This document shows, in pieces, positions 1-64,000 of a DNA stretch of 64,000 nt (position 1 is its first letter; every line of letters starts with the position of its first letter). Below the pieces are notes generated by a model that saw nothing but the letters and a program-made list of their open reading frames with translations, did no database searches and had not been told where the DNA came from. The translations under genes and the position numbers were made by a program. The DNA is from a virus, in IMG/VR virus record IMGVR_UViG_3300045988_115788; one strand, written 5' to 3'.

Positions 1-466
1 GACTCATATCCTCGTGAAATACCAATTTACCAACGCCGCCAACTTCAACGCCATTAAGTATGGTAAGAATAGAATTGATAAACAAATCACCTCGCGCTAC
101 TGGCGCACCATCCAGTTCAACTGTTGCCATCTTTCCACCAAACAAGAAATCAAAAGCAAATACTACATTAGCAGTATATAATTGAACAGGATGCACAAAA
201 TAAGTATACATTTTTAGAATACATTTTGATTCTGCTATTGCATCCTCAATTAAACTTGTTAGAAAAATATTATAATCTGCTTGCGGCCCATACTTACTAA
301 CCAAATCCATCTTTTCTTTAAAAGTAAGATTTGGTTGAGAAAGAGCATTATAATCAGGATACTTAATAATTTTCCACAAATTTTCTGCTTCAGTATCCTT
401 ACTTGTAGCAAGATAAGTCATTATTTTATAAGGGGCTGTAGGCAAAGCAGATAAACTATTATACAT
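1..466 (-). CDS. late-module structural protein, N-terminal part (gene continues beyond window start)
   Basis: ATG at 466-464 shortly after AGGAGG; frame open to position 1; directly follows 477..1748 on the same strand. Confidence 0.5.
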   Translation of the reverse strand, partial: MYNSLSALPTAPYKIMTYLATSKDTEAENLWKIIKYPDYNALSQPNLTFKEKMDLVSKYGPQADYNIFLTSLIEDAIAESKCILKMYTYFVHPVQLYTANVVFAFDFLFGGKMATVELDGAPVARGDLFINSILTILNGVEVGGVGKLVFHEDMS

Positions 467-476
467 ACATACCTCC

Positions 477-1748
477 TTATCCCATCATTGATACAAGTCG
501 CACACTTACTATTTTAATAATATCTCGCCCGTCTTGTAAATGAGCTTTGATATTTATATTATGTAACTGTCCATCACGTTTAATACATGTTGCCATAACA
601 GTATTTTTCGTAAATTTCAGTTCCAAATTTTTATCCTTAGTTGTTCCGTTGTCCAAAGTTGCAGAAATCTCAGCAGAAACTTCCTTGCCATCCACAAGAA
701 CTTGGACAACAAAGTATGCAGTGTCGTACTCTCTAATTTTAGTAGGACATGTCTTTAACTCAATATAAGGCTCAGTATTGACTTCTACTACTTTAATGGT
801 AATAGTTGTTTCCAAATCTCCAAAAATAGCAGAAACAACAGCAGAGCCAAGTTTTTTCGCCCAGTATCTACCAGTCTCATCAACAGTCACAACACTATCA
901 TCAGAAGAGCGCCACTTTATTTCACGCTTAACATCATCACCGTTTAATGTAACATTAGCATGAAGTTGTCCTGAACCAGAAGCCGCCACTTCAATGTTAT
1001 CTTCTGCGATTCTGAGTTCATAATTATATTCGCCATTATAGGCTACTTGCCGTTCAAAGTCATCTCTGGCATGTTTTTCATCAAGATATAAATCCAAATA
1101 TAAAATTTGAGAATCTTCTATACCTTCCTTATAAAGCAAAGCATTTTGATACCCATTTAATTTAAATGGTCTGCCACCAAGAATATATCTAGTATTAGTG
1201 ACAAATAAGCGCCTTGTGTCGCTATTAGATTGAACCATAACAGATGCATGGTTGTTTGGTGTCAACACATACATAGAAATTTGAGTAGCTGGTGAACCCA
1301 TATCATATTCTACCACACATGGAATTTCAAATATGCTGCCATCCATTGGGTCTACAATTCTTAAAGCATTGTTACATCGTCTTACCAAAGTGTCAGCAGG
1401 AATACCTTGAAACTTACTATAAAAATAAGCTAACCAATAATTATCATTAAAACGATAATATAGTCCTTGCGACAAACTATGGTTGATGTTTCTAAAGAAG
1501 AATTGAAGATAATCCTGGCCAGAGCGAGAGCCAGAAGTAGATGTCGCAATTACATTATTGACCCATGCCTCTATCTTATGGAAATTTAATTCTCCATAAC
1601 CATCTTGCTCTTCAATAGTGTAGCGAATACTTGTATTTTCCCAGTTATCGTCTATATATTCTTGTTCTAAATCGCGGTACTGCTCATTGGGGTCGCAACC
1701 AAATACGTTATTATCCAATGTATTTTCAAAATACTTGAGATTAAGCAC
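477..1748 (-). CDS. virion structural protein with C-terminal Ig-like (Big_2-type) repeats
   Basis: 423-aa ORF in late operon; C-terminal part has Ig-like signatures (SSDDSVVTVDETGRYWAKKLGSAVVSA...ITIKVV). Confidence 0.55.
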   Translation of the reverse strand: MLNLKYFENTLDNNVFGCDPNEQYRDLEQEYIDDNWENTSIRYTIEEQDGYGELNFHKIEAWVNNVIATSTSGSRSGQDYLQFFFRNINHSLSQGLYYRFNDNYWLAYFYSKFQGIPADTLVRRCNNALRIVDPMDGSIFEIPCVVEYDMGSPATQISMYVLTPNNHASVMVQSNSDTRRLFVTNTRYILGGRPFKLNGYQNALLYKEGIEDSQILYLDLYLDEKHARDDFERQVAYNGEYNYELRIAEDNIEVAASGSGQLHANVTLNGDDVKREIKWRSSDDSVVTVDETGRYWAKKLGSAVVSAIFGDLETTITIKVVEVNTEPYIELKTCPTKIREYDTAYFVVQVLVDGKEVSAEISATLDNGTTKDKNLELKFTKNTVMATCIKRDGQLHNINIKAHLQDGRDIIKIVSVRLVSMMG

Positions 1749-2010
1749 TTAACCCTTCCCCCTTTTTAATTAAATCTATCATGTGAAACACAATAGACCG
1801 AACAGTATCATGGGGAAGACGGTCGCGCCCATTATGAAGCCCCTGTAAAATTGCAGAGATTTCAACTTGATTTATTGCCTCATAAGTAAAATGAAGTCGT
1901 TCCAGATATTTAAGATAGTTGTCTAAATTAACTTCTGTTTCAGGTTTGCCTAGTTCTTCAAACAACAGAAGGATGGAATAAAGATTATAAATTTCTTTAG
2001 CTCTTGTCAT
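1741..2010 (-). CDS. hypothetical late-module protein
   Basis: 89-aa ORF, overlaps next gene by 8 nt; operon context only. Confidence 0.4.
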   Translation of the reverse strand: MTRAKEIYNLYSILLLFEELGKPETEVNLDNYLKYLERLHFTYEAINQVEISAILQGLHNGRDRLPHDTVRSIVFHMIDLIKKGEGLSA

Positions 2011-2020
2011 AAGTACCTCC

Positions 2021-2467
2021 TTACACTACAAAGTCGATACCAGACAAATCTTCTAATTGATAATCGGTAATTTTTTGATACACCTTTTCACGAATCTTGT
2101 CTTCATAAGCTGACTTCTCTTTTAATGCTTGTGCCGCACTATGGCTCTTAAAGGAACCACTAGCTTGTAGCTTACCATTAAACTGAGAAGCGTTTCTAAC
2201 TTCTCTTCCAAACCAACTTAGAATCCAAAAATCACCAAGAATAGAGATTTCAGTATCCGTAAGGTCAGACTTAAATTCTCTGTTTTCTAGGTCATATTCT
2301 AATGATTGCCGACATTGAAAGAAATTAGGAATAGCATCAATCAAAAAACCATCCATCTGTGTTTGAAATCTATCCAAGTCTTGATTATATAACTTTCTTA
2401 GCTTATAATCATTTACTGTAATAAGCGCACGGTCAATTACAGTGTCAAAAGAAGTGGGCATTATCAA
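2021..2467 (-). CDS. hypothetical head/neck-module protein
   Basis: 148-aa ORF, 4-nt overlap with upstream ORF (translational coupling). Confidence 0.45.
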   Translation of the reverse strand: MIMPTSFDTVIDRALITVNDYKLRKLYNQDLDRFQTQMDGFLIDAIPNFFQCRQSLEYDLENREFKSDLTDTEISILGDFWILSWFGREVRNASQFNGKLQASGSFKSHSAAQALKEKSAYEDKIREKVYQKITDYQLEDLSGIDFVV

Positions 2468-3093
2468 CCCTCCTCTTCAATAGGTTCGATAGAAATTAAA
2501 TCCTTACGACACAGCTTACCTAGTTCAATTAGAATATTGGCATCAATTTCTTGCCCATTTAGCTTCTTTTCAGACACCATATCAATAATAATTTGCTTTT
2601 GGGTATCATTAGCATTTTTATATACATCTACTACATGTCTTGCGTTCATAGACAGTAGTTCTTTTAGTTGTGCATCTGTAATTAAATGAGCATACACCGC
2701 TTCAAGATTATGTTCCTTAACAAATTGTGCATCTGCAATATAAACAATACCATTGCGGATAGCATTATTCATATTAGACAAAATTGCTTCTGCTTCAGAT
2801 TCCATAATAGAACGACTATTAAATTGGCCTTCAATCTTCCAAATGGTCGTACCTTTCAGAACAAGAGTACCAGGAACCATAGATACAAACGTAATTTCAC
2901 GATTAGACTTTGTGGCTTGTGTAGGTTTGTCACCCATCATTTGTGCCATCAAAGCCATCTGTGCTTTTAGTTCTTCTAGCTGTGCTTTAAGTTCTTCTTT
3001 TTCTTTATCAACAGTAGAAGTTTTTTCAGTCTTGACTTTAGTTTCTTCTACTGTATTTTCTACTTCAGATTCAGACTTCTTTCTATAAGCCAT
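2464..3093 (-). CDS. hypothetical protein with charged coiled-coil N-terminus
   Basis: 209-aa ORF just downstream of capsid candidate; KEELKAQLEELKAQMALMAQ heptad-like stretch. Confidence 0.45.
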   Translation of the reverse strand: MAYRKKSESEVENTVEETKVKTEKTSTVDKEKEELKAQLEELKAQMALMAQMMGDKPTQATKSNREITFVSMVPGTLVLKGTTIWKIEGQFNSRSIMESEAEAILSNMNNAIRNGIVYIADAQFVKEHNLEAVYAHLITDAQLKELLSMNARHVVDVYKNANDTQKQIIIDMVSEKKLNGQEIDANILIELGKLCRKDLISIEPIEEEG

Positions 3094-3134
3094 TATTTTC
3101 TCCTTTTATAATCCTTTTATTCCTATATGCTTAA

Positions 3135-4175
3135 TTAAGCATCAATATTATAGACTCCTGCGTGTGCGGCACTTGCGTAAACAAAGTTAAATGCGCGGCG
3201 ATAAGTCTGATTGCTGGTAAGGTCAGCGTTATCGAAGAACTGATTACCGTTCTGGAAGCCAGCAGTCATAACGCCCTTAACAAGCTTATCCTGAGAAGGA
3301 GAAACAACAAAAATCTTGTTATCAGGTAGGATTAGCTTGCCAGCGGGAGAAACTGCGTTGTCTAGCTTCATTACAGTATAACCCATAATGGACTTTAGAA
3401 GCTCGATACGACCATTACCTTCGCCATCAACATTTAGACGATAGCCAGAAGTAGAATCAGGAATAACATTCATTAGAGCAGTAGCAGAGCCACAGATAAT
3501 AGGTCTTACACCAGAGTTGCGATACTGAACAGTTTCACACATCTGAACTAGAGTCTTCATATCAAAGGCACCAGTAACATTCTGAGCACCAACAGGAATA
3601 GATTCTAGGCCAGTCATTAGAGCACCTAGAGCATCGTCATACATAGCGTTCTCTAGGGAACGTACAACTAGGGTAAACATATCAGTAGGAGATTCCTTGC
3701 CAGACATAACACGGAACCAATCAGTATAAACAGTAATAATATGGTCGATAGGAGCCACAACCAGGTCAGTGTTATACTTCTTCTGTCTATGAGTGGTTCT
3801 CTCGCCATTTGCGCTCAGAGAAACAGTGTAAAAGCTATTAGGTTTGATGGTGAACTTGGTAATATCACCAGGAGCCTGAGTACGGAAATCGGCAAAAATA
3901 CCAAACTGAGGTAGAATGGTAGTAGGAATAATAGCATCAATTACAGCATCACGAACGGCAAAATAAGCCCACTGAACAGAGGGATTACTTGCCCAAGCCA
4001 TAGAATCAAGACCTTCACGAGAAACACCAGACTTACGTTCAATCTCAGAGAAGAAAGCCATATCTAGTAGATTCTTGTTCTCCTGAGACTGTTGCTTGTC
4101 GCAAAAATAAGAGACTGCGGCTTCATAAAAATCAGTCTTACCATCGGAGAACTTAATTAGTTCATTACTTAGCAT
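3135..4175 (-). CDS. major capsid protein candidate
   Basis: 346-aa ORF downstream of protease/scaffold; locally higher GC and biased codons as in highly expressed genes; call from position and size. Confidence 0.6.
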   Translation of the reverse strand: MLSNELIKFSDGKTDFYEAAVSYFCDKQQSQENKNLLDMAFFSEIERKSGVSREGLDSMAWASNPSVQWAYFAVRDAVIDAIIPTTILPQFGIFADFRTQAPGDITKFTIKPNSFYTVSLSANGERTTHRQKKYNTDLVVAPIDHIITVYTDWFRVMSGKESPTDMFTLVVRSLENAMYDDALGALMTGLESIPVGAQNVTGAFDMKTLVQMCETVQYRNSGVRPIICGSATALMNVIPDSTSGYRLNVDGEGNGRIELLKSIMGYTVMKLDNAVSPAGKLILPDNKIFVVSPSQDKLVKGVMTAGFQNGNQFFDNADLTSNQTYRRAFNFVYASAAHAGVYNIDA

Positions 4176-4204
4176 AATATATCAACACTCCTTTCTTTCT
4201 ATAA

Positions 4205-4768
4205 TTATAGCTGGTTAGCCATACAACGTAGTAGAACAGTAGGTACAATTTCATTGCCGCAAGCAATAGAATGTAGACCTTCTACCTTAAAATAAGCGCC
4301 AGAACTAGGAGCTTCAGCGACAGGAGCGGCATACTTACCGTTTGCGGCAGGAGCAACATACTGACCAATCTGAGCTAGAGTGGGTAGAGTTTCACCTACA
4401 AAAGCTTCCTTAGTAATTTCTAGCACATCAACACCAGACATAATAGCCTTGATGGACATGGGGCGACCGGCTTCATTATAGAAGTAACGAGGGTCAGACA
4501 TCATTTGCATTTCAATAGTATAACCAACTTCAGGGGTATTTACTACATATACATTGTTAGCCCCAGCCTTTGCGGGTTCAACAATATATTCAAAACCCTT
4601 AACTGCACCAGAAGTGCTATCATGATTGATTTCCTTTAGAGTAACTAGCGTACCATTATCTAGGTCGCCACCCGCATAAATACCAGCGTGATTTAGTGCA
4701 TCAACATCCCAGCACATGCAGTTCATCGTACTCACTACACAGTGATTCTTAGCCATATACGAAATCAT
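4205..4768 (-). CDS. hypothetical capsid-associated (decoration-like) protein
   Basis: 187-aa ORF between scaffold and capsid genes; real start may be the MAKNH methionine near 4753. Confidence 0.4.
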   Translation of the reverse strand: MISYMAKNHCVVSTMNCMCWDVDALNHAGIYAGGDLDNGTLVTLKEINHDSTSGAVKGFEYIVEPAKAGANNVYVVNTPEVGYTIEMQMMSDPRYFYNEAGRPMSIKAIMSGVDVLEITKEAFVGETLPTLAQIGQYVAPAANGKYAAPVAEAPSSGAYFKVEGLHSIACGNEIVPTVLLRCMANQL

Positions 4769-4791
4769 TCCTTTCTATATAAATTTTATTA

Positions 4792-6342
4792 TTAAATATT
4801 TTTCTTTAGGCGTTCCCAAACATTCTTAGGCTCGTCCTGAGATGGAGCAACAGGAGCAGAGAAAGACCAAATACTCTTCTTTTCCTTCTTGCCCTTAGAA
4901 GCTTCAAAAGATACGGCTTTAGCTTTATTCGTCCAACCATCAATTTCAGAGAACTTACACGCCATGCCTTCTGCCTTTAGAGATTCAAACTGTTCAGAAT
5001 TAACAAAGGGTTTAATTTCTTCAAGAGTTGCGGCAACAGCCATATTTCTCTTCTCTTCTTCCACGCCAGCCTTAAAAGCTCTTAGCTCTTCAAGCTCTTT
5101 GTCCTTTTCCATAATAATAGCGTCCTTATCCTCAATGTCCTTCTGTAGTTTTGCAATATCACACATAGCTACATCTTCAGACATCTTCTTTTCTTCGGGT
5201 TCGGACATTTTTTCATCTTCATCCTTGTTTTTATCTTTTTCAGAATCAGACTTGTCTTCGGGTGTAGGTTCAGCCATCTTTTCGGGTTCCTCAAGCTTAT
5301 TTAGCTTATCTTTATCTTCCATTTTAGCTTCACCCTCCTTTCCATTATCATCTAGTCCTAAAGACTTATAGATTTTATTTAGTTTATTGATAACTTCTGT
5401 CTCATTATGTTGTCTAGCATAAGCCAGAGCGCTTGCTAGTGCATTTCTATTATACACTACACTATCACCCTTAATTTGCATTACAGGATAACCTAGCTTC
5501 TCAGAAGGGGCTTCCTGCCACCCAGATTCAACTTTTAGATAAACATCATTAACAAGACTAGAAGCATTTTTAGCTTCAGTAATCTTCTTTCTTAAATCAG
5601 ACTTGTTCACATCTGACCAATCTGCATTAGAAAGAGATTCTTTAGACTTATCTACTTTATAACTTTTCTTTTCTTCCATTTGAACTTTCCTTTGATTTGA
5701 AAATTGTTCTAATTGAGTAGGATGCTTTTGTAATTCATTAAAGAAATTATTAGCTTCTTCTGAGAATCGAATAAGATTTATTTCTGCGTTTCTATCGCTA
5801 GGATTTACATAACGGCCAAGCACAGTCACGCCAAAAATATCAAAAGAAATAGGATTTACCTTTTCAATATCATCTTCTGCGAATTGACAAGTCATTTCTA
5901 TGGACACAGCTCTGTGGTTATGAGCTTTAAAAGCTTCATAAGCGTTATTAGCATACATTTTACTAAATACTGCATAAGCCCAAGCTTTGGTTACTGGTAC
6001 ACCGTTAACTTCTGTTTCTTCAAACTCGACTTCTTTCTCAACAGGAAAATAACCAATAGGTATTTCATCCCGTTCGTGCCCCATAAAATCATTTCCGAAC
6101 ATTCTTCCTACAAGAAATTGTCCGCGAACTGTACCCGCGTCTCTTCGCAAAATTTCATCCGTAATATTAAAGCCATGAGCATTTGGCCCCGTACTTAAAA
6201 TACAGACTTTTGCTATAGCAAACTTTTCATCATCATACTCTTGGAAATTCTCAATAATAGAATCATATTCAAAAGAGATTTTCTTTTCCAACAAATCCAC
6301 CTCCCTTCCCAGAGAGTTATTCTCCAATTTCTTCAATATCAA
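4792..6342 (-). CDS. prohead protease / scaffold fusion candidate
   Basis: 516 aa; globular N-terminal ~200 aa then a very long Lys/Glu/Asp-rich coiled region; sits between portal and capsid. Confidence 0.5.
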   Translation of the reverse strand: MILKKLENNSLGREVDLLEKKISFEYDSIIENFQEYDDEKFAIAKVCILSTGPNAHGFNITDEILRRDAGTVRGQFLVGRMFGNDFMGHERDEIPIGYFPVEKEVEFEETEVNGVPVTKAWAYAVFSKMYANNAYEAFKAHNHRAVSIEMTCQFAEDDIEKVNPISFDIFGVTVLGRYVNPSDRNAEINLIRFSEEANNFFNELQKHPTQLEQFSNQRKVQMEEKKSYKVDKSKESLSNADWSDVNKSDLRKKITEAKNASSLVNDVYLKVESGWQEAPSEKLGYPVMQIKGDSVVYNRNALASALAYARQHNETEVINKLNKIYKSLGLDDNGKEGEAKMEDKDKLNKLEEPEKMAEPTPEDKSDSEKDKNKDEDEKMSEPEEKKMSEDVAMCDIAKLQKDIEDKDAIIMEKDKELEELRAFKAGVEEEKRNMAVAATLEEIKPFVNSEQFESLKAEGMACKFSEIDGWTNKAKAVSFEASKGKKEKKSIWSFSAPVAPSQDEPKNVWERLKKNI

Positions 6343-6532
6343 TCCCTAATTTTTTGACAATTTTTAGGGTCTTTTTATTCTTTTTAAACCACAAAGTTCC
6401 ATCACCGCTTTTAAATTTAGGCACACAACCGGCTTGATGAAGATAAAAAGCATCATCGCCATCTAATGCAATATAATTAGTATAATCGCTAGGTTCACCT
6501 AATACTACCATTATTTGTCCCCCAAAATCCAA
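6317..6532 (-). CDS. hypothetical protein
   Basis: 71-aa ORF overlapping both neighbours in the operon. Confidence 0.35.
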   Translation of the reverse strand: MDFGGQIMVVLGEPSDYTNYIALDGDDAFYLHQAGCVPKFKSGDGTLWFKKNKKTLKIVKKLGIDIEEIGE

Positions 6533-7017
6533 AACGTAGAAATATCATGGTCAAAAGCCATTGCATTACTTCCATAAGCCTTAATCTTATCATGTAACAA
6601 GATAAGCTGTTCTACAATATTATTATAACCTCGAAGAATTTCAATAAGGTCACTATATACATGAATATCATTATTATCACAAGAAATTTTACAAGCCCCC
6701 ATGATGGCAATTTGAAATTCAATACTTCTAGCTTTCATTCTCGCAATAATTTCTTCTACGCTATTGTAATTCTCTTCTGCGGCAGGAGTCGCACCATATT
6801 TAACAGAAATGTTATATCGCTCTAAACATCTCGCTCCAAAATCATCAGCCAATGCAGGAAAAGCATGGGCAATGTTTTTATGAATTAGTTCGGCGCTATT
6901 ACTACAAGCAAAATCAACGCCAAGAACTGAAACCATTCTATCAAATGCACGGTTTTCTTCAAAGCATTTCTTAATCAGCTCTGTAACAGCTTGAATAGTA
7001 TTCTCACTTACAATCAT
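6511..7017 (-). CDS. hypothetical protein
   Basis: 168-aa ORF with GAGGGA-type SD; follows a 210-bp intergenic gap after the portal gene. Confidence 0.45.
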   Translation of the reverse strand: MIVSENTIQAVTELIKKCFEENRAFDRMVSVLGVDFACSNSAELIHKNIAHAFPALADDFGARCLERYNISVKYGATPAAEENYNSVEEIIARMKARSIEFQIAIMGACKISCDNNDIHVYSDLIEILRGYNNIVEQLILLHDKIKAYGSNAMAFDHDISTFWILGDK

Positions 7018-7228
7018 ATTTATCCCTCATTATAAATTAAAAAAATTTCTGAATAATTTTTTTACAATTCCAACGCATTATTACTACGCAATCACGTACA
7101 TCAATGCCGCCAGAAAAACACTGTCTATCCACAGAATTTTGTGTTCACAAAAATTATCCCAAACTTCCACAAAAGCATCTAAAATCTTTTGCTTTTTTGT
7201 CACTAATTTGGTATATTTTATCTTCCAA

Positions 7229-8698
7229 TTATTCATCAGGCATCAAATCCTCTCTTGAATCTGAACCAGAATCAGTTAAGGTATCATCAGCAATTCTAGG
7301 TCTGCCGCCTTCGCCGCCGCCCACCTGTTGACCAATATTGACATTAGCCATTAGCTGGCTATACTCATCTACCCAACCGCTAGATTTAGATTCTTGAAGC
7401 ATCTTTTCAAAATAGACAGGATTATACCCCAACACAGAAGCCCAAGCACTAGGCGGTAACACAAGACCTTTATCAGCAACTTTAGTTAGTTGGTCAAATC
7501 GTCTATTTCTTTCGTGTGCATAATTACTGCCATCAAAAATAAAATGGAATTTATACTTGCTAGTCAGTCTATTAGCATAAAAATCCATAAAATTCTCAAA
7601 CTGACCATAAACAGGACGTACAGTATTATAAACTTCATCTAATGCCGCTTGCAATTCTGCGTTAGACATTCTGTCAGAAGAATAAATAACACGACTAATG
7701 TTACTTCCAAGTCCAGCACTAATAGTTAATTGTTTTTCATAACTATCACTGTTAGTATCTTGAAATTGATACCATTTAGTGTTTTCTGTTGGAAGTGCCG
7801 CAAGTTTAACTGTTTCGCCTAAACCAGCTTTAGCTTTAGTCATAAATGCACCAACACTCTTTGGGTCAATAGCAAATTGATTAGCTTTGGTGCCACTCTT
7901 AGCATTATCAAACAGTCTTAATTCACCAGCAAGAATAGCGTGTGCCGCCGCAATGTCTTTGTTATACTGTAAAGCCCCAATTTCTTCATTTCTTAGAACA
8001 TCTTTTATATAAGGTGCTAAGAAAGGAACAGAATTAAAATTAGAGGTGTCAAACTTAAAGGCAAAAGCTCCATCACTGGGGTCAACATCGGCCCATAGAG
8101 CAAACTGGCCATCTCGATTACCAATACTTGCAGAAGGAATATAGGGCGCACCCTTGGCCTCCATAGTACGAATAAAAGTTTTCTTTAAGCTAGGGTCATA
8201 AGTATCAATATCTACACCGGCTTGAAGAAAATAATTCATGTTCATTGACCATAAAAGACCTCTATCAAAATATCCAGTCAACATACAATATTGTTGCGGC
8301 ATAACTTGTAAACAATATCTTGCTTTGCGCCCATTACCTGCTTTACTTTTTCTTAACCAAGTAAAATAGGTTTCATTAACAATGATGTTTTGTAATACAC
8401 GTCTAAATTCAGTTTTATAATCAAAATGAGTTATAAAATCTTCAATTTTCTTTTTGTCTTTTTTATATTGTGAAGTATTATAATCTGAAATATCTTCTGC
8501 ATTGATACATACTATTTGCATATCAAAAGACAAAGCATTTGCATAAGATAGTGCAACACGTTTAAACAACATATCGAAGTTCATCATATAAGCACTATAA
8601 TCTTGCAAATTTTGTTCATTTGCTTTATACTCGTTAAGAGCTTTTTTAATATCAATAGATGTCGGAATACTTGAACCATTGTTCAGTTCTTTCATCAA
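7229..8698 (-). CDS. portal protein candidate (frame open upstream to 8812)
   Basis: 489-aa ORF immediately downstream of the large terminase; acidic C-terminal tail; call from position and size. Confidence 0.6.
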   Translation of the reverse strand: MMKELNNGSSIPTSIDIKKALNEYKANEQNLQDYSAYMMNFDMLFKRVALSYANALSFDMQIVCINAEDISDYNTSQYKKDKKKIEDFITHFDYKTEFRRVLQNIIVNETYFTWLRKSKAGNGRKARYCLQVMPQQYCMLTGYFDRGLLWSMNMNYFLQAGVDIDTYDPSLKKTFIRTMEAKGAPYIPSASIGNRDGQFALWADVDPSDGAFAFKFDTSNFNSVPFLAPYIKDVLRNEEIGALQYNKDIAAAHAILAGELRLFDNAKSGTKANQFAIDPKSVGAFMTKAKAGLGETVKLAALPTENTKWYQFQDTNSDSYEKQLTISAGLGSNISRVIYSSDRMSNAELQAALDEVYNTVRPVYGQFENFMDFYANRLTSKYKFHFIFDGSNYAHERNRRFDQLTKVADKGLVLPPSAWASVLGYNPVYFEKMLQESKSSGWVDEYSQLMANVNIGQQVGGGEGGRPRIADDTLTDSGSDSREDLMPDE

Positions 8699-8836
8699 CT
8701 GATTGGATAACTGAGGATTAAATGCACTCCATCCATACTTCTCACCAAGATAAAGACCCTGTGCAAATTCTACAACATCTCTTACCTCAGTCTCATTTAA
8801 ATACTTTTCCAGTCTCTACACCTCCTCTCATATAAT

Positions 8837-10153
8837 TTACCATACACATTGAATATCATCAATATTCAAATCGTAATCAAACAACTGTTTGTTCCATGCG
8901 TTCTCAATTAAGTCAAACACATGGTTGGCATAACTTAAAACCACAATACGGTCTTTCTTTTTGTTTCTACGTTCAGACAATATAACTTTGTCCATCTTGA
9001 TAGTAGTTTGTAGATTGATAGCTTCATCAATTAAATCTTCTGTCTCGTTAAATGGCATAAGTTTATCAATATATTGTTCTGAAGTAAGTTCAAAATACTC
9101 TCCACTATCTTCCATCAAAGTTCGTTTCGTTTCAAGAGGACAAAGAAATCTAAACGTATTAGCTTCTAATTGTTTTTTCAAAGATACCCAGTTCATACTA
9201 TTAAACTCAGTTGTACCAATAATTGGTATAATACATTTAATAGCAAGTGGGTCAACAGTACGCATTACCAAGTCTTCTTGCTTTGCAGGTGGTATATCCA
9301 TATATTGACGATTATCGGTCAAAGTCAAACCATGAGAATCCCAATTATTACCACGCTCTTCACAATCTTGCGGTTCAGTAAGTTTATTATAAATAACTTC
9401 TCCGCCCGAACGCTGGTCAATAACAACATAGTCAGCGTCATAATCTGCTCTAAGCTTCTTAATTCTTAATGCCGCACCAAGACCATCTCCACCAGGATAT
9501 GTTTCAAGATAATCGACATGACGTTCAAAATGATTTTTCTTCCAGTGTCCAGAAATACACATCATAATAGTGTTGTCCGATTTATGCGCTCCTGTCGAAT
9601 TTGTAAAAGCAAAGTCAACCACAACTAATCTTACTTCATTTTCATCTTTAGGCGGATTTCTGCCTTTGTCTAATCCTGTTAAAACTTCCATATCGGTAGG
9701 TGGCATAAAAGCATTTTCCAGCTTCTGATTTTTCTTAAAAGGAGCAAGAGAGAAAAACGAATCTTCATTTTCGCCTACTGCTTCATTAAGGTATTCAATT
9801 CTGAAATTCAACTCAGTGCTGTTTTTCTTAGCTCTTTTAATGTCACCTATCGTTTTCAATCCATTATTTAAAGTGGTAAAAATATCTGCCGCATAAATAT
9901 TGTATTTAATATGTTTATCAGTATAATACCCAGTAACATACTCGGTAAATGTGCGATACCACCATTCAAATTTATATCCAGAAGAAGTCAAAAAATAAGT
10001 TTTTGATTGTTCTACCCATCTTGGATTTTTTACATATATTTGTTTATCTAAATATATAGGTTGTCGAGGATATAGCATCGGCTCGAAAATGGAATCAACA
10101 TCGGATTTCTTTAATAATCGACATTCGTCATAAAAGAGAAAATTGGCGCGAGA
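8837..10153 (-). CDS. terL: terminase large subunit, exon 2 (Walker B + nuclease domain)
   Basis: Begins SRANFLFYDEC (hhhhDE Walker B); later VVVDFAFT and VVIDQRSGG acidic strands typical of the RNaseH-like nuclease. Confidence 0.75.
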   Translation of the reverse strand, partial: SRANFLFYDECRLLKKSDVDSIFEPMLYPRQPIYLDKQIYVKNPRWVEQSKTYFLTSSGYKFEWWYRTFTEYVTGYYTDKHIKYNIYAADIFTTLNNGLKTIGDIKRAKKNSTELNFRIEYLNEAVGENEDSFFSLAPFKKNQKLENAFMPPTDMEVLTGLDKGRNPPKDENEVRLVVVDFAFTNSTGAHKSDNTIMMCISGHWKKNHFERHVDYLETYPGGDGLGAALRIKKLRADYDADYVVIDQRSGGEVIYNKLTEPQDCEERGNNWDSHGLTLTDNRQYMDIPPAKQEDLVMRTVDPLAIKCIIPIIGTTEFNSMNWVSLKKQLEANTFRFLCPLETKRTLMEDSGEYFELTSEQYIDKLMPFNETEDLIDEAINLQTTIKMDKVILSERRNKKKDRIVVLSYANHVFDLIENAWNKQLFDYDLNIDDIQCVW

Positions 10154-10465
10154 CAATAATGTTATCGTATAAACTTTTTATTTTATACTTCTTACAGTTC
10201 GTTTCCTGCAAGTTCGGCATATCTTTTCATCCCATAGGGAGTCGGGAACTCTTGCGAACATTATATTCTTCTTTCAAAGTTTCAGTTCGTATGCTCTGCA
10301 TGTGACTGCGCTTTTAAACACAGCCTTCCATTCGGATTGGCATTTCAGCTTCCCCGCTTCTTTCCCGATTTGTAACTATTTGTTGCCAAATAGAGAGGCA
10401 ATCGCTATTTTCTCTTATTTTTTTGCATCTCTCGATTTATTTATATAATGTTATAATTGTCATTT
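10154..10465 (-). mobile_element. probable ORF-less group I intron in terL (boundaries tentative)
   Basis: 312-nt gap between two terL fragments; GC-richer than flanks; ends in G; contains GAAAAGAUAUGCC (J8/7-like) and GCCUCU complementary to exon end AGAGGU. Confidence 0.5.
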
Positions 10466-10990
10466 ACCTCTTGAACTAGAAACAGGCCCCATCACCTTTA
10501 ATGTTGAATTATTAAGAGTATTCGTTATAGTTGTTCCTTCATTTGGCTTAGTGATTTTCAAAAAATCTTTTTCATACAAGTACAATAAATAAGGAGATAA
10601 TTTGTTAATTAACTCCTTGATGATTTTATCTTCTACCATTTTATTTGCTTGCTCGACAGTAGAGGCAGTTATGACAATCCAACTATTCGGATACAAACAT
10701 AATGCACACGTAGCTGCGATAGCAGACAAAAAAGTTTTTGAAACACCACGCCCTGCTCTGAAAAAGAAAGAATCAGAAACTCCCATTAAATGCAAAGCTT
10801 CTCTTTGAAATGGCTTTAATCCAATACCAAGATAAAACTCTGCATAAATTTCCCAATTTCTTCTAAATAAAGTTGTCCACTCTATAGCATTTTCTATCGC
10901 TTCGTCTTCGATTTTATCTTTGCCAGTAGTAGAACGTATTCGGTCAGCTCTAAAAGCCTTGGTCAATGCTCTAGTATGAGGTCTAGCCAT
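10466..10990 (-). CDS. terL: terminase large subunit, exon 1 (Walker A)
   Basis: AGRGVSKT P-loop-like motif; fragment ends ...VSSSRG just before the Walker B encoded by exon 2. Confidence 0.75.
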
Positions 10991-10992
10991 AC

Positions 10993-11997
10993 TTACACCT
11001 CAATCCCTGGAATATTAGGATATGTTTTTGTTCCAGCAATGGCATTTTGAAGAACACGGAGATTGTCAGAATTATCTTTTTCAAAACCAACCATATCAAG
11101 ATACTTTTTTAAATCTTCACATTCAGCAGGTTTTTCAAATTCTATCATGTTAATCTTCTTCTCTAACAATAAATCTTCTTTAGTTTTTGTATTATTCTCA
11201 AAATGATTTAAATTCAAAAGGCTAAGTTGCTTGTTTAAAATATCTTGACATTTTGCAATTTCAGAAATATCGCCACGCTCATTCGCTTTTCTCAATCTAA
11301 GTTCAGCTATAGCCAAATCTTTATATCTATTTATAGTGTTTATATCTGGGTTAGGAACATTAGACATATAACTATCCAAACTTTGATTTAGAAAAATAAA
11401 ATCTTCACTTGAAAAGCAACCCCAGAATTTTACTTGCTCATCATAATTAAAAAATTCTGAATTAACTTCTTTTGGTTTCGATTCATTTGCTTTCCGAATT
11501 TTTATAAAATCAGATAGTTCAATATCACTCTGCCAAATACCTCTATAAGGTTTATCAAATTTATCCATAGCATCCATATATGCCATCCAAGGCCGCGAAA
11601 CATTTCCAGAATTTCTTTTCTGATTAGACATTCGACCTTGCGCTTCTGTCCATGCTTTGGCAATACAGGGAACCCCAGCTCGCATACATACCGTCCAAAT
11701 AGCTACATTACTATTAAGAGTCGCTTGATATGCTTCTGAATAAATATCATTACAACAAGAGTTGCAAAGCAAAACTCTCTTTGTTTTATTTTCATCAATC
11801 CGAAATCGCCTAAAACTAGCAGGAACTTTTCTTTTTTGACAGATAGGACAAAAAATTCGTGAATTATCGTATTCCAACTTTGCCAGTTCTTCTTCTGTCA
11901 TAGATTCAAGAATCTTTTGTTTTTCTGCCGCTTTTTCAGCTTTCACTCTTGAGGCTAACGCCATATCCTTTTTATCCTTTCTAATTATTTTGCACAT
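10993..11997 (-). CDS. Zn-finger protein, possible small terminase subunit
   Basis: 334-aa ORF directly upstream of terL; CPICQKR...CNSCC cysteine pairs; function inferred from position only. Confidence 0.4.
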   Translation of the reverse strand: MCKIIRKDKKDMALASRVKAEKAAEKQKILESMTEEELAKLEYDNSRIFCPICQKRKVPASFRRFRIDENKTKRVLLCNSCCNDIYSEAYQATLNSNVAIWTVCMRAGVPCIAKAWTEAQGRMSNQKRNSGNVSRPWMAYMDAMDKFDKPYRGIWQSDIELSDFIKIRKANESKPKEVNSEFFNYDEQVKFWGCFSSEDFIFLNQSLDSYMSNVPNPDINTINRYKDLAIAELRLRKANERGDISEIAKCQDILNKQLSLLNLNHFENNTKTKEDLLLEKKINMIEFEKPAECEDLKKYLDMVGFEKDNSDNLRVLQNAIAGTKTYPNIPGIEV

Positions 11998-12070
11998 GAT
12001 GCAATATATATTTTCCCATCCTCTCTAGTGAAAAACTAAAGAGGACGAGAAAACACATATCAAAGGAGGA

Positions 12071-12100
12071 AAAAGACCCTTGAATATTCAAGAGCCTTTT
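12071..12100 (-). terminator. possible rho-independent terminator
   Basis: Minus strand GGCTCTTGAATATTCAAGGGTC imperfect hairpin followed by TTTTT, after the stop of 12106..13338. Confidence 0.4.
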
Positions 12101-12105
12101 ATTTA

Positions 12106-13338
12106 TCAGTTAAGTATATAAGTTTTTTGCCAAGTCTTTTTTCCATCATTTTCAATCATAAAAAACAAAGCACCAGCTTTTGCAATCTTTCTTTGTTTCT
12201 TTGAAAAATCATCAATGCCCACAATAGATGGAACATGGATAACTTGTTGCTCACCAGACTTGCCACCATAACCAATACTATTTTGTTCGCCATGATGTAA
12301 ATGACCCGCAATCAAAATATCTATATCTACATTATGATAAGTTTGCCAATAATTGATTTCAGGAACATCCTTCTTGCTTCTATCACCATGATAAGCAAGA
12401 ATCTTTGTTCCCTTGATATTTTCATAAGCAAACTCTCCATAAGCTTCTACGATAATGTTTGGATTATCTTTCAATCGTAAAGAGATAAATTCACGAATAA
12501 TCTTGCCAAAATTTTCATCTGCAAAATCCCCTGCCTTGGCATTGAGCAGTCTAATTTCACAATGATTACCACCTAGACAATGGTATTTAATTGGCACCTT
12601 AATTCGCTTCTGTAACTCTGTAAGCCAAATAGATATGTAATTAGCGTATTCCAGTGCCGCGTCAACTACGCCCATTTTAAGGCGCACCAAGTCGGTCATA
12701 CGCAACGCACCTTGCAAAGCATCTCCTAAATCAAATACTTGCAAAGCATCATATTGGCAAAATTCTTCTGCATCCGAAGTTAGTTCAGATAACAGATTTT
12801 CCATTCTTTGTCTAAATACACTAGGATTATATAGATTAACAGTGTGACCAAAAACATCTTTCATGTTAATATCGACACCATAATGAGCATCAGCTATGCA
12901 AAGAACACCAATATTATTAGACTTAGTATTTTTCAACTCACCATTTTTAATAGGTTCTAGCGCGGGTAATCTTTTAATGGCGTCAACAATCTGCTCTGCA
13001 AATAATTTATCTCTTGCCTTTGCACGTTGAATTTGATTATATTCAAGATTCACAGTCTGTAGCTTTAATCGTTCTTCTTGAATATTTTCTTTCAATGCCA
13101 TAAGGTCAAGTTCTTCTGGGGTCTTGTCTTGCTTTCTTAAAGCTTCATCAACTTCACACAATTCAAGAAATCTTCTCATAAACATATTACATCGACGAGT
13201 TGTTTCAGAAGAATAAATATTCTCTCCTAAAATCATTTCGCCCCATTCATCAATATCAATAAGACGCTTTTCATAAGCATCGGTTACTCTCTTTGCAAAG
13301 GCAACATAGCTTTCATCTTTTTGTTTATCTTGTATCAT
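12106..13338 (-). CDS. calcineurin-like metallophosphoesterase
   Basis: Motifs ADAHYG, DLGDALQG, GGNHCE, GHLHHGE in canonical order. Confidence 0.7.
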   Translation of the reverse strand: MIQDKQKDESYVAFAKRVTDAYEKRLIDIDEWGEMILGENIYSSETTRRCNMFMRRFLELCEVDEALRKQDKTPEELDLMALKENIQEERLKLQTVNLEYNQIQRAKARDKLFAEQIVDAIKRLPALEPIKNGELKNTKSNNIGVLCIADAHYGVDINMKDVFGHTVNLYNPSVFRQRMENLLSELTSDAEEFCQYDALQVFDLGDALQGALRMTDLVRLKMGVVDAALEYANYISIWLTELQKRIKVPIKYHCLGGNHCEIRLLNAKAGDFADENFGKIIREFISLRLKDNPNIIVEAYGEFAYENIKGTKILAYHGDRSKKDVPEINYWQTYHNVDIDILIAGHLHHGEQNSIGYGGKSGEQQVIHVPSIVGIDDFSKKQRKIAKAGALFFMIENDGKKTWQKTYILN

Positions 13339-13445
13339 AATGACCTCTCAAAAATTAGTATTGTCCCCTAAAAGATGTATTAAAATCAAAAATTTTAAAT
13401 TTTGTTGTTAGTGTATAACTGAAATAATTAAAACAAATAAGTGCT

Positions 13446-13484
13446 AACAAAAAGCGCCACAAGACAATAATCTCGTAGCGCTTT
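13446..13484 (-). terminator. possible terminator after the RNA polymerase gene
   Basis: AAAGCGC/GCGCTTT stem (20-nt loop) followed by a T-run on the minus strand. Confidence 0.35.
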
Positions 13485-13488
13485 AAAT

Positions 13489-14155
13489 TTAGTTTCTTAA
13501 ATCAGCCATACATTCTTTTGATTTTCTTTTTCTTGATTCTCTAAAACATTTTTCACCACAATAAACTTGACTATCTTTTTCTGCCTTAAAGCGTTTTCCA
13601 CACTGAGGACAAATTTTTCCTAGATTGGCAGTGTTCACTTTCAAGTTTCCGACAATTTCTCTTCCGAAAGCACCCCACAATATTTTCTTCTTTGAGTTGG
13701 GCCGCACAGTATACAAATAAGTTACTAATGTGTTAATCACATAATCAAGACTTTTTTCTGTTGATTTTAACACCTTTTCACGAATTTGTTGATACATATA
13801 CGTTTCTTCTTTATTTACTCTATCTTCTGTTGTAGAATTAAATAGATATTGATGAGTATTCCAATAATCGTAAGTCTTGATAATCTCGCTATCAGAAGAA
13901 ATAGTAAATTCTTCTTTTTGATTCATTAACATTCGATAATCAAACTTACTTATTGTTTTACAATAACTAATCCTACTAGAAGGAATAGATTTACTAATAC
14001 GATTCATAGTTGAATCATTTGGTTTTTCAACTTGGTCTTTTGATTTATCTTTTGCAAACTCAAAGAAAGCTGGTAGCTTATTCTTTGTATATGACTTCAT
14101 CAACCTTTCTATGTCTTCTGGCGGTTCTGACAACCATAATGTTTTTGCGTAATCT
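13489..14155 (-). CDS. YonO/RdRP-like single-subunit RNA polymerase, exon 3
   Basis: In-frame extension upstream of ORF 13489..14133 reads DYAKTLW, completing the family VDxxKT motif; C-terminal CPQCG...CGEKC zinc ribbon. Confidence 0.7.
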
Positions 14156-14477
14156 CATTTCTACCGTCTTTTTCAAGATACTTTAACTTTGCTCAAAGCA
14201 AACGGATTAGACTATATCTTTACTTCATACTGAAGCAACTGGCACTTCAAAAATAGGAATTTCGCCTATTTTTTACTCCTTAAAAGGATAGTCGTTGCAC
14301 CTTCCCAGCAGGGCTTGGCACAGGATTGGCATGATAATTGTTTTTGTAAAATTTTTTAAACAATTATTTTAGCTATCCCCTGTTAGCCATTACTCTAATC
14401 ATCATTTCCTATGATTCCTATTCGTAGTAATGACACCCTATATTTATAGGTTCACCAGTTTAAGTGACCGATTGTTA
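14156..14477 (-). mobile_element. group I intron 2 in RNA polymerase gene (ORF-less)
   Basis: P1 AGUGAU|uaacaaucgGUCACU with U.G at splice site; terminal G at 14156; AAGAUAUAGUCUAA core (14207-14220); 80-nt core shared with intron 1. Confidence 0.7.
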
Positions 14478-14763
14478 ATCACTTGGTTGTTCCTCATGCA
14501 GAGCCATTTAACAATATTTAATTGTTCTTCTCCAACAGTTCCGCAATTCCACACCTTAGAAATATTATTTGACACAATTCCAATATTGCCGCCATTATAA
14601 GCCGCAATCATTCCATCGTACATTGTATTATTGTTAATCTCTTGACTTTTTGCTTTCTTTAATTCATACGCTAATGGAACTATACCTTCCATATTGCGCT
14701 TGGCGACTGTTGTTAATGTTTTATCTTTTATCACTAGCAATTTATCACCGTCACAATCGACAG
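14478..14763 (-). CDS. YonO/RdRP-like RNA polymerase, exon 2 (catalytic DxDGD)
   Basis: Reads (S)VDCDGDKLLVIKD...IGIVSNNISKVW...WLCMRNNQV(I); DxDGD is the metal-binding loop of two-barrel RNAPs and RdRPs. Confidence 0.7.
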
Positions 14764-15753
14764 CCTACTAACATAGTAGGTTAGACTATATCTTAACCAT
14801 GCCCTTTCAGGTTTAGGTTCTTCGCACTTCCACTTAAAGAATTTCACTTTAAATGTACTTTACTCGGTTACTCGGTTACACCTAAAAACGGTGCTTTCCT
14901 ATCCTTTCAATAGTCGTTTGAGATTTTATTTAAACTTACTTCAAACAGTCACTCTTTATATCTTTTATTTTTCTTCACATTACATTGCAAAGTGTGTGGA
15001 TTATAGTTGTGCGCTCGTGCAAAATCAGCAAGGCAAGTGACTTCTTCTTTTTCACCAGTTACAGAATTATAAGCATATCCACTGTATTTTCTTCTTGAGC
15101 GGTCAGAATTTGCTTTTCTTGAAATCCATCGACAATTATCTGCAACATAATTTTTATTTCCATTTATTCTATCTATTGTTAAATTATCACTATAACCATT
15201 GCTTTTTGCCCAAGCAGAAAAATTACTATAATCTAACCACTCTTCACATATAACAACACCTTTTCCACCATAATATTTATATGCTACGTTATTAGGATTA
15301 TAACATCTATCTTTCATGTCGCACCAAATTTGATACAATCTAGTTTTACTTTCGCCATGTTTTAAACCATGTTCATGTTTCCGCGACTCCCAATAACATC
15401 CGCAACTCATAGTGTTTCCACTTTTTAAATGTCTACCATAAACTACAACTTCTTTTCCACAATCACATTTACATTTCCATCGACTCATTCCATTTTGAAC
15501 ATCATAAAACTCCAAAACAGTAAGCATATTAAATTTTTGTCCTTTTAAATCTAGTCTTTTTGGCATTTTTACACCCCCTTTTTTGTTTTTGTAAGTTTAA
15601 ATAACTTTCCACAGGATTGCATTTCTGTTTCCCCTGTTAGCCATTATCCTAATCATCATTTCCTATGACTCCTTAACGTGATAATGACACCCTATATTTA
15701 TAGGTTCACGAAGTTTTATATCCTCATGTTTCCAAGAGGTACAGCAAGATTTT
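14764..15753 (-). mobile_element. group I intron 1 in RNA polymerase gene, carrying an HNH ORF
   Basis: P1 ACAGU|aaaaucuuGCUGU with U.G; terminal G at 14764; AAGAUAUAGUCUAA core (14781-14794); 15631-15710 nearly identical to 14377-14456. Confidence 0.7.
14949..15566 (-). CDS. intron-encoded HNH-type (His-Me finger) homing endonuclease
   Basis: 205 aa; WKCKCDCG...SCGC zinc motif shared with the 22305 and 37440 endonucleases; TIDRINGNKNYVADNCRWIS motif; lies inside intron 1. Confidence 0.7.
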   Translation of the reverse strand: MPKRLDLKGQKFNMLTVLEFYDVQNGMSRWKCKCDCGKEVVVYGRHLKSGNTMSCGCYWESRKHEHGLKHGESKTRLYQIWCDMKDRCYNPNNVAYKYYGGKGVVICEEWLDYSNFSAWAKSNGYSDNLTIDRINGNKNYVADNCRWISRKANSDRSRRKYSGYAYNSVTGEKEEVTCLADFARAHNYNPHTLQCNVKKNKRYKE

Positions 15754-17377
15754 ACTGTAAAATGCGACTAATTAAATCTCTAGTGCTAGTATAAATACAT
15801 TGTGTATTGCCAAACCATTTCTCAGTTAATTCATTCCGAACATTCTTTCTAATAGGCCACTCTCTGTAAAGATGAGGGCTTCTTAAACAAGCTAACTCTG
15901 AACCATTTCTAAAATTTTTAGTATAAACCTCTCCATCTTCAAGAAGTCCTTTTGGATTCTTTTCGCCTAAAAACAGCCATTGACAAAAAGCAAATAAATC
16001 TGGTGACACAAATTCATATTCACCATTAACTCTAAGCCTTCCTGCTTTCGCTTGTTTGATTAGACTCTTTTTGGTTTGCTTTAAAACATCTCTGCTGTAA
16101 GGGTCGCGAAACAATTCAGGATAAATCATTACAGCTTTTTGGAACCATGATTTTTCTTCATTTTCTTCAACAGCTCCAATCAATTTCATAGTAGTTCTAA
16201 AATCTTTACCTATATTTTCAGCTTCAAATTTAGACTGTTGAGTAATTTTTTCGATTTCTTTATCACTCATATCCGTCAAAGTCTGAAGCATCTGATAATT
16301 GATTTTAGCTTTAGGAATATTTTCTTCTTCTACATTACAGCAAGAAAATTCACAGCCATATTTTTTAAAATAATATTTATACTCTTCCCAAGAATAATAA
16401 ATTTTGTTCAACTTGAACTGACTAGCCGTAAGGATATTTTGAATATTTTCTTTAACAATATCATGCTTAATACCGTATATATCCTCTACAATAGCTCTGC
16501 CGCCAGGACAATACTCTTTTATCCAAGATTGAAAATCAAAAGAAACAAGTAAACCTTTTATCCACGGAGCGCGAACCATTCTTGTAGGAGACAACATTGT
16601 TATACCACAACCATCTGTATGTGGAATCGGTGTTTCTGTCCATTCTCGCGTAATTTCATAAGTTCGATAGTCAATAAAATCAACATGTCCAAAAACGCCT
16701 GTTTCAAAATCCGAAACAACAATAGTCCTATCAATGTCAAACTCAGGCCAAAAATCAGTAGCCGAATTATTCAAAGCAAGATAAGCACTATACTTATTTA
16801 CATTCATGCCGCCACGTCGGTTTAATTCTTCGGGAGTTAAGCCGCACATCATTTTCTTTTGAATAGCTAAATAAGCCGATTCTTTAACAAAAACTGCACG
16901 TTTTGTTCGTATTTGCCCAGCAGAAGCCGTTAATAGAATATATTTTTCATTATTATGAACAAATCCATTTTTAACAATTCCTTCAAACACTTGGAAGAAA
17001 AATACGCTTACAATCATAATGTCTTCTGTCAGTTCATTGGTTTTTATTCCTAATGCTCTAGTTAAAGAAGATTCAAAAAGAGAAATCACATTTTTGTCTT
17101 TCAATTCCTCTGGATTTAATTGCCGCGGCGAAGTATCTTTTAACCGTTCGTTCAATAAATCAGTCAATCTTTGCTTTTCCTTTTTTATGACTCTATTAAC
17201 AGAAGCTTTCTTCCATTTTTCTTCTAAGCCATCTTTCTTTTTCTTCTTTTTCTTTTCGTCTAAATTCTTTTTTAATTTATACAGCTTCAGCAAACGCCTA
17301 TGAACATATCTCTCTTCGCCTTCATAAAAAGCATCTGTTCCAATTCCATAAAGGTGTATTTGCTTATCAAGCGCCAT
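15754..17377 (-). CDS. YonO/RdRP-like RNA polymerase, exon 1
   Basis: 541-aa fragment ending LRSPHLYREWP...IYTSTRDLISRILQ, matching the (K/R)xPxLHxxD...SG(G)DxDGD architecture of cellular-type RdRPs. Confidence 0.7.
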
Positions 17378-17478
17378 TAAATCACCTTAACTTTCCATTT
17401 GAAAAACTGCAACATATATTCATTTGTCAAAATTTTTTCCTCCTAAAAATGCTTATTGGTTCTTTTAAACCCAATATT

Positions 17479-17507
17479 ACTATACCATACTTTTTATTTT
17501 TTGTCAA
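17479..17507 (-). promoter_or_regulatory. sigma-A-type promoter with extended -10 for the RNA polymerase gene
   Basis: Minus strand TTGACA-17 nt-TGgTATAGT about 100 nt upstream of the start at 17377. Confidence 0.65.
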
Positions 17508-17551
17508 GAAACAAAAGCAGAGCCAGACAAAAATCTGACCCTACCATATAT

Positions 17552-17824
17552 TCAACAAATTTCTCCTTGTCTCGACGGCACTTCTCCCGTATAAGCAACA
17601 AAAGATTCCCCATACATCCTTTGACTACCACAATCTGTAACATCTTCAGGGTGACATAGCATAACAATTCCAATCCCTTCAACAACATCAGCGCCCCAAG
17701 GAATGGCCCAATAACCGCTATTTTCCATTGCTTCAAGAATGTATACAGGAGTTCCTTGTCTTTCTAATAATTCTTCCCATGTCAGCATTTTAGGTTCTAC
17801 TTTATTCATCTCCAAGTTTCTCAT
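17552..17824 (-). CDS. hypothetical protein
   Basis: Track ORF 17552..17845; AGGAGGA precedes the ATG at 17824; overlaps the deaminase 3' end. Confidence 0.45.
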   Translation of the reverse strand: MRNLEMNKVEPKMLTWEELLERQGTPVYILEAMENSGYWAIPWGADVVEGIGIVMLCHPEDVTDCGSQRMYGESFVAYTGEVPSRQGEIC

Positions 17825-18257
17825 AACACCATCCTCCTGGTTCATCTAAAGTATAATATACATTCTTAATTCCCATAGACTTGATAATGCCGCCACATGC
17901 TGGACAATATCTAGCTAATCCTTGACTTCCATCTTTTTTAATTCTATAAGTAAATAAATGCGCCTTGCTGAAATCAATATTAGCGCCCCTAGCTCTAATC
18001 AAACAAGAACACTCACTATGAATTGTATTCTTTACACCAGAGCAATTTGGGTCAAATCCTCTAAGAGCATTATACTCTTTTTGTAAAGGCGAAGTTTTTT
18101 CGCCTTCATTGTAGCCAATAGAAATAATTCGTCCTTTATAGACAAGAACGCTCCCCAATTTAGCTCTTTTATTGTTACTATAATGAGAAGCGTTCCTTGC
18201 CAGCTCGAAATATTTCTGTACTCTTTTATCAGAAAGTCTCGACATTTTTTCTACCAC
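17802..18257 (-). CDS. dCMP (deoxycytidylate) deaminase
   Basis: Zinc-binding HSE...CPAC cytidine/dCMP deaminase motifs; GTG start abuts the TAA of the upstream small ORF. Confidence 0.75.
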   Translation of the reverse strand: MVEKMSRLSDKRVQKYFELARNASHYSNNKRAKLGSVLVYKGRIISIGYNEGEKTSPLQKEYNALRGFDPNCSGVKNTIHSECSCLIRARGANIDFSKAHLFTYRIKKDGSQGLARYCPACGGIIKSMGIKNVYYTLDEPGGWCYEKLGDE

Positions 18258-18434
18258 TTAATAATCTACAACAATCGTTATAAGTTCTGCTCCTGTACTT
18301 ACATCTTCATCTTCATATACATAAGACATTAGTTCTAGCCAAGTCATATCATCTTTTTCATAAAAATCTTTTTCGTACATTTGACTCCCTCTATTGCTAA
18401 AATTGTTGTAGGACATTTCGTCCCACCATGCCAT
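18258..18434 (-). CDS. small acidic hypothetical protein (58 aa)
   Basis: ATG overlaps upstream stop (TAATG); reads MAWWDEMSYNNF...; below the ORF-track size cutoff. Confidence 0.4.
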   Translation of the reverse strand: MAWWDEMSYNNFSNRGSQMYEKDFYEKDDMTWLELMSYVYEDEDVSTGAELITIVVDY

Positions 18435-18799
18435 TAAAATGACACCTCCCTTCTCTTTTCCTCAGAAGCGCCGTAATAAATCAAAGCGCAAACTTCTTCA
18501 AAATTTGTCGCCAAAACCAACTCATCTTTCTGAACAATCCATCCTAAGTTTTCATCTCCATAAGGCTCGAATTGTTCATCAACATGCCAAAGTTCTGACA
18601 TAATATCTAAATAATCTTCTTGTTTAATTTCAAAATATTTACACAAATCTTTTAAAGAATACCACTTTTTTCCAAGCTCTTCGACCGAAAAAACATGTTG
18701 CTCAAGTAGCCGTTCTACCTTAGTAAAGTCTACATTCTGCTGAACTTCTTCTAATTTTAGTAAAAACACAACGTTTCCTCCTTTGAGTTTTACAAGCAC
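18434..18799 (-). CDS. hypothetical protein
   Basis: 121-aa ORF, GTG start, operon context. Confidence 0.45.
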   Translation of the reverse strand: MLVKLKGGNVVFLLKLEEVQQNVDFTKVERLLEQHVFSVEELGKKWYSLKDLCKYFEIKQEDYLDIMSELWHVDEQFEPYGDENLGWIVQKDELVLATNFEEVCALIYYGASEEKRREVSF

Positions 18800-18857
18800 T
18801 TTCTTGCGTTCTCTTGTCTTTTGTATGACTTTATTATATCATAACTCAAGACAGTTG

Positions 18858-19862
18858 TCAATAGGTTTTACTATTACAACACTCTTTTTCTTGTAAAATT
18901 TTTTCATAATCAATTCTAGGACATGCTTCTATTAAATCCGAAATTAGTTTTCTTCTTACAACGCCTGTCAGTTCATCTAAAGTCATAGTAGTTAAACATT
19001 TTTGAACTACTATCTCATTTAATCTTTTTTGAGCGTCCTTTGCTACCCTATGTGCTATTTTTTTCGTTGAGACAAGATGAACACAACGAACAAAGAACTC
19101 CATTTCTGGATGTTGCTTTTGCAACAGTTCTTTACAATGTCCTGTAAATTTTTGACGTGTAAGATAATTAGGCATATAGCCAACTGATACATGTAAATCC
19201 CTACTAGCTTGCTCTTCTATTTCAAGAAAAGTCCTTCCCAATTCCGAATCAGCAGATACAGCAAGAAAAGGGCCGTTTGCTATCTTATACATATAACCGA
19301 TATTTTTAATCAACTTTGCTTCATTATGCAAAGTTCTTAAAATTCTGTTGACAGATGGATACAAAACTTTTGTCAGCATAGCGTCCATAAACAAATCCAT
19401 ATCTTTAACAGAATAGTTTAGTCTGCTTGCTAAGAAAAAACGATTTACTCCATCCATTGCAAATTTAAAATTTTCATTTACCATGCCTAACTTTTCAAGC
19501 AAAGTTCTTCGCGAGAAAAATAATGACTCATTTTCTTCTAAAAGCGAGAAGACCATTTCCTCCACGAGAGCAAAAAGCATCCCTTTCCTTTTTGGATTAA
19601 AATTTTCTTTTTGCTTCGCCACCTCTTGCTTTTTGAACTTTGTGATAACATATCTAGTTGGGCTTCTTGTTATTTCATAATCACAATACTGCTTCAACTG
19701 CCTCAGTTGCGTCTCTTTCCCCGTTCCTGTCTTTTGTTCAATTTGTAACCTAACACACATTTTTGCATAACTAAGAGGCTCTTTTGTCTTCGCTAATTCT
19801 TTCAGCTCATCCAGTGAGATATTTTCAAGATGATTAACTTCTCTCATTTTAACTCCTTTCAT
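18858..19862 (-). CDS. regulator-like protein, paralog of 29441..30451
   Basis: 334 aa; full-length similarity to 29441..30451; N-terminal ~65-aa domain (KEPLSYAKMC...PTRYVITKF) also heads the HNH protein 30492..31253. Confidence 0.65.
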   Translation of the reverse strand: MKGVKMREVNHLENISLDELKELAKTKEPLSYAKMCVRLQIEQKTGTGKETQLRQLKQYCDYEITRSPTRYVITKFKKQEVAKQKENFNPKRKGMLFALVEEMVFSLLEENESLFFSRRTLLEKLGMVNENFKFAMDGVNRFFLASRLNYSVKDMDLFMDAMLTKVLYPSVNRILRTLHNEAKLIKNIGYMYKIANGPFLAVSADSELGRTFLEIEEQASRDLHVSVGYMPNYLTRQKFTGHCKELLQKQHPEMEFFVRCVHLVSTKKIAHRVAKDAQKRLNEIVVQKCLTTMTLDELTGVVRRKLISDLIEACPRIDYEKILQEKECCNSKTY

Positions 19863-20040
19863 TTTTGCCCCATTGCCTATAACTTTAGACCCAGACCCTA
19901 ATCATCCAGGGCTTGCGCCCTCTTATTCATCTTATTATTTTTTGCCTATACCTGCACACATATTATATATATTAGTATAATTTAGGTGTGCAGTTATAGA
20001 CAAATTTTCATCTCCCTTCCTCTCTCCCTAAGATGGGTTA

Positions 20041-20069
20041 ATTATAACACATCATTGAAAATATATCAA
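20041..20069 (-). promoter_or_regulatory. sigma-A-type promoter with extended -10
   Basis: Minus strand TTGATA-17-TGtTATAAT; about 170-nt structured leader before the start at 19862. Confidence 0.6.
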
Positions 20070-20105
20070 GTGTTTTTTTCAAAAAACTTCACCGCACCAC
20101 AAACA

Positions 20106-20275
20106 ATTTAAAAGAAGGGACAGCCGCAGGACTTCTCGATTTCTCGCTTTCAAGCGGAACGCAGTGACGCGCAGAAACGAAAATCGAAAGTTCAAGGCAC
20201 GATTGTATTTTTGGATTCGCAGACGTAGCGTAGCGAAGTCAAGAATACACAAAATACAATCGGCCCCCTCTACTC
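20106..20275. other. GC-rich structured orphan element
   Basis: GC-rich patch in AT-rich spacer; perfect 12-bp inverted repeat CGATTGTATTTT/AAAATACAATCG plus smaller hairpins; no start-containing ORF. Confidence 0.4.
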
Positions 20276-20424
20276 TTTAATATTATATGTAGTCTTTGTT
20301 TGTCCCAAAATCACTTCTACAAGCTTTTAACCCATCAAGTAGTCAAATTCTTTCTATGCCTTAAAACACATTATAAAAACAAATAAAGCTATTTAATCTT
20401 TTTTAAAATTTTATCAAAAAACAC

Positions 20425-20453
20425 TTGACAACCAATTTTTTCAATGATATACT
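20425..20453 (+). promoter_or_regulatory. sigma-A-type promoter with extended -10
   Basis: TTGACA-17-TGaTATACT upstream of 20493. Confidence 0.7.
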
Positions 20454-20492
20454 AACGTCAAGATAAATCGAAAGAAACCGGAGGTTCAAATT

Positions 20493-20918
20493 ATGAATCC
20501 TTATGAAAAGATGAGCATGGAAGAAATGGAAATTGTGTATCAGGCTTATGTAAAGCAAAACAAAATCAATTCCTTCTTTCAGTGTTATATTGAAAGACTG
20601 AAAAGCTCCGTTACTTCAAGCCCAGTACATGGAAAAACAGTATGGGCACAACAAGTCAAAGGGCTTGTGCAGTCTGCCGCAACAGGCAACAAGGCAACAG
20701 CCAAAAAACTTTATTCTAAGCTTTATGCTGAGTTTGATTTCATTTATGATTGTTCTGTAGGAAAAGACACGGCTCTCTATTGTCGAAACACAGGGGAAAA
20801 GTTGCTTATTGTAGACTACATCTGCGATGTGATGCAAAAAGGCAAACAACTGTATGACATGGCTTACAAAATGTTCAATGTTCCCGTAGTGGTATTAGAT
20901 AGTTCTGAAACAATGTGA
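20493..20918 (+). CDS. hypothetical early protein (paralog of next gene)
   Basis: 141 aa, GGAGG SD; C-terminal region similar to 20936..21388 (KKLYSKLYAEFD...VDYICDVMQKGKQL). Confidence 0.55.
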   Translation: MNPYEKMSMEEMEIVYQAYVKQNKINSFFQCYIERLKSSVTSSPVHGKTVWAQQVKGLVQSAATGNKATAKKLYSKLYAEFDFIYDCSVGKDTALYCRNTGEKLLIVDYICDVMQKGKQLYDMAYKMFNVPVVVLDSSETM

Positions 20919-20935
20919 TTAAAGGAGATTTTATT

Positions 20936-21388
20936 ATGAGCAAGAATATGTATGAACAGCTTCCTTTCTTCGAGCTTAAAGCTCTTTGTGCTAATTACTT
21001 AAACAAGAAAGAATATCACCCTAGCATTGCGGCCTATGTCAAACGATTAAACGAAAGACTGGTAGAAAGTAACTTGACTGACGAGCAAGTTGATGAAAAG
21101 GCGAAAAGCAAATCAAAACATCCGCGACACAAAGTAGTAAACAAAACTATTCTTAATGAGATTAAGGATGTTGTCAACAAAGCTATGCAAAATGGCGCAG
21201 GAGGCCGCAAGAAAGCGTACAACGCATTGTACCACGCTTTTGATGTAAAATATAATACAGAAATCATGGTGTCTGCAAAGCAATATGCGGCCTCTCAGAA
21301 CGTATCTATTCTTGTGATAGAATATGTATGCGATATTGAACAGAAAGGTGAAGAATTATTGGAAGTAGCAAAAGAAATTTTCAATTAA
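20936..21388 (+). CDS. hypothetical early protein (paralog of previous gene)
   Basis: AAAGGAG SD before the ATG at 20936; KKAYNALYHAFD...IEYVCDIEQKGEEL matches the upstream gene. Confidence 0.55.
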   Translation: MSKNMYEQLPFFELKALCANYLNKKEYHPSIAAYVKRLNERLVESNLTDEQVDEKAKSKSKHPRHKVVNKTILNEIKDVVNKAMQNGAGGRKKAYNALYHAFDVKYNTEIMVSAKQYAASQNVSILVIEYVCDIEQKGEELLEVAKEIFN

Positions 21389-21391
21389 CAC

Positions 21392-21420
21392 TTGACTTTT
21401 GCGACGCAATGTGTTACAAT
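21392..21420 (+). promoter_or_regulatory. sigma-A-type promoter with extended -10
   Basis: TTGACT-17-TGtTACAAT. Confidence 0.65.
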
Positions 21421-21478
21421 AAGTACAAGGGTTAATAGGACTCTACATCCTTGCCCAAGAATAAATTGAGGTGATTTA

Positions 21479-22294
21479 ATGTATACTGGTTATCGTGAAG
21501 TTCAGGCGTCTGAAGCTTACGAACTTTATCAACATCCAGAAGATAACATTTTAGGATTATTCACTAATGAGTATTTGATTGTAAAAGACGAAAACGACAA
21601 TGTGGTAGATATAAAGAAATGGGATGGTTATGGCTACTGTGGTATTGATTCTAGTGGCGTCACCAGTCACTTTCTTGGAACGTTGAAAGCTCGTAACTTA
21701 GAACAAAAACTCGCTATTGATATGCTTCGCGACCCTGAAACAAAAGTGAAATTTATTGATGGGCCAGCAGGAAGTGGTAAAGATGTATTGATGCTAAGTT
21801 ACGCTATTCATCTCTTAGAGAGAGGGAAATTTGAAAAAATCGTGTTTGTAAGAAATAATATACAGGTAAAAGACACTAACCCCATTGGTTATCTTCCAGG
21901 CTCTCAAGATGATAAGCTTAGACCTTACGCCATGCTTCTTGCTGACCACCTTGGTGGCATAGACGCTTTAGAAAGAATGATTACTTCAGAAAGATTGGAA
22001 TTATGTTATTTAGGGCTTATGCGGGGGCGTTCTATTAGGAACAGCCTAATTTATGTAAGTGAAGGACAAAATCTTTCTCTTGACCATTTAAAAATGCTTA
22101 TAACTCGTGTAGACGATAATTCAGAATTATGGTTAAATTTTGACCTTGCTCAATTTGACATGAAAGTATTTGAAACTAATAGCGGTGTGCGTCAAGCTAT
22201 TGATAGATTAAAAGGAAATCCTTTATTTGGATATGTGAGATTACAGAAAATTGAGCGTTCTGCTGTGGCACAACTCGCAGGATTATTAGATTAA
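21479..22294 (+). CDS. phoH: PhoH-like ATPase
   Basis: GPAGSGKD Walker A and overall PhoH-family pattern. Confidence 0.7.
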   Translation: MYTGYREVQASEAYELYQHPEDNILGLFTNEYLIVKDENDNVVDIKKWDGYGYCGIDSSGVTSHFLGTLKARNLEQKLAIDMLRDPETKVKFIDGPAGSGKDVLMLSYAIHLLERGKFEKIVFVRNNIQVKDTNPIGYLPGSQDDKLRPYAMLLADHLGGIDALERMITSERLELCYLGLMRGRSIRNSLIYVSEGQNLSLDHLKMLITRVDDNSELWLNFDLAQFDMKVFETNSGVRQAIDRLKGNPLFGYVRLQKIERSAVAQLAGLLD

Positions 22295-22304
22295 GTGAAT
22301 AAAA

Positions 22305-22994
22305 ATGGGAACTATCATAAATTTAATTGGAAAACGATTTGGAAAATTGTTCGTAGTTGATAAAAGTAAAAAAAGAACAAAAAGTGGTAATGTTTATTGG
22401 ACTTGTCATTGTAAATGTGGAAAATATATTGAAGTAATTGGGACTAACCTAAGAAGAGGTAATACTTCTTCATGCGGATGCGGACTTTTTTCACTAAACA
22501 AATTTGATTTAACACACGAATTTGGAATAGGATATTGTTCAAATGGAACAAAATTTTTATTTGACCTTGAAGATTATGAAAAAATAAAAAATTATAAATG
22601 GCAAGTTGGTTCTAAAGGTTATATAGTTGCAGGTTGCGAAAATGAAAGAAAAAATAAATCAACTATTCGTTTACACCGTTTGGTGATGAACGCACCAAAA
22701 GACAAACAAGTAGACCACAAATTCGGAAATGTCCTCGACAACAGAAAAGAAAATTTAAGAATCGCAACCCCACAGCAAAATTCTATGAATCAAAAAAAGA
22801 GAAAAACAAACAAAAGTGGTTATTCTGGCGTTGGCTATATAAAAGAAACCGGAAAATGGAGAGCGAGTCTTTATTTTAAAAGAAAACATATTTCATTAGG
22901 ATGTTATAAAACCAAAGAAGAAGCTATACAAGCAAGAATACGAGGAGAAGAAAAATTTTTTGGAGAATTTAAGCGCCCAGAAGAATTTAAATAA
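22305..22994 (+). CDS. free-standing HNH-AP2 homing endonuclease
   Basis: HRLVM...VDHK...NRKENLRIATPQQN HNH motif plus AP2-like SGYSGVGYIKETGKWRASLYF...GCYKTKEEA. Confidence 0.8.
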   Translation: MGTIINLIGKRFGKLFVVDKSKKRTKSGNVYWTCHCKCGKYIEVIGTNLRRGNTSSCGCGLFSLNKFDLTHEFGIGYCSNGTKFLFDLEDYEKIKNYKWQVGSKGYIVAGCENERKNKSTIRLHRLVMNAPKDKQVDHKFGNVLDNRKENLRIATPQQNSMNQKKRKTNKSGYSGVGYIKETGKWRASLYFKRKHISLGCYKTKEEAIQARIRGEEKFFGEFKRPEEFK

Positions 22995-23010
22995 AGGAGT
23001 ATAAAAATAA

Positions 23011-23379
23011 ATGCTAATGCGTAAGCCCGAATTTTGTCAAGAAATGAAAAAAAGAAAGGGAGTTTCTTACAAAGACGCAAGTTTTATTTATAATGTTTTT
23101 TGTGACACTCTAACTGAAGTTCTTGCAGAAGATAATGACGTAGTTCTTTTGAATGTAGGTGTTTTATACATTAAGGACAAACCTGCTTACAGTTCCCACA
23201 ATCCTAGGACACAAGAAAAAATTGAAGTGCCACCTAGAAAGTTGCTACGCTTTAGAGAAGCAACAGCCATTAAAGATTTTCTTGCAGGAAAAAGAGATAC
23301 TTACAATAGAAGAGGTCTTGGTGGCCTAAACGCAAAAAAAGACGAATATTATTTAGAAGACGAAGAAAAAGAAATTTAA
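23011..23379 (+). CDS. HU/IHF-family DNA-binding protein
   Basis: HNPRTQEKIEVPPRKLLRFREATAIKDFL matches the HU arm signature. Confidence 0.7.
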   Translation: MLMRKPEFCQEMKKRKGVSYKDASFIYNVFCDTLTEVLAEDNDVVLLNVGVLYIKDKPAYSSHNPRTQEKIEVPPRKLLRFREATAIKDFLAGKRDTYNRRGLGGLNAKKDEYYLEDEEKEI

Positions 23380-23432
23380 CATCAAAGTCAAAAAGTTTCT
23401 TAAATAAAAAGTTTTTAACTTCAATTTCAAAA

Positions 23433-23466
23433 AGTATGCTAGGATATGCTTGTATCCTAGCATACT
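23433..23466 (+). terminator. perfect 14-bp hairpin between HU and ligase genes
   Basis: AGTATGCTAGGATA tgcttg TATCCTAGCATACT; no clear T-run, so terminator or processing/regulatory hairpin. Confidence 0.4.
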
Positions 23467-23488
23467 GCATAAACGAAAGGAACATTTA

Positions 23489-24787
23489 ATGGAAAATACT
23501 AAACTTTTATATGAACTATGCGAAGAGTTAAAAAATATCAATAGCGTAACCGCTAAGAAGGCTTTTTTAAAACTGCATCAAGAAAATGAAGAACTTATCA
23601 ATTTATTAAAGTTTTTATTAGACGATAAAATTGTAACAGGAATTTCTAAAGCCAAATTAAAAAAGAAAATTCCTGTTATTAGAGCGTATTGTCCTAGTCT
23701 TAAAGCTTTAATGGATTATCTTGAACAGCATAATACTGGACGCGACCAAGACATTTCTTTTTGTCAAAATTATATGAATCAATATGAAGGCAAGATTAAA
23801 GATTTTATCGCTTCAATTATTACAAAGACTCTCAAGCTTGGAGTTAATACAAAAACTGTAAACAATGTTTATGGAGACGATTTTATTAAAGTACATCAAG
23901 TACAGTTAGGTAGTCCTAAAGAAAAATTAAGACTAAAAAACAATGAAACCTTTTTTCTTACTCAAAAGTTGAATGGTATTCGCTGTACTTATGTAAATGG
24001 AAATTTATTCTCGCGGCAAGGACAAAAATTTGAAGGCTTTAATGAAATTGTTTGCGAACTTTCTGAAGTTGAAAAAAGATTTGGTACACCTATGGTGTTC
24101 GACGGTGAATTGATTCGCCGCAATGATGAAGAATTAAATGACAATGATAATTTCAGATTGACCACAAGTGCAGTTAATGGCAGTGACTTAGAAGCAAAAA
24201 GAAACATTGTATTTAATGTTTTTGATACCTTTCCGCTTGAAGAATTTGAAAAGGGAGAAAGCAAAGAAAATTATGAGCAACGCAGAAAGTGGCTAGATAA
24301 ATTTGATATTGATTTTGATGTCTTGTTCGGGTATGGACGCAAGGTAAAAATTGTACCACTTTGGTACCAAGGAAGCGACACAAAAGAAATTGACAAATGG
24401 TTAGAATATGCTGACAGCCATAATATGGAAGGTGTAATGTTAAATAAAAACGCTCCATATCAATGCAAAAGAACGACTAATCTTATTAAGGTAAAAAGCT
24501 TTAAAGAAATTGACCTTGAAGTAATTGCTGTCGAAGAAGGAAAAGGTAGAAATATCGGCACTCTTGGAGCGTTAGTCGTTGGATACAAAGGAAATGAAGT
24601 AAACGTAGGAGCTGGATACACAGATGCCCAAAGAAAGGCGATTTGGGAAAACAAAGATGATGTAATTGGAAAGATTATCACTGTAAAGTATAAAGACATT
24701 AGCAAAGATAAAGACACAGGACTGGAAAGCTTGCAATTTCCTGTTTTCATTGCGCTAAGAGAAGATAAAAAAGAAGCACAAGCATGA
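23489..24787 (+). CDS. ATP-dependent DNA ligase
   Basis: Nucleotidyltransferase motifs in order: KLNGIR (I), FDGEL (III), VFNVFD (IV), EGVMLNK and LIKVK (V). Confidence 0.85.
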   Translation: MENTKLLYELCEELKNINSVTAKKAFLKLHQENEELINLLKFLLDDKIVTGISKAKLKKKIPVIRAYCPSLKALMDYLEQHNTGRDQDISFCQNYMNQYEGKIKDFIASIITKTLKLGVNTKTVNNVYGDDFIKVHQVQLGSPKEKLRLKNNETFFLTQKLNGIRCTYVNGNLFSRQGQKFEGFNEIVCELSEVEKRFGTPMVFDGELIRRNDEELNDNDNFRLTTSAVNGSDLEAKRNIVFNVFDTFPLEEFEKGESKENYEQRRKWLDKFDIDFDVLFGYGRKVKIVPLWYQGSDTKEIDKWLEYADSHNMEGVMLNKNAPYQCKRTTNLIKVKSFKEIDLEVIAVEEGKGRNIGTLGALVVGYKGNEVNVGAGYTDAQRKAIWENKDDVIGKIITVKYKDISKDKDTGLESLQFPVFIALREDKKEAQA

Positions 24788-24790
24788 CGC

Positions 24791-24819
24791 TTGACAAAAA
24801 TAATTAAAAATGATACAAT
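24791..24819 (+). promoter_or_regulatory. sigma-A-type promoter with extended -10
   Basis: TTGACA-17-TGaTACAAT. Confidence 0.7.
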
Positions 24820-24877
24820 AAAACAAAAGGATAGACTTAATTTAGTTTATTAAAAGCAATTAAAGGAGAAAAATTTT

Positions 24878-25696
24878 ATGTCAGAAAACAATAAGCTACG
24901 AATTTTTGAGAATGAAGAATTTGGTTTTATTAGAACAATTACCAAAGAAGACAAAGTTTTATTTTGTGCAAGTGATGTGGCAAAAGCATTAGGGTATGCA
25001 AGACCCAATGACGCAATTTCCCAACATTGTAGGTATACGGCGAAACACCGTATACCTCACCCTCAGTCTCCTGATAAAGAAATTGAAATGATTTTTATTC
25101 CAGAAGGAGATGTTTATCGTCTTATTGTTAGAAGCAAACTTCCTTCTGCACAAAAGTTTGAATCTTGGGTATTTGATGAAGTTCTTCCTGACATTAGAAA
25201 ACATGGAATGTATTTAACTGACCCTCTTGCCGCAATGCTAGAAGACGATGCTGATGAAGATAAATTCCTAGAAGTGGCACAAAAATATGTTGCCGAAAAG
25301 AAGCGCCGCAAGGCACTAGAAAAAGAAGTTGAAAGACTTGAAGGAGAAGTAGAGTACAAAGAAGATGTTATTGTCGGCCTTGTTGATGATATTGACCTTG
25401 CGACAAAGCGGCAAAGAATTAACCAAATTATTCGACATGGTGTTACTAAATCTGAAAATTATCAAAAGCGTTGGGCGATGTTTTATACTGAGTTTGAGAA
25501 GAAATATCACATGAATCTAAGTATGAGATTTGAAAACCACAAGAAAGATTTTAGACCCCAGCTTAAAAACAAAATTGACTATATTGAGCGTGGCCTAAAG
25601 ATGGTTCCACAAGCTTATGAAGTTTGTTGTAAACTGTTTGAAAATGATGTCGAGGAACTAATGAAAGAGTGGCGTTTTTGCGTTGAAGATATTTAA
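24878..25696 (+). CDS. Bro-N domain antirepressor-like protein
   Basis: N-terminal FENEEFGFIRTI...LFCASDVAKALGY is the Bro-N signature. Confidence 0.7.
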   Translation: MSENNKLRIFENEEFGFIRTITKEDKVLFCASDVAKALGYARPNDAISQHCRYTAKHRIPHPQSPDKEIEMIFIPEGDVYRLIVRSKLPSAQKFESWVFDEVLPDIRKHGMYLTDPLAAMLEDDADEDKFLEVAQKYVAEKKRRKALEKEVERLEGEVEYKEDVIVGLVDDIDLATKRQRINQIIRHGVTKSENYQKRWAMFYTEFEKKYHMNLSMRFENHKKDFRPQLKNKIDYIERGLKMVPQAYEVCCKLFENDVEELMKEWRFCVEDI

Positions 25697-25707
25697 GGAG
25701 TGACACT

Positions 25708-26223
25708 ATGCAAAAAATTGTAGTCATAAATGGTTATCCGCAAGTAGGAAAATCAACATTTGTATCAATGTGTTATGATGTCAACAAAGATGTGATTGAG
25801 TTGTCTATGGTTGATAGCGTTAAAAAGGTCGCCACCTACGCTGGATGGAATGGAAAGAAAGATGAAAAGGGACGGAAGTTTTTAGCGGCAATTAAGCAAG
25901 CCATGATGGAATATGATGAAGGCCCAAGAAAAGCTATTGATAGATATATTCTCAGCCACCCAGAGAAAGTCTGTTTCATCAACGCAAGAAATCCAGAAGA
26001 TATTCAATATTTTGTTGACAAATATGATGCGGTAACTTTATATATTGCTCTTGCGCCAAATGTAGAAAGTGGACAAATATGGTATTCCAATGAAGAAGAT
26101 ACTGTTGCCGCATTTGATGCTTATGATTACGAATATACTGTATGGAATAGAAAGATTCCAGAAGAATATAAAGAACAAGCAAAAAAATTTATGGAGTGGC
26201 TTAACAATAGCACGAAAGAATAA
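25708..26223 (+). CDS. P-loop (d)NMP kinase-like protein
   Basis: INGYPQVGKST Walker A near the N-terminus; ~170 aa as in small nucleotide kinases. Confidence 0.5.
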   Translation: MQKIVVINGYPQVGKSTFVSMCYDVNKDVIELSMVDSVKKVATYAGWNGKKDEKGRKFLAAIKQAMMEYDEGPRKAIDRYILSHPEKVCFINARNPEDIQYFVDKYDAVTLYIALAPNVESGQIWYSNEEDTVAAFDAYDYEYTVWNRKIPEEYKEQAKKFMEWLNNSTKE

Positions 26224-26229
26224 AATACA

Positions 26230-26261
26230 ATCAGGACATCAAAAAAAGATGTCCTGATTTT
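26230..26261 (+). terminator. rho-independent terminator
   Basis: ATCAGGACATC aaaaaaa GATGTCCTGAT followed by TTT. Confidence 0.7.
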
Positions 26262-26272
26262 CCTTAAAGGGG

Positions 26273-26301
26273 TTGACAAAGCAATGAAAATGTGTTATAC
26301 T
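26273..26301 (+). promoter_or_regulatory. sigma-A-type promoter with extended -10
   Basis: TTGACA-17-TGtTATACT. Confidence 0.7.
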
Positions 26302-26321
26302 TAATTCAGTAAAGAGAGGTG

Positions 26322-26777
26322 ATGAATTTGGTTGAATATATTGACAAGCAACAGCTTTTAAAATATCTTGAAGAGAATTGGCCTGAAAATTGGACTAGTT
26401 CTGACACTGAAAGTCAAGAGCAACGGGACTGGGATATGTTTTATCATACTGTAGAAGATTTTCCTTCAGTTGACCCAGGAGAAGTAGAAGAAGACGATAC
26501 TACCTATGCAGAAACTTGTGTAGATTCTTATTTTGACCCATATCAATTTTATGATTTGGTTGTGGAAGGAACTACTCAATGTTGCATTTGCGAACACCCT
26601 TTTCCTGTTCAATACAATACAATAGAATTTAACAAAGATGGTGATGATACAGGAGAATGGATTTCTGAAGACAGAATTTTTGAGCTTGAAAATCAAATGG
26701 TAAGAGACTTAAAAAAGAAAGTTATTTCTTGGAATTTCTGTCCTGGATGTGGTAGAAAAATTAAAGGATATTGTTAA
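26322..26777 (+). CDS. hypothetical acidic protein with C-terminal zinc ribbon
   Basis: Track ORF 26319..26777; CCIC...CPGCG cysteine pairs; start uncertain (ATG 26322 or TTG 26328). Confidence 0.5.
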   Translation: MNLVEYIDKQQLLKYLEENWPENWTSSDTESQEQRDWDMFYHTVEDFPSVDPGEVEEDDTTYAETCVDSYFDPYQFYDLVVEGTTQCCICEHPFPVQYNTIEFNKDGDDTGEWISEDRIFELENQMVRDLKKKVISWNFCPGCGRKIKGYC

Positions 26778-26790
26778 AAAGGAGAATTAA

Positions 26791-27498
26791 ATGAAAAAGC
26801 GACGATGTATTGCGGCAGGACTAATTTTAAGTTCTGTATTAACGTTAGGTTGCACAGCAAAAGAAAGTCATTCTGCTGATTATATGGCGGCGATTCAGCA
26901 ATCAGTAAGTGTCGGTGATTTTGATACGGCAAAGCTATATGAATCTGCAAGAAATCAAAAAATTAAAGAACTTGGCCTCAACTATGACACTACTGATTTC
27001 TTTTCTGAGAAAAATGTGACAAAAGTACATGAAAACATACAGAATTATGTGCAAAATGGGTGCAAAGCGCCGCCAACTCAGCCAGAATATGTAAGATATT
27101 TCAGTGATAATGATGTTGCTATGTTGGCTAAAGTAGCTTATTGTGAAGCTAGAGGAATCAAAAGTAAAACTGAAATTGCTTGCGTGATGTGGACAATTCT
27201 TAATAGATATGATGCTGGATATGCAAAAAGCATTAGTGCAGTTATTCTTAGTCCTAACCAATTTGCGTATCGTTCTTCTGCACCAATGGTGAGTGATTAT
27301 GGTTATGACCTTTATGCTCTAGCTTACGATGTGTTGGAAAATTGGAGTAAAGAGCATAGCGGCAGAACTGATGTAGTAAGAGTTCTTCCTAAAGAGTTTA
27401 TGTGGTATGCAGGAAATGGCGTAAGCAACAGATTCAGATGCCATTATCGTTGCGGTCATTATTATCAATATTATTTGGGGTATTATTATGATGCTTAA
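26791..27498 (+). CDS. SleB/CwlJ-like cell-wall hydrolase lipoprotein
   Basis: Lipoprotein signal MKKRRCIAAGLILSSVLTLGC; Hydrolase_2-like LAKVAYCEARG...MWTILNRYD...ILSPNQFAY. Confidence 0.65.
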   Translation: MKKRRCIAAGLILSSVLTLGCTAKESHSADYMAAIQQSVSVGDFDTAKLYESARNQKIKELGLNYDTTDFFSEKNVTKVHENIQNYVQNGCKAPPTQPEYVRYFSDNDVAMLAKVAYCEARGIKSKTEIACVMWTILNRYDAGYAKSISAVILSPNQFAYRSSAPMVSDYGYDLYALAYDVLENWSKEHSGRTDVVRVLPKEFMWYAGNGVSNRFRCHYRCGHYYQYYLGYYYDA

Positions 27499-27772
27499 GA
27501 AAGAAGATTCTGTGATGAAGCTTTACAAGGTGGATATTTATCTTAAAAATGGAGACCCTTTAGAAACGGGTTGGCTTGTGGGCAGAACGGCAGTAGAAGT
27601 AGCTAACAAAATTCACACACAACCAACTGTTCTCCTTGCATCAAGTTATCGCGAACTTGTAGAAACTGGATACAATATGTCTGAAGTACAAGGAATTAGT
27701 GGATATAATTCGTCTGAGATTGTAAAATACCGTGTTCAAGAATATGAGGTGATTCCTTGCAATATCAAGTAA
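27488..27772 (+). CDS. hypothetical protein
   Basis: 94-aa ORF overlapping the upstream stop. Confidence 0.45.
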   Translation: MMLKKEDSVMKLYKVDIYLKNGDPLETGWLVGRTAVEVANKIHTQPTVLLASSYRELVETGYNMSEVQGISGYNSSEIVKYRVQEYEVIPCNIK

Positions 27773-27957
27773 TTTTGCATTTTGTAAATGGTGAATCTCA
27801 AGCCATCAGTGTCGTAGCAGAAGATGAGCAAGAATGTGTAGCTGTTGTTTATGGCAACAATGAAGTAGGACTTGTAATTGCTGACAAATATGATGGCGAA
27901 GGTGTGATTGCTTACACTATTGATAACATTGAATATTTGGAAATTCTGGAGGACTAA
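27757..27957 (+). CDS. hypothetical protein
   Basis: 66-aa ORF, TTG start 4 nt after GAGGTGA. Confidence 0.4.
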   Translation: MQYQVILHFVNGESQAISVVAEDEQECVAVVYGNNEVGLVIADKYDGEGVIAYTIDNIEYLEILED

Positions 27958-27959
27958 GC

Positions 27960-28304
27960 ATGAGTAAAGAGTTTGATAACATCATTGCGCAATTTTCTGA
28001 AGAAATGCTCGAAAAACCTGCAACTTGTAGAGACATCGTAGAGTGCTTGAAAGGATTGTCCGAATCTGTTGATGTGCAAGTCCGCCTTAATTTTGCTATT
28101 GAAGAACAACGTAAATTTAGCAATATTGCTATTGGCGCAATGATTGATTATTTAGGTTTTTATATTAAAGTCATTGCAGAAAAAACAAGTTATGTCTTTG
28201 ATGAAAATCGTTATTTTGATGATTTTCTCAAATTTTTTGAGAAAAGACTAAAGCCTTATAATAAAATGATTGAGGAACATCAAGATGTACTCAAGAATCT
28301 CTAA
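27960..28304 (+). CDS. hypothetical protein
   Basis: 114-aa ORF, GGAGGA SD. Confidence 0.5.
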   Translation: MSKEFDNIIAQFSEEMLEKPATCRDIVECLKGLSESVDVQVRLNFAIEEQRKFSNIAIGAMIDYLGFYIKVIAEKTSYVFDENRYFDDFLKFFEKRLKPYNKMIEEHQDVLKNL

Positions 28305-28707
28305 AAAACAATACTATCTTGAAATTGCAAAAGCTGTGGCGCAGAGGTCTACTTGTCTGAAACGACAATATGGCGCGGTTATTGTTAGCGCTAATGACGA
28401 GATAATTGCTACAGGATATAACGGAGCGCCCAGAGGATATAGTAATTGTACCGATAATGGCTTTTGCCCCAGGATGAATGTGGCGCATAACAGTGGTGAT
28501 TATGGAACTTGTTCTTCTGTTCATGCAGAACAAAACGCAATGCTTTCTGCGGCAAGAAGAGACATGATTGGTGGTACACTCTATCTTGTAGGAAGAGATA
28601 ATGGGAATTGGTTTGCGGCAGAACCTTGTCCCATTTGCAATAGAATGATTCAAAACAGCGGCATTAAGAATACTGTAACTATTAAGGAGGAATTATATTC
28701 ATGCTAA
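28285..28707 (+). CDS. dCMP deaminase (second copy)
   Basis: VHAEQNA...PCPICNRMIQNSGI zinc motifs; ATG at 28285 after GAGGAA. Confidence 0.8.
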   Translation: MYSRISKKQYYLEIAKAVAQRSTCLKRQYGAVIVSANDEIIATGYNGAPRGYSNCTDNGFCPRMNVAHNSGDYGTCSSVHAEQNAMLSAARRDMIGGTLYLVGRDNGNWFAAEPCPICNRMIQNSGIKNTVTIKEELYSC

Positions 28708-29048
28708 AAGAAGAGTATTTTGTGAACAAAGATGCAGGTACGGTAACTTGCGTGTTGTGGTCACAGAAGGTTGCGGCAATGGATTATATCAACAAGCATT
28801 TTATGCAGAATAATCTCGGAATTTATTATCAAGCTTATAACTTTAATGAAAAATTTCACATGCCAGCTAAATTTGTTGGTCTTGCAAGATGCAGTGTACA
28901 TGATGAATTTGATGTAGAAACAGGCAAGAGAATTGCGCGGCGTAGAGCTATAGAGTTGTATCAAAAGAGTTTGTGGAAGCATATTAGCAACATTTATGAT
29001 TCTATGACTGCCGCAATGGTTGAAATGGAAGATAAGATTTTTTTCTAA
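28701..29048 (+). CDS. hypothetical protein
   Basis: 115-aa ORF, GGAGGA SD, overlaps the deaminase stop. Confidence 0.5.
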   Translation: MLKEEYFVNKDAGTVTCVLWSQKVAAMDYINKHFMQNNLGIYYQAYNFNEKFHMPAKFVGLARCSVHDEFDVETGKRIARRRAIELYQKSLWKHISNIYDSMTAAMVEMEDKIFF

Positions 29049-29255
29049 TGTTATCAAGAGTAAATGTATGATATCTTAATAGGCGTCCAACATATTATGA
29101 ACTCAAGAACCTAATTGAAGAATGTGCTGACTATAATACTATAGCTATCTTATATTATGAGGCAGAAAACCTGGGCCGCATGAGACTGGTATTAGATAAA
29201 AATTCTGATTTTGAATCTTTGTATAATACAATTTGCATTAAGGAAGGAAATTAAA

Positions 29256-29381
29256 ATGAACAGAACTGTTGAACATTATGAACTGAGAATTGACCGCCTA
29301 AAAAAGAAAGACCCTGTAGCTAATGAAAAGCTAATTAAGAAGGCTAAGAGAAATCTTGAAAAGTGTCGGATTGAAAACTAA
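29256..29381 (+). CDS. small basic coiled-coil protein (41 aa)
   Basis: AAGGAAGGAAA SD then ATG; MNRTVEHYELRIDRLKKKDP...; followed by a terminator. Confidence 0.4.
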   Translation: MNRTVEHYELRIDRLKKKDPVANEKLIKKAKRNLEKCRIEN

Positions 29382-29401
29382 AAATCAATAAGAATATAAA
29401 C

Positions 29402-29435
29402 AAAGAGACTAAGCTTTGCGGCCTAGTCTCTTTTT
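29402..29435. terminator. bidirectional terminator between convergent genes
   Basis: 10-bp stem AAAGAGACTA/TAGTCTCTTT flanked by A-run and T-run. Confidence 0.65.
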
Positions 29436-29440
29436 CTTAT

Positions 29441-30451
29441 TTATTTACCTTGAAGTCTCTTTTTCATATCGTCGCGCTTTCTTCTGCCTTCCTTAACAAT
29501 TTCCTTGTAATCAATATCAGGGTCAGGGGTAATCGTGTCTTTGATAAAAATTTCTTTTTCCTTAGAATAGATTGCTACAAGACTTTTAGAATTTCTAATA
29601 TTCTCTGTAACTTGTGTATTCAGTCGCATAATCGCCGCATAAAAATCAGGTAGGCGGCGCTCAACAATTTCAGGATGTGTTACAATGCAATGGCATCTAA
29701 AAAATTTATCAACGCCAAATTTCTCCTTGGCTCTTTGACTGCATAGAGTATAGAAATAATCCCACATAAAGGGCGGCAGATAAGAGTTTGTATTGATAGA
29801 TTTTTCTTTTGCTATCTCTTCTTCTATGTTCAGAAAATCTTTTCCCAGCAAATCTTTAGTAGTAGTATTATGAAAAACATCTCGCGGCTCATTCTCAAAT
29901 CTAAAAGCATAAGCAGGAATAATAGCAATCATATATTCGCGCTCTAGTCGCTTTAGTGTATCTCTTAAAATGGGCCGCAAGATATTGTTATATGTCTTCT
30001 CAACAAAAGTAGAAAATTGAGAGAGATTATATTTTAATTCTGAACTAATGAATTTTCTATTTTCTTCGTTCATCGCCTCTATGAAGTTTTTGTTTATCAT
30101 AGAACAGCGCCGCAAAAGTTCAGTATTGGTTAAATATAATGTACTATGTTCTTTCAGCATTTGAAGAATAATCGCCGCAAAACAAGGCCACCACTTCTCA
30201 CTTTCTTCTAACAGGGCCTCTATATTGACATTTTCATACACCTTTTTGACGCAATATCTTGTGGGCTTAAAATACATTTTCAAATCACATATCGCCGCAA
30301 GCTGTTCTAATTGATTTCTTTTTGCGTCGCCGCCGCCCTTATAATATTTTAGATTTAAAAAATCGCATAATTCTTTATACTTTAGTTCTTTTTGCAAATC
30401 TGCTAAAATATAAAGCTTTCTTAGGTTTAGTGTGGTTAAATGGTTTTTCAT
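29441..30451 (-). CDS. regulator-like protein, paralog of 18858..19862
   Basis: 336 aa; N-terminal KELKYKELCDFLN...NQLEQLAAICD...KPTRYCV domain and collinear similarity over the rest. Confidence 0.65.
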   Translation of the reverse strand: MKNHLTTLNLRKLYILADLQKELKYKELCDFLNLKYYKGGGDAKRNQLEQLAAICDLKMYFKPTRYCVKKVYENVNIEALLEESEKWWPCFAAIILQMLKEHSTLYLTNTELLRRCSMINKNFIEAMNEENRKFISSELKYNLSQFSTFVEKTYNNILRPILRDTLKRLEREYMIAIIPAYAFRFENEPRDVFHNTTTKDLLGKDFLNIEEEIAKEKSINTNSYLPPFMWDYFYTLCSQRAKEKFGVDKFFRCHCIVTHPEIVERRLPDFYAAIMRLNTQVTENIRNSKSLVAIYSKEKEIFIKDTITPDPDIDYKEIVKEGRRKRDDMKKRLQGK

Positions 30452-30491
30452 TCAATCATTCCTTTTCATTTAATTTTATTTCATCCAATTT

Positions 30492-31253
30492 TTACCGCGC
30501 TTCTTCTTTTGTTTTAAAGTATCCTAATTCAGGATGTTCAGTAATTTGGTAGAAGCAAAGCTTTGAAATTGGATTTTTATTTTTATTTGGTCTTCTGTTT
30601 TGCATATTTTCTAATTTAGTAACAAGTCTTAGTTTTTCTCTTCGATTATCATTCCTTGCATGATAAATATGGTCAACTTCTAACTCTGGATGCTCTTCAA
30701 GTTTCTCTTCCATTATGAAACGATGCAAAAGCATAATTCTATTGGTTACCCAGCCGCTAGGAAGAACATACCAAGTGTGTTTAGAAACTCTATCATAATC
30801 TTCTGTACTAAAAAAGAAAATATTTCCGTTGGTGTCTGTTCCAATATAATATTTTCCATCAGCAGAAAGAGTAAAAGTATTTTTGCTTTTAAATTTCTTT
30901 CGCCATTGACATGAGCATAATCCAAATTTGTTCTTTTTAATATCTCGTAAAGATGCAACAAAGGTATTGCCACAATCACACTTTACTTTATATCTTTCAG
31001 TGTCAATTTGTTCGATAGTTGTAAAGGTATGATATTTTTTATTGACTTGCGACTCAATAGGATATTTGTCAATAATATATCTCGTTGGTTTCCTGTCAAT
31101 ATGAAAATCACAGATTGCCGCAAGCTGTTCTAGCTGGTTACTCTTTGCTTCTCCTGTTTTTATTTCAATATTTAAAAATTCACATAATTCTTTGTACTTT
31201 AAAGGTTCTTTAGTTTCTGATAATTCTTTTAGTTTAACAAAATTTAACTCCAT
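30492..31253 (-). CDS. HNH endonuclease fused to the regulator-family N-terminal domain
   Basis: N-terminal KEPLKYKELCEFLN...NQLEQLAAICD...KPTRYII; then CDCG...CSC zinc motif and LLHRFIM...VDHIYHARNDNRREKLRLVT..EN HNH. Confidence 0.65.
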   Translation of the reverse strand: MELNFVKLKELSETKEPLKYKELCEFLNIEIKTGEAKSNQLEQLAAICDFHIDRKPTRYIIDKYPIESQVNKKYHTFTTIEQIDTERYKVKCDCGNTFVASLRDIKKNKFGLCSCQWRKKFKSKNTFTLSADGKYYIGTDTNGNIFFFSTEDYDRVSKHTWYVLPSGWVTNRIMLLHRFIMEEKLEEHPELEVDHIYHARNDNRREKLRLVTKLENMQNRRPNKNKNPISKLCFYQITEHPELGYFKTKEEAR

Positions 31254-31345
31254 AGTATAATATCCTTTCAGATTTTAAAAATCATCTGACATACTACTAC
31301 TATATGTCAAGAATAGATATTAGAAGTATACCAGATGATTTTTTT

Positions 31346-31374
31346 ATTATACCATAAAAACCTCATTTTGTCAA
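31346..31374 (-). promoter_or_regulatory. sigma-A-type promoter with extended -10
   Basis: Minus strand TTGACA-17-TGgTATAAT upstream of 31253; leader contains an 11-bp hairpin (AAAATCATCTG/CAGATGATTTT). Confidence 0.65.
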
Positions 31375-31548
31375 GAGAAAAAATTAAAATTTTTGTTTAT
31401 TTGCAAAAAATAATAATTGTCAATTTTGAATTTCATCAATTTTGCACCAGTTTTCATTTTTTCTATATGAACCAATTTTTTCTAGTGATTGACAAGATTT
31501 CTTAAAATAATTGCATTGATTGTTAAAATAATTGTTTTTGGGATGTAA

Positions 31549-31607
31549 TTGACTTCATGTCAACAACAGTAAAGCTCATGTCAGCAATAGCAAAAAAGTG
31601 TTGACAT
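31549..31607. promoter_or_regulatory. operator-like ATGTCA(A/G)CA sites
   Basis: CATGTCAACAACAG (31556), CATGTCAGCAATAG (31577), inverted GTGTTGACAT (31598), palindrome TTGACttcatGTCAA (31549-31563). Confidence 0.35.
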
Positions 31608-31740
31608 AAAGGACTGTGAATTTAAAAAAATAAAAAATGAAGTATTGTTCTTTTTTTAAATGGAAACGAAAAATAGAGTAGGGAGTGGTAAAGTTAATGA
31701 GATTGTGCGAATAATGGTGAAGTTAAAGAGTTGTTGTTAA

Positions 31741-31790
31741 TAACTAGGAAGTTATGTGAATAACTAAGAAGTTATGTAAATAACTAGAAA
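31741..31790. repeat. 2.5 tandem 20-bp units, each an internal palindrome
   Basis: TAACTAGGAAGTTATGTGAA / TAACTAAGAAGTTATGTAAA / TAACTAGAAA; each unit holds ATAACTnnnnAGTTAT. Confidence 0.7.
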
Positions 31791-32081
31791 AAATTTTTGA
31801 AAAATATTTGTGTAATTGTCTAGCACACTACGAAAAACGTTTGTTTTTGAAAGGCATTTGCTATAACCAACCCCCTATCATTAACAAATAAGGAACTGAC
31901 ACAAAAAGTGCATGATAACAACTGTTAGACGGTAAACTGGAAAACGTGAAGTGTTATCTATAACTGCCCCCTTGTTATTGAAAAATATTTAAAATTTTGG
32001 AACTTTGTGGTCTGGTGAAAAGGGCAAAAAAGAAATAGAACATTTGTTCTAAAATTGTATTACGTGATTAATACAATTTTG

Positions 32082-32281
32082 AAACAACAAAAAATTTCAT
32101 AACAACAAATATAACATAATATCAAACATATTCTATAACATATTTCACAACACCAAACATAACAACAAACCTAACATATTTTTATAGCAACCTTCACAAC
32201 AACAACTATCCAATCATTTCACTATCACCAGACCCCCAAAAAATCATCTATCTCTAATCATTATAATCAAATCAAACTTTC
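32082..32281. repeat. almost G-free A/C-rich tract with ~60-nt degenerate duplication
   Basis: Only two G (32177, 32231) in 200 nt of plus strand; CATAACAACAAA repeats at 32098 and 32158. Confidence 0.8.
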
Positions 32282-32288
32282 GCCTAAA

Positions 32289-32383
32289 ATCGCCTATACA
32301 AGCTTTTAGCACCTTTGGGTATGTATAGATATAGGTAAGACCTTCCTTGCTTCTCAGCGCGTTCTAGGTGCCTTATAGGCGAT
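32289..32383. other. compound hairpin at the strand-switch point
   Basis: ATCGCCTATA (32289-98) pairs TATAGGCGAT (32374-83); GCACCT (32309-14) pairs AGGTGC (32366-71). Confidence 0.6.
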
Positions 32384-32600
32384 ATGATGTTTAGTTGTGC
32401 ATTATATACATATTCTTTGTTATTATCTTTATAATCTTTGTTGATATTGACGTTGTTCGTCAATATATACAAGTGCGGCCTTGTGTTGTTGTGCATGTTG
32501 ACTATATCATTATGTTATCATTATACTTATAGTATTGTGATTGGTGCGGCCCTTGGTTAATGTGTTGTGTTTTGTTGTTGTATTTTGTGCAAGTTGGCTA

Positions 32601-32628
32601 TTGCTTTTTGCCGCCGTTCTGATATAAT
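32601..32628 (+). promoter_or_regulatory. promoter of the GC-rich island operon (cassette copy C)
   Basis: TTGCTT-16-TGaTATAAT, preceded by ATTTTGTGCAA (32582-32592). Confidence 0.6.
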
Positions 32629-32702
32629 GGGTACTGTCGAAAGGGCAAGGGCGAAAGCTTTTGAGCGAGTAGGCGGGCACCTTGACAATTAAATAGAACG
32701 CA

Positions 32703-32786
32703 GCAAGGCTCTATCAAAGACTATGTAATTAAGGCTGTCAGATAGTATAGATGCAGGACTATTGGATAGCTGAGATAGAGCCTTGC
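32703..32786 (+). ncRNA. long hairpin in the ~240-nt leader of the island operon
   Basis: Perfect 13-bp closing stem GCAAGGCTCTATC/GATAGAGCCTTGC enclosing 58 nt; lies between promoter and first SD. Confidence 0.45.
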
Positions 32787-32868
32787 AAAATGGGGAAAGG
32801 TTTAATAGAGTATATTAAGTAATGTAATATATTGTATTAAGTCTTTATATCAAAGGAGGATATATATT

Positions 32869-33018
32869 GTGATAAAAAGCATCATTAAGTCTTTCCGCGC
32901 TGATAATAAAAAGCTGGCGGCGGAACACAAAAGGACGATGCAGGAAGCGGAGGCGGCATTGCGGCAGATGAAGGCTGCAATGGATAAAATCGGAACAAGA
33001 AAGGAGCGTTTGTTATGA
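32869..33018 (+). CDS. small coiled-coil protein (49 aa)
   Basis: GTG 8 nt after AAAGGAGGATAT; stop overlaps the next ATG (ATGA). Confidence 0.5.
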   Translation: MIKSIIKSFRADNKKLAAEHKRTMQEAEAALRQMKAAMDKIGTRKERLL

Positions 33019-33221
33019 AAAAGTATAAGTATACAAAAAAACACGCGTAAGAATGTGTAGAAGCCTACGCCCATTTGACGGGGTGGTTTGACGAAAGCAT
33101 AACTCAACGAGAAATGTTTGAGATGCTACGGTACAGGATGCAGTTTGGAGAAGCCGAAAGCCGAGTGATTGTTGCGGCGCTGGTTATGGCAGGAGCAAAA
33201 TTCAAAACAAGCGCAGAGTGA
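33015..33221 (+). pseudogene. small ORF interrupted by an in-frame TAA at codon 12
   Basis: Coupled ATG start, MKKYKYTKKHA-TAA-ECVEAYAHLTGWFDES...KFKTSAE; 56 open codons after the stop lack their own SD or start. Confidence 0.45.
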
Positions 33222-33292
33222 CGGGGGAGCAATCCCCTGGTAATGCGGCTAAGAGTGGTCACAAGCCCACCGCAAAGAAAGGATGGTTTTTT

Positions 33293-33631
33293 ATGACAAA
33301 CACAAAAGAAGAGCTGCGTCGCATGATGCAAGGTATCCGCCATGATTTGGAGCTTGCCTTTGAAGGTGAGCTTAAAAATGAGGACGGGGAGCCAGTAGAC
33401 CTCTGGGAATATCTGGCGGACGGCCTAGCGCTAGATTACCGCGTAGGCCCTGATAAAAGCCCTACTGCGTGCCGCGTGTGGCTTGTGTTGGGTGGGCCTA
33501 ATATCTGGGTGGATACCGAAACGGATTCTATTCACGGCGCTTGGGGGAGCGACAGAGAAGAAATTTATATCAACTCTGAGCTGTCCGATGCTATTTTAGA
33601 TTCTATGACCTTCGATTGGGATTGCTATTGA
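33293..33631 (+). CDS. hypothetical acidic protein
   Basis: Track ORF 33218..33631; first ATG at 33293 (MTNTKEEL...). Confidence 0.55.
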   Translation: MTNTKEELRRMMQGIRHDLELAFEGELKNEDGEPVDLWEYLADGLALDYRVGPDKSPTACRVWLVLGGPNIWVDTETDSIHGAWGSDREEIYINSELSDAILDSMTFDWDCY

Positions 33632-33647
33632 AAGGAGGATATCTACC

Positions 33648-33794
33648 ATGAAAAAATATCTCGCAATCCTGTTGCTGTCTGCCTTGTGTTTTGTCGCAGG
33701 GATTGCGGCAACTGTAGCGGAGGCAATGCCGGAACAGTCAGCAGTTGTTAGCTATTTCAACGGATTGATTGTAAAGGAATATTTCAATCCGTAA
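33648..33794 (+). CDS. small secreted/membrane peptide (48 aa)
   Basis: AAAGGAGGATAT SD; MKKYLAILLLSALCFVAGIAATVAEA signal-like N-terminus. Confidence 0.5.
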   Translation: MKKYLAILLLSALCFVAGIAATVAEAMPEQSAVVSYFNGLIVKEYFNP

Positions 33795-33891
33795 ATATTC
33801 AGCGCCTTTAGTCGTTGGGCTTAAAACGACTAACCAGAGCGCAACATGGCCGCGCATTGAAAAGAGCTATGAGAAAGGAGGATATTTAACA

Positions 33892-34113
33892 ATGGCAAAT
33901 GTCAAGAAGTCTGCAACGTTGGAAGTTGAGGATGTGTTTACTCAACAGGTAAACGCCAACTACAAACGTTGCAAGGAAGCACGGGAGAAGGCCGCAAAAC
34001 AGAGGCAGGAAGAGCTGAAGCGCATGTATCGCAATAGCAAACGTGTCGCAGTGTGGGGCATTGTGGGTTGTATAGCGGTATTGATTGCCGCCTATGCTAT
34101 GTGGTTCATTTAA
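33892..34113 (+). CDS. tail-anchored small membrane protein
   Basis: AAAGGAGGATAT SD; basic coiled N-terminus and C-terminal VAVWGIVGCIAVLIAAYAMWFI helix. Confidence 0.55.
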   Translation: MANVKKSATLEVEDVFTQQVNANYKRCKEAREKAAKQRQEELKRMYRNSKRVAVWGIVGCIAVLIAAYAMWFI

Positions 34114-34126
34114 GGAGGCACATACT

Positions 34127-34525
34127 ATGATAACAAGCATCAATCTAAAGGCACTGAGTGGGGCTATCCTTGCAGCATTGAGCGCCTATATGCCAACGTC
34201 CGTCCCCTGCGTGGTGGACAGGATAGAGCAGGACGGCGGGGATAGAATTGCAGTGGTGGAGATTGCGGACAAGGACACAGGGGACATTCTTTTCTGTGAT
34301 ATTGATAGCGATACATTGGTTGACGATGAACATCTGACCATGCAGCGCTTGTCAGGGGAAGTTGTAGACTGTGAAGCATACGGCGGCAACTGGTATACTG
34401 TGTCTGTAGCAGTAGGGGACGAAATACATTCTGTAGTAGAAGGTATTAGCTATCCTGTGGGCGCTATCGTGTGGGCCTATATGTATAAAGGAAATATGCA
34501 AACTATTGCAGTGCAACACCAGTAA
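34127..34525 (+). CDS. hypothetical acidic protein
   Basis: TAAGGAGG SD before the ATG at 34127 (track ORF starts 34085). Confidence 0.55.
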   Translation: MITSINLKALSGAILAALSAYMPTSVPCVVDRIEQDGGDRIAVVEIADKDTGDILFCDIDSDTLVDDEHLTMQRLSGEVVDCEAYGGNWYTVSVAVGDEIHSVVEGISYPVGAIVWAYMYKGNMQTIAVQHQ

Positions 34526-34540
34526 GGAGGATATTTTGTA

Positions 34541-34981
34541 ATGGGTACTATTAACTACGGAAGCAACTGCACCAATGAGGGCCTTCTCAATATCGGCCTT
34601 AACTTGAACCGGTTTAATTCGCCTATAACAATTATGCGCCGCGCAAATATGATGCGGGAAATCGTTGACGATTATAACGGTACTTGGTTCAAAGTAAACG
34701 TTGAACCAGGATACTACGAGGGCGCGTGGGTCTCCGTTGAATGGGACGAGGATATACTATTCTATAACGGGCCTTGGTCTTTCGAAGAGGTGCGCTCAGA
34801 AATAACGTACTTGAATACGATGCTTCAGCTTTTGGTTAATGCTGGGTGCGTGGAATATTGGCCAGGGTGGTGCACAGGATATAGTACGGCGGCAGAAACG
34901 AGAAAGGCAATTATAGCCAACGTCGAGCGCTTATGGACGTACTACAAAGAAACATATCAGGAGGATGAAGGGGATGATTAA
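34541..34981 (+). CDS. hypothetical protein, acidic C-terminus
   Basis: TAAGGAGGATAT SD; 146 aa ending QEDEGDD. Confidence 0.55.
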   Translation: MGTINYGSNCTNEGLLNIGLNLNRFNSPITIMRRANMMREIVDDYNGTWFKVNVEPGYYEGAWVSVEWDEDILFYNGPWSFEEVRSEITYLNTMLQLLVNAGCVEYWPGWCTGYSTAAETRKAIIANVERLWTYYKETYQEDEGDD

Positions 34982-35138
34982 CAAGAAAGACTTGGAAATT
35001 ATCCTATCTATGGATAATGAACTTGAACGTTTGCGAATGTTTTTCAACAAACGACGTGACAGCCAAGCAGACAAGAGGAAATGGACAGCAGAAAGCAAGC
35101 TGTTCATTAACAAGGTTGAATCAAAGAAAGGAGTATAA
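34974..35138 (+). CDS. small hypothetical protein (54 aa)
   Basis: ATG overlaps the upstream gene end; MINKKDLEIILSMDNELERL... Confidence 0.4.
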   Translation: MINKKDLEIILSMDNELERLRMFFNKRRDSQADKRKWTAESKLFINKVESKKGV

Positions 35139-35143
35139 TTGTT

Positions 35144-35497
35144 ATGGAAAAGTATCTGGTGAACACTTACGGCAATCATTGGGTGGAATGTGACAGCGCA
35201 GAAAGTGCCGCGCAGGAAGTAATCGAAAATGTAGAGGATTGCTATTGGGACGATTTACTTGATGAGGCATGGGGAGAAGTCGAAGTATGCGGTTATACAT
35301 ACTGTGCTTCTCGTGCGTTGTCTCTGATTGATGAGGTAGCTTATAGGTGTGGAAAAAACGATTGGTTAGACGGGGAATATCGGGATATAGTATACAGTCT
35401 CGAAAGAATGATGGACGGCGACGAAGAGGAATATTTCGGGGTAACTGTTCGTTATGAAGAGGTATCCGACAACGAAGAGGAGGAAGAAGATGAATGA
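35144..35497 (+). CDS. highly acidic small protein
   Basis: AAAGGAG SD; 117 aa ending EEVSDNEEEEEDE. Confidence 0.55.
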   Translation: MEKYLVNTYGNHWVECDSAESAAQEVIENVEDCYWDDLLDEAWGEVEVCGYTYCASRALSLIDEVAYRCGKNDWLDGEYRDIVYSLERMMDGDEEEYFGVTVRYEEVSDNEEEEEDE

Positions 35498-35636
35498 TAT
35501 AATTCATTGGAAACTATATGCAGAGTGGTTAGACAACGGTAACTTTTGCGCTGATTTCTTTATGAGTTATGACGAGTTATGGGACAGCTTGTTCAATCCT
35601 GAGCTTGAGCTGCTTACAATAGTTGAGCGCAAGTAA
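35490..35636 (+). CDS. small hypothetical protein (48 aa)
   Basis: ATG at 35490 (MNDIIHW...) overlapping the upstream stop; track ORF starts 35454. Confidence 0.4.
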   Translation: MNDIIHWKLYAEWLDNGNFCADFFMSYDELWDSLFNPELELLTIVERK

Positions 35637-35649
35637 CCATTAAATATAG

Positions 35650-35680
35650 GCTAGGGTATTTTATCCTAGCTTATATTTTT
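35650..35680 (+). terminator. possible terminator ending the island operon
   Basis: GCTAGGG tatttta TCCTAGC hairpin then TTATATTTTT. Confidence 0.45.
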
Positions 35681-35908
35681 ATACTTATATTTGTTAATAA
35701 CAATTATATCAATTTGCATCTGGTACCATATAACGCAGCCCAGCATCTCAAAACAAGGGCCTAGAATCGTCTGTACTGCGTTGTAATGTATTGGGCAGGG
35801 TAGTTATAGCCATAGTGCAAAGTGGCCCTTGTGGCGCGTTCTGGAGGCTGTCAGGAGGTGTTGGATAAATTGCATAAAAAAGCAAAATAATTTTGTGCAA
35901 TTTGATTA

Positions 35909-35937
35909 TTGCTTTTCGTCCTGATTTTTGGTAAAAT
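35909..35937 (+). promoter_or_regulatory. promoter (cassette copy A)
   Basis: TTGCTT-17-TGgTAAAAT preceded by ATTTTGTGCAA (35890-35900). Confidence 0.55.
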
Positions 35938-36117
35938 CTTTATAGAAAATAAGAAAGGGGGTAAAAAGAAAATAAGGGAGACTGCTTCACAGTGCAAGAG
36001 GCAGGGGCAATTCTGAGAAAGCCCATAAGTGAGGAGAGGGAAAGCGCGGGGAGGTTGGTATGATTTCCTATTCAGCTAGTAGGTTTAATGCATTAAAAAG
36101 TAAAAGAAAAATTTTTC

Positions 36118-36146
36118 TTGACTTCCTGGACAGATTTTGATATTAT
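36118..36146 (+). promoter_or_regulatory. sigma-A-type promoter with extended -10
   Basis: TTGACT-17-TGaTATTAT upstream of 36197. Confidence 0.6.
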
Positions 36147-36196
36147 AATAATAGTATAAAATAGAAAGGGCGGCGCAAGCCGTAAAGGTGAAGGCT

Positions 36197-36373
36197 ATGA
36201 TTACTAAAAAAGAATACTCTGAACGTTGGGAACGTTTTCTTGTGGAATATTGCCATTGTTACGCGGACGAGAACGGAAATCGCCCTTGCGATAATGGAAC
36301 ACTGTGCAACTACTGTGATAGTATGATAGATATTTTTTGGGATGAAATCAATAGAGTAATCAATACAAATTAA
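36197..36373 (+). CDS. small Cys-rich protein (58 aa)
   Basis: ATG at 36197 (track GTG at 36188); seven Cys incl. CHC and CNYC (CHCYADENGNRPCDNGTLCNYCDS). Confidence 0.5.
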   Translation: MITKKEYSERWERFLVEYCHCYADENGNRPCDNGTLCNYCDSMIDIFWDEINRVINTN

Positions 36374-36387
36374 AAGCAAATATCGGA

Positions 36388-36419
36388 AAAGAAAGAGGCA
36401 CCAGTCTCTTTCTTTTTTT
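36388..36419 (+). terminator. rho-independent terminator
   Basis: GAAAGAG gcaccagt CTCTTTC followed by T7. Confidence 0.7.
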
Positions 36420-36836
36420 GTCCTTATATTTCTTATAAACCAATATCTAAAATAAAAAATCCTGGTCTAAGTGTTTCAATTTTGAAACAGTCAATTTGCA
36501 CAATTTTATAATATTTTTTTGTTCATTTTGCAAATTGATTTTCTTAAAAATAAAGTGTAAAATTGAGGGCGGAGGGAGGGTATAGATAAAATAGATATTT
36601 GTTTATAAAAGATATAATCTTGTGTCTTCCTTCTTTGCATCTGCGTCAATGCGCACAGCAAAAACCGATACTGCGCCGCTCAGACCTGCGAGAATGGGCC
36701 TAGAAACAATTCTAGCATTAAATAGGTCAAACTATACCGATTTACAATGTGGGCCTTATAGCGCATTTTAGACGGGTCACAGAATGTTTTGTGTAAAATA
36801 GTCAAAAAAATAATATAATTTTGTGCAACTTGCTAA

Positions 36837-36865
36837 TGGACAAGTAGGTAGATTTTTGATAAAAT
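36837..36865 (+). promoter_or_regulatory. promoter (cassette copy B)
   Basis: TGGACA-17-TGaTAAAAT preceded by ATTTTGTGCAA (36818-36828). Confidence 0.45.
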
Positions 36866-36878
36866 CGTGTTATGGTGC

Positions 36879-36907
36879 TTGACTTGCACTCTTTTTTATG
36901 TTATTAT
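36879..36907 (+). promoter_or_regulatory. sigma-A-type promoter firing directly into a terminator hairpin
   Basis: TTGACT-17-TGtTATTAT. Confidence 0.6.
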
Positions 36908-36962
36908 AGCCTTGCAAATCAGGAACGGAAAAAACCGGTTTGATTGCAAGGCTTGTTTTTTT
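36908..36962 (+). ncRNA. promoter-proximal hairpin + U-tract: ~50-nt small RNA or attenuator
   Basis: AGCCTTGCAAATCA...TGATTGCAAGGCT (13 bp, one bulge) followed by TGTTTTTTT, starting at the predicted +1 of promoter 36879..36907. Confidence 0.5.
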
Positions 36963-36964
36963 AA

Positions 36965-37310
36965 GAAAAATTTGTTATCGGTTAGCATGGCAACAAAAAA
37001 ATCTCTTAAGAGCAAGTGCAAACCTTGAAAAATAGTGGTGGATTGCTAAACACCCAATAAAGTATAATTTTTATTGAAAAGTATGCGGCTGGATTAAGTC
37101 GATAGCAAATTTTTTTGTTGAAAAGTATCTTTTAAGTTCGATATTTGGCAATAAAAGATACTTTTCGCCGGAGTTATTTGGTTTTGTGATAACAAATATT
37201 TGTTGTACAAAATGCACAAATTAGGTATTTATCATTAACAAATATCTTTCAATGATTGATACTTGTTTTTGAAAAAACATTTGATTTTGGTGAATATTTG
37301 TTATTATCAA
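36965..37310. repeat. iteron-like repeat field (candidate origin or regulatory region)
   Basis: TTGAAAAGTAT x2 plus an inverted copy; 14-bp perfect IR 37120-37133/37153-37166; palindrome AACAAATATTTGTT 37191-37204; GATAACAAA words in both orientations. Confidence 0.45.
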
Positions 37311-37439
37311 ATCGGGTTCGCGTTCGCGTCGCATTACGTTGTTTTTAAAATTCTGGGGCAAATAAAAAATTCCCCCAGATATATACATTAAGTATTTATT
37401 GGTGTACTATATAATGTATAATATTATTTTATTAAGGAG

Positions 37440-38120
37440 ATGATTGTTATTTTAAAAGATTTAACAGGAAAGCGCTTCGGACGTTTATTTGTTGTTGGCC
37501 CTGCTCCCAGAAAGAATAATCGAACTGCTTGGCGTTGTAGATGTAATTGTGGAAACTATACAGATGTTTTAACTCGCAATTTAACAACAGGAAACACAAA
37601 GTCTTGTCGTTGCCTTGAAAAAGATGTTTTTAAACCTAATTTATATTCTTTAGGAGATAAAGTTAGCATAGGTTATTGTGCAAATGGGAGAATTTTTCTT
37701 TTTGATACCGAAGACTATGACAGAATTAAAAAATATAAATGGCGCTCAAATAAAAAAGGATATATTTCAACTCAAATCAACGGAAGAACAACAAGTTTAC
37801 ATCGTTTTATTTTGAACGTGGACAAAGAAAAAGAAGTTGACCATATCGAAGGAAAACCCTGGGACAACCGAAAAGAAAAACTACGAATCGTAACTCATCA
37901 AGAGAATATGATGAATAGAAAAAAGTCTGCTAGAAATTCAACTGGTGTTACAGGGGTTAGCATTGATAAAGACACAGGAAAATTTCGTTCTGAAATTTAT
38001 TATAATGGGAAGAAGTATTCGTTAGGTCGCTTCAAAACTTTGGAAGAAGCAAAACGAGTAAGAATACAAGCAGAAGAAGAATTTTTTAAAGACTACGCTA
38101 GGAAGGAAGAGTTTAGATGA
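37440..38120 (+). CDS. free-standing HNH-AP2 homing endonuclease (paralog of 22305..22994)
   Basis: WRCRCNCG...SCRC, LHRFIL...VDHIEGKPWDNRKEKLRIVTHQEN, AP2-like TGVTGVSIDKDTGKFRSEIYY. Confidence 0.8.
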   Translation: MIVILKDLTGKRFGRLFVVGPAPRKNNRTAWRCRCNCGNYTDVLTRNLTTGNTKSCRCLEKDVFKPNLYSLGDKVSIGYCANGRIFLFDTEDYDRIKKYKWRSNKKGYISTQINGRTTSLHRFILNVDKEKEVDHIEGKPWDNRKEKLRIVTHQENMMNRKKSARNSTGVTGVSIDKDTGKFRSEIYYNGKKYSLGRFKTLEEAKRVRIQAEEEFFKDYARKEEFR

Positions 38121-38398
38121 ACATCGAGCTGTACAGGGAGGGGGTCGCAAAGTTCTACACCGAAGACGAACGGAAGAAAATGAAGCAAGCCATGACAACG
38201 TTTAAAGAAAAGCTTGTGGAAAAGCTCGGTTTGTTCTACGATGAAACAGAAATGACACAAGAAGAGCGCGTAGCTTATGCAGAGCATGAAGTCTCTTTGT
38301 TTTTGATTGAGGCTCTTGTTGCTAAGATGTACGAGGAAGGTGTACCAAAAGAAGAAATTCTGGAGGTGCAAAACAACTTGTGGAATCCTTTTGATTGA
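38117..38398 (+). CDS. hypothetical protein
   Basis: 93-aa ORF overlapping the HNH stop (ATGA). Confidence 0.5.
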   Translation: MNIELYREGVAKFYTEDERKKMKQAMTTFKEKLVEKLGLFYDETEMTQEERVAYAEHEVSLFLIEALVAKMYEEGVPKEEILEVQNNLWNPFD

Positions 38399-38640
38399 GC
38401 CAGAAAATTTAATTTTATTTTTCTGTTGAAGGAATAAGTCAAAAGTTTTGTCGCCAAAACCACCCCTTCACGAGCCAGAAAATTCAAATCGAAAATCGAG
38501 ACTGAGATTCAAAATTAGATTTATTACCGCCAAAACTACCCCTATCAAATAAAAACAGAAAACTTGTTAATAAATGACAAAAACAGCTTGAAGAGCCAGA
38601 AAATTGAAATTTAAAATCGAGATTGATGTTTTTTATTTGT
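38397..38640. repeat. interleaved A/B direct repeats
   Basis: A = GAGCCAGAAAATT at 38397, 38473, 38593 (copies 2 and 3 extend to ..AAAATCGAGAyTGA); B = CGCCAAAACyACCCCT at 38452, 38528. Confidence 0.6.
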
Positions 38641-38706
38641 AGGAGTTTAATTTTAATTGTGGCTTCGAGCGGACAAAGTTCTGAAAAATTTTTTCAAAAA
38701 AAAGAC

Positions 38707-38735
38707 TTGACAAATCAAGAAAAATATGGTATAGT
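38707..38735 (+). promoter_or_regulatory. sigma-A-type promoter with extended -10
   Basis: TTGACA-17-TGgTATAGT; ~45 nt nearly identical to the promoter at 39022. Confidence 0.7.
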
Positions 38736-38761
38736 AAATACAATTAAAGGAGGTGAATAAA

Positions 38762-39013
38762 ATGCTGATTGAAACTACTGAAGATTTTAAAACAGCAAAG
38801 AATGTAATTCTAAAAGGGGGCATCCAAACAATTACCCCTCATGCAGGTACAAATATTAAAGTTCTAGCATACAAGGATGAAATGCTTTTTCTTGAAGTTG
38901 AATCTAATTACATTAAAGAAGTTATTCTTAATCTAAAGACTGGAACGAAGTATTGGTTATCTACCGAACCCGTGTCCTATATATTATATAAAATACGGGA
39001 CAGAAAATTTTAA
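38762..39013 (+). CDS. hypothetical protein
   Basis: AAAGGAGG SD before the ATG at 38762 (track GTG at 38753). Confidence 0.5.
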   Translation: MLIETTEDFKTAKNVILKGGIQTITPHAGTNIKVLAYKDEMLFLEVESNYIKEVILNLKTGTKYWLSTEPVSYILYKIRDRKF

Positions 39014-39021
39014 AAAAGGGC

Positions 39022-39050
39022 TTGACAAATTAAGAAAAATATGATATAGT
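39022..39050 (+). promoter_or_regulatory. sigma-A-type promoter of the tRNA cluster
   Basis: TTGACA-17-TGaTATAGT, ~20 nt upstream of the first tRNA. Confidence 0.7.
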
Positions 39051-39070
39051 AAATACAGAAATTAAGAAAC

Positions 39071-39147
39071 GGGCCTTTAGCTCAGTTGGTTAGAGCCTCC
39101 AGCTCATAACTGGAAGGTCGTGGTTTCGATTACCACAGGGCCCACCA
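39071..39147 (+). tRNA. tRNA with CAU anticodon (Met or lysidine-Ile), canonical cloverleaf, encoded CCA
   Basis: GGGCCTT/AGGGCCC acceptor, GCTC-AGTTGGTTA-GAGC D arm, loop CTCATAA, GTGGT-TTCGATT-ACCAC T arm. Confidence 0.85.
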
Positions 39148-39148
39148 T

Positions 39149-39223
39149 TGCGGGTTGAGTGTTGGCGCTCCGCTTGGTCTCATAAGCCAAGTTACCTCAG
39201 TTCGATTCTGGGACTCGCTTCCA
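39149..39223 (+). tRNA. second CAU-anticodon tRNA-like gene with non-canonical D region
   Basis: Identical loop CTCATAA, T arm CTCAG-TTCGATT-CTGGG, encoded CCA; U1:U72 mismatch; D region folds as 5-bp stem + TTGG loop. Confidence 0.55.
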
Positions 39224-39375
39224 CCCCATTTCAGCCACAATGACCTACGGGCTCGTGGCTGAAATGTTAAAACTTGTATCTACGCTGAAACTGTGCAAGC
39301 TCCTAACTCTTCGAGAAGGATGAAGGTGATTCAGCTCAAAGTTGGCAGTCTTTGAGAAGTTAAAACTGCCTCTAT

Positions 39376-39450
39376 ACTGGTGTAGCTCAATTGGTAGAGC
39401 GACTGCCTTGTAGCAGCAGGTCGGGGGGTCGAGTCCGTCCACCAGCTCCA
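39376..39450 (+). tRNA. tRNA-Thr(UGU)-like gene with aberrant anticodon arm
   Basis: D arm TAGCTCAATTGGTAGAGC and CTTGTA loop core resemble Firmicute tRNA-Thr; loop is 6 nt (or 9 in alternative fold); A1:C72 mismatch; encoded CCA. Confidence 0.5.
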
Positions 39451-39613
39451 GCGCAGATTGTTGAGTGATTTAACTGCGTGTAAACAAAAATAAAATCACA
39501 TTGCAAAAAGATTTTCCTTCGGGAGTAGCCAAAGATATGTTAGAGATAAGTATTTTTGGCGATTAAGCAAATCTGTTTGCGGTAAGCAGGGTATGAACCA
39601 AAAACCGCTTTAT

Positions 39614-39693
39614 GGCAAAGGTGATGTAACAGCAAACCATCTTAGTTTTGCGATGACTAAGTTATGCGGGTTGGAGTCCCGCCCTTGCCGCCA
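39614..39693 (+). tRNA. tRNA-like gene, anticodon GCG (Arg) in best fold
   Basis: Acceptor GGCAAAG/CCTTGCC (one mismatch), D stem GATG/CATC, loop TTGCGAT, T arm GCGGG-TTGGAGT-CCCGC, encoded CCA; lacks D-loop GG, has G at T-loop position 56. Confidence 0.45.
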
Positions 39694-40018
39694 ACACGCA
39701 TTGAAAATTAAATAGTAAATTCTTTGGTTCTCTATCTCCTCCGTTGTTTAATTTTTCATTTATCTCCTTTCTTTTTTGTTTTTGCTATTTAGTTTATCAA
39801 TGCGTTATATCGGGCAACAAACCGCATGAAGTTTGAAGCCTGCTGATGATTTGTTTTTAGAAAAAGCGCTTTTATGGTTCTCTTCCCCCATCGAATCATT
39901 TAAGCGCTTTTTCTGTACTCCCTGTAAAAAATGTGAAAATGAAGCAAAAACTCGCTGTAAAAAGTGTAAATTGTGATTATCAATAAAACACTGGCTTGTT
40001 TTTTGTATTAATTACCTA

Positions 40019-40047
40019 TTGTAAAGAAGGGAAAGAAGTTGTATAAT
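40019..40047 (+). promoter_or_regulatory. sigma-A-type promoter in front of the TnpB remnant
   Basis: TTGTAA-17-TGtTATAAT. Confidence 0.5.
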
Positions 40048-40073
40048 ACAATTTAGAAAGGAGGCGAAGTAAC

Positions 40074-40326
40074 ATAATTAAGTCCTTTAAGATACGTTTA
40101 TATCCAACAAAAGAACAAGAAGCGGCTGAAATATAAATCTGAATGGGCTGGTATTGAATTTGTTCAGGTTAGTAGATTCTATCCAAGTTCTAAAACTTGT
40201 TCTTACTGTGGCAGTGTTAAAAAAGATTTGAAATTAAGTGATAGAACTTATATTTGTAATATGTGTGGCGCAGTAATTGACCGTGATTACAATGCCGCTA
40301 TTAACCTTAGTAGATATGTAATTTAA
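40074..40326 (+). pseudogene. tnpB: internally deleted TnpB remnant
   Basis: N-terminal IKSFKIRLYPTKEQE fused out of frame to C-terminal FYPSSKTCSYCGSVKKDLKLSDRTYICNMCGAVIDRDYNAAINL (Zn ribbon + last RuvC motif). Confidence 0.75.
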
Positions 40327-40445
40327 ACAGAGAAATTGCAATCTTGAGGTGTCGTTACACCTGTATGTTGTGGAGGGTTACACAAACTTGAGTAGCTTTG
40401 GCGAAAGAGAATCCAATGAAACAGTAAGTTGATTTTTAATTAACA
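40327..40445 (+). ncRNA. omega-RNA-like right end of the TnpB remnant
   Basis: Structured tail; CACAAACTTGAGTAGCTTTGGC is homologous to 58910-58936 downstream of the other remnant. Confidence 0.4.
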
Positions 40446-40473
40446 TAACGAAAAATATAAGGAGGTCAACGGA

Positions 40474-41010
40474 ATGAAAAAGTTGATTGTTATGATTCTT
40501 GCAGGTATGATGGTATTGAGTATGGCGGCTTGCGAAAATCAGCCATCAGAAGAAGCAAGTAGTGAATCATTAACTCAAAACGCAACTCAGGAAGAGAGTT
40601 TTTATCTAAGCCCCAATACTATGGTCGCTCTTCAGCGTTGTTATAATAATCTTAAAGAACTGGGCGATGCTGGTATGGTTATTTGTGACGATGTGGTTGT
40701 GTTTGATGCAGGAAGCAAGAGCGGTGAAGTTGTTTGCGCTAAAGTTATGTATGCTGAATACGAAGGTGTTATTGAGGGTACAGAAATCGAAATTAGCTTT
40801 GATGAATATGGGCTGATTGATGGTATTTACGTTGAAGGCAATCCTTGCTTCATTGGCGCGAGAGAGTGGTATTTAAGCGCAGATGCGGAAACTCGAAGAA
40901 AAGCAAGCGAGAAATTTACTTGTTACAATGCCGCAAAGGTGGTATCAGAAATGCGCTCCTGGAAGGGATATGAAAGCACTTTTCTCGCAAGAAATTATCT
41001 AAAAAATTAA
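40474..41010 (+). CDS. lipoprotein
   Basis: MKKLIVMILAGMMVLSMAAC lipobox; AAGGAGG SD. Confidence 0.65.
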   Translation: MKKLIVMILAGMMVLSMAACENQPSEEASSESLTQNATQEESFYLSPNTMVALQRCYNNLKELGDAGMVICDDVVVFDAGSKSGEVVCAKVMYAEYEGVIEGTEIEISFDEYGLIDGIYVEGNPCFIGAREWYLSADAETRRKASEKFTCYNAAKVVSEMRSWKGYESTFLARNYLKN

Positions 41011-41018
41011 AAAAGTTC

Positions 41019-41047
41019 TTGACAATGCCGCAAATCTGTGCTATATT
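41019..41047 (+). promoter_or_regulatory. sigma-A-type promoter with extended -10
   Basis: TTGACA-17-TGcTATATT. Confidence 0.65.
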
Positions 41048-41077
41048 ATAGTTACAGAAACAAAGGGGGACTTAAAA

Positions 41078-41914
41078 ATGTTGAAGCAGTATGAAGCTTA
41101 TCTAAAAGCAGAACACAGAAGTCAGCGGACGATTGATTCTTATCTTGACACTTGTGCTAAGATGATGAACTATATTAGCAAAAAAGTAAGCGACATCACT
41201 TATTCTGACTTAATGGAATGGAAAGGCACTTTAGCAAATTTAAGTCCTTCTAGCGTAAACCAGAAGACTGCGGCGGTTAAGAACTTCTTCTCTTGGTGCC
41301 AGTCTGTGGGATATACTGAAAGTAATCCTGCGGCTGATATGAAACGTCTGAGAGCGAATCCTAAAGAAAGCATCTATATAGGTGCAGAAGAAATTGAAGC
41401 GTTTCTGGGCGCTTGTAGAAGTATCAGAGACAAAGCTATGCTAACTGTCATGGTGAAAACAGGTGTTCGTCAGCATGAACTTGCAAATCTTACAATTCGT
41501 TCATATCTCAAGATGAGAAACGAAGGCTCCAATTTTTTAGTAATTGTTGGTAAAGGAAATAAGGAACGTAAGATTTACTTCAGTGATGAAGTTATGGATT
41601 TAGTTGATGAGTACGTCATTTGGAGAAATAACCATGCTGTCAATAGCGACAGGTTGTTCTTGACTTTTGCTGGATTGCCGCTTAATGATTCTGGTATGAA
41701 CAGAGTTATTAAGAATACAGCCAAAAGAGCTGGACTTGCAAACGCCGAAGAGTACACTTGTCATTCGTTAAGAAGGGCTTTTGCTACCATTAAGTCGAAT
41801 AATAACGTCCCTATTGCTATTATTAGTAAAGCGTTGGGTCATTCTAATATTGCAACAACTACAAGATATATTAAAACCAATGACGAGCTTATTGAAACCG
41901 CCATGACGATGTGA
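41078..41914 (+). CDS. tyrosine recombinase (XerC/D-like integrase)
   Basis: N-terminal SAM-like domain; catalytic-domain pattern GVRQHEL...HSLRRAFAT...LGHSNIATTTRYI (R..HxxR..H..Y). Confidence 0.85.
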   Translation: MLKQYEAYLKAEHRSQRTIDSYLDTCAKMMNYISKKVSDITYSDLMEWKGTLANLSPSSVNQKTAAVKNFFSWCQSVGYTESNPAADMKRLRANPKESIYIGAEEIEAFLGACRSIRDKAMLTVMVKTGVRQHELANLTIRSYLKMRNEGSNFLVIVGKGNKERKIYFSDEVMDLVDEYVIWRNNHAVNSDRLFLTFAGLPLNDSGMNRVIKNTAKRAGLANAEEYTCHSLRRAFATIKSNNNVPIAIISKALGHSNIATTTRYIKTNDELIETAMTM

Positions 41915-41927
41915 AAGGAGTTAAATC

Positions 41928-42203
41928 ATGCCTGAGAACATTAAGTATGTTATCTCGAAGACGGAAGACAATGCGAAATTCTATCTTTGTCCGCATGAAG
42001 ATGGAAATGTAGGTTTTTATAGTTTTCCTGATGAGGAGCATTATGAATGGGAGAAAGAGAACCTATTTAACGCTGTTAAGTTTTCTACTGCCAGTCTTGC
42101 TAGAAGCTATGCTGACAGTCTTCCTAGCGCTATTGTGCAAGCCGTTATCTGGGAAGATGATGTAGGATGTTTTGGCGGCTATAAGTTAGAGGAGGAAACA
42201 TGA
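41928..42203 (+). CDS. hypothetical protein
   Basis: 91-aa ORF, AAAGGAG SD. Confidence 0.5.
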   Translation: MPENIKYVISKTEDNAKFYLCPHEDGNVGFYSFPDEEHYEWEKENLFNAVKFSTASLARSYADSLPSAIVQAVIWEDDVGCFGGYKLEEET

Positions 42204-42910
42204 GAAAGCTTACAGGACGTGATGAAGGATTTGGATTTTTGGCTCCATTTCTTAATGATTTTAAAAGAGCGTTAGACGAAGAGATGAAGTGTGATACTGG
42301 AACTGACTTCTTGTGGATGAACTACAGTGGCTCTTCTGGTTGGCATCGAGCTTTTGTTGAAGCATGTATTGACAATGAAGAAGAAGATTTACTGATGTTT
42401 TACGAGAATCTTGAATGGTTTGAGTCTGACAAATTTGATAGTTTTTTGATTGATGTTGCTGTTTTCGTTGGTGTTATTAAACATGATAAGATGATGTTTA
42501 ATGAAGCAAAAGACGAAAAGAACAGTAGTGAGATTAAAATGTTGAATGGTCTAGTTGGCGCAAGTCTCGTTGGGCTAAATGAGCGTAGTTTTATTGTCAA
42601 TAAAGATGATATGCTAGTTTGCTTTACTCTTGAAGAAGACAAAGGTGTTTGTTGTGGATTTAATGAAATCACAACAAACTTGTTCGTTAGCGAAGAAGAA
42701 CTGGATAGAAATCCAATTATTACCAGTATACAAACAGAAAGAGATGCCGGTAATAACGAAGATAGACTCATTATTACTCTTTTTGGAGAGCAGAAACAGC
42801 TTGCAGAAATTGAATCTATGTCTAGCAGTGGGTCTGGTTGGAGTTGTGGCGCAACTGTGACTCTTCACTGTCTTAAAACAAACGAAAAAGAAGTTTTAAC
42901 AAGTTGGTAA
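42200..42910 (+). CDS. hypothetical protein
   Basis: 236-aa ORF, start overlaps upstream stop (ATGA). Confidence 0.55.
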   Translation: MRKLTGRDEGFGFLAPFLNDFKRALDEEMKCDTGTDFLWMNYSGSSGWHRAFVEACIDNEEEDLLMFYENLEWFESDKFDSFLIDVAVFVGVIKHDKMMFNEAKDEKNSSEIKMLNGLVGASLVGLNERSFIVNKDDMLVCFTLEEDKGVCCGFNEITTNLFVSEEELDRNPIITSIQTERDAGNNEDRLIITLFGEQKQLAEIESMSSSGSGWSCGATVTLHCLKTNEKEVLTSW

Positions 42911-42917
42911 AAATCTC

Positions 42918-42946
42918 TTGACAAACAAAAAGAAATGTGGTATAGT
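42918..42946 (+). promoter_or_regulatory. sigma-A-type promoter with extended -10
   Basis: TTGACA-17-TGgTATAGT (the track ORF 42918 starts on the TTG of the -35 box). Confidence 0.7.
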
Positions 42947-42974
42947 AGATACACTGAAGGTGGTGGTGATACAC

Positions 42975-43229
42975 ATGATTGTCGAGTCCGATAATCGTTG
43001 CGAGTTTTGCGGCAAAAAGATGTTGACTCAAATTTATAAGGAATCTTATGGAGAGTATAACATGTTTGATTTTTGTCCTGATTGCGACGGCAGACCTGGT
43101 GGAATGGCTTACCTCAAAGTGGCGTCAAAGCCCCCTTGTTTCAGCTATGGGGATATAAGTCACACTGTGTTCCATGTAGTTAAGGGAACGCAGTTTTGCA
43201 GTAAATTTGCATCAGATGGAGTGCAGTAG
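42975..43229 (+). CDS. small zinc-ribbon protein whose 3' end runs into the IS
   Basis: ATG at 42975 after GAAGGTGGTGG; CEFCG...CPDCD ribbon; sequence past ~43090 is GC-rich IS DNA, so the C-terminus is probably IS-derived. Confidence 0.45.
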   Translation: MIVESDNRCEFCGKKMLTQIYKESYGEYNMFDFCPDCDGRPGGMAYLKVASKPPCFSYGDISHTVFHVVKGTQFCSKFASDGVQ

Positions 43230-43280
43230 TATAATATTGCTATAGAATTTAAGAGCAACAACATTATGTGAGGTGTCGAG

Positions 43281-44399
43281 ATGGAATACAGCTATAGGTT
43301 TCGTATCTATCCCAGTATCGCACAAGCGCAACAGATACGCCGGACATTTGGATGCTGTCGCTTTGTCTGGAATCACTATCTTTCGCAGCGAATAGAAGCA
43401 TACAGGGAAACAGGAAAGTCTCTTACACGATTCATGCAAGACAAAAATCTAACGTCCCTGAAGAAACAGGAGGAAACCATTTGGCTACGAGAAGTTGATG
43501 CCACGGCCTTGCAGTCCTCTCTACGGGATTTGGATATAGCTTATCGAAACTTCTTTCGGCGCGTCAAAAAGAGGGAGAAGCCCGGTTATCCAAAATTCAA
43601 AAGCAAGAAAAATCATCGGCAAAGCTATAAGAGCAAATGCGTTGGCAACAACATTAAAGTATTAGAAGGGGCTGTACAACTCCCTAAGCTAGGTAAGGTA
43701 AAATGCCAGGTCAGCAAGCATGTAGAGGGACGTATTCTGTCCGCAACCGTTAGCCAGACCCCAAGCGGAAAATACTTTGTAGCCCTGTGCTGTACAGATG
43801 TTGATATGGAGCCGCTACCATCTACAGGGGCAGCGGTCGGCATCGACATGGGGTTAAAAGCACTTGCAATTACCTCCGATGGTGTGGAGTATCCGAACCA
43901 TAAGCATCTATCCAAGAGCCAGAAGGAACTTACAAAACTCCAACGGAAACTCTCCCGAAAAACAAAGGGGAGTAACCGCTGGGATAAGGCAAAGCAAAAG
44001 GTTGCACGGCTATATGAACGGATTACAAACCAAAGAAAGGACACGTTACACAAGCTTTCCACAAAGCTCATTCGTGAAAATGATATTATTTGCATAGAAA
44101 ATTTGGCTGTCAAGAATATGGTCAAGAATCATAATTTAGCAAGAGCTATTGCAGATGCTTCATGGGGCGAGTTTCGTAGACAACTAACCTATAAAGCAAA
44201 ATGGTATGGTCGAAAGTTAGTCGTTATAGACAGATTCTATCCTTCCAGTCAGATTTGCTCTGCTTGCGGTGCAAAGTGGCCTGGAACAAAGGATTTGTCC
44301 GTTCGGGAGTGGACTTGCCCAAAGTGCAGCACGGTACATGATAGAGATGTTAATGCGGCAAAGAATATTCTAGCAGAAGGACTTCGCATGTTGGCATAA
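43281..44399 (+). CDS. tnpB: TnpB RNA-guided endonuclease (intact)
   Basis: MEYSYRFRIYPSIAQAQ N-terminus; RuvC D (VGIDMG), E (ICIENL), Zn ribbon CSACG...CPKCS, RuvC D (HDRDVNAAKNI). Confidence 0.9.
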   Translation: MEYSYRFRIYPSIAQAQQIRRTFGCCRFVWNHYLSQRIEAYRETGKSLTRFMQDKNLTSLKKQEETIWLREVDATALQSSLRDLDIAYRNFFRRVKKREKPGYPKFKSKKNHRQSYKSKCVGNNIKVLEGAVQLPKLGKVKCQVSKHVEGRILSATVSQTPSGKYFVALCCTDVDMEPLPSTGAAVGIDMGLKALAITSDGVEYPNHKHLSKSQKELTKLQRKLSRKTKGSNRWDKAKQKVARLYERITNQRKDTLHKLSTKLIRENDIICIENLAVKNMVKNHNLARAIADASWGEFRRQLTYKAKWYGRKLVVIDRFYPSSQICSACGAKWPGTKDLSVREWTCPKCSTVHDRDVNAAKNILAEGLRMLA

Positions 44400-44532
44400 A
44401 CTTAATTTTTACAGTAGGGTGGGACACACCCAAACATATACGCTCGTGGAGATTGTGTGAGACCCGCCTATTTGGTGGGCTACGGTCAGCGAACCGAGAA
44501 TCCCCTGTCTTTAGGTGTGGGGAGTGTCAAAA
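44400..44532 (+). ncRNA. omega RNA scaffold (3' portion) of the TnpB element
   Basis: GC-rich structured region directly after tnpB, e.g. GGTGGGACACACC and CCCCTGTCTTTAGGTGTGGGG hairpins, ending at the GC/AT boundary. Confidence 0.55.
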
Positions 44533-44577
44533 GAAGAATATTATAAAAATGATGATTGATAAAAGGAGAAATATTTA

Positions 44578-45615
44578 ATGAAGGATGTTCTAAATCAGAC
44601 TAAGACAAGTTTTGTTTGCGTAGGCACCGCTTATGAGGTGTCCCTGGAAGAAAAGGTAAATTCTAATGGCGATGAGTGTATCATGGGTAGCATCATTCTT
44701 CGTGTTCCTGGCGGCACTCAGAGATTTAGAGTGTATAGCAATAAGTTTTACAAGTCCGGCAAGAACGCTGGTAAGCTACATTATCTATACAACGCTCTTG
44801 TCTCTGCATACAACTGGAACACTGAAATCAATGGCAATGGTGGCGAACCCACCCGTGTTATGCTGAAGGGCGAATTTGATATTAACGATTATGCTTCTAC
44901 AACTTTTAATCGTGTTGTTTCTACTCTTGATTTCAAAACCAAGAGCATTACTCATCGAGTCTCTGAAGATACTGAAGACGGTATGATTATGGAGTTTGAC
45001 GGTATTTGCACCAAGTTTGCTCCTGAGATTAAGGACGATGAAGAGACTGGAAGACTCGTTGGTCAGTTTATGGCTGTCAATTATAATGGTCAGGTAATTC
45101 CTATTGACTTTGTAGTCGAAAAGGAAGGTGCAGAGCTAGTTGTTGATGGTGATAGCGAGATTGAGGCGCTATGTGTGGGTCAGACCAGAACTACTGTTTC
45201 TATGGATGTTCGTCACACCACTCAGGGTGTAGCAAAGGCTCCTGTCAAGAAGGCTGTTTTTGGTAAGTCTCATGGCCCAAAGATGGTTGATACTCCTCGT
45301 GAAATTGTCGAATATGTTCTGACTTCTTATGATTATGAAGCTGTGAAGGAGCCAGAAGATGAAGATGAAAACTCTGTATGGATTAACCCCAAGACTGTTG
45401 CAGAAGCCGTGAAACAGCGTAGAATCCATTTGGAAGAGCTTGAGCAGTCTTTAAAGGATGGTACCGCGGCAAAGTCTAATAACACCCAGAGAAAGACTAA
45501 TGCGGCTTCTAGCGCTCTTAATATGGCTAAGAACGCAAGTCGTCCTTCTACCCCTATCAACGATGACCCCTTTAATGGCGTAAATGTTGATGATGTTTTT
45601 GGTGGTCTAATGTAA
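44578..45615 (+). CDS. putative ssDNA-binding protein
   Basis: 345 aa heading the replication module; acidic/aromatic C-terminal tail INDDPFNGVNVDDVFGGLM resembles SSB tails; weak call. Confidence 0.3.
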   Translation: MKDVLNQTKTSFVCVGTAYEVSLEEKVNSNGDECIMGSIILRVPGGTQRFRVYSNKFYKSGKNAGKLHYLYNALVSAYNWNTEINGNGGEPTRVMLKGEFDINDYASTTFNRVVSTLDFKTKSITHRVSEDTEDGMIMEFDGICTKFAPEIKDDEETGRLVGQFMAVNYNGQVIPIDFVVEKEGAELVVDGDSEIEALCVGQTRTTVSMDVRHTTQGVAKAPVKKAVFGKSHGPKMVDTPREIVEYVLTSYDYEAVKEPEDEDENSVWINPKTVAEAVKQRRIHLEELEQSLKDGTAAKSNNTQRKTNAASSALNMAKNASRPSTPINDDPFNGVNVDDVFGGLM

Positions 45616-45620
45616 TTTAG

Positions 45621-45664
45621 AATTGTCCTGGTAGATGGGGTTGTTTTCTATCTACCAGGACAAT
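45621..45664 (+). terminator. 15-bp perfect hairpin after the SSB-like gene
   Basis: ATTGTCCTGGTAGAT ...13 nt... ATCTACCAGGACAAT; no clear T-run. Confidence 0.45.
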
Positions 45665-45700
45665 ATAAAAATAAATTAAGATAGGAGTTAAGTGATAATT

Positions 45701-46750
45701 ATGGCAAAAATTAACTTATTTGACCTTGAACCAGAAAATATTGTAGGGTCAATGGCAGGGCAAAAGTTGTATCTCTACTCTATGAATAATTGCGGCAAGA
45801 CGAAGGTTGCTTCAAAGTTACCTAAAGCTCTTCTTATGATGTGTGAACCTGGTGGCAACGGTGTTAAATGCTTAAAGGTTCGTGTTGATAAGTGGAGTGT
45901 ATTTAAGGATTTTGTCAATCAGCTTACGAGTGAAAAACTTGTTACAGACCCCAATGACGAAAATGTTAAATTACCTCAATGGGAACTAATGCAACGTAAG
46001 ATTCAGACAGTGGTTATTGATACTGTTGATGAATTGGTTGAATATGCTGAAACTGCAACTTGTCAGGAGTATGGAGTAAGTGACCTTTCTGAAATCACAG
46101 GAAAGGTCAATGGTTATTCTATTTATCGTAAGGATTTTAAAAAGCAAATCAATCGACTTTGTTCTTATGGATATACTTGTGTCTTTCTTGGGCATGAGGA
46201 GAGAGTGACTATTACTGATGAGCTAACTGGTAAAGAATATGAATTTATTCAGCCAAAGGGTAGTAGTAATGTGAAAGCATCTACTCGTTTTATTCGAGAT
46301 ATTTGTGATTTCTGTATTTATCTGAAACCCAATGGTATTGATTCTGCTGGTAACACTATTCTTTCTACTGGTATCAGCAAGCAAACAAAGCAGGTTTTTG
46401 CTCGAAGCCGCTATAATATGCAGACTTTGATTGAGCCATTTACTGCAAAAAATCTTGAAGAAGCGATTTTAAAGGCTATTGAAAAGACAGCAGAAGAAGA
46501 AGGTTCTGAAATCAATGAGTGGAAGCGTGATAGCAGTAGCTATGATAAGCATGATTGGCTTGAACTAATTAAGCCTTATTTTGCCGCCATTGGTAAGCGC
46601 TATCCTGAAAAGCTACAAGAAATTGTGATTACTGAAATTGGTGAAGGGCGCAAGCTGTCCGACATTCCAGAAGAAGACCTTGTTCCTTTGGAAAATGTTT
46701 TCAATAAGCTAGTTACTTTTGCCTGTGATAGAGATATTATTGTAGACTAA
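45701..46750 (+). CDS. AAA/RecA-like ATPase (Sak4 / AAA_24-like)
   Basis: P-loop MNNCGKTK, Walker B-like VVIDTVDE; ATG at 45701 (track GTG at 45692). Confidence 0.45.
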   Translation: MAKINLFDLEPENIVGSMAGQKLYLYSMNNCGKTKVASKLPKALLMMCEPGGNGVKCLKVRVDKWSVFKDFVNQLTSEKLVTDPNDENVKLPQWELMQRKIQTVVIDTVDELVEYAETATCQEYGVSDLSEITGKVNGYSIYRKDFKKQINRLCSYGYTCVFLGHEERVTITDELTGKEYEFIQPKGSSNVKASTRFIRDICDFCIYLKPNGIDSAGNTILSTGISKQTKQVFARSRYNMQTLIEPFTAKNLEEAILKAIEKTAEEEGSEINEWKRDSSSYDKHDWLELIKPYFAAIGKRYPEKLQEIVITEIGEGRKLSDIPEEDLVPLENVFNKLVTFACDRDIIVD

Positions 46751-46760
46751 AAGACAAAAA

Positions 46761-46798
46761 GAAAGCGGCGAGACTAAATCTTGTCGCTTTCTTTTTTT
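46761..46798 (+). terminator. rho-independent terminator
   Basis: GAAAGCG ...17 nt... CGCTTTC followed by T7. Confidence 0.65.
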
Positions 46799-46828
46799 AT
46801 TTTATATAAAATAACGAATAAAAACCTC

Positions 46829-46857
46829 TTGACTTTTTATTCGCAATCTGTTATACT
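46829..46857 (+). promoter_or_regulatory. sigma-A-type promoter with extended -10
   Basis: TTGACT-17-TGtTATACT. Confidence 0.7.
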
Positions 46858-46886
46858 AAAACCACAAACAAGGGGAGGTCAACAAT

Positions 46887-47216
46887 ATGACTGAACAAGA
46901 GTTTATAGAAGTTTGCAAGGAATTATCAGCACTACTTGTTGCCGGTTACAAAGGAAGGTGCAAAGACATCTATCATTTTCATGGAGAACATGTAGGATAT
47001 GATGTTTGGTACAATTCTAAAACAGGAAATGTTCATTTCTTGCTGGATGGCGCCATTCAAAGCACAGATATTTGGTTTCCTGATGCAAAATACTTTAGAG
47101 GCACAGTGCTTCTTTTGTATAGCAGACAAACTTTTTCTGCGGCAAATAACTTCTTGCATAGAAAAAAGAGACAAATGGAAAATTATTTTGAAAAGGAGAG
47201 AGTTGAAAATGACTAA
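46887..47216 (+). CDS. hypothetical protein
   Basis: 109-aa ORF, GGGGAGG SD. Confidence 0.5.
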   Translation: MTEQEFIEVCKELSALLVAGYKGRCKDIYHFHGEHVGYDVWYNSKTGNVHFLLDGAIQSTDIWFPDAKYFRGTVLLLYSRQTFSAANNFLHRKKRQMENYFEKERVEND

Positions 47217-47430
47217 CTTTCTGAACGCTTTTGACTATTATTACTATTTTGGTTCTTTGGGAGCCACTTTGGAGGGGATGCGCCAGGCAGTGAAGCATGG
47301 AAAGCTGAAGAAGTCCGTAACTATTCGTATTCTGAGACATGGTCTGGCTAGAGATATTCAGTATGGCTATAATAACGCGCAAATCAGTGAAGTGGTGTCT
47401 AATTTTAAGAAGGAGCTGAATGATGGCTGA
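47209..47430 (+). CDS. small protein, tandem paralog A
   Basis: AAAAGGAGAG SD; MTNFLNAFDYYYYFGSLGATLEGMRQAVKHGKLK... parallels the next gene. Confidence 0.5.
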   Translation: MTNFLNAFDYYYYFGSLGATLEGMRQAVKHGKLKKSVTIRILRHGLARDIQYGYNNAQISEVVSNFKKELNDG

Positions 47431-47659
47431 TTTTTTAAAGCAGTATTATAACAACTATTTCTTAGGCAGCTTGGATAGAACTCTTGCTTGCCTAAGGAAG
47501 AATGTGGAAGCAGGTATCCTTAAACCTACTGTTGCTGTGCAGATTCTCAAAAAAGGACTGAAACAGGATAGATGCTTAAAGCTAACCAAAGAACAAGTTT
47601 TGACGATTGCAGGGGAGTTTCGTAACGAATTGAGAGAGAAAGGGTTGTGGAAGAAATGA
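47420..47659 (+). CDS. small protein, tandem paralog B
   Basis: AAGGAG SD; MMADFLKQYYNNYFLGSLDRTLACLRKNVEAGILK... Confidence 0.5.
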   Translation: MMADFLKQYYNNYFLGSLDRTLACLRKNVEAGILKPTVAVQILKKGLKQDRCLKLTKEQVLTIAGEFRNELREKGLWKK

Positions 47660-47844
47660 AAGATGGTTGGGTTTTAAATATATCGAAAAATTCAGTTATT
47701 CCACGATGGACTGTTGGAAGAATACTAGCAAAAGAATCAAAACATTCTTGTGTTGAATGGTTTTATAAAAGCGGAAAAGTAATGATATGGACAGTACCAA
47801 ACGAAAACTTTATTAAATGGAGAAAACCTAGATGGCAAAAGTAA
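47656..47844 (+). CDS. hypothetical protein
   Basis: Track ORF 47647..47844; first ATG at 47656. Confidence 0.4.
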   Translation: MKDGWVLNISKNSVIPRWTVGRILAKESKHSCVEWFYKSGKVMIWTVPNENFIKWRKPRWQK

Positions 47845-47978
47845 AAACTAAAGTTGGCTACAAACTTTTTGAGATGGATTTTTATGATAATCTTCATCCT
47901 CTTAAAGTAGAAAAGTTAATAAAATTCTTACTGAAGAAGAGAGATTGGATATTTTAAACAAGAAAAAGGAGAGGTAAT

Positions 47979-48206
47979 ATGAGACTTGTAAATGTAGATA
48001 CAGCCCCTATTTATCTAAACACTGCGGCTTGCGAACAAATCAAAAAAATGCCTACAGTTGAATTAGAGGTAGCACAAGAAGAAAAATGCGGCCTATGCAG
48101 TCGTAAGAAACAACTTTCTGGGCAAGGAATGATGATGTTGGGAGACAAAATGAATTGTCATATTTTTATTGTTAATTATTGTCCTAATTGTGGAGCAAAG
48201 TGGTGA
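47979..48206 (+). CDS. small zinc-ribbon protein
   Basis: AAAGGAGAGG SD; CGLCS...CPNCG. Confidence 0.5.
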   Translation: MRLVNVDTAPIYLNTAACEQIKKMPTVELEVAQEEKCGLCSRKKQLSGQGMMMLGDKMNCHIFIVNYCPNCGAKW

Positions 48207-48209
48207 TAA

Positions 48210-48467
48210 ATGATGGCTAAACTTTCTGATATGGCTAAACTTTATGGGAACAAAGCTCCTTACTGCTGGACTGTTTATTCTGCTTTAAAAAAGCGTAAGT
48301 CAAAAAAAGACGGAAAAACAAGAAGAACTGCTGTTCAACTAACGGAAGAATGTGGAATTAGTTTTAACACTCTTTATTTGGCTATTGACCTTTTAGAAAA
48401 AGAAGGGTATATTAGCAGAACTCGCGCAGGAGATTTTAAGAGAAATACTTATGAAGTTCTAAAATAA
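48210..48467 (+). CDS. winged-helix DNA-binding protein
   Basis: 85 aa; TEECGISFNTLYLAIDLLEKEGYISRTR resembles a wHTH recognition unit. Confidence 0.4.
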   Translation: MMAKLSDMAKLYGNKAPYCWTVYSALKKRKSKKDGKTRRTAVQLTEECGISFNTLYLAIDLLEKEGYISRTRAGDFKRNTYEVLK

Positions 48468-48470
48468 GTA

Positions 48471-48499
48471 TTGACTTTGGGTGACGAAAGTGGTATGAT
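48471..48499 (+). promoter_or_regulatory. sigma-A-type promoter with extended -10
   Basis: TTGACT-17-TGgTATGAT (track ORF 48471 starts on the -35 TTG). Confidence 0.65.
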
Positions 48500-48524
48500 A
48501 TATAAAGAAAGGAGGCGAAGGCAA

Positions 48525-49019
48525 ATGGGCAAGTCAACTTGCAAAGGTTGCGGCGAAAAGTTCCCAACAGAAACACGTTATATTGGAGAAAAATATAAGC
48601 AGTTAAAGTTCTGTTGCCAAGAATGTTATCAAAATTATGTTAATGAGCATAGTAATGAAATTGACAGGAACAGGGATGATTTAATTAAATACTTAGATAC
48701 AATTTATGAAAATCCAAATTATAGGATGCTTGGAGCGCAAATTAAATACTTTCGAGATGAATGTAATGTATCTAGCTTGGCTTTGAGACTCATTATAGAA
48801 TATGCTGTCAAGTATGAAAATTATGTTGTACGTCAGGAAGATGGGCTAGGTCAATTTTATCCTAGATACTATCAGCCAGCCTTAGAGTTTTACAAAAAGA
48901 TTGAAGAAAACAAAAAGTATGCAAGTGAACATCCTGAATTGTTTACTCCTGAAGTTATTCGAGTAAAGCCCAAAAATAGTATGCGAAAATTTTTTACAAA
49001 AGCAGAGTTAGAACTTTAA
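48525..49019 (+). CDS. Zn-ribbon protein upstream of helicase (possible replication organizer/loader)
   Basis: AAAGGAGG SD before the ATG at 48525; CKGCG...CCQECY; function from position only. Confidence 0.4.
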   Translation: MGKSTCKGCGEKFPTETRYIGEKYKQLKFCCQECYQNYVNEHSNEIDRNRDDLIKYLDTIYENPNYRMLGAQIKYFRDECNVSSLALRLIIEYAVKYENYVVRQEDGLGQFYPRYYQPALEFYKKIEENKKYASEHPELFTPEVIRVKPKNSMRKFFTKAELEL

Positions 49020-49043
49020 GCAAGTAAGTAGGTGTATGCAATA

Positions 49044-50627
49044 ATGGAAAACACTTTATATGACAGAAATGCCGCGAGTGCATTGTTGGGCTGTTTGATG
49101 AAAGACCCTGCTCTGTTATTGAATCCTTCTTTTCCTTTGTGTAAAAAGGATTTTGAGTGCATCGCAATGCACGGGATTCTTTTTATTTGTATCGGAAAAC
49201 TTTTGAAAGCAGGAACTAGAGAAATCAGTGCTTTAGAAATTGATACTGTAGCAAAAACCAATTCTCAGTATTACGACATTCTTGTTCAAAATGATTATAT
49301 TGGATATATTGATGCCATCAAAGAATTAGCTAATCACAATAGCTTTGAATATTTTTATACAGTTGTTAGAAAGTATTCATTACTTAGAGAAATGAAAGAA
49401 AATGGTATTTCCATCACTGATTTCTTTGACCCCATTACTGGACAAGCAACAAATTTGGAAAAATTTGAATCTATTACTCTCGAAGAAATGGTTACAAGAG
49501 TAAACAATATAGCTTCAAATCTGAGAAATAAATACGATGTGCGGTTTGTCCGCAATCAAATTTCAGTGGGTGAAGATACAGAAGGACTACTAGAATTTTT
49601 TGAACAAGCTCCTGCTTTTGGCGCTTGCTTGCAGAGCGGAGTCTTGAGTACCATTGTTCAAGGTTGGAATAGAGGACACTTGCTGTGTCGTTCTGGCCCG
49701 TCAGGAGCGAGTAAAACAAAACAAGGTGTAGGTGATTTGTGCATGGTTTCTGTCCCTGCCTACTATTCAGAAGAGACAGGAGACTTTGTAGTAAATCCAA
49801 ATTATCAAGGCCCAGGATTCTATATTCACACAGAAATGGACAGTAGAACAGAAGTCGAGCCAGCATTTTTAAGTTTTGTTGCTTGTGTAGAATATAGAAA
49901 AATGAGAAATGGTTTGCTTACAAAAGAAGAAAGACTTCGTGTTCTTAAAGCAGGTGAAATTTTAAAAAAGTCAAATCTACAGGTCATTGATATGCCTGAA
50001 TACACTTCTGCTTCACTAGAGCAAAAGATTCGTGATATGGCTGAATTTGGTTGTCCTTTTGGCGTGTTTGACTATGTGGAGTTAAACAGCTCTCTTGGCG
50101 CGGAGTTTAAAAGTGTATCCAATATGCCGGTAAGAGAAGATTTGGTGTTAAAATCTTTAGTGACAGACCTTAAAGGTTACGCAGAAAAATATAATGTTGG
50201 TATACTTACTGGAACTCAGCTTAATGACACTTGGAAAGAAAAGGCTTTTCCTGATGAATCTTGTCTTTCTGGCGCGAAGTCTATTAAAAATAAGCTAGAT
50301 GCGGGAACTATTATTATTCCTTTTAATCAAAGAAGGAAAGAGATGGAATGTTTAAAAGCTTTCTTACCTAAACCTCGCTTTGGTGAACCTGCACCGATGA
50401 TGCCCAATATGATAGAATATGTGTATAAATCCCGTTTTGGCACATATGGCGATGAAAAAGTTAAAATTATATATTATTTTGACAAGGGTACTTCAAGAAG
50501 ATACGATTTCTTTTGTGCTGATGATAAGGACAAAATAGTAAATGTCCCTAAAACAGAATTAGAGCCTGGAGGTATTTATAATGCGAATGACGCAGAATGT
50601 GAAGCAAGTATTAAAGAAACTGTATGA
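49044..50627 (+). CDS. DnaB-like replicative helicase
   Basis: N-terminal AASALLGCLMKDPALL (DnaB N-domain-like), Walker A GPSGASKT, RecA-like C-terminal half. Confidence 0.65.
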   Translation: MENTLYDRNAASALLGCLMKDPALLLNPSFPLCKKDFECIAMHGILFICIGKLLKAGTREISALEIDTVAKTNSQYYDILVQNDYIGYIDAIKELANHNSFEYFYTVVRKYSLLREMKENGISITDFFDPITGQATNLEKFESITLEEMVTRVNNIASNLRNKYDVRFVRNQISVGEDTEGLLEFFEQAPAFGACLQSGVLSTIVQGWNRGHLLCRSGPSGASKTKQGVGDLCMVSVPAYYSEETGDFVVNPNYQGPGFYIHTEMDSRTEVEPAFLSFVACVEYRKMRNGLLTKEERLRVLKAGEILKKSNLQVIDMPEYTSASLEQKIRDMAEFGCPFGVFDYVELNSSLGAEFKSVSNMPVREDLVLKSLVTDLKGYAEKYNVGILTGTQLNDTWKEKAFPDESCLSGAKSIKNKLDAGTIIIPFNQRRKEMECLKAFLPKPRFGEPAPMMPNMIEYVYKSRFGTYGDEKVKIIYYFDKGTSRRYDFFCADDKDKIVNVPKTELEPGGIYNANDAECEASIKETV

Positions 50628-50793
50628 ATCAGAAATTCCGATTCCAAAACTTGATGGTCTTGATGAGACGAGTTTTTTGGCAGGTGTTCAGTGGCTAGGT
50701 ATTTATATTAAGGCTGTAGCTGAGACAGGAAGGTTTGATTTTACAGTAGAACAATTAGCTGAAATTGGAGGTTTGAGTAATGAAGAAGTTTAA
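50581..50793 (+). CDS. hypothetical protein
   Basis: 70-aa ORF overlapping the helicase 3' end by 47 nt; weak. Confidence 0.3.
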   Translation: MRMTQNVKQVLKKLYESEIPIPKLDGLDETSFLAGVQWLGIYIKAVAETGRFDFTVEQLAEIGGLSNEEV

Positions 50794-50977
50794 GATAGCT
50801 AATACGATTGCGTGTATTTTAAACGGCATGTGTCTTTCTTATGCAGGAGGTCAAGCGGCATACTATGCCCAGCAAAATGAACTTCCTTGGTTTCTTGTGA
50901 GTATTGGTTTAGCTGGATTATTTACTTTTCTGCTTGTTGACCTTATTCACATGAGGATTAAAAACTGGGAGGACTAA
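50780..50977 (+). CDS. small two-helix membrane protein
   Basis: 65 aa with two hydrophobic spans; GGAGG SD. Confidence 0.45.
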   Translation: MKKFKIANTIACILNGMCLSYAGGQAAYYAQQNELPWFLVSIGLAGLFTFLLVDLIHMRIKNWED

Positions 50978-50980
50978 TAG

Positions 50981-52027
50981 ATGGAAAGACGGATAGTCTA
51001 TTTGGACAGTGCAGCCACTATGCTTCCCACTTTTTGGTCAAAAGATTTTATGGGATACTCTGGAAATCCTAATGCAAAGCACAAAATGGGACAAATGGTG
51101 CGATATAAATACGAAGAGTGCAAACAGAGACTAAAAGATATTCTTGGAGTGTCCAGTGGAGAGATTTTCTTTGCTAGATGTGCCACAGAAATTGCTAATG
51201 AACTTTGGTTAGAATCTTTTTTTGGTAATAGAGGTCGTAATTTTGATATTTGGTGCAGCCCTTGGGAGCATGATTCATGTTATGTTAATTCTTGTGAATT
51301 TAACAAAGATAGAGATATATTTGCTACAGACTATTATCAAATTGTATTTTGGCAATATGTAAATCACATGACAGGAAACCAATTTTTTATGGAGTTGCCT
51401 AAGAAGCATGATAATACTCTACTGTTCAGTGATTTCACTGCGGCAATCGGTAAGGTCGAAATCCCAAAAATTGAAGGGAATTTTGATGCAATCTGGTGTT
51501 CTGGACATAAGTTTGGCGCAGAAGGTGGCGGTTGGCTTTGGGTATCTGATAAAGCTTTAGATTGGTTGCCTGGAATTAAATATTCTTTTGGCGGAACTCC
51601 TAATGTACCACAAGTTGTAGCCTTGACAACCGCAACAGAGTGTGCTATAATGGGGACAAAGGAAAACTTTAAGCATTATGTTTTTCTTTGGACTGCGGTT
51701 CAAAATCAACTATTTGACGAAGGCATTGAGCATGAGATTATTGGAGACAACAACCTGCCTATTACTTGTGCTGTAATGACTCTGCGTTTTCCTGGAATGA
51801 ATGCAGATGCTCTTGCTACATATCTCAGCGCTAGGAAAATTTATGTCTCTATGGGAAAATCTGCTTGTTCAGAAGATGATGATTTTAGAGCCTTAGAATC
51901 TTGGGGTCTGACCAAAGAACAAGCAGAAGAGTGCATCCGAATTTCTTTTGACCCTGGTAGCACAACGGCAGATACAGATGATTTTGTTAAAGCAGTGGCG
52001 GCATTTAAAGAAGAATATTTAAATTAA
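50981..52027 (+). CDS. cysteine desulfurase (NifS/IscS-like, class V aminotransferase fold)
   Basis: YLDSAAT N-terminus, PLP-lysine motif SGHKFGAEGG, active-site loop SMGKSACSE. Confidence 0.7.
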   Translation: MERRIVYLDSAATMLPTFWSKDFMGYSGNPNAKHKMGQMVRYKYEECKQRLKDILGVSSGEIFFARCATEIANELWLESFFGNRGRNFDIWCSPWEHDSCYVNSCEFNKDRDIFATDYYQIVFWQYVNHMTGNQFFMELPKKHDNTLLFSDFTAAIGKVEIPKIEGNFDAIWCSGHKFGAEGGGWLWVSDKALDWLPGIKYSFGGTPNVPQVVALTTATECAIMGTKENFKHYVFLWTAVQNQLFDEGIEHEIIGDNNLPITCAVMTLRFPGMNADALATYLSARKIYVSMGKSACSEDDDFRALESWGLTKEQAEECIRISFDPGSTTADTDDFVKAVAAFKEEYLN

Positions 52028-52039
52028 GGAGAGTTTATT

Positions 52040-53125
52040 ATGGGGCGGATTGATGTAAAAAAATTAAAAGCAAGTCTGTCCCTTTTAGATATTGAGCATG
52101 TAATGAATCGGCTTGGGATTCCTATGTATAGTAAGGGCAACAGAGAATGGATTTTCTATCCAGGAACTAAATACAAAGACCCTTATGCAGGGAAACCCAA
52201 GCTGTATTTTTATACTGATTCCAAAATATTCATAAGTTACACTGAGTCATGCTCTATGGATATTATAGGTGTAGTACAAAAAAGATTGGCGTTACTGAAT
52301 GAACCTTGTAGTTTCTTGGATGCGGTCAATTATATTCTTGAAACAACAGGAAAAGAAGTCACTAATCTGCATGAATTAACTAAATCTTCATCCTATGACT
52401 GGGAAAACGACTTAGGCAAATTTTCTAAGTTTGGCAGCAGAGGTAATGGTTTGAAGTGTTATGATGCTAGTGTATTGAATCATTTATCCCAGTTATACCC
52501 TTTAAGATGGATTGATGAGGGTATAAGTTGGGATTCTATGAAAAAGTATCGGATAGGTTTTTATGACCGAATGAATCAAACAACTATTCCGGTTTTTGGA
52601 AACGATGGTAGCTTGTTGGGGATTCGGTGTAGGAATTGGACAGAAGATATGCTTGCACAAGCTAAATACATTCCATTAACATTACTTGATGGAACAACTT
52701 ATAAATTCCCTACACACAGTGTTTTGTATGGATTAAATTATAATTGGCCCGCCATTGAAAGAAAGAAAGAGGTGTGGATTGCTGAAGGCGAAAAATCAGT
52801 ATTGAAATTAGATACTTGGTATGGTACAGAATCTTGCGCTGTAGCAATGTTTGGAAATAATCTGGGACTTCAAAGAAGACAACAGTTGTTGAGTCTTGGT
52901 GTGAACAAGGTTTTTTATATCCCTGACCATGATTTTGTGGGACTCGGAGACAAAGAATTCGATTTATGGACAACTAAACTAAATAAATTTTGCGAGTTGT
53001 GGCATGGATTTGCTACTGTCAACGTTTTGCTTGATACTAAAGGTTATCTTGGCGCAAAAGACAATGCAACTGATTATAATAAAGAAATTTTTACAGAGCT
53101 GTTGGAAAATTCAGTTCAAATGTGA
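52040..53125 (+). CDS. Toprim-domain DNA primase
   Basis: Toprim glutamate IAEGEKSVLKL and acidic IPDHDFVGLGD; adjacent to the helicase. Confidence 0.55.
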   Translation: MGRIDVKKLKASLSLLDIEHVMNRLGIPMYSKGNREWIFYPGTKYKDPYAGKPKLYFYTDSKIFISYTESCSMDIIGVVQKRLALLNEPCSFLDAVNYILETTGKEVTNLHELTKSSSYDWENDLGKFSKFGSRGNGLKCYDASVLNHLSQLYPLRWIDEGISWDSMKKYRIGFYDRMNQTTIPVFGNDGSLLGIRCRNWTEDMLAQAKYIPLTLLDGTTYKFPTHSVLYGLNYNWPAIERKKEVWIAEGEKSVLKLDTWYGTESCAVAMFGNNLGLQRRQQLLSLGVNKVFYIPDHDFVGLGDKEFDLWTTKLNKFCELWHGFATVNVLLDTKGYLGAKDNATDYNKEIFTELLENSVQM

Positions 53126-53192
53126 GGAGAAAAAAGGTGAAGAGTTAAGTGAAAAAATGTTTGACTTTTATAAAAAAATAAATAAAAAGCGC

Positions 53193-53221
53193 TTGACAAT
53201 TCTGAAAAAATGTGGTATATT
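53193..53221 (+). promoter_or_regulatory. sigma-A-type promoter with extended -10
   Basis: TTGACA-17-TGgTATATT. Confidence 0.7.
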
Positions 53222-53261
53222 ATAAATAGTCCAAAGGACAATATAATTTTTGGAGGTATTT

Positions 53262-54089
53262 ATGACGTTTGTAACTTTTACCAGCGAAGAGCTGGCGACC
53301 GGCCCCCTAGCTGACATCTACCCTCGGCTAGGCAGTGTAGGAATTATTATTGGTCAAATGGATGATGAATATAATGTTCAGTTCTCTCCTGACTGTTTTG
53401 ATGATGGCCTTCATAAAAGCACAGAAGAGTGTGCGCTAATTCTTAGTAGAGACGAATTTGAGAGCGCAGATATTTTTGCGGCACAGGTGCTAAATAACTA
53501 CAATGTAGTTAATTCTGTTCCCACAGGCTCACTTGGAGAAGAATCTTGTGATTGCAAATCTGATTATAAATCTGATTGTTGCAATTACGATGAAAGAGAA
53601 GAAGGTGAACTTACAGAAGAAGATGCCGAAAACCTAGAGATTTATAAGATGCTTCTTCCCAAGTTCAAGAAGAATGGTTTTATTACGGAAGATAATAAGA
53701 TTGAAGAAGGTCTTGACGTTATTAGAATGGTTTCTTTGGCCTATAAGAGTGCTTACAAGCGTGGAAAAGCAGGAAGACCTTTCTTTTTTAAGAAGGACAA
53801 TCAAGATAGATGGAGAGAGATGAAGCCAAACGATGTTTACAACACTAGCCTTAGAGTTATGTATGTAAATAAGCCTAGTGAGGCTCAGTACCCAGAAGGG
53901 CCTTGGGATGATGGAAAGGGTTATTTCCCGCCTGAAGGCACTGTTGGAAAAATGTCTCGTCCTGCTTGGGATGATGCTGAAAGTGATGAAGATATTTGGG
54001 TTCAATTTGAGGGAACCGAATACGAACACACTTGCTACGGACAGATGTTTGATTGTTTTCTTGTAAGAGAGGTAGATGAAGATGATTAA
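53262..54089 (+). CDS. hypothetical acidic protein
   Basis: GGAGG SD before the ATG at 53262. Confidence 0.5.
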   Translation: MTFVTFTSEELATGPLADIYPRLGSVGIIIGQMDDEYNVQFSPDCFDDGLHKSTEECALILSRDEFESADIFAAQVLNNYNVVNSVPTGSLGEESCDCKSDYKSDCCNYDEREEGELTEEDAENLEIYKMLLPKFKKNGFITEDNKIEEGLDVIRMVSLAYKSAYKRGKAGRPFFFKKDNQDRWREMKPNDVYNTSLRVMYVNKPSEAQYPEGPWDDGKGYFPPEGTVGKMSRPAWDDAESDEDIWVQFEGTEYEHTCYGQMFDCFLVREVDEDD

Positions 54090-54513
54090 AATCATCAAAA
54101 AGCCTGAAGAAGTAAAAGAAGTTAAGTGTCAATTTTGCGGCTGTGTGTTAGAATACAGTAATGCAGATATTACTCAAACTACAAACGCATTATCTAGTAT
54201 TATTTGTCCGAACTGTGAAAACATCATCACACTGTCCAAAGAAGAGCATTTCAAACCTGACGTTTGGCCCGATTTTTACAGTTATGATGGGCCTAACGTG
54301 AAGCATTTGTCAAATGAAACGATTAGTCAGTATATTGACAAATGTGTTGAATACACAATGCAAAACAAAGATATAGCGTATATGGCAAGTGGTGATACTT
54401 TTGTTCTAAGTCTTCCTGACTGCGATAGTTCTGGAGAAATTGAATCTATTTCTGTTATTGTTGCACAAGGGTACAAAGAAGGCTTGGTCTATGAAAGAGA
54501 GGGACTTTGTTGA
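54076..54513 (+). CDS. hypothetical zinc-ribbon protein
   Basis: CQFCG...CPNCE near the N-terminus. Confidence 0.5.
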   Translation: MKMIKIIKKPEEVKEVKCQFCGCVLEYSNADITQTTNALSSIICPNCENIITLSKEEHFKPDVWPDFYSYDGPNVKHLSNETISQYIDKCVEYTMQNKDIAYMASGDTFVLSLPDCDSSGEIESISVIVAQGYKEGLVYEREGLC

Positions 54514-56162
54514 GATACAATTCCATATTAAAGGAATTTAATCCCAACACTTTTTTGACCGATTATCTGCAAGCAAAGGGTATCCAGGGTGGAGAGATTG
54601 AAGAATTTCTCCACCCTGACGAAAAAGTGTTGGATAATCCTTTTGATTACAAGAACATGGATAAAGCTGTTGAAGAGTTATCTGTCTTAAAGCAAAAAAA
54701 TGATATGTGGGGAACAAAGAAGATTGGTGTTTTAATTGATTGCGATGTTGACGGCATTATGTCGGCCTCAATCATTTCTGATTTTGTTCTAAAGTTAGGA
54801 ATTAAACCAGAAAATCTCTATCTTTATGCTCACAATGAAAAGGCGCATGGTCTTGGCGCAGAGGGAGATAGCCTTTGTGAAAAAATGATTCAAGATGAAC
54901 TTGACCTTGTATTCACTCCTGACAGTAGTAGTAATGACATTGGTGAACTTAAATTTTTAACAGAGCAGTCTATTTCTGTTATTGTACTTGACCACCATGA
55001 AGTTGAAACAGAGAGTAGCTGGGGAATTATAGTTAATCATCATCTGTCGGAAGGATTGAATAAATCTCTTTCTGGCGCAGGCGTGACAGATAAATTTGTT
55101 CGAGCTTTTTGCGAAAAAGAACAGCTTGAATATCCTGGTTATGAAGATTTTGTAGCAATTAGTCTAGTAAGTGATGTTTGTAACCTTCGGGTATTAGAAA
55201 ATAGATGGTATATTGAAAAGGGATTAAAAAATATCAAACACCCTGCACTTAAAATGATAGTAGATAAATTCTGTCGCTATGGTGTCAGCCCAAAAGGACT
55301 GAGCTTTGGCTGTATTCCCCCTATGAACGCTCTTACACGGCTTTCAGGCACCCTAGAAACGATTGAACTTGTTAAAGCTATCATCGGTATCGGGGATATG
55401 GAACAAGCCCTTAAAATGCTTTCTAGGGCGCACAGAACACAAAAGAAGACAGTTAAAGATATGACTGATGAATTGCAACCTAATATGGATAATACACACA
55501 AGGTTGCTGTGGGTTTTGCAGATGATGAAAACAGGAATTATATTGGGCTTGTTGCTAATAAAATTCGTTATCATTTGAACAAACCTACGTTTGTTTTAAG
55601 AGACACAGGAGCGTCTTATACGGGGTCTTTGAGAAGCCCGATAGATTTGTTGGATATACTCAATGAAAGTGGTCTAGCGATTTGTCAAGGGCATCAGAGG
55701 GCGTGTGGAATTACTTTTAAGAAGGAAAACTATGACCAAGTTATTGACTTGATGGATAGTATGGATTTAGATGTAGACCCCCCTGTTGATGTTGCCGCAA
55801 AAGTAAAATTGAGCGACCTAGATATTGATGTAGCACAGTTAATTGAAGATAATGATTTGCTTTGGGGTGAAGGTGTAGAGTTGCCTACATTTTACACTGA
55901 AGTAAAACTAAATAAAGATGATGTTCATGTCTATAAGAAAAGAGCAACATTTATTAGAATAACCGGCGGAGATGTCGTAATGACGCTACCTTTTGCTTCT
56001 ACTTTAGATAAAATGAAATTAACCGAATATAGTGAATTTACTTTACAAGCTGTTGTAGAACTTGAAGTAAATGAATATAATGGTTATGTAAATCCTCAAT
56101 GTAAGATTATTCAATATGAAGTTGTCCCTGTAGAAACAAAAGAATTCGAAAATTTATGGTAA
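54507..56162 (+). CDS. RecJ-like DHH-family ssDNA exonuclease
   Basis: DHH motifs IDCDVDG, TPDSSS, VLDHHE and a DHHA1-like C-terminal half. Confidence 0.7.
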   Translation: MLRYNSILKEFNPNTFLTDYLQAKGIQGGEIEEFLHPDEKVLDNPFDYKNMDKAVEELSVLKQKNDMWGTKKIGVLIDCDVDGIMSASIISDFVLKLGIKPENLYLYAHNEKAHGLGAEGDSLCEKMIQDELDLVFTPDSSSNDIGELKFLTEQSISVIVLDHHEVETESSWGIIVNHHLSEGLNKSLSGAGVTDKFVRAFCEKEQLEYPGYEDFVAISLVSDVCNLRVLENRWYIEKGLKNIKHPALKMIVDKFCRYGVSPKGLSFGCIPPMNALTRLSGTLETIELVKAIIGIGDMEQALKMLSRAHRTQKKTVKDMTDELQPNMDNTHKVAVGFADDENRNYIGLVANKIRYHLNKPTFVLRDTGASYTGSLRSPIDLLDILNESGLAICQGHQRACGITFKKENYDQVIDLMDSMDLDVDPPVDVAAKVKLSDLDIDVAQLIEDNDLLWGEGVELPTFYTEVKLNKDDVHVYKKRATFIRITGGDVVMTLPFASTLDKMKLTEYSEFTLQAVVELEVNEYNGYVNPQCKIIQYEVVPVETKEFENLW

Positions 56163-56177
56163 AAAAGGAGAGTAAAA

Positions 56178-56351
56178 ATGCGTATTAGAATGATGATTGA
56201 CCTTGAAACGCCTCAGACGGAAGAAGAAATTAAGCAGGTTTACGCTAAGATGGAAGACTACGAAGCAAAGCTTGAACAGGCTTTCATTGAAGGTTGGAAG
56301 GATGAAGGCGCAAAGATTACAAACATTAAAGCAAAGGCTGTAACAAAGTAA
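56178..56351 (+). CDS. small hypothetical protein (57 aa)
   Basis: AAAGGAGAG SD; stop overlaps the next ATG (TAATG). Confidence 0.45.
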   Translation: MRIRMMIDLETPQTEEEIKQVYAKMEDYEAKLEQAFIEGWKDEGAKITNIKAKAVTK

Positions 56352-56791
56352 TGGGCAACAATCAAAAAAATATTGATTTTGCATATCTTAACGCTGGAAA
56401 CGCTTGTTATACATTAAATAAGTATCTTAACAAATGGCTTAATCAAACAGATTTAATTTCTGATAGTGATGAACATTTTCTAAAGAAGATTGTAAAAATT
56501 TGTTCTGATGTATCGCAAGCAGGATGCAACACTTTTGGCCGACCTTTTTGCACAGACCCTATTTACTATATGACTGACGGAGAGGCAATAAGAACTAGGT
56601 TTGAAGACATCATATCAAAGCTAGTTGATGTTGGCATCATTGGTGAACAGTATGAATATAATGAATTAAAAGTAGTTAACGATGTATTAGTAAATATTTG
56701 GCTAGCTAATGCTATTACAACTTTTAATCCCGTACCTTCAGATAAAGAATGGTTTTGGCGTTTTAAATGTGAGTCAAAAGAGGTACATTGA
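56351..56791 (+). CDS. hypothetical protein
   Basis: 146-aa ORF, translationally coupled. Confidence 0.5.
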   Translation: MGNNQKNIDFAYLNAGNACYTLNKYLNKWLNQTDLISDSDEHFLKKIVKICSDVSQAGCNTFGRPFCTDPIYYMTDGEAIRTRFEDIISKLVDVGIIGEQYEYNELKVVNDVLVNIWLANAITTFNPVPSDKEWFWRFKCESKEVH

Positions 56792-56835
56792 TAGGAAGTG
56801 TTGTTAATAGATTATTGAGGCAAAGGCGGAAGTAA

Positions 56836-57264
56836 ATGAGACTCAAAGAGTTATTTCTTTTTTGGTTTGGCGGCAGTTTTTATGTAACTTTAGAAGTTTT
56901 TTATCGAGGCTATAGTCATATTTCAATGTTTATTCTTGCTGGCGTTGTTTTTAGTCTTGTCGGCCTTTTGAACGAAGTTTTTCCCTGGGAGTTTGATTTA
57001 GTTTGGCAGGATATAATCGGTACTGGCGTTGCTTTGATTGGCGAATACTTTACTGGCATGTTAGTTAATGTCAAATTAGGACTAAATGTTTGGGACTATT
57101 CCAATGAATTTCTAAATTTAAATGGACAAATATGTTTGAAATTTGGTTTAATTTGGATTCCTTTGATTCTGTTAGCTATTGTAATAGATGATATTATTCG
57201 ATGGCGTTTTTATGGAGAAGAGCGGCCCAGATATTATTTATTTGGTAAAATGATAAAAATCTAA
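56836..57264 (+). CDS. integral membrane protein
   Basis: 142 aa with about four hydrophobic helices. Confidence 0.5.
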   Translation: MRLKELFLFWFGGSFYVTLEVFYRGYSHISMFILAGVVFSLVGLLNEVFPWEFDLVWQDIIGTGVALIGEYFTGMLVNVKLGLNVWDYSNEFLNLNGQICLKFGLIWIPLILLAIVIDDIIRWRFYGEERPRYYLFGKMIKI

Positions 57265-57271
57265 ATAAAAC

Positions 57272-57300
57272 TTGACAAACCTCCTGTCTTGTGGTACAAT
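57272..57300 (+). promoter_or_regulatory. sigma-A-type promoter with extended -10
   Basis: TTGACA-17-TGgTACAAT. Confidence 0.7.
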
Positions 57301-57328
57301 AAATGTATCGAAGATAGGAGGTTTTGTT

Positions 57329-57571
57329 ATGCTGTGTTATGTTAGAAACAATATTTTTAAAAGATTATTACAAAAGTGTGATAGATGTAGAATGAGTTCT
57401 GCTAAATATGGATTTGATTACAGAAGCGATTACGAATCAGGTTATATTTGGACAAATCTTTGTGCTGATTGTATAAGAGAATTAAAGAAACGCGACCCTA
57501 TTACTCCTGAAGCAAAAAGTCTTTCCGCAATAGCTAAACGACTTGAACCAAAAACAATTACGATTTTTTAA
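57329..57571 (+). CDS. small Cys-containing protein
   Basis: TAGGAGG SD before the ATG at 57329. Confidence 0.5.
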   Translation: MLCYVRNNIFKRLLQKCDRCRMSSAKYGFDYRSDYESGYIWTNLCADCIRELKKRDPITPEAKSLSAIAKRLEPKTITIF

Positions 57572-57580
57572 GGTGATATA

Positions 57581-58051
57581 ATGAGTGAATTTATTGAATT
57601 TAACACTTATCAAGAAGAATTAAAGCAATGTGTCAAATGCAATAGACGGCTTGCTAGATTCAAGGATGTGAATGGTAAATACTATTGTTCGCAATGCGTA
57701 GGTAAAGACCCTACATTATTTGGAAAATGTTATTATAGTAACAATAGAGAAGATTTATATACTATTGCGCGACATGAGTGTAGAGACAATACGATAGAAG
57801 ATGGAGAATTATTAGATTATGAGCAACAAATAAGGTTCTGCGACCCTAAGAAATTCTATTATCGACATGAATCACCAAAGAGAAAGTGGTGGATAGTGAC
57901 CCATGAATTTGATTGGGATTGGGACTCTGAGTGGGACGAAGGTAAAATGATTGTGGAATATTGTCCTTTCTGTGGCAAGAAATTGGAGGCTCCTGATGGA
58001 AACGAAGATGGCAAAAGAGATGCTGAGAATAGTTCAAACAAGATTGGATAA
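57581..58051 (+). CDS. hypothetical protein with two zinc ribbons
   Basis: CVKCN...CSQC and CPFCG motifs. Confidence 0.5.
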   Translation: MSEFIEFNTYQEELKQCVKCNRRLARFKDVNGKYYCSQCVGKDPTLFGKCYYSNNREDLYTIARHECRDNTIEDGELLDYEQQIRFCDPKKFYYRHESPKRKWWIVTHEFDWDWDSEWDEGKMIVEYCPFCGKKLEAPDGNEDGKRDAENSSNKIG

Positions 58052-58196
58052 TCGCGGAGTATTAAAACCTATTGAATACAAGACGCTAGAAATTTGTTGT
58101 GGAGTTTTGAACGGTTATGCTATTATGGAAGAGTGTGATGGGTTAGTTAGACAAGGAGAAAATGATGATTGGTGGGACAAGGAGGATGTGTGTTAG
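57996..58196 (+). CDS. small hypothetical protein
   Basis: TTGGAGG SD before the ATG at 57996 (track ORF starts 57951). Confidence 0.4.
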   Translation: METKMAKEMLRIVQTRLDNRGVLKPIEYKTLEICCGVLNGYAIMEECDGLVRQGENDDWWDKEDVC

Positions 58197-58223
58197 TTAA
58201 AAATAAGTTATAAAAAGTTGTAA

Positions 58224-58841
58224 ATAATTAATGAAGGTATCGGAATTGATTTAGGTATTAAAGATTTAGCAATATGCTCTGATAAGAATAAGTATCAGAA
58301 CATAAACAAAACACAAAAAGTAAAGAAAATAGAAAAAAGAAAACGTAGGTTGCAACGTTCCGTATCAAGAAGATATGAGAAAAATAAGAAAGGAGCAAGT
58401 TACTGTAAAACAAGTAACATTATAAAAAGAGAAAAAGAACTTTTAAAATTGAATCACAGACTAACAAATATTCGTCAAAATTATTTACATCAAACAACAT
58501 CTGAGATAGTGAAACGAGAACCAAGTTTCATTTGTATTGAAGATTTGAATGTAAGTGGAATGATGAAAAATAAACATTTATCCAAAGTAGTGCAACAGCA
58601 AGGGTTTTATGAATTTAAACGACAGATTGAATACAAGTCAACATGGAACAATATACCAGTTGTTATAGCAGATAGATTTTTTCCAAGTTCTAAATTATGT
58701 AGTTGTTGCGGTAATGTTAAAAAAGATTTAAAGCTATCAGACCGTGTTTACAAATGTAAATGTGGAAATGTAATTGATAGAGATTTTCAGGCAAGTTTAA
58801 ATCTAAAACAGTATGGAGAAAATGTTTTAAATAATCTGTAG
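58224..58841 (+). pseudogene. tnpB: 5'-truncated TnpB (RuvC + Zn ribbon only, no ATG)
   Basis: Frame opens at 58224 with ..EGIGIDLGIKDLA (RuvC-I), then ICIEDLNV, CSCCG...CKCG, VIDRDFQASLNL; the N-terminal ~180 aa of a full TnpB are missing. Confidence 0.7.
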
Positions 58842-59015
58842 CATAACACTTTCAAGTTATTACAGATATGTACTGATATGTTAGTCAGGAATTTACGCCT
58901 ATGGAGAGCACAAGAACTTGTGAGTAGTGATTGGCTTGTCAACACAAAAACATACTCGTTGAAGTAGGAATGGAACATAAAAGTTTATAACTTTTTATAA
59001 GTTTTCAGTAACGGA
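58842..59015 (+). ncRNA. omega-RNA-like tail of the truncated TnpB, abutting the dnaE start
   Basis: CACAAGAACTTGTGAGTAGTGATTGGC is homologous to the tail of the 40074 remnant; ends a few nt before the ATG at 59022. Confidence 0.4.
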
Positions 59016-59021
59016 TGAAGA

Positions 59022-62000
59022 ATGGTAGATACTTATTTTTCATTACACAACCATAGTGATTATAGTAATCCAAGTTTAGGTTTTAGTGATTCTATTTGTA
59101 AAGTGAGTGGCTTGATTCAAAGAGCTTATGATATTGGTTTACAAGGTGTTACTATCACTGACCATGAATCACTTTCTTCTTTTGTTGAAGCATTAAATTA
59201 TTATGAATCAATGGAGCAAACTAGACCTTTTACTCTAGCTTTAGGCAATGAAATTTATCTTTTAACTGAAGAAGAATATGAAGAAAATCGTTATAACAAT
59301 GGTACGATTCCCTATTTTCATTTCATTCTTATCGCAAAAGACGATGAAGGTTATCGACAACTTTGTAAATTATCCACAAGAGCTTGGGAACGAGCTTATA
59401 TGAAAGGTTGTTGGCGTAGACCAACTTTAATGGAAGATTTGGTTGAAATTATTCAGCCAAATCAAGGACATGTGTTTGGATTGAGCGCTTGTTTAGGTTC
59501 TCGTATCGACAAAATGCTTCTTGAAAGAAACAAAGCACTGTTTGAAAAAACTGGACACCTAACACAGATTCAACAGATTTTTGGCAAAGATAATTTCTAT
59601 TTAGAAGTGCAACCTTCGGAAATAAAAGGAAACGAACAAAGCACTGTCAATACAATGCTTATGAAGGTAGCCAAACAACTGAAGCTCCCTATTGTTGTCA
59701 GTACAGATAGTCACTATTTAAAAAAAGATGATGCTATTATTCACGAAGTTTTTTTAAAAAGTCAAGATGGCGAAAGAGAAGTAAGTGATTTTTATGCTAC
59801 TGCTTACATGATGGAACCATCTGATTTACGAGAACATTTACGACATGAATTTAATGATGAAGAAATTGACTTTTTGATGTCAAATACAGTGGAATTAGGC
59901 CAACGTATAGGTAAATATAGTTTTAAGCATAAACCAATCATTCCTGAAATTCCTGAAGAAAAAATTCCTGATTTTAAAACCCAACATACTTTTAAACAAT
60001 ATTATTCTGAATATGAGTATTTTGGCTATTATGCTAAAGAAGATTTAGATATACATGAGCGTTATTTCTTTTATCAAATTGAGCAAGGACTAAAGCAAAA
60101 AGTTGTATTGAAACATAAGGATGTAAAAACCTATGTTGACCGGCTTAACACTGAATGGAGAGAACTAAAGTTAATTAGTGATGAATTAAATGGTTTCATG
60201 GTGGCATATTATTCAACTATGAGTAAAATAGTAGACCTTATGTGGGAAGCTAATAGTATAGTAGGCCCAGGAAGAGGCTCTTCTTCTGCTTTTTTAACTT
60301 GTTATTTGTTGGACATTACAGCTATAGACCCTGTTCCGCTAGGTGACTATATGCCTTATTGGAGACATCTTAGCGCAGAAAGAAAGGCGGAGCTTCCTGA
60401 TATTGATACTGACTCAGAACCCAGTAAAAAATACGCTATCATAGAAGAAGTTAAAAAGTTTTTTGGAGAAGATAAAGTATTAAATGTTGCTACATTTTCT
60501 TCAATTTCATCGAAAATAGCTATTGAAAAGGCTTGCCGTGGTTTAGGGATTGATGATACAACTGCGGCATATTTAAAATCTTTGATTCCTATTAATAGAG
60601 GCAAAATTGCTAAACTTAAAGATTGTTTATACGGTAGTGATAAAACACCTGTAGTTCATGCTCTTGTTGAAGAAATGAAAAAATACCCTAATCTTGAAAA
60701 GTGCGCTTTAGGGTTGTGCGACATTATTTCTCAAAAGGGACTTCATGCTGCGGGCCTTACGATTAGTAATAAGCCATATACAGAATATTGTAGTATGATG
60801 AGAGCGCCTAACGGCACTCCTTGTACTTGCTACAATCTTTGGGACGCAGAAGAAGTAAGTTTAGTTAAATTTGATTTGTTGACAGTTGATGCTCTACAAA
60901 AAGTTCATGGTGCATTAGACGCCATGGTAAATGATGGAACCATTGAATGGCAGGGCAATCTTCGAGACACATACAACAAATATATTCACCCAGACGTTAT
61001 TGATTATGACACTCCTGAGATGTGGGATTGTATCAATAAAATGTATTCTATATTTCAGTGGGCCACACCTTTTTCTGTTGCGGCACTAAAGCAAATTCAG
61101 CCAACAACTTTATCAGAACTTTCAGCAGGAAATAGCCTAATTAGACTTATGCCAGACGGAGACGGTGAAACACCTCTTGATACCTATGTTCGATATAAAA
61201 ATCATCCTGAACAATGGAGTGTAGAAGCTTCTGCGTATGGGCTTAATGAAGAAGAAAAATCAATCATAGCCAAATACACCAAAGACGCTCATTATCTTGC
61301 AGATTGTCAAGAAAAGATTATGCGACTTTCTATGGATGAACATATTGCTGGTTATACTCTAAAAGAAAGCAACCAACTTCGCAAAAGCGTAGCTAAAAAA
61401 GACGAAGCTTTGCAAGAAAAAGCCAAGCAACAATTTTATGAATACGGAAAAAAGCAAGGCACTAGACAAGTGATGCTTGATTATGTTTGGAATGTACTGT
61501 TTAGTAAATCATTTGGATATTCTTTTTCAAGCATCCACAGTTGGGCTTATTCAATGATTGCTCTTCAGGAACTAAACATTTTTTATCATTACGGTGCTAT
61601 ATATTGGAACATTGGTTGTTTACTTACAGAAACAAGTGACGAAGGGTCTGGTTCTGGTGCAGATTACGGTAAGATAGCAAAAGCAATTTATAAAATGCTT
61701 GCATTTGGTGTAAATATTGTATCTCCTAATGTTAATGAATCTAAAGACAACTTTACTCCAAACGCAAAAGAGAACACTATTTATTACGGATTAGCTACAA
61801 TTTCTGGAATTAACTCTCAGATAGCGAATCAAATCATTTCTATGCGGCCTTATAATTCATTTTTAGATTTTTATCGCAAAAATACATTTCCTGGTTCTCT
61901 CGTTACAAAGTCTAAAATTATTCAACTAATCAAAGCTGGATGTTTTGATTGTTTTAATACAAATAGAATTAAGGTGATGCAAGAATATTTCTGTTTATCT

Positions 62001-62906
62001 ACGCCACAAAAAACAAAGCTTACAACATCTAATTTGCCTGAAATGATTAAAATTGGTGTTGAAATTCCAGAAGAACTTATCAAACCTTATAATTTTAAAA
62101 AGTATGTTTGTCAAAAGCAATTCTTTTACAGTGTACATCCTTTGTCTAAATCTAAAAAATTATATAAAGTAGATACTACTGTAATGTCATATTGTGAGGA
62201 ATACTTTATTTCCGTAATGAAAGAAGGGGCAGATTATTGGTTTGTTGATAGCGAGGTCGTTATTTGCGACAAATCTATTGATAAATGCTTTAAGCCTGTT
62301 TTTAATGAGTTAAAGTCTTGGCTACAAAGACCTGAAACAATTAAAGAATATAACAAAAAAGCTATTATTGCCGCGTACAACACACTAGATTGTGTAGATG
62401 TCGATAGATGGGCAATGCAATCTACGAGTTATTACCATAACAACGGACATGAATTAAAGAATTTAGATTTTAAGCGTTACGGCATTAGTAGATTTTCCGA
62501 CCTTCCAGAAGAACCAGTATTTGTTGAAAAAAACTTTGGACAGCGTTCTTGGCGGCAATACGAAATCAGCGCCATAGCTGGAACATTGATTGCTAAAGAC
62601 GATACTAAGCATATAATTACTTTGCTAACTACTGATTATGATGTAGTAAACTGTAAGCTTACTAGAGAAGCCTATGCTCATTATAAACGAGTGATTAGTT
62701 CTGGTAGTGGGAAAGATAAAGTAGTGTATGATGATGCTTGGATTCAAAGAGGGTCTTTGCTGATTGTTTGTGGCTATCGAAACGGTGACGATTTTAGATG
62801 TAAAAAATACAAAAACAGTGTATATGACCATCAAATGATATTGATTAAACATGTATATGAAGATGGGAGTGCAGACTTGCAGACGGAAAGGGTGTTGATG
62901 GAATAA
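59022..62906 (+). CDS. dnaE: DNA polymerase III alpha subunit (DnaE-type, N-terminal PHP domain)
   Basis: 1294 aa; PHP motifs HNHSDYS, ITDHES; polymerase core GPGRGSSSAF and PDIDTD catalytic aspartates. Confidence 0.85.
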   Translation: MVDTYFSLHNHSDYSNPSLGFSDSICKVSGLIQRAYDIGLQGVTITDHESLSSFVEALNYYESMEQTRPFTLALGNEIYLLTEEEYEENRYNNGTIPYFHFILIAKDDEGYRQLCKLSTRAWERAYMKGCWRRPTLMEDLVEIIQPNQGHVFGLSACLGSRIDKMLLERNKALFEKTGHLTQIQQIFGKDNFYLEVQPSEIKGNEQSTVNTMLMKVAKQLKLPIVVSTDSHYLKKDDAIIHEVFLKSQDGEREVSDFYATAYMMEPSDLREHLRHEFNDEEIDFLMSNTVELGQRIGKYSFKHKPIIPEIPEEKIPDFKTQHTFKQYYSEYEYFGYYAKEDLDIHERYFFYQIEQGLKQKVVLKHKDVKTYVDRLNTEWRELKLISDELNGFMVAYYSTMSKIVDLMWEANSIVGPGRGSSSAFLTCYLLDITAIDPVPLGDYMPYWRHLSAERKAELPDIDTDSEPSKKYAIIEEVKKFFGEDKVLNVATFSSISSKIAIEKACRGLGIDDTTAAYLKSLIPINRGKIAKLKDCLYGSDKTPVVHALVEEMKKYPNLEKCALGLCDIISQKGLHAAGLTISNKPYTEYCSMMRAPNGTPCTCYNLWDAEEVSLVKFDLLTVDALQKVHGALDAMVNDGTIEWQGNLRDTYNKYIHPDVIDYDTPEMWDCINKMYSIFQWATPFSVAALKQIQPTTLSELSAGNSLIRLMPDGDGETPLDTYVRYKNHPEQWSVEASAYGLNEEEKSIIAKYTKDAHYLADCQEKIMRLSMDEHIAGYTLKESNQLRKSVAKKDEALQEKAKQQFYEYGKKQGTRQVMLDYVWNVLFSKSFGYSFSSIHSWAYSMIALQELNIFYHYGAIYWNIGCLLTETSDEGSGSGADYGKIAKAIYKMLAFGVNIVSPNVNESKDNFTPNAKENTIYYGLATISGINSQIANQIISMRPYNSFLDFYRKNTFPGSLVTKSKIIQLIKAGCFDCFNTNRIKVMQEYFCLSTPQKTKLTTSNLPEMIKIGVEIPEELIKPYNFKKYVCQKQFFYSVHPLSKSKKLYKVDTTVMSYCEEYFISVMKEGADYWFVDSEVVICDKSIDKCFKPVFNELKSWLQRPETIKEYNKKAIIAAYNTLDCVDVDRWAMQSTSYYHNNGHELKNLDFKRYGISRFSDLPEEPVFVEKNFGQRSWRQYEISAIAGTLIAKDDTKHIITLLTTDYDVVNCKLTREAYAHYKRVISSGSGKDKVVYDDAWIQRGSLLIVCGYRNGDDFRCKKYKNSVYDHQMILIKHVYEDGSADLQTERVLME

Positions 62907-63103
62907 TGAAATGTATTTGGTGTGGAAAGGAAGCTATAAGGATGCCCCTGGTTATGTTTGGGCAAAGGGTAGGTGACACTTACGTTTGTGCATCTTGCGG
63001 CTATCATTGGGATAACTATGGAAAGAGCTATTCTTCGGACTGGAAACCTGATAAAGAATCGCTATGGAATAAAATAAAGAAATTTTTTAGAAAATTAAAA
63101 TAA
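62906..63103 (+). CDS. small zinc-ribbon protein
   Basis: CIWCG...CASCG; start overlaps the dnaE stop. Confidence 0.5.
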   Translation: MKCIWCGKEAIRMPLVMFGQRVGDTYVCASCGYHWDNYGKSYSSDWKPDKESLWNKIKKFFRKLK

Positions 63104-63106
63104 TAC

Positions 63107-63135
63107 TTGACAACCCCTTCTTCGTGTGATATGAT
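63107..63135 (+). promoter_or_regulatory. sigma-A-type promoter with extended -10
   Basis: TTGACA-17-TGaTATGAT; overlapped by inverted repeat CCCCTTCTT/AAGAAGGGG. Confidence 0.65.
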
Positions 63136-63165
63136 TAGGTCACAGCAAAAGAAGGGGTTATTTTT

Positions 63166-63342
63166 ATGGAACATGAATTTTTAATCGCATGGGTAAAGGC
63201 GGTTTTTACAACGATTGGCATTGGAGCGCTGCTAACCGCTTATCTTGCTTTCAAACAGAAAACAATGTGTGACACAATAATTGGAGCAGGGCTTCTGGTT
63301 GCAACAATTCTTTTGTTTGTAGTAATTAGTATGGTACAATAA
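63166..63342 (+). CDS. small two-helix membrane protein (58 aa)
   Basis: GAAGGGG SD; MEHEFLIAWVKAVFTTIGIGALLTAYLAF... Confidence 0.45.
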   Translation: MEHEFLIAWVKAVFTTIGIGALLTAYLAFKQKTMCDTIIGAGLLVATILLFVVISMVQ

Positions 63343-63355
63343 AGGGGGACTTAAA

Positions 63356-63745
63356 ATGTTTCGTATTTTTACAATTTGCGTATGTGTTTGTGCGCTTATT
63401 CTTATGATAATTGTTGCTTTTATTTTTATTTTTCATGTAATTCTTGAAAGAAAAGTAAAAAAGTCAGAGCATCCTAAAATTAAATTTAAAGATTTTAAAG
63501 CATGGTTTTTGCTTTGTCCAGAAGCTTACGCTTTGAAAGAAGACAGTATATACCGTTTCGGTCTTGGGGATTTTTACTTTAATATCATTGATATTATTCG
63601 ATACAAGTTTTGGAGAAAAAGAGAATACTGCCGTCAGACTGAAGAAAAAAATACGAAACAGATTCACATGCTCTTGTCATACGTCAAGCATGATATTGAA
63701 GCGTATGAAAACAAAACAAGAAAGGAGATTGAGCGACTTGGATGA
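63356..63745 (+). CDS. membrane-anchored protein
   Basis: AAAGGGGGA SD; N-terminal hydrophobic helix. Confidence 0.5.
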   Translation: MFRIFTICVCVCALILMIIVAFIFIFHVILERKVKKSEHPKIKFKDFKAWFLLCPEAYALKEDSIYRFGLGDFYFNIIDIIRYKFWRKREYCRQTEEKNTKQIHMLLSYVKHDIEAYENKTRKEIERLG

Positions 63746-64000
63746 TTTTTTTGATATGGTTGCCACAACGGAGCCAGAAAAAATTGAAGTAAAGTGTAAA
63801 CCATGTAAGGAACTTTATTTTGATGCCACTACTGGATACAGAGTTATGGCATGTATCCCTGTTGGCCCCCCTCCAAATGGTCTTGAGCTTAATAAATATG
63901 GAAATTTTAGCGTTTCTGGAAATGGATTAAATCTTCTAAAAGAAGGTGTTCCTATCAATCTCAAATTAACAGAAGCTAAAAGCAAATATTCAGCGTCTTA
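63736..64000 (+). CDS. hypothetical protein, 5' part (runs off the window end)
   Basis: TTG at 63736 (or ATG at 63754); frame open to 64000, LDDFFDMVATTEPEKIEVKCKPCKELY... Confidence 0.35.

Follow-up and report, generated by a model that had tools for sequence, protein, structure and literature searches.

A GC-rich block of ten small genes with an intergenic twister ribozyme in a human gut phage

The ten small genes described here lie tightly packed on the plus strand of a human gut phage of ~122 kb, within a 64-kb stretch of DNA that was analysed as a whole (the window), and form an island that is a stable feature of the phage lineage and not a recent foreign insert. The explanation favoured, to which a probability of about 0.6 can be assigned, is that this island is a variable accessory operon of the lineage, most likely encoding early, host-acting small proteins from a twister-cut transcript, with high GC content and host-like codon usage as a property maintained across the lineage and no scar of a recent transfer. 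The sole element at the locus with a firm identity is the twister ribozyme, which had been missed when the DNA was first annotated from its letters alone (the sequence-only reading).

The operon is bounded by a promoter cassette (32583-32628, plus strand) and a terminator-like hairpin of 17 bp followed by a T-rich tail (35642-35678), both of which are kept in relatives, the promoter cassette in five of them. Read from the sequence, the cassette consists of an upstream box TTTTGTGCAAGTTG (32583-32596; repeated at 35891 and 36819), a -35-like TTGCTT (32601-32606) and, after a spacer of 16 nt, an extended -10 element TGaTATAAT (32620-32628), which together are predicted to constitute a sigma-A-type, that is host-type, promoter. 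It is followed by a non-coding leader of ~230 nt (32636-32868) with a long hairpin in the RNAfold prediction (32705-32717 paired with 32776-32788); the leader is 94% conserved across five phages, and an additional gene is located between leader and g1 in the relatives L012 and L011. The ribosome-binding sites are strong and uniform, a feature confined to the island within the window: the word AAGGAGGATAT occurs four times in the 64 kb (32853, 33632, 33875 and 34524; 0.04 expected by chance), each time 5-6 nt 5' of an island start codon, and the sites are kept in relatives, where they also precede inserted genes. Equally, stop and start codons overlap at the g1/g2, g7/g8 and g9/g10 junctions. 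The sequence-only reading had thus correctly recognized a tightly packed plus-strand operon of about ten tiny genes with overlapping stops and starts between a promoter at 32601 and a hairpin at 35650; equally, its shared ribosome-site word stands, with coordinates that were 1-6 nt off. Promoter and ribosome-binding sites suggest that the operon is strongly expressed, and the exchange of single genes among relatives marks it as shuffle-prone; as judged from the same signals, its expression is most likely early.

Among the products, five are strongly acidic (g3, g6, g7, g9 and g10, pI 4.05-4.30), two mildly acidic (g2 and g4) and three basic (g1, g5 and g8), in agreement with the mostly acidic proteins noted before, and purifying selection is evident in the nine testable genes (dN/dS 0.02-0.21). 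The first gene, g1 (32869-33018), encodes a basic protein of 49 aa (pI 10.4) from a GTG start behind AAGGAGGATAT and is found in all five relatives (dN/dS 0.09-0.16). Gene g2 (33015-33221) has 68 codons in relatives according to ORF tables and the alignment with L012 and L013; in the window it is interrupted by an in-frame TAA (33048-33050), previously overlooked, at a position where relatives have CGA (Arg), with a residual ORF at 33075-33221. The acidic g3 product (33293-33631; 112 aa, pI 4.1, dN/dS 0.05-0.18) has homologues within its own phage clade and, beyond it, only a few distant ones, and its start is confirmed because its ATG comes directly after g1 in L010. A hydrophobic signal-like or transmembrane segment is visible at the N-terminus of g4 (33648-33794; 48 aa, dN/dS 0.02-0.11) and a hydrophobic C-terminal anchor in the basic g5 (33892-34113; 73 aa, dN/dS 0.02-0.11), the signal-peptide micro-protein and the tail-anchored protein of the sequence-only reading. 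The product of g6 (34127-34525; 132 aa, pI 4.1, dN/dS 0.06-0.11), an accessory gene present in four of six genomes, is acidic with a hydrophobic N-terminus, while alignment places the acidic g7 (34541-34981; 146 aa) in a conserved family with the motifs MGTINY, EPGYYEG and PGWCTGYS. The operon continues with the basic g8 (34974-35138; 54 aa, or 57 aa from a start at 34965; dN/dS 0.03-0.06), the very acidic g9 (35144-35497; 117 aa with 36 D+E and the tail EEVSDNEEEEEDE), which aligns with a large family of small acidic proteins, and the acidic g10 (35490-35636; 48 aa, dN/dS 0.05-0.11).

Between g2 and g3, on the sense strand, positions 33212-33270 constitute a type-P5 twister self-cleaving ribozyme (Rfam RF02684; 62.1 bits versus a gathering score of 37.6, E 8e-13). 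All conserved core positions are matched, helices P1, P2 and P4 are present, and P1 shows three compensatory pairs over six copies. The twister class reportedly goes back to work by Roth et al. in 2014; judged by its known architecture, the cut is predicted between U33241 and A33242. The stop codon TGA of g2 falls within the ribozyme, the 3' end of which runs directly into the Shine-Dalgarno sequence AAAGAAAGGA and the ATG of g3, and this fusion of twister, Shine-Dalgarno sequence and ATG precedes three different downstream genes across genomes of the clade. The phage genome carries one copy; relatives carry one or two, at other positions, plus a type II hammerhead. Searches for the exact variant found it in the phage's own clade alone, and the surroundings of g7 homologues yielded no ribozyme in 20 further contigs, so that it and the genes do not form a fixed unit.

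In the favoured explanation, a host-type promoter (sigma-A, extended -10) would drive the long structured leader and then the ten small genes, with a near-perfect Shine-Dalgarno sequence at each gene making the operon readable at once by the host machinery. The twister would cut the polycistronic RNA into an upstream part with leader, g1 and g2, ending with a 2',3'-cyclic phosphate 2 nt past the GC-rich P1 hairpin, and a downstream part with g3-g10, beginning with a 5'-OH 51 nt ahead of the g3 start and leaving the ribosome site unstructured; when the two predicted products were folded, the upstream one had the P1 hairpin at its 3' end and the downstream one was unstructured. The halves might thereby acquire separate stability and translation, gene exchange may take place at the conserved ribosome-binding site and twister junctions, and the proteins most likely act on the host cell as infection starts, in takeover, counter-defence or exclusion. 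It has been suggested, though it is still unproven, that bacterial and phage twisters serve to cleave polycistronic transcripts into RNAs that differ in stability (PMC6765202), and type-P5 twisters in phage small-gene operons show the same intergenic, sense-strand placement as in the island (PMC6765202). What distinguishes the island from this known arrangement is that the upstream gene has its stop codon inside the ribozyme core and that the 3' end is fused to the next ribosome-binding site, which creates a portable twister-RBS unit.

The composition of the island is open to more than one reading. As the sequence-only reading had perceived, the DNA is GC-richer: 45.8% GC at 32869-35636 versus 35.3% in the remaining window, which makes it the top-GC 2.8-kb stretch, ~3.5 sd over the mean of same-size sliding windows. 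Codon usage, the computation of which had been proposed, differs as strongly, with GC3 of about 0.5, ranging over 0.42-0.56, in the ten island genes versus about 0.27, ranging over 0.24-0.31, in nine backbone genes and codon fractions, island versus backbone, of 0.31 versus 0.07 for CGC, 0.12 versus 0.49 for AGA, 0.68 versus 0.31 for CAG and 0.60 versus 0.18 for TTC. This sharp contrast, homing-type HNH genes on the flanks and a TnpB element (43111-44533) that is a true recent insertion, also GC-rich and absent from G001, would fit a block recently recombined from a higher-GC phage, plasmid or host, its composition still undrifted. Such a recent event, in line with the origin in another element or a higher-GC host that was first proposed, is nevertheless very unlikely. 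The suggested comparison of presence and absence among relatives found the island, in synteny, in each of the five related contigs covering the locus (L010-L013 and L018), with nucleotide identity close to that of the flanks, individual genes swapped and gene content variable. GC3 remains high in relatives despite a synonymous divergence of 0.2-0.95, and polarised singletons are balanced (123 GC>AT and 125 AT>GC), from which an equilibrium GC of 0.45 follows, the observed value being 0.44; the island is at substitution equilibrium, in a test that comprised 5-6 genomes polarised by majority and would not register recombination with an unseen GC-rich gene pool. Furthermore, 50,697 phage records contained no match to the island, no donor emerged from the searches, close homologues of its proteins are limited to the phage's own clade, and g7 homologues in other elements do not have elevated GC, lying below that of their surroundings. 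It is, on the other hand, conceivable, though less likely than not, that the bias of early genes has been selected for translation by the unmodified host tRNA pool or for escape from AT-directed nucleases or silencers, while the rest of the genome tracks the AT-biased mutation pressure of the phage. The compositional equilibrium despite high synonymous divergence, the concentration of the window's strongest ribosome sites in the island and the GC-richness also of genes newly inserted in relatives speak for such tuning, as does the resemblance of the island-preferred codons (CTG, CAG, CGC, AGC, TTC and AAC) to usage which we take to be typical of mid-GC Clostridia and which may not be that of the host. 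However, a search for the host by its IS copy gave no near-identical match in 400 Clostridia genomes, the CGC/CGU codons in which the island is enriched are the very ones read by the tRNA-Arg(GCG) that the phage itself encodes, and the same pattern would arise if genes had been imported repeatedly from a GC-rich pool.

What the proteins do was approached by family, fold and context. As anticipated, the products are ORFans in family and fold searches: ArdA, PADLOC, Pfam, PHROG and NCBIfam gave no match of note, g9 showing a weak match to phrog_9396, and no product matched a characterised host-takeover or anti-defence protein. For g7, 77 homologues were found, with presence in 59 other IMG/VR contigs, and for g9 630 cluster representatives at E<=1e-3; homologues of both occur in other gut mobile elements. 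The AlphaFold2 models are confident (g7, pLDDT 86 and pTM 0.83; g9, pLDDT 93 and pTM 0.81); the g7 protein lacks a Pfam match and its model a PDB or BFVD fold match, and g9 lacks a Pfam match and a PDB match by fold or sequence. Most g7 homologues belong to small-gene operons that carry no annotation and have a small terminase gene close by, a resolvase also occurs next to g7 homologues, and in L025, an integrative element, the homologue is part of an operon with a true ArdA gene (E 2.7e-35) at its head, one locus of ~70 g7 contexts. The g9 domain recurs as a module within proteins of 712-867 aa (with DUF3849 in two of three scanned, including the 712-aa protein), the gene at one examined multidomain locus heads an operon with FtsK/SpoIIIE, and g9 homologues adjoin FtsK/SpoIIIE genes in two mobile elements. 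The ArdA-led operon, the FtsK neighbours and the multidomain protein are suggestive of an anti-defence role, in which the acidic g3, g6, g7, g9 and g10 would be DNA mimics or inhibitors of restriction or other defences made first after DNA entry; the low pI of these five proteins, the poly-Glu tail of g9 and a variable gene content fitting an arms race agree with it. As an account of the entire cassette this is nonetheless rather doubtful, since acidity by itself is weak evidence, database matches of note are missing, dN/dS of 0.09-0.21 indicates strong purifying selection without a sign of rapid adaptive change, and neither model has a significant match among solved structures, DNA mimics included, with anti-CRISPR and Gam entries appearing only at E>1. 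T7 Ocr and ArdA (PF07275) resemble the island products in being small and very acidic and, probably, in being the first made once the DNA has entered, but match in neither sequence nor fold: g9 is predicted to fold into a compact alpha/beta domain and to end in a disordered acidic tail, in contrast to the elongated DNA-like dimer of the Ocr/ArdA type. A superinfection-exclusion or membrane module, with g4, g5 and possibly g6 plus partners altering the envelope to block other phages or prepare lysis, is unlikely; the signal-like N-terminus of g4, the anchor of g5 and the hydrophobic N-terminus of g6 are conserved under strong constraint, yet hydrophobic segments are seen in only three of ten products, no match to a holin, a spanin or a known exclusion protein was obtained, and the location is far from the endolysin-like gene at 26791-27498.

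As a probable accessory operon of early, host-acting proteins, the island has its closest counterparts in known small-gene blocks. The host-takeover module of the Bacillus phage SPO1, reported to comprise genes 37-60 (Stewart et al. in 1998), contains many very small genes of unknown family, preceded by early promoters of the host type and by exceptionally strong Shine-Dalgarno sites, in a large lytic Firmicutes phage whose replication and structural genes lie elsewhere. Small-gene block, host-type promoter sequence, strong Shine-Dalgarno sites and a place apart from replication and structural genes are alike in the island, where the early timing is a prediction from these signals, and there is no sequence similarity between the two; to our knowledge, the SPO1 module is located in the terminal redundancy, with no ribozyme and no reported GC contrast. 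The 'polyvalent' multidomain proteins of conjugative elements and phages, reportedly treated by Iyer et al. in 2017, resemble the g9 homologues of 712-867 aa with the g9 domain as one module, whereas in the island phage this domain stands alone as a protein of 117 aa, with no implication that it is delivered along with the DNA. In phages and in prophages of gut Clostridia, moron or cargo hotspots similarly combine fixed boundaries and regulatory DNA with small genes that close relatives have swapped, added or lost; in distinction to prophage cargo slots, the island is part of a large virulent-type genome, and eight of its ten gene families recur in all four of the IMG/VR relatives with which the window was compared.

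The GC-rich island at 32869-35636 is, to judge from its sequence signals, an operon that runs from promoter to terminator and holds ten small ORFan genes under constraint (g1 to g10, all on the plus strand), with very strong ribosome sites and a predicted twister cut; across a gut phage lineage the operon is syntenic but mosaic, with its GC held above that of the rest of the genome. Transcription signals consist of a promoter (TTGCTT at 32601-32606 and an extended -10 element, TGaTATAAT, at 32620-32628), preceded by a box, TTTTGTGCAAGTTG, that is found again at 35891 and 36819, and of an operon end at 35642-35678 made up of a 17-bp hairpin followed by a T-rich tail. The leader of about 230 nt (32636-32868), for which Rfam gave no match, contains a long hairpin pairing 32705-32717 with 32776-32788; it is conserved at 94% in five phages, with one compensatory and one wobble change in the hairpin among relatives, and in two of the related contigs (L012 and L011) a gene has been inserted after it. 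The sequence-only reading is confirmed as to the ten ORFs with their overlaps and acidic tails, the signal-like segment of g4 and the tail anchor of g5, and also as to the uniform ribosome site: the 64-kb window has four copies of AAGGAGGATAT, each in the island and 5-6 nt before a start codon, against a chance expectation of 0.04. The acidic products are g3, g6, g7, g9 and g10 (pI 4.05-4.30), with 36 D+E versus 7 K+R in g9.

The proposed compositional contrast was borne out by windowed GC, which amounts to 45.8% in 32869-35636 versus 35.3% in the rest of the window and makes the island the top-GC stretch for its size, about 3.5 standard deviations over the mean. The contrast is located at third codon positions, with GC3 of 0.42-0.56 (around 0.5) in island genes versus 0.24-0.31 (around 0.27) in the backbone. 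Codon fractions differ as well, with island versus backbone values of 0.31 versus 0.07 for CGC, 0.12 versus 0.49 for AGA, 0.22 versus 0.07 for CTG, 0.68 versus 0.31 for CAG and 0.60 versus 0.18 for TTC.

Five related phages span the locus, four contigs from one metagenome (L010 to L013) and a 122.8-kb Hadza contig (L018), and the island is found at the same place in 5/5. Its nucleotide identity among relatives is 84-91% versus about 90-95% for much of the flanks. Against these relatives, nine genes show dN/dS of 0.02-0.21 at dS of 0.2-0.95 and therefore encode constrained proteins. Eight families (g1, g3, g4, g5, g7, g8, g9 and g10) are common to the window and the four IMG/VR relatives, and L018 has the same gene order with corresponding sizes, while g6, as well as g2 together with the twister, have been gained or lost among the genomes, some of which have extra small genes. 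The uniform ribosome site is kept in the relatives and also stands upstream of inserted genes. In the relatives g2 (33015-33221) has 68 codons (MKKYKYTKKHARECVE...); the window has an in-frame TAA at 33048-33050 where the relatives have CGA (Arg), so that its g2 has either recently become a pseudogene or is reinitiated at TTG 33075, which no ribosome site precedes.

The island had been taken for a likely foreign early or anti-defence cassette, and like a recently acquired genomic island it deviates in composition from its genome. In contrast to such an island, it is present and syntenic in L010, L011, L012, L013 and L018, it shows no decay toward genome GC and no donor was found, so that recent foreign acquisition is not upheld. 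Singleton substitutions in the island are balanced (123 GC>AT versus 125 AT>GC), with an implied equilibrium GC of 0.45 at an actual value of 0.44, and the right-flank control gave 0.35 for both, in a small sample of 5-6 genomes polarised by majority. GC3 remained high in the lineage despite considerable silent-site divergence. The donor search was negative both for DNA (the island had no blastn match among 50,697 phage records) and for protein, where g3, g7 and g9 had close homologues in this clade alone; homologues of g7 on 59 other viral contigs lie on average 4 GC points below their surroundings. Thus, with GC at equilibrium, GC3 high despite the silent divergence and no donor found in these searches, the composition is a stable feature of the operon in the lineage and not a trace of recent transfer. 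The sequence-only reading had named both synteny in all relatives and hits to ordinary conserved functions as speaking against a foreign cassette, of which the former was found and the latter was not. The high GC may be maintained by selection, acting on codon usage or on properties of the nucleic acid, or by continual exchange with a pool of GC-richer genes. Since even a pronounced GC island can be in compositional equilibrium, caution is due before every such island is equated with recent horizontal transfer.

The nearest virus record in the collection (G001; 106 kb, 88% complete) is uninformative on presence or absence of the island, as its contig ends at window positions 30477 and 38669, exactly flanking the region. 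Breaks in further assemblies lie close by, at 31970, about 36300 and about 41990, and their positions are inconsistent among assemblies. Strain-level hypervariability is the probable cause of the breaks around the island; a terminal repeat may be an alternative one.

Between g2 and g3, the sense strand of 33212-33270 matches the type-P5 twister ribozyme (RF02684) with 62.1 bits versus a gathering score of 37.6 (E 8e-13 in a local search, spanning model positions 1-58 of 58). Every upper-case consensus position of the conserved core (GCAGAG, UAAUGCGGC, AAGA, GGUC and CAAGCCC) is matched in the cmscan alignment, the core nucleotides are invariant across six clade copies and the loop nucleotides that would form the double pseudoknot (T1, T2) are conserved. 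These six copies represent two variants, the P1 stems of which differ by three compensatory GC-to-CG changes, with P2 and P4 unchanged throughout; over helices P1, P2 and P4, pairing holds in 90% of cells versus at most 51% in slid controls. The motif is tightly fitted between its neighbours, with the g2 stop codon TGA (33219-33221) within the twister core and the twister 3' end leading straight into AAAGAAAGGA and then the g3 ATG.

Cleavage is predicted between U33241 and A33242, which we take to be the cut site from known twister architecture. The upstream product would then have its 3' end, with a 2',3'-cyclic phosphate, 2 nt past the stable P1 hairpin, and the downstream product would begin with a 5'-OH 51 nt ahead of g3. 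Because the predicted downstream product has no structure greater than chance, the ribosome site of g3 would stay free. A proposed, unproven role of such ribozymes is the splitting of polycistronic RNA into pieces that differ in stability or translation, and what self-cleaving ribozymes do for phages has yet to be settled (PMC6765202). A literature search for gene families linked to twister and hammerhead ribozymes gave nothing useful.

Within the clade, the twister-ribosome site unit precedes three different genes, and in L010, L013 and L018 it lies additionally, or instead, 3' of the island hairpin; a pattern scan did not find the exact unit outside this clade. An extra module 3' of the hairpin (L010 9670-10028, L013 9699-10054, L011 4483-4549, L018 7715-7771) contains a small gene, a second twister-P5 and a gene of 64-67 aa (MKKYKVYDLYEG...), to which in L010, L011 and L013 a type II hammerhead in the region downstream of the hairpin and then another small gene are added. 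In the window, which is without this module, the sequence joins directly at about 35676-35696. The locus is compact and well bounded, with one promoter, one twister and one terminator, and lends itself to tests of transcript splitting, since the relatives offer natural variants in which the ribozyme is missing, displaced or present twice.

Searches of the ten proteins against Pfam, PHROGs, NCBIfam and PADLOC gave nothing over noise except a weak match of g9 to phrog_9396. The g7 family, present in at least 59 other viral contigs, is sharply conserved with the motifs MGTINY, EPGYYEG and PGWCTGYS, and its AlphaFold2 model (pLDDT 86, pTM 0.83) has no Foldseek neighbour in PDB or BFVD at E<=0.001. 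The g9 family of about 110-aa proteins with acidic tails is much larger (630 cluster representatives), its model reaches a pLDDT of 93 and, at the same threshold, it has no neighbour in PDB; equally, sequence searches of PDB with g7, g9 and the g9 profile gave no matches. Homologues of g7 elsewhere are found in small-gene operons on viral contigs from the gut, and often have a convergent small terminase gene or a resolvase as a neighbour; in one integrative element (L025) a true ArdA gene heads the operon and FtsK/SpoIIIE closes it. Free-standing g9 homologues adjoin FtsK or ParB genes. The g9 domain is also one part of larger multidomain proteins (712-867 aa), with DUF3849 in 2/3 scanned, and the one examined adjoins FtsK; P0198 (2358 aa), considered as a further fusion, was rejected as an HYR-repeat protein with a spurious match. 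These contexts would fit proteins that act at the entry of mobile elements into the cell. The two families do not co-occur in the 59 other viral contigs, and among 20 of the 59 contigs none carried ribozymes near the g7 homologue. For a locus scan, the g9 alignment proved too diverse.

Hardly any of the genes that recur around g7 homologues are annotated. Directly upstream, the most frequent is a family of about 115 aa (M..YTFE.dGk.Y.RI.K..A...Y...), seen at 15 viral loci including 2931-3287 of the viral locus L088. On visual comparison, its N-terminal pattern is similar to that of the tandem genes inserted in the L013 island (6821-7445), which hints at a recurring gene pair.

The operon is most likely an early host-directed accessory module. 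Its likeness to an SPO1-type host-takeover module lies in ten genes of 48-146 aa, a TGnTATAAT promoter as read from the sequence, and very strong Shine-Dalgarno sequences, with AAGGAGG sites restricted to the island. Counter-defence would be a plausible subset of this early host-directed role: g3, g6, g7, g9 and g10 share a high net negative charge with the DNA mimics ArdA and Ocr, but none of the ten proteins matches ArdA (PF07275) at E<=1, and the g7 and g9 models match no solved PDB fold at E<=0.001. A more far-reaching combination, which we consider unlikely to hold as a whole, would have an early operon selected for host-like GC and codons against an AT-rich backbone, giving two translational regimes, with the twister-ribosome site unit and AAGGAGGATAT as standard junctions for plugging in small genes, and g7 and g9 as founders of two widespread mobile-element 'entry' families with new folds that disarm host defences. 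The value of the example lies in its clean architecture with natural ribozyme variants, in the evidence for compositional equilibrium and in two widespread, well-folding families with unrecognised folds; g7 and g9 are without a match in the searched family libraries and without a solved structural relative, and are common in mobile elements of the human gut at the usual sites of entry and counter-defence genes.

The genome is that of a large tailed phage (GC about 35.7%) which encodes PhoH, an ATP-dependent DNA ligase, dCMP deaminase, a DnaB-like helicase, a Sak4-like annealing protein and several HNH endonucleases. Against the phage collection, its DNA gave only short matches, at about 70% identity to Enterocloster phages. 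Proteins identical or nearly identical to its own are encoded on human gut metagenome contigs of about 122-125 kb, some of them from Hadza samples, and roughly 40 contigs of 100-125 kb belong to this clade; the host is likely a member of the gut Clostridia. The GC-rich stretch 43111-44533 is an insertion relative to G001, where 43111 joins 44533 directly. It carries an IS200/IS605-type, TnpB-like transposase gene (43281-44399; phrog_506, E 1e-139), and no near-identical copy of this recently inserted element was found among 400 sampled Clostridia genomes. Two RAGATH-18 matches (40367-40427 and 58898-58970; 55 and 68 bits) look like remnants of TnpB-associated RNA, because IS607-type TnpB nucleases use RAGATH-18 as the scaffold of their guide RNA (PMC11061315).

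Three HNH endonuclease genes (22305-22994, 30492-31253 on the minus strand and 37440-38120) are homing-type elements and possible drivers of local mosaicism. The gene at 22305-22994 is missing from G001; the other two flank the presumed early region in opposite orientation and share a 58-nt inverted similarity (30593-30650 and 37863-37920). A tRNA cluster at 39071-39693 is read by ARAGORN as Met, Met and Arg(GCG), with Rfam backing 39071-39144 and 39376-39447, and upstream of it stand two near-identical consensus promoters at 38697 and 39012. The CGC and CGU codons enriched in the island are those read by the phage tRNA-Arg(GCG).
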